Of a stretch of DNA of 13,703 nucleotides, positions 1 to 13,703 are shown one piece after another. The DNA lies in the IMG/VR virus record IMGVR_UViG_3300021400_001110, one strand, 5' to 3'. Under the pieces are notes generated by a model that saw only the letters and a list, made by a program, of their open reading frames with translations, was not told where the DNA came from and ran no database searches. The first letter of the stretch is position 1; each line of letters starts with the position of its first letter. This DNA is from a virus. Lineage: Duplodnaviria > Heunggongvirae > Uroviricota > Caudoviricetes. A program made the position numbers and the translations under genes.

Positions 1-1
1 C

Positions 2-3000
2 TTCAGTATGTAAATCCCAGTTAGGATTTTGTCCTGGAATTTCCTTTACCTTATACTTCCATTTAAGAGAATTATAAGTGTTTGTCTTCTTCATCAAGAA
101 AGCATCTACTACTTGTTTGTTCCATTGTTCTGAAGATATAGAATAACCTTTTTCTAGAGCATCTTTATCTTGATTCCATATAGACTCGTAGTAGATATCA
201 TCTTCATCAGGTTCGTCTTCTTTCTTTCTTTTCTTATATTGTGTATATTTTATAGTAGCCTCTTTTACTAAATCTTTATATTGGTACTATCTACCATCAA
301 TATCATAAACCATCATAATATTAAATCCAGGAGAAAGAACTGCTCCAAGTCCAGGATATTTTTTACGAATTGATTTATTAGTAATTATAGAAGCGAAAGT
401 GGAAAGAATATTACTGTATATATTAGCATCACTAAATGGAATCTTTAAATCATCAAGACTATGACTATTAGTAAGATTAAATCTTCTCTTTATTTGATTT
501 ATAATAGATTCAGCAAGTCCTGCTTGTCCTCTAGATGTACTTATATTATTTATAATAGTTCTACCTATAATATCATATAAAGCATCACGAGTTTGTTCAG
601 TAGGATTCTATTGATAAGCACTAATAGCTTCCATTTCAAGAGAAGATTCTTCTAAAGCAATCTAACCAAGAGCTTGATATATACCTCTTACATACTCATG
701 TAAACGTCCTCCTGCATCAAGTGCAGATATTACCTGAGAGAACTCAGTCATTTCAGCTTCATCAGCTTCATGGTCTGCATCCATTTGAATACCATAATAT
801 TCAGTTCCAAGAGTTATAGTATCAAGAGCCTCATTATTATAGAATCTATCAGCACTATTTCTATTACCAGCACCATTTTTAATAGCACTATTATTACATA
901 AATAGTCAATCATTAAAGTTTTAAGAGGTTGTTCATAATGTGTCTGATTGAGTTCTTTTACCTTAGCATTTTTTCCTTCCTCTGTAAGTATTGTAACATT
1001 ATTTACAAGATTAGCTACTACATAGTTAGAAGCCTCAGAATATTGAAGCTTAGCATCTCTGCCTTCTCCAATAAGAGATTCACTATTTATACCACCAAAT
1101 ACTTGATGTGCTTCATATATAGAAGACATTGTATGATAACCTTCTAGTCTCTTTGTAGAAATTATATGATTACTATCAGCATCAAAATAATGATACTTTC
1201 TTACAGGACCACTACCAATACCCTTATCATTTACTCTAATTTCATCAGTCCAATATACACCATCTTCATAACCAAAATCAACTATCTTATAATTGATTCC
1301 TTCTGGACCTTTATAATAGAGTGTATTTCCTCCAGTAAGATCATCAAAAGTTATTTCTCCATCTGGCTTATGTGCAGCATATAACAAAATATTACCAGTC
1401 TAAGCCCAAGGTTTATTAGCCATCTTTTTAAACATATTAAGCATATTAACTCTTGAACCTATAGATTGTTGCATCATATTATTAGTAATAGTATGTGCAG
1501 CAAATTTTACCAGAGATGCAGTCATATGTTGTTTATCATAATAATGCCATATAGGTTTTTTAACTGTTCCTACTTCGTTTTCTTGTAGTGACCAGTTTTC
1601 TAAAATAGAAGTAATTGGATTTATAAAAGCAGCACCATCATGTGAATCTACTGTACCGTCGTCTCCAGTGAAGTTAAATACATTAGCTTGTATATCGTCC
1701 ATTACAGCAAGACGCATTGTTCTTGGTATACCTCTCAAACTATTTTGAGTATAATATCTCATAGTAGCAGGTATAATAACATTACGTTTTAATTGTGCGC
1801 CTTGACCAAAAGCTTCTACTTCATACATTTTTCTATCTATAGCTTTCTTTACTTTATTTTTAGTAGCTACGTCAGTTATAGTATCAATAAGTTCGTAAGC
1901 TTCAAGTAAACTCATACTATCCCAAAATTCCTAGGGATCTATATTTTTTTCAAACGCTAATTTATTAATTGCCTCTTTAATATTAGCATCTTGGTCTTGC
2001 ACTAAATTAGATTCATTTTCAGGATTAAGTGCTGTTCTAATAACTTCGCTAGGTTTTATTCCTATTAAATGTTTATTTTTATGGTTAATTTCTGAACCTG
2101 TAAGAACCATACGTAGATTGTTTCCAAGGAGGCTATTCAACATGAAATATTTATCAAGTATAGGATTAAGTTCTACTTGAGTACCTTCTGGAAAAGCATT
2201 ATGTGCAGTAACAGCTTCATCATTAACTCTTGCTAGTGTTAAAGTTCCATCCCTCTGAATCCAATAGTTAGGAGATTCATCAAGTTTCTTGAGAGCTTTA
2301 GTAAATAAACTTTCTGGATCAGGATTACCCTTAAACATACCTATTCCAGAAATATTTATTTTATTCTTAAGTAATTGATTTAAAAATTTTCTCTTTTCAT
2401 CATTAAGTCTTTGTTTTATACCTTGTTTAGTATAAACATTCATTGCATAATGATATAAAGACTCATTGAAAGATAAATATTGTTTCTTATTTCTTTTTCT
2501 ATGCTTGTTATATCTAAAATGAGTGTCAGCAAGTATTTCAGATTTAACTTCCTTCTATTTAGCAAGAGCAATAAGTTCTTGCTCAGTATAGTTATTAAGA
2601 AGTCTATCTATCTTAAGAGTTAGCTGTTTTATTGCTATAGGATCATAAGACTTAATCTCTCCTATTTCATCAAATACATAAGCTTTATTTAAATCAGGAA
2701 CTAAGTCAAATATCTAAGCATAATCTTGTAAAACATTGCATAATACAGTTTGGTAAGCCTTACCTATACTTTCTATGTAAAGATTTTCAAGGTCACTGTT
2801 AGACATTAATGATAGGTCTTTTCCATTAAATATGGTACTTACCATATAATTAACGAATTTAGTCTTATCAGAGTATGTTGTAGGCTGTATTATTATATAT
2901 TTATCATCGTATGTTAAAGGAATTAAGAATTTATCTACAATAGCATGATAGAATAATTCTCCCTCCGTCATTGATTTTACCTATTTAGTAGTTCCATCTG

Positions 3001-5440
3001 CTAAACGAACATCAGTATCTATTACAGTTCCTTTTATAGCTTTAGGATTATTCATGAATAGGTTAGTATCTAAAGGTAACGCTGATGTTGAATCTTTTAT
3101 ACCTCTCTGATGTTGTGCATCTTTAATAATAGTATGTATATTAGAACCCATGAAAGCTAAACCATAGTTTGGAACACTATCTCCTGCTAAGTTTTTAGTA
3201 TTAGCTTTAGATATTTCTCCAGACATTATCTGTTTAATAGTTACGTAATCATTAGCCCATGTCTATGCATTACTAATGGTAATAAGATCAGGGCCAAATA
3301 CTCCAGCTTCCCATACAGTTTTCCATTCACTATCTGTAGGATCTATACCAAGAATAGAATCTTTAAATACCTTATTATCAAGAATAAATTTATCAAGTTG
3401 GCTAGAAGAATACTATCCATTTTCTACAGCACTTCTAAATTGAGAGTGTATATCTCTTACGACCATACCTCTAACAGCTGTAATAAGGGCTTCTAATGGA
3501 GATTTCTTAAAATTATTCTTAAACAATTCAAATTCTAAAAGCCCATCCTAATTTGATGTAAAGCTAGTTCCAGCAAAAAAGTCAGTAAATTCTAGTAACT
3601 TTATAAATATATCATCATTTCTATTATCAAGTAATGCCTATCTTTTAGCTTTAGTACTTATGTCTTTGTTTTTAAATAATGCTTCCACTGAAGTTTCTGC
3701 TCCACTAGCCTTGTCTCTTAAACTTACTTCTACACCTTTAGTTTCTGACCATTTGGTTAGAATTCCATAAGGATTTAATTCTGGAGTTACTTTAATTTCT
3801 AAAGTATAATTTCCAAAGTCTATAGAATAATGAGTATTACTTTTAGTAATGAATTTATACGGAATTTCTACATTTTCCATTACTTGATTACTATTATTAA
3901 TAGACCTAACCATATCAAAGAATTGCTTATTTGTCTAAAACTTCTTCTTTATAGTCGTTATATATTGATTTGAATTATAGTCAAATATAGTTTGAAGATA
4001 AGACATTTCTGTACTAGAACCTATTTGAGAGGCAAGACTTTCTACTAGAGGGTATCTATTAGTTAGTCCATTTATTCTATTATAAGCAGCTTCAATACCA
4101 AACAAAGAGTTATTTCCTTTAAATACATATTCATATACTGCATCAAATACCTTCATTTCATAAGGATTTACTATACCATCCAGTAAAGCATTTCTTACGG
4201 AATCATAATTATTTATAATAGTTAGAATTTCTCTAAATTTATTTACAGGATTCTAGTTAAAGGTAATTATAGCATTATATAATTCAGTTGTTTTATCATT
4301 TCTACCTATTAGTTGTTGTACTTTTCCAAACAAGCTTGTAAATGCTCCAAGATAATTAACAGGAGTTAGATAAGTATCATCAATAGGAATACTAGAGATA
4401 AGAAACTTAGAAAAATTTCCCATCTCTTTTAAAGCATCACGTACATCAATCTACCATCCATGTACACGATTTTCAGTATCCTTTCCAAATTTATACTTAT
4501 AAACTTCTTTACCGTCTTCATCAGTTTCAATTGGAAAATCTTGATTCTTATCTGAACTAATATAATCCCCAATAGCCTCTTTAGATAATTTGTCAAAATA
4601 AACGACTGATAAATAAGCATTAACTGCTTTAAATAAACTGTCATTATTATCCGTTTCTCCACTAAGACTATCCTACCATCCTTGTTCTATTTCATCTTCA
4701 AGGGTTCCTATCTTACTCTTATGTAATACTAAATTATAAAATCTATCAAGAGTATTTAGATAAGTTCCTACAGGATTATTACCTCTAAACATAGAGTTAG
4801 GAAGACCTTTAGCTAATCCAAGTTTATTTAAGTATCTATAAACTATACGATATTGGTCTCCCATAAATTTCATTATATTCTCATTAAGAGCCTTTTGACT
4901 ATCTACAATAGAACTATCTTTAAGAGTTTGTCCTATTCTAATAACTGTTGCTAATCCAAGTTCTCTTGTAAAATGAGTTTTAAAGTTTTCTCTTGCAGGT
5001 AGATTATTAGCATAGAAAGTATCTAATAACTTATTAAGTCTTTGAGCTTCTATCTATTCTCTGCTTGCTAGTTGTCCATCTATTACTGCACTTAAATCAA
5101 CTTCTTCCTCTCTAGTAATATTACCTTTTGGATACCATTCCAATTCAAGATTGTTTTTAAGCATTTCGTAATGCTTTCCTCCCTTTTTAAAATCTAGAGT
5201 AGGATTATTCTTAGCAGCGGCTTCAGCCAAATCAAGTACTTTCTTAATTTTTAAATCTATTGATTGTTTAAATTTCTCTGGAGATAAAGATTCTTCTTCA
5301 GATTTACTATGATTAGTATCATTAGCAAAAAAATCCATTAGTCCATGAAATACTTCTTCGAAATTTTGGAGTTCCAGAATCTCAGCTGGAACTCCAATTT
5401 CGTCTAATATCCCAAAATTTGGTAATTTACATTGTGACAT
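2..5440 (-). CDS. crAss-like virion-associated DNA-dependent RNA polymerase (single-subunit, two-barrel type; gene B), 3'-truncated, at least 1813 aa under code 15
   Basis: ATG at 5438-5440 (MSQCKLPNFG). Track ORFs 5054, 4673, 3935, 3638, 2981, 2714, 1931, 1400 and 662 share one frame (mod 3 = 2) and all end in TAG. The gaps contain only TAG (17 in total: 287, 608, 662, 1400, 1931, 2555, 2714, 2981, 3263, 3413, 3548, 3638, 3935, 4253, 4451, 4673, 5054), and the frame is open to the left edge. Motifs DSHDGAAFINP, GTVKKPI, LVKFAAH, YGIQMDADH..EMTEFSQVISAL, KIPFSDANIY and SIRKKYPGLGAVLSP resemble crAss-like RNAP. The catalytic DxDxD motif is not in the window. Confidence 0.8.
335..1648 (-). other. 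Conserved RNAP core region of gene B (first double-psi barrel and lead-in to the second)
   Basis: DSHDGAAFINP at 1616-1648, GIQMDADH...MTEFSQ at 734-793 and IRKKYPGLGAVL at 335-370. Recognised from recall of crAss-like RNAP sequences; the mapping to specific barrels is inferred. Confidence 0.6.
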
Positions 5441-5447
5441 ATTAACA
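5438..5447 (-). promoter_or_regulatory. Tight stop/start junction TGT-TAA-T-ATG, probable translational coupling, no Shine-Dalgarno
   Basis: TAA of gene A is at 5442-5444, a single T at 5441, and the ATG of gene B at 5438-5440. Upstream sequence AATACAAGCGATTGTTAAT has no GGAGG-like element, and there is an A at -3. Confidence 0.65.
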
Positions 5448-8400
5448 ATCGCTTGTATTTATTTGATTGATAAAATAATCTATTATATTTTCTAGAAGTG
5501 TAATATCATCATTATCAAGAATACCTTCATCTTCAAGAGTATTTCTTAAATCTTTCTTAATAGCCTATAGGTTTTCCTTAGAATAAGTAATTCCTTCATT
5601 CTAGTCCATCCACCCCATAAGAGCATCTGAATCATTATATTGTTCTTTATCCTATATAAAGTCTTGGAAGGCTTTATTTATTTCTTGTCCTTCAAATGAA
5701 CTAATTAAATTTTCTTGTTCTCTTCTTGTTCCGGGTACAGTACGTTTATTTACAACAATGCTTCCGCTATTATAAATTATATCAAACTTTTGACCTTTAT
5801 CATTAGTAATTGTAAAAGTAGTTCCATCTCCACTTGCTTCTGTTTCTACTATGTTTCCAATTTCTGGATATATATCATTCAAAGTATATATTTTATCAGA
5901 ATCTATTTTAACTACTAATTTGTTAAGGTCTCCAGTACCTTTTTCAAACATCTTTTTATTTAGTTCATTTAACTTCTTGTGAACAAAAGCTATAATATCA
6001 TCGTTATCTAAACCATCAAAATTCCATCTAGAAGGATCTAAACCAAAGTTTTTTACTTCTTCTAATATTGGAAGTTGAACGGTTTCTTCATGTTCTTCTA
6101 CTATAGTAGTATCAGAAGCTTTATCAAATGTAAATTCTAATATAGGATTACCTGGAATTACATCAGTTTTAAATAATTTTCTGTTAGTAGAACAAGCAGC
6201 TATCATATCTCTTGCACTTCCACCTGTCTTTAATAAAACTGGGTCTGAGAAGAATCCATATTTAAATGGGGCAAGAGTTTCTGCCTATTGACTTCCATCA
6301 AATTCATTATAATTCTTTTCAAATGCAACTCCATGGAACATAAGATTAAAGAAATTATCAATACGACAATCTTGATATACTACTTCTCCATCTTTATAAG
6401 TAAAACTATTCTATCCTATTACATCTCTCTAGATTGGAGATTCTTGTAATAATCCAGAAACTTCAGTTCCTCCTATATTAGCCTTTAAGAATTGGTCAAG
6501 TCCATCATAAGTAATTTCATCTTTTTTATTTTCATAATCAAGATATATATGATATAAAGCCTTGTCCCCTTCCCTATTTCTTCTGTTTTCAAATTCCTCT
6601 TGTCCAAAATGCATCTTACTATGCATATAAGAAGCAATCTTAGTAAGGATAAGAGTAAATGCTTTTACTTTATCTTGATTAGGAATAGGAATTGTTCCAC
6701 CTTCATCATTTATAATTAACTTCTTATCTTTAGCATTATTAACCCATTTTTCAGCCTCTTTATAATTGATAGCCTCATTAGGATTTAATGAAGTAGTATC
6801 AAATATACGATTAACTACATTATCAAACAAGTAGTTAAGCATGTTTTGATATTGTTCTGCTAAATCTGGATTAATAAATATTCCATTTACTTCATCAGGC
6901 TTGAATCTTTCTGGATGGTCTTTATAGTGTTTCTTATAATAAGGATTGTCATCTTTAAGTCCTTGTATCCTTCTTATCTAAGAACCAGTATTATCACTCC
7001 ATCCAACTCTAAATCTAGGAATATCTAAAGATTCATTAAACTCCATAAGTTTAAGAACTCTTCCAGCTTTATCTTTATCAGAATGATTTTCTAACCATCT
7101 CTTATATTCAGTAGTAGATATTACTGGGTCACGAGTATCTTCAGGTTTTCTACGTTCTTTTTGTAGAGCTTTATACATTTCTGCATCATCCTTAGCCATC
7201 TATATAAGCTGCTATCTTGTAATTCCTTCCTTATTTTGGAATTCATTCATAGCATTTATAAAACGGTTAAGATCAGCTCTAAAATTCCACATACCAGAGA
7301 GTATACGAATACTATTCGCAAATAGATTATTTGGGAAAGCAAACTCTTTATCTCCAGTATTTGAAGAATAAATATCTTTAAAACCTCCTCTATAGAGAGA
7401 ATGGAAAGAAACTCCAGCATTATCAAGTACTATCATTCTTACTTGAGCTTTAGATTCTATTCCTTTAGCTCTATTTTCTTGTTGTTCTATAAATAGTTTA
7501 CCTAATTGATCCTCTGCTAATGTATTATTATTAGACACAAATAATACCGCATGTCCAACTAAAGATGGATCTATTCCTGGAATAGGAGCAGTAATAATAT
7601 GTACAGGACTCACAACTGAATTTCCAGTTCTAGCATCAAATTCAGATACTATTTTCTTTAACTCCTCAGTTGTGTTAGTTTCACTGTTAAATTCATCAAT
7701 AACGTCATCATAAAGATTTTCAAGTCTTATTTTTCTCTTATCTTCAGCATTTGGAGAATTTTCATAACCATCAATATCTTTAACTTTTAACTATACAAGT
7801 TCTGTACGACCATTAAATTTAGGTTTATTTATTTTAATTTCCTAATCTTTACTTTCTACAAGATTTTTTAACTATTCTTCATAGTGTTTTATTTGTGCTT
7901 CTAAAGAAGCTTTCTCATCTGCAGATAGTTCTGGATTATCCAAAAGTTTTCTCCAAGTATCTGGGTTAGCCACAGCACCAAGAGTAATAATAGCCTTACC
8001 AAAAGGTGTATCTACTCTAGCTTGTATACTTATAACCTTACCTTTTATAAAGTCAAGTTCATTCTATTTAAGAGTTGTAAGTCCAGTGAGTTTATGCACA
8101 TCACTTTTATCTTCAGCTACTAAATAGAATTCAGCTTTCTTCAGAGAATCTTTAGGTAAGCGTCTACTTAAACTAGCAGGTAAATCATATAGATCTATGT
8201 TAAGGTCATATAAGAACAAACTCTTAACAAAGTTAAGATCTCTTACCAATTGTCTCTTTTCTTTACCTGTTGTTGCTATAGTTTCTCCATCAGAACCGAA
8301 TATTCCAATATCTCTTAAACCATTAGCTATCCATTCATTATGAGCACCTGTTTTAACATTTCCTATAAAAGCTACGTTACCATAAGCTCTATAACCAGTA

Positions 8401-11400
8401 GTTTTCTTTTCAAATTCCATTTTTTCAACTTTTTCAAGTTTTTCTTTTTCCTTGTCTGGAATATTTTTTGGGCCTTCTTCTTCTATAGGTTCTTCAGGTT
8501 CTTCTATAACTACTTCCTCAGGTTTTTCTTCTTCTTTTACACTATCTAAAATATTCTATATATAAGCAATTCTAGATTCTATAAAGTCTTGTATAACTCC
8601 TTCAGAAAGTCTTTCATACTTAGTAGTATATTCTTCTTTTATAGGATTTACTACATTAGTTAATTGATTATCTAATACAATGCTCCCTCTTCTGCTTCTT
8701 GAAATCATTGTATATAAGTCTCTCAAGAAATCAGTAGTTTGTTCTATACCTTGCTCATATTTAAATTTTCCATCAGCACCTTTTGTAAAGGCTCCTCCCC
8801 AATCAGAATCTATTATTACATAATCAAATTCAGCTCCTTGAACCTATTTTTTATCTAAGGATGTAAATACAGTTCCTGCTGGTAGATTAGATTGTATAAA
8901 GTTTATAAGGTCTTTATTATCTCCTATATAAGCAACACTTCCGCTAAGTCTTTGAAGATCGTTAGCAGTTATTTTAGATACTACTTTTTCTCCTTCTATA
9001 GTAGTTTCATTTTCAAAATAACTAAGCGGTAATTTATTCTTAAGATTTTCCAATATCTAGGGAAATACAGCATCTGTTGTTTCTTTAGATGAATTTCTCA
9101 TTCTATCTAACATTGAAACTAACTGATTTTGATTCTATACTTTCCAGATACTTTCATTTCTTAATGAAAAATTAAGTCTAGGAGTTCTATAAGCAAGTAA
9201 TGCTTCTCTATTTAAATTATATTCTGCACCTCTTTGATTTTCATCACCAAGTAAAGTAATTCTAACTCCAGCTTTTTTAGCCCAGTTAGCAATGATTTGT
9301 AACTTAGTAGTATCTATATGAGTTGCCTCATCAATTACTAAATGTTTAGGAGCGTCCTTTAATATATATTTAGATTCATCATCATTTAATATTTTTGGAG
9401 TCCACCCATCTAATCCTTTTCCTGTAGTAGCTTTTATTTCTCCAGTATATATAGCTTTAAGAAGATTTTCTACAGTAAGTCCTTTAGCTTTTGGAGCAAT
9501 TTCTTCAAGAGCCTTTAATTGATTATCTGTAGGTCCTGCCACCCAAGTATCTTCATCTTCATTTATAAGGTATTTAGCCTCAACACTAGTTTTTCCTCCA
9601 CCTCCAAGACCAGTAATAATTTCAGTATTCCACATTACAGGCATATTGAGCCCCTTAGCTTTTGCTAAATCTTGTAAAGTTTCAAGGGCTGTATTTACTA
9701 CTTCTGGTTTAGCAGCAAGAGCTTGACCAAGCTACATACCTGGAAGTTGAGTAGCAAGTGGTGCTATTTTAGGATTATCCTTTATAAATTGTAATTCTTT
9801 TCTAAGTTGTTCAGTAGGATCTAAAGCTATCAATGAAGTTAAATACATGAACTTATCATAAGCAGTAAGTTCTTGTAATTCTTCATCAATATTAGATGTA
9901 ATACCTGTAAGTATTTCATCATCTTGATTAAGATGTGCAAGTAAACTCTTAAATATATCTTTTAAATCTCTTCCTTCAGCAATAGCTTTCTAAACGTTAT
10001 CATGGAACTATTTTTCAAGTAAATAAAGAGCATTAGGATCATTTACATCCACAAGACTATCCTATAGGAATTCGCTAGAAGACATACTTCCACTCAAGAA
10101 TCTAAGTCTAGCATTATTAAGGGCCTCAGCAGAACGCTTCAAACTTGCTGTACTATTAGCTTGATTTTCCCTAGATAATTGAATCCATTGATTAATTTCC
10201 TATTTATAACCATTAAGAGCAGATACAAGTTGTCCTCCAATTTTTTCATCCATTTCAAACAAAGGTTCAAAATTCTTAAAGAACTCAGAACCAGTTTGTC
10301 TTCCTTGATGATCAGCATGGAACTTATTTACTGCTTTATTATAAGTCATTCCATCCATAAGTCCAGATTCTCTAGAAGAAGCAGCTACCATAGCAGTAGT
10401 AATATCTATAAGTTTCTTAGCTTCTTCTAAATATTTGATTTGGTCTCCAGAAAGAATGAAATCAGTAGATTTCTCCTTATCCATAAATTGTTGCATTATA
10501 GATTCAAGAGCTTTTTCTACCTCTACTGCACTACCTCCAATTTTTGGAGCTAATTCTCTTACAAGTTCTACAGCAGGATTCTCTTCAATTGATAGTCTAT
10601 CTTCAAGATCCTTTGCGGCTTTTAAATCTGCATCAGTTTGAAAGTCTTTATTTAATTTCTATAGAAGTGGTTCTAATTTATTTAAAGATTCTTCTGTAAT
10701 TTCATTAACACGTCTGTTAAATTCTTCTTCATCCCAAACCTGGTATTCTTTCTATCCTAATTTATCAAGTTGTTTCTTAAGTTCTGCTTGTTTATCTGGA
10801 TCAGCTTCTCCCATATATTGAGTATATAACTCATCATATTTCTAAGCATCCTATATAAAATCAAAATTACCCTCTATACCAGTAGCATCTTCGAACATAG
10901 CAGCAAGCTATTCTTGAACAGAATAGTCTTCCCAACCTTCTCTATTTAAATTCTTCATTACCTCTTCAAGAGTAAATTTAGGTTTTGAAGTTAATTGAGA
11001 ATAAAAACTAGTAAGTCCAGAATAATCATTTGTTCCAAGATAATTTAAAAAGTCTTCCCCAATAGTTTTTTCAAACTTAATTCTAAGAGATTCTCTAACC
11101 TTATTTATAAGTTCATCATAGTTTTCTGCATTCTTTAGTAATTCTTTATTAACAGCAGTTCCTACTCTTCTTGCTATAAGTCTATCTTTTATTTGATTTT
11201 GAGTTTCTCCGAGATAAGCCATTAAATAACGACGTGTACTCTAATCAATAAAAGTAGCTGGTTTAGACATTCCTGTTGTAGTGTCATAATCAAAAGTTTT
11301 AGACTCATCTAAAACAGCCTATAATTTTTGTATTTTAAGACGGGCATTATGTTCTGCAACGGTCATCTATCTCTCTTTAAGTCTTTTAGCAAAATCAATT

Positions 11401-13703
11401 TCGGATTCTCCTTCCATTGGAGTTTTTCTATTTATATATGATTCAGAAGTTTCATCTTCTCCAGGAAGCATTGAATCCACAGTATACATATCTTCATTAC
11501 GAAGAATTCCTTTTTCGTCAAGAGTTTTACGTATATTTTCCCACTATTTACTTCCACCTGTAAGTTTAGATAGAATTGGTTCCATCTATGGCTAGAGTTT
11601 CTGGAATGTAGCAAAAGACTTATCAAGTTCTTCCTCAATTTTAGATGGGTCTTTTACTTGCTATTCATACATTTTGTCTACAAATTCTTTCATACCTCCA
11701 TCTAATAGATCATAATCTACATTAAGCATAGCTCTAGTAAACTATTTCTTTGTAAGAGGCATAAAAGCTCCAGCTAACTAGGGATTTATAGCAAATAGCA
11801 TTTTCTATAAGTACTCAAGAGAATAATCACCATTAAAGAACTTGTCTCTTTCTAATAACATATTAGTAAGGTCTCTACGTGCTTCCTCAAGCTCTAATTT
11901 ATTAGTATTAGCAGAACCATCAGTTTTAGATAATTCATTAATTTTCTATTCTTGAGCTACTATATTTTTAACAAGTTGTTGATATCTTCTCTGATATCCA
12001 GTTATATAAGAAACATCTTGGAGATAATCTCTCAAGGCTGTATAATTTTCATCCTATAGAACTAAGTTTTCAAATAATTCATCTTCAGATTTTACTAAAT
12101 GATTCTTTTGTAATATAGATTCTATTTGTTCTATAGACTATGTAAGTACATTATAAGCATAATCATTTTGAGATTGATTATTCTCATCTGCTGTAAGAAA
12201 TACAGCCTGAGGATTATTCTTATCATCATAAGTTTGTTCTGTTTTATATGATAATTCAGTACTTCCAAGTTGTCCTTTATCATGAAGTCTTTTTAATTCG
12301 TCTCTAATTTCCTGTCCCTTACCCTATCTAAGTAAAGTAAGTAATTCTCCAGATGCCTATTTAGCTTTGAAGTTTCCTTCTTTCAAAGAGAATATACCTC
12401 CACCAACAGCACCTCCTAAGAAAGACATTAAATATCTATCCTACATATTGTCCCATGCTCCGAGGTCAGTTACCTCAGACAGTCCATATTCTCCAGCAAT
12501 TTCTCCAAGTTGTTTTACTATATCTGTTACTAGTTCTTCTGAAGTTTCTTCAAGTCCTTCTCCAAGAGCTTTACCAAAGAATCCTAAAGTTCCTTCCTTT
12601 ATGGCTCCTTGATATTCTTCTACAGCTTTTCTACCTGCCTGTATTCCTTTTAAGAAATACTTTCCAAGACCTTTTCTTTCATCGGTAACAGCATTTTTTC
12701 CTGCTTTTACTGTTGTAGGAACTATAGATTTAAGTTGGTCTGTTAGCTTTTTAGTTTCATCAAGAACTGTATTTCTAAATACTGCTCTTTCAGCTCTCTA
12801 AGCAGGATCATAAAATATTTCTCCAAGACCTAAATACTTATCAACAGAAAACATTCCTACTGTACTTCCAAGAGCTAGCATTGCTGCCTCTCTTTTAGAT
12901 GCTCCATGATCAAGTGCATCCTAGTATACATCAGTATTAGATATAATAGCCATATAACCAAGAGATAAGTCTTGTGCTAGTTTAGTTTTCTTAGCTATAA
13001 TATTTCTAGCAGGAGTAAGATATTTTTCAAGAGCTGCACTACCATAAGTAGAAGCCATCCAATTATCTCCCTTAATAAGTTCATTAAGAGCAGTTCTATC
13101 TTTAGCACCTGTAAGTTGTGCTACTCTAGACATTGCTATTTCTCCTTTTTCTCCTTGAGTCATTAATTGATTTGCTCTGGTAATATATTCTTTGAGAGCC
13201 TTAGCTTTAGCTGCTTCTTCAGTAGCTTTAGTAGCTTTATTTATTTTAGATATATTATTAATAACCCATTGTTGTTGTCCCCATTGTAATGCTACATCAG
13301 AAATAAGACTAGCAAAGTTTTCCATAGAAAACATCTTTTCTTTAGCATAATCAGATGTACTTCCTGTAAATTTAGTACCTATACCTGCTATAGTATTAAT
13401 CAATTTAGAATCTTCTAAGTCATTATCAAAGAGACCAGCCATTCCATATAACATAGGCATAGTCTTAGCCATTTCTCTTACTACTAAAGCTCCAGCATAA
13501 TACTATCCAGCTCCAGGAATAAACATAGGAGCAAGTATAGCTAAATTTTTCATTACTGTTCCTGCAACACTTTTATCCATTCCATCAGAATCAAAAAAGT
13601 CATATTTATTTATCCATGAACCATCAATAGTAAGATTATCAGTAATGCTTAAAATATCCTTATTAGCAGCTGAACGTCCTGCTAATGTTTCATAATAAGG
13701 AAC
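5442..13703 (-). CDS. Giant crAss-like virion cargo protein (gene A), 5'-truncated by the window, at least 2753 aa under code 15, with an internal SF1 helicase domain
   Basis: Track ORFs 5652, 6429, 6978, 7212, 8064, 8844, 9135, 10200, 10908 and 12921 all share one frame (start mod 3 = 0) and each ends in TAG. Hand translation of every gap shows only TAG (46 in total) and no TAA/TGA from the window edge (VPYYETLAGRSAANK...) to ...NQINTSDC-TAA at 5442-5444. Segments YYETLAGRS, WINKYDFFDSD, KALGEGLEETSEELVTD, YLMSFLGGAVGGIF and SIRILSGMWNFRADL resemble the large protein encoded next to the RNAP in Crassvirales (recalled, not searched). Confidence 0.9.
8400..8545 (-). repeat. Low-complexity Glu/Pro then Lys/Glu linker with degenerate short tandem repeats
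   Basis: Translates to VKEEEKPEEVVIEEPEEPIEEEGPKNIPDKEKEKLEKVEKMEFEKK. The plus strand shows recurrent (gg)ttcttc and ttttc units. It lies just downstream of helicase motif VI. Confidence 0.7.
8691..9611 (-). other. Superfamily-1 helicase/P-loop NTPase domain within gene A
   Basis: Ordered motifs in one frame: Walker A GLGGGGKT (9588-9611), Ia VAGPT, Walker B LVIDEATH (9318-9341), motif III LLGDENQ (9234-9254), IV-like FSLRN, V VQGAEFDYVII (8811-8843) and VI LYTMISRSR (8691-8717). Three in-frame TAGs (9135, 9057, 8844) lie between motifs IV and V. Confidence 0.85.

Follow-up and report, generated by a model that had tools for sequence, protein, structure and literature searches.

The window analysed here (13,703 nucleotides of phage DNA) encodes an SF1 helicase whose motif set is far beyond chance and which, judged from residue conservation, appears to be enzymatically intact and under selection. 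It is carried by a giant gene which, in the relatives examined, is fixed directly before the gene for a DxDxD polymerase. Our main reading, to which a probability of roughly 0.4 is assigned, is that the helicase may be injected with the polymerase and may supply it with opened or single-stranded template. crAss-like phages are the most abundant human gut viruses; their injected polymerase hardly reads duplex DNA in the sole case studied. In the largest crAss-like phages a helicase that is conserved and apparently active is encoded directly ahead of the polymerase, and in another family the two are fused; it is a testable candidate for the missing factor that opens the template.

The giant helicase gene and its relatives

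The frame bearing the helicase ends at a TAA (5442-5444) and its 5' end lies beyond the window. The encoded protein aligns at 91% identity with residues 212-2960 of a relative, P0003, which has 211 extra N-terminal residues compared to the frame in the window and 2,960 aa in all. The full-length protein is approximately 2,960 residues long and is a late protein of a large TAG-recoded crAss-like gut phage of the Zeta type; the helicase occupies its middle part. The gene and the in-frame TAG codons of its helicase region are as follows:

5442..13703, minus strand: helicase-bearing giant gene (5'-open frame, 2,753 codons, 46 in-frame TAG codons read as Gln)
9135-9137, minus strand: in-frame TAG within the helicase domain, Q1523 (polar variable column, Q among the commonest residues)
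9057-9059, minus strand: in-frame TAG within the helicase domain, Q1549 (translated frame and alignment column)
8844-8846, minus strand: in-frame TAG one codon ahead of motif V, Q1620 (translated frame and alignment column)

As three in-frame TAGs fall inside the helicase region, the domain is split into four pieces under code 11, and not into three as the initial annotation had it; the first piece (a 169-aa ORF at 9135-9644) carries motifs I-IV and the last carries motifs V-VI. A pseudogene was considered and rejected: every in-frame stop is a TAG, these TAGs sit at variable polar positions of the alignment, and no catalytic residue varies.

No match to the window was found among phage records using megablast, nor to either giant in a PHROGs search. 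A tblastn search with the giant, the helicase, the neighbouring protein and the polymerase core returned only MT835470 and MT835492, both unannotated human-gut records. In phage Lera (Zeta crAss-like), ORF191 is labelled 'RecD-like protein' (Table S1, PMC12386605); it is 8,346 nt long, lies on the late strand, requires stop-codon read-through and is followed downstream by a large ORF, a homing endonuclease and a 'DNA-dependent RNA polymerase' ORF (PMC12386605), its kinship with the giant in the window being one of size, order and label. The UniProt entries A0A8S5RTY8 ('RecD-like protein') and A0A8S5TKT5 ('Helicase') matched the helicase model with TM values of 0.70-0.74 and 25-26% identity, and matched the N-terminal model with E values of 1e-46 and 1e-29. 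These two proteins and, judged by those three traits, Lera ORF191 are members of the giant's family; the window adds one more member to a family which had already been named 'RecD-like' by automated annotation. The names in Lera and UniProt are annotation labels, and literature searches found no functional study, in line with the earlier statement that no functional characterisation was known; the value of the present analysis lies in a hypothesis on the role of the helicase rather than in the discovery of a domain. Assignment as true RecD (the RecBCD subunit) was rejected, because 'RecD-like' merely names the family level.

Motifs, conservation and predicted fold of the helicase

SF1 motifs I, Ia, II, III, IV, V and VI were located in this order at residues 1365-1672 (8688-9605 in the window):

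9588..9605, minus strand: motif I (Walker A), GGGGKT, aa 1367-1372 (K1371 invariant)
9519..9536, minus strand: motif Ia, GPTDNQ, aa 1390-1395 (P in 62/65 and Q in 64/65 homologues)
9321..9338, minus strand: motif II (Walker B), VIDEAT, aa 1456-1461 (D1458 and E1459 invariant)
9234..9248, minus strand: motif III, GDENQ, aa 1486-1490 (Q1490 invariant)
9156..9170, minus strand: motif IV, FSLRN, aa 1512-1516 (R1515 invariant)
8826..8843, minus strand: motif V, VQGAEF, aa 1621-1626 (G1623 and E1625 invariant)
8688..8714, minus strand: motif VI, YTMISRSRR, aa 1664-1672 (T1665 and R1669 invariant)

Since the mapped motifs cover 8688-9605, the helicase span of 8691-9611 proposed in the initial annotation was right, as was its claim that all SF1 motifs are intact. 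The distance from motif III to motif V was measured as 131 residues (about 130 had been estimated), and the motif previously described as merely 'IV-like' is a clear motif IV. Thirteen catalytic or structural residues were invariant across 65 homologues of just 20-37% identity, among them (in domain-alignment numbering, to which 1329 is added to give the residue number in the protein of the window) G36, G39, G41, K42, D129, E130, Q161, R186, G294, E296, T336 and R340, each found in 65/65. Degenerate catalytic residues, which would have spoken against a working enzyme, were looked for in the same 65 homologues and were not found.

The domain from the window on its own matched Pfam AAA_30 (E 1.7e-9; 38.1 bits compared to a cut-off of 27), and AAA_19 likewise exceeded its Pfam cut-off. 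Among the homologues AAA_30 was matched by 65/65 (E up to 0.01), Viral_helicase1 by 55 and UvrD_C_2 by 44. The family profile aligned with Upf1/NAM7 over the whole core (positions 26-363, E 8e-9), and its best PDB profile matches were Upf1, a Dda-like helicase and RecD, while a single-sequence search of the domain against the PDB gave no match. A total of 154 representative clusters matched the family, nearly all of 2,500-3,600 aa with the domain at approximately residues 1,500-2,000.

The domain was modelled using AlphaFold, with the following features:

8604..9716, minus strand: SF1 helicase domain as modelled, two RecA-type domains, aa 1330-1700 (pLDDT 93, pTM 0.89)
9387..9431, minus strand: beta-hairpin predicted at model residues 96-110, after motif Ia and before motif II (model secondary structure)

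Two RecA-type domains were present in the model, the lack of which would have argued against the assignment, and its Foldseek and VIA matches were exclusively SF1 helicases. Residue conservation, the model and its matches agree with the earlier description of a complete and compact motor; the tandem RecA-type domains are accompanied by small accessory elements. No clear SH3-like 2B domain was seen in the model. The predicted hairpin would sit where SF1B enzymes have their 1B 'pin' and may, on the model, have the role of a pin. Fold comparison did not discriminate between SF1A and SF1B, the top VIA Z score being to UvrD (SF1A); the sequence favours a helicase most like SF1B (RecD2, Dda, Pif1, Upf1 and viral SF1). 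The seven motifs and two RecA-type domains are common to it and to SF1B RecD2 (3GPL), T4 Dda (3UPU), Pif1, Upf1, nsp13 and alphavirus nsP2, and the short spacing of motifs III to V is shared with nsp13 and alphavirus-like helicases. It differs in being only 12-20% identical to SF1B and viral SF1 helicases and in being embedded in a protein of approximately 3,000 aa. A 5' single-stranded tail is where SF1B enzymes load; the source of such a tail on an incoming duplex genome is not evident, a point against the supply of template by an injected helicase.

Other regions of the giant protein

The helicase is the sole recognisable Pfam domain of the giant in the window, and long stretches without a recognised domain flank it on both sides. 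Four further features were recorded:

12177..13703, minus strand: part in the window of the N-terminal module (full-length residues 1-720), the best-conserved part of the family
13479..13568, minus strand: hydrophobic stretch, aa 46-75 (full length 256-286; Kyte-Doolittle scan)
8403..8537, minus strand: acidic Glu/Pro/Lys-rich linker after the helicase, approximately aa 1723-1767 (composition; low alignment occupancy)
5445..5447, minus strand: C-terminal Cys codon (homologue comparison)

Mean column identity of the N-terminal module was 42% in the family alignment, and its model had a pLDDT of 74.6; neither a profile search against the PDB nor a structure search gave an informative match for it, and the profile of the region following the helicase likewise had no meaningful PDB match. 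The hydrophobic stretch, the only markedly hydrophobic segment of the giant, could be a membrane segment, and the acidic linker is, from its composition, likely to be a flexible domain boundary. A cysteine was found within the last 6 residues in 210 of 215 homologues. No HExxH motif (zincin-like peptidase) was present in P0001, P0003, P0002 or P0270, and no methylase or nuclease motif was detected by Pfam in the giant of the window.

The neighbouring polymerase gene and gene order

The stop of the helicase giant and the start of the next gene are separated by a one-base gap. The neighbouring gene continues beyond the window:

2..5440, minus strand: first 1,813 codons of the adjoining giant gene (crAss-type RNA polymerase, N-terminal non-catalytic part)

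Over 1,812 aa this part shared 79% identity with residues 2-1811 of P0270 (3,281 aa), which carries GSDYDIDK (DxDxD) near residue 2361, in a part not reached by the window. P0270 gave three collinear motif matches to crAss001 gp50 ('putative RNA polymerase'), with the GSDYDIDK region aligned, and the earlier claim that the helicase giant adjoins an RNA polymerase gene is thereby borne out. GSDYDIDK was invariant in the polymerase-core alignment, and GSDYDIDKAY was found downstream in the contexts L002, L010 and L012. The polymerase-core profile had no meaningful match in the PDB, 6VR4 included.

In relatives the gene order was a muzzle gene (Pfam crAss_MUZ), a gene of approximately 1,000-1,700 aa, a gene of approximately 610-650 aa, the helicase giant and the polymerase giant, and it was kept in relatives reading TAG as Gln, in those reading TGA as Trp and in those with the standard code. 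The window stops short of the muzzle gene; crAss_MUZ was found upstream and in the same orientation in L002 and L010 (the contexts of P0007 and P0113). A complex prediction for the polymerase N-terminus with the C-terminal domain of the giant scored 0.01 (mark 0.32) and was uninformative either way.

Comparison with other crassviruses

In Suoliviridae cr50_1, a second crassvirus lineage, an AAA_30 helicase (E 5e-21) and the polymerase core share a single protein, QOR58058 ('DNA helicase', 4,774 aa). Its core is of the virion type and its helicase of the AAA_30/PIF1 type, and its gene occupies the same late block, after the stabilisation protein; the helicase of cr50_1 lies C-terminally in the polymerase polypeptide itself, whereas that of the window is in a separate upstream giant, and the likeness between the two helicases is distant (hhalign probability 93%, first domain only). 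No Pfam helicase was found in the 4,070-aa polymerase fusion of CrAssphage LMMB. The helicase had no match in crAss001 or phi14:2, so crass polymerases do not generally require one; these are the only two crassviruses for which virion proteomics exists, and its absence from them counts against template supply by an injected helicase.

Both phages share with the window a block of giant late genes set around a two-barrel DxDxD polymerase (phi14:2 gp66 and neighbours; crAss001 gp47/gp49/gp50); in these two phages the products are in virions. BLASTP of P0003 against crAss001 gp47, gp49 and gp50 gave nothing significant, and whole-length and six piecewise HMMs gave noise-level scores against crAss001 gp45-gp50 and phi14:2 gp076-gp082, and so lent no support to orthology of the giant with proven virion proteins. 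Fold comparison likewise gave no link from the giant to the virion proteins of crAss001 and phi14:2.

Possible packaging and role of the helicase

The neighbours of the polymerase are virion proteins in crAss001 (PMC10172136), and those in phi14:2, g065 and g067, are found in virions (GenBank notes; bioRxiv 10.1101/2020.03.07.982082). From this analogy, and from the place of the gene after the muzzle gene in the TAG-recoded late block, we infer that the giant may be virion cargo. The three roles put forward in the initial annotation (opening early promoters, pulling DNA out of the capsid, remodelling transcription complexes) are candidate roles. With M13 as template, the phi14:2 polymerase gp66 transcribed the single-stranded form efficiently but not the double-stranded one, and denatured phage DNA was also transcribed efficiently; QDE-1, which is related to gp66, requires RPA and the QDE-3 helicase (both bioRxiv 10.1101/2020.03.07.982082).

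On the main reading the giant would be packed in the capsid alongside the polymerase, would leave it before the DNA or together with it, and would then refold in the cell. At the expense of ATP, the helicase would track along a single strand of the phage DNA as it enters, and this movement would open the duplex or strip bound protein, allowing the two-barrel virion polymerase to start early transcription. In a variant, it would have a HelD- or nsp13-like role, in which a stalled polymerase is freed or reset. QDE-3 with QDE-1, HelD with bacterial RNA polymerase and nsp13 with the coronavirus RdRp are functional analogies only for the helicase and polymerase of the window. A more specific version, which we regard as somewhat doubtful, is that the giant is the missing partner of the virion polymerase, co-packaged with it, tethered to it (perhaps via the conserved terminal cysteines encoded at the gene junction) and unwinding the entering genome to give a single-stranded template. 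If true, the pair would be a phage counterpart of the eukaryotic RNA-silencing pair QDE-3/QDE-1, and Steigviridae and Intestiviridae, which are without the helicase, would have to open promoters in another way.

The giant could instead be a polyvalent injected effector, a string of independent early-acting modules that enters with the DNA, comparable to P1 DarB or to the polyvalent proteins described by Iyer et al. 2017; its helicase would guard the incoming genome from restriction or CRISPR, for instance by removing bound host proteins or R-loops, or would act on host DNA, without serving the polymerase. Polyvalent proteins sit among late virion genes, often with helicase modules (PMC5512222), and the neighbourhood of the giant in relatives also consists of late virion genes; the long stretches that flank the helicase, in which no known domain is recognised, are in keeping with such a protein. 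In the relative P0113 an ART-PolyVal domain (E 2e-19, residues 2303-2460) is found in the same protein as the helicase and in the same gene order, and it fits an effector equally. We nevertheless consider an effector unlikely: the helicases of polyvalent proteins are mostly SNF2-type SF2 enzymes coupled to methylases, SF1 being rare (PMC5512222), the giant shows no methylase, nuclease or zincin motif and no further Pfam match, and in two deep lineages the helicase stays next to the polymerase or is fused with it.

Two other roles are distinctly less probable than that of an effector. The N-terminal module might anchor the giant at the inner membrane while the helicase pulls DNA from the capsid. 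Other podoviruses finish DNA entry by enzyme action, T7 and N4 completing it by transcription, and the best-conserved N-terminal 720 residues include a hydrophobic stretch; however, this is a single weak segment, and SF1 helicases track single strands rather than duplex DNA, which makes an entry motor improbable. It would be similarly surprising if the giant were not packaged, but made late to act inside the infected cell in replication, recombination or genome maturation. Helicases of the AAA_30, RecD and Pif1 type commonly serve replication and repair. Set against this, the gene was in the muzzle-to-polymerase block, outside any replication module, in all relatives examined, a protein of approximately 3,000 aa with a conserved non-enzymatic N-terminal module is unlike replication helicases, and the replication block of crAss-like phages has its own DnaB and SNF2 helicases (PMC7886860).

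Gene organisation and genetic code

Under code 11 only short frames were found across the whole window, while with TAG read as glutamine the minus strand resolves into two giant frames:

5442-13703, minus strand: helicase giant, 2,753 codons, 5'-open, 46 TAG codons, stop TAA
2-5440, minus strand: polymerase giant, 1,813 codons, 17 TAG codons, continuing beyond the window

A single base lies between the two frames (…GAT TGT TAA t ATG…). G+C content was approximately 30% along the whole window, and no tRNA genes were found within it. Over its residues 212-2960, a database protein of 2,960 aa (P0003) shares 91% identity with the helicase giant frame; as the alignment starts at residue 212, about 211 N-terminal residues fall outside the window. 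The helicase giant family was observed to span TGA=Trp phages, TAG=Gln phages and a standard-code record (locus L011:10001-19567 versus loci L002, L010, L012 and L015); in the standard-code record MT835470 its member is a 2,970-aa open frame.

Identification of the helicase domain

The initial annotation had listed the motifs of a compact SF1 helicase, and every one was found at its place in the helicase giant (minus strand):

aa 1367-1372: motif I, GGGGKT
aa 1390-1395: motif Ia, GPTDNQ
aa 1456-1461: motif II, VIDEAT
aa 1486-1490: motif III, GDENQ
aa 1512-1516: motif IV, FSLRN
aa 1621-1626: motif V, VQGAEF
aa 1664-1672: motif VI, YTMISRSRR

The helicase observation is thus real. TAG codons do split the domain under code 11 as proposed, into four pieces rather than three, since three of them (Q1523, Q1549 and Q1620) lie inside the region; all three occupy variable, polar alignment columns in which glutamine is among the commonest residues. 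Pfam AAA_30 matched the domain above its curated cut-off, and UvrD_C_2 matched weakly over motif VI.

Among the long proteins in a set of 5.8 billion, 173 carriers of the domain were found (2,900-3,500 aa, with identities between 27% and 91%). When 1.84 billion cluster representatives were scanned exhaustively with HMMER, 154 matched; nearly all are giants of 2,500-3,600 aa in which the domain occupies approximately residues 1,500-2,000, and the remainder are fragments. No ordinary cellular helicase was matched at E 0.001, which sets the domain apart as a distinct subfamily. Sixty-five domains were aligned, most of them sharing only 20-37% identity with that of the window; G36, G39, G41, K42, D129, E130, Q161, R186, G242, G294, E296, T336 and R340 were invariant (add 1329 for window protein numbering) and residues neighbouring motifs Ia and III/V/VI were at least 90% conserved. 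Degenerate catalytic residues were therefore not seen among homologues, and the invariant catalytic positions indicate a helicase motor under purifying selection.

An AlphaFold2 model built from this alignment was confident (pLDDT 93, pTM 0.89), and only SF1 helicases were among its top Foldseek matches in the PDB (alphavirus nsP2 helicase, DSH9, RecD2, nsp13, SLFN11, RecD, Dda and tobamovirus helicase). The domain is very probably a functional helicase. The family profile matched Upf1 across positions 26-363 (E 8e-9), followed by Dda-like helicase, RecD, nsp13 and IGHMBP2; sequence comparison points to subgroup SF1B, while the modelled fold by itself does not discriminate between SF1A and SF1B. 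The core is compact, as are those of viral SF1 helicases: only 62 residues separate motifs Ia and II, including a predicted beta-hairpin where the SF1B pin sits, and motifs III and V are 131 residues apart, in agreement with the earlier estimate of about 130.

The polymerase neighbour and late gene block

The polymerase giant frame shares 79% identity over 1,812 residues with the front of P0270, a 3,281-aa polymerase giant whose gene follows the helicase giant on a 188-kb contig. P0270 bears WLQGSDYDIDKAYIMG near residue 2361; in two other distant relatives the motif likewise occurs after the helicase giant, and it was invariant among 34 homologues. By BLASTP, crAss001 gp50 (annotated 'putative RNA polymerase') is matched at three collinear sites, which coincide exactly with the invariant blocks GSD(Y/F)D(I/V)DK, QNMTG and DN(A/V)K. 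These sequence matches identify the neighbour as a crAss-type polymerase gene, of which the window covers just the non-catalytic front part, and bear out the proposed position of the helicase giant next to an RNA polymerase. The solved phi14:2 enzyme was not reached from the neighbour by single-sequence or profile searches, which fits the extreme divergence reported for crAss-type polymerases (PMC7886860).

Upstream of the helicase giant, relatives carry Pfam crAss_MUZ, DUF192, a 1,000-1,700-aa protein and a 610-650-aa protein, all co-directional, and this order is retained whether the lineage reads TAG as Gln, reads TGA as Trp or uses the standard code. Contigs reach 190 kb; size range and recoding fit the Zeta group of crAss-like phages (PMC7886860). 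Homing-endonuclease genes (LAGLIDADG or other) interrupt the polymerase gene that follows the helicase giant in relatives (L011:25278-28551; Lera phage ORF 189, PMC12386605, Table S1).

Previous annotation and distribution

In Lera phage, ORF 191 (8,346 nt) is annotated 'RecD-like protein'; a large ORF, a homing endonuclease and a 'DNA-dependent RNA polymerase' ORF come immediately after it (PMC12386605, Table S1). UniProt labels two members of the helicase giant family 'RecD-like protein' and 'Helicase'. A helicase in this block is not discussed in crAss genomics papers or a 2023 review, and a literature search returned no paper that connects Crassvirales, RecD and RNA polymerase. Databases therefore label a domain that these papers leave unstudied, and the protein of the window is a further member of this labelled family.

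The family profile had no match in crAss001 or phi14:2 (both Steigviridae), and the polymerase fusion encoded by crAssphage LMMB (Intestiviridae), 4,070 aa long, gave no Pfam helicase match. A 4,774-aa protein of cr50_1 (Suoliviridae), annotated 'DNA helicase', contains a polymerase core and a helicase:

L013:4237-18561 (MT774375): cr50_1 fusion protein, polymerase core at approximately 2588-3382, C-terminal AAA_30/PIF1 helicase at 4249-4448 (E 5e-21)

Here the helicase is fused to the polymerase and is only distantly like that of the window. An SF1B-type helicase is thus joined to the polymerase in two deep crassvirus lineages, by a different arrangement in each, which argues for a functional link between the two.

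Remainder of the helicase giant and its possible role

No other Pfam or PHROG family was matched in the helicase giant. Its best-conserved part, exceeding even the helicase domain, is full-length residues 1-720 (mean column identity 42%):

12177-13703, minus strand: in-window portion of the N-terminal module (a further 211 or so codons lie beyond the window)

Acidic clusters in this module, about YDFFDSD and GEGLEE (GEGLEE…SEELV), are invariant; the module also contains glycine-rich segments and the sole hydrophobic stretch of the protein. Its model (pLDDT 74.6) gave no informative fold match; the only match outside the family was to a 1,004-aa viral protein (BFVD A0A345N460, E 6e-7, 15% identity). 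Downstream of the helicase are an acidic linker and approximately 1,000 residues without a recognised family; HExxH is absent from the giant.

The phi14:2 enzyme is efficient on single-stranded and denatured DNA and inactive on double-stranded M13, and its relative QDE-1 requires RPA and a helicase (10.1101/2020.03.07.982082). The polymerase neighbours are virion proteins in phi14:2 (10.1101/2020.03.07.982082; GenBank notes) and, by proteomics, in crAss001 (PMC10172136). By analogy, these observations suggest early transcription as the most likely setting of its role, in which the giant would be packaged and ejected together with the polymerase and the helicase would then open or clear the entering DNA; we give this reading a probability of about 0.4. 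Virion delivery and this role are plausible inferences, and the idea is testable.

P0113, a relative, carries an inserted ART-PolyVal ADP-ribosyltransferase (residues 2303-2460, E 2e-19; L010:10001-20548), so that some family members likely deliver a host-modifying enzyme too; that the giant is an independent injected effector of the polyvalent-protein pattern is a somewhat unlikely alternative to joint action with the polymerase. No similarity in sequence or fold was found between the helicase giant and proven virion proteins of crAss001 or phi14:2. A non-packaged, intracellular helicase is improbable, to the same degree as a motor for DNA entry.

Cysteine makes up approximately 0.2% of both giants (0.18-0.31%). 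It was observed within the last six residues of 210 of 215 helicase giants, being invariant in 42 aligned C-termini, and within the first six residues of 103 of 117 polymerase giants:

5429-5447, minus strand: gene junction with the terminal cysteine codons (alignments A5, helicase giant C-termini, and A6, polymerase giant N-termini)

The conserved pair may form a disulfide or a shared metal site tethering both giants.
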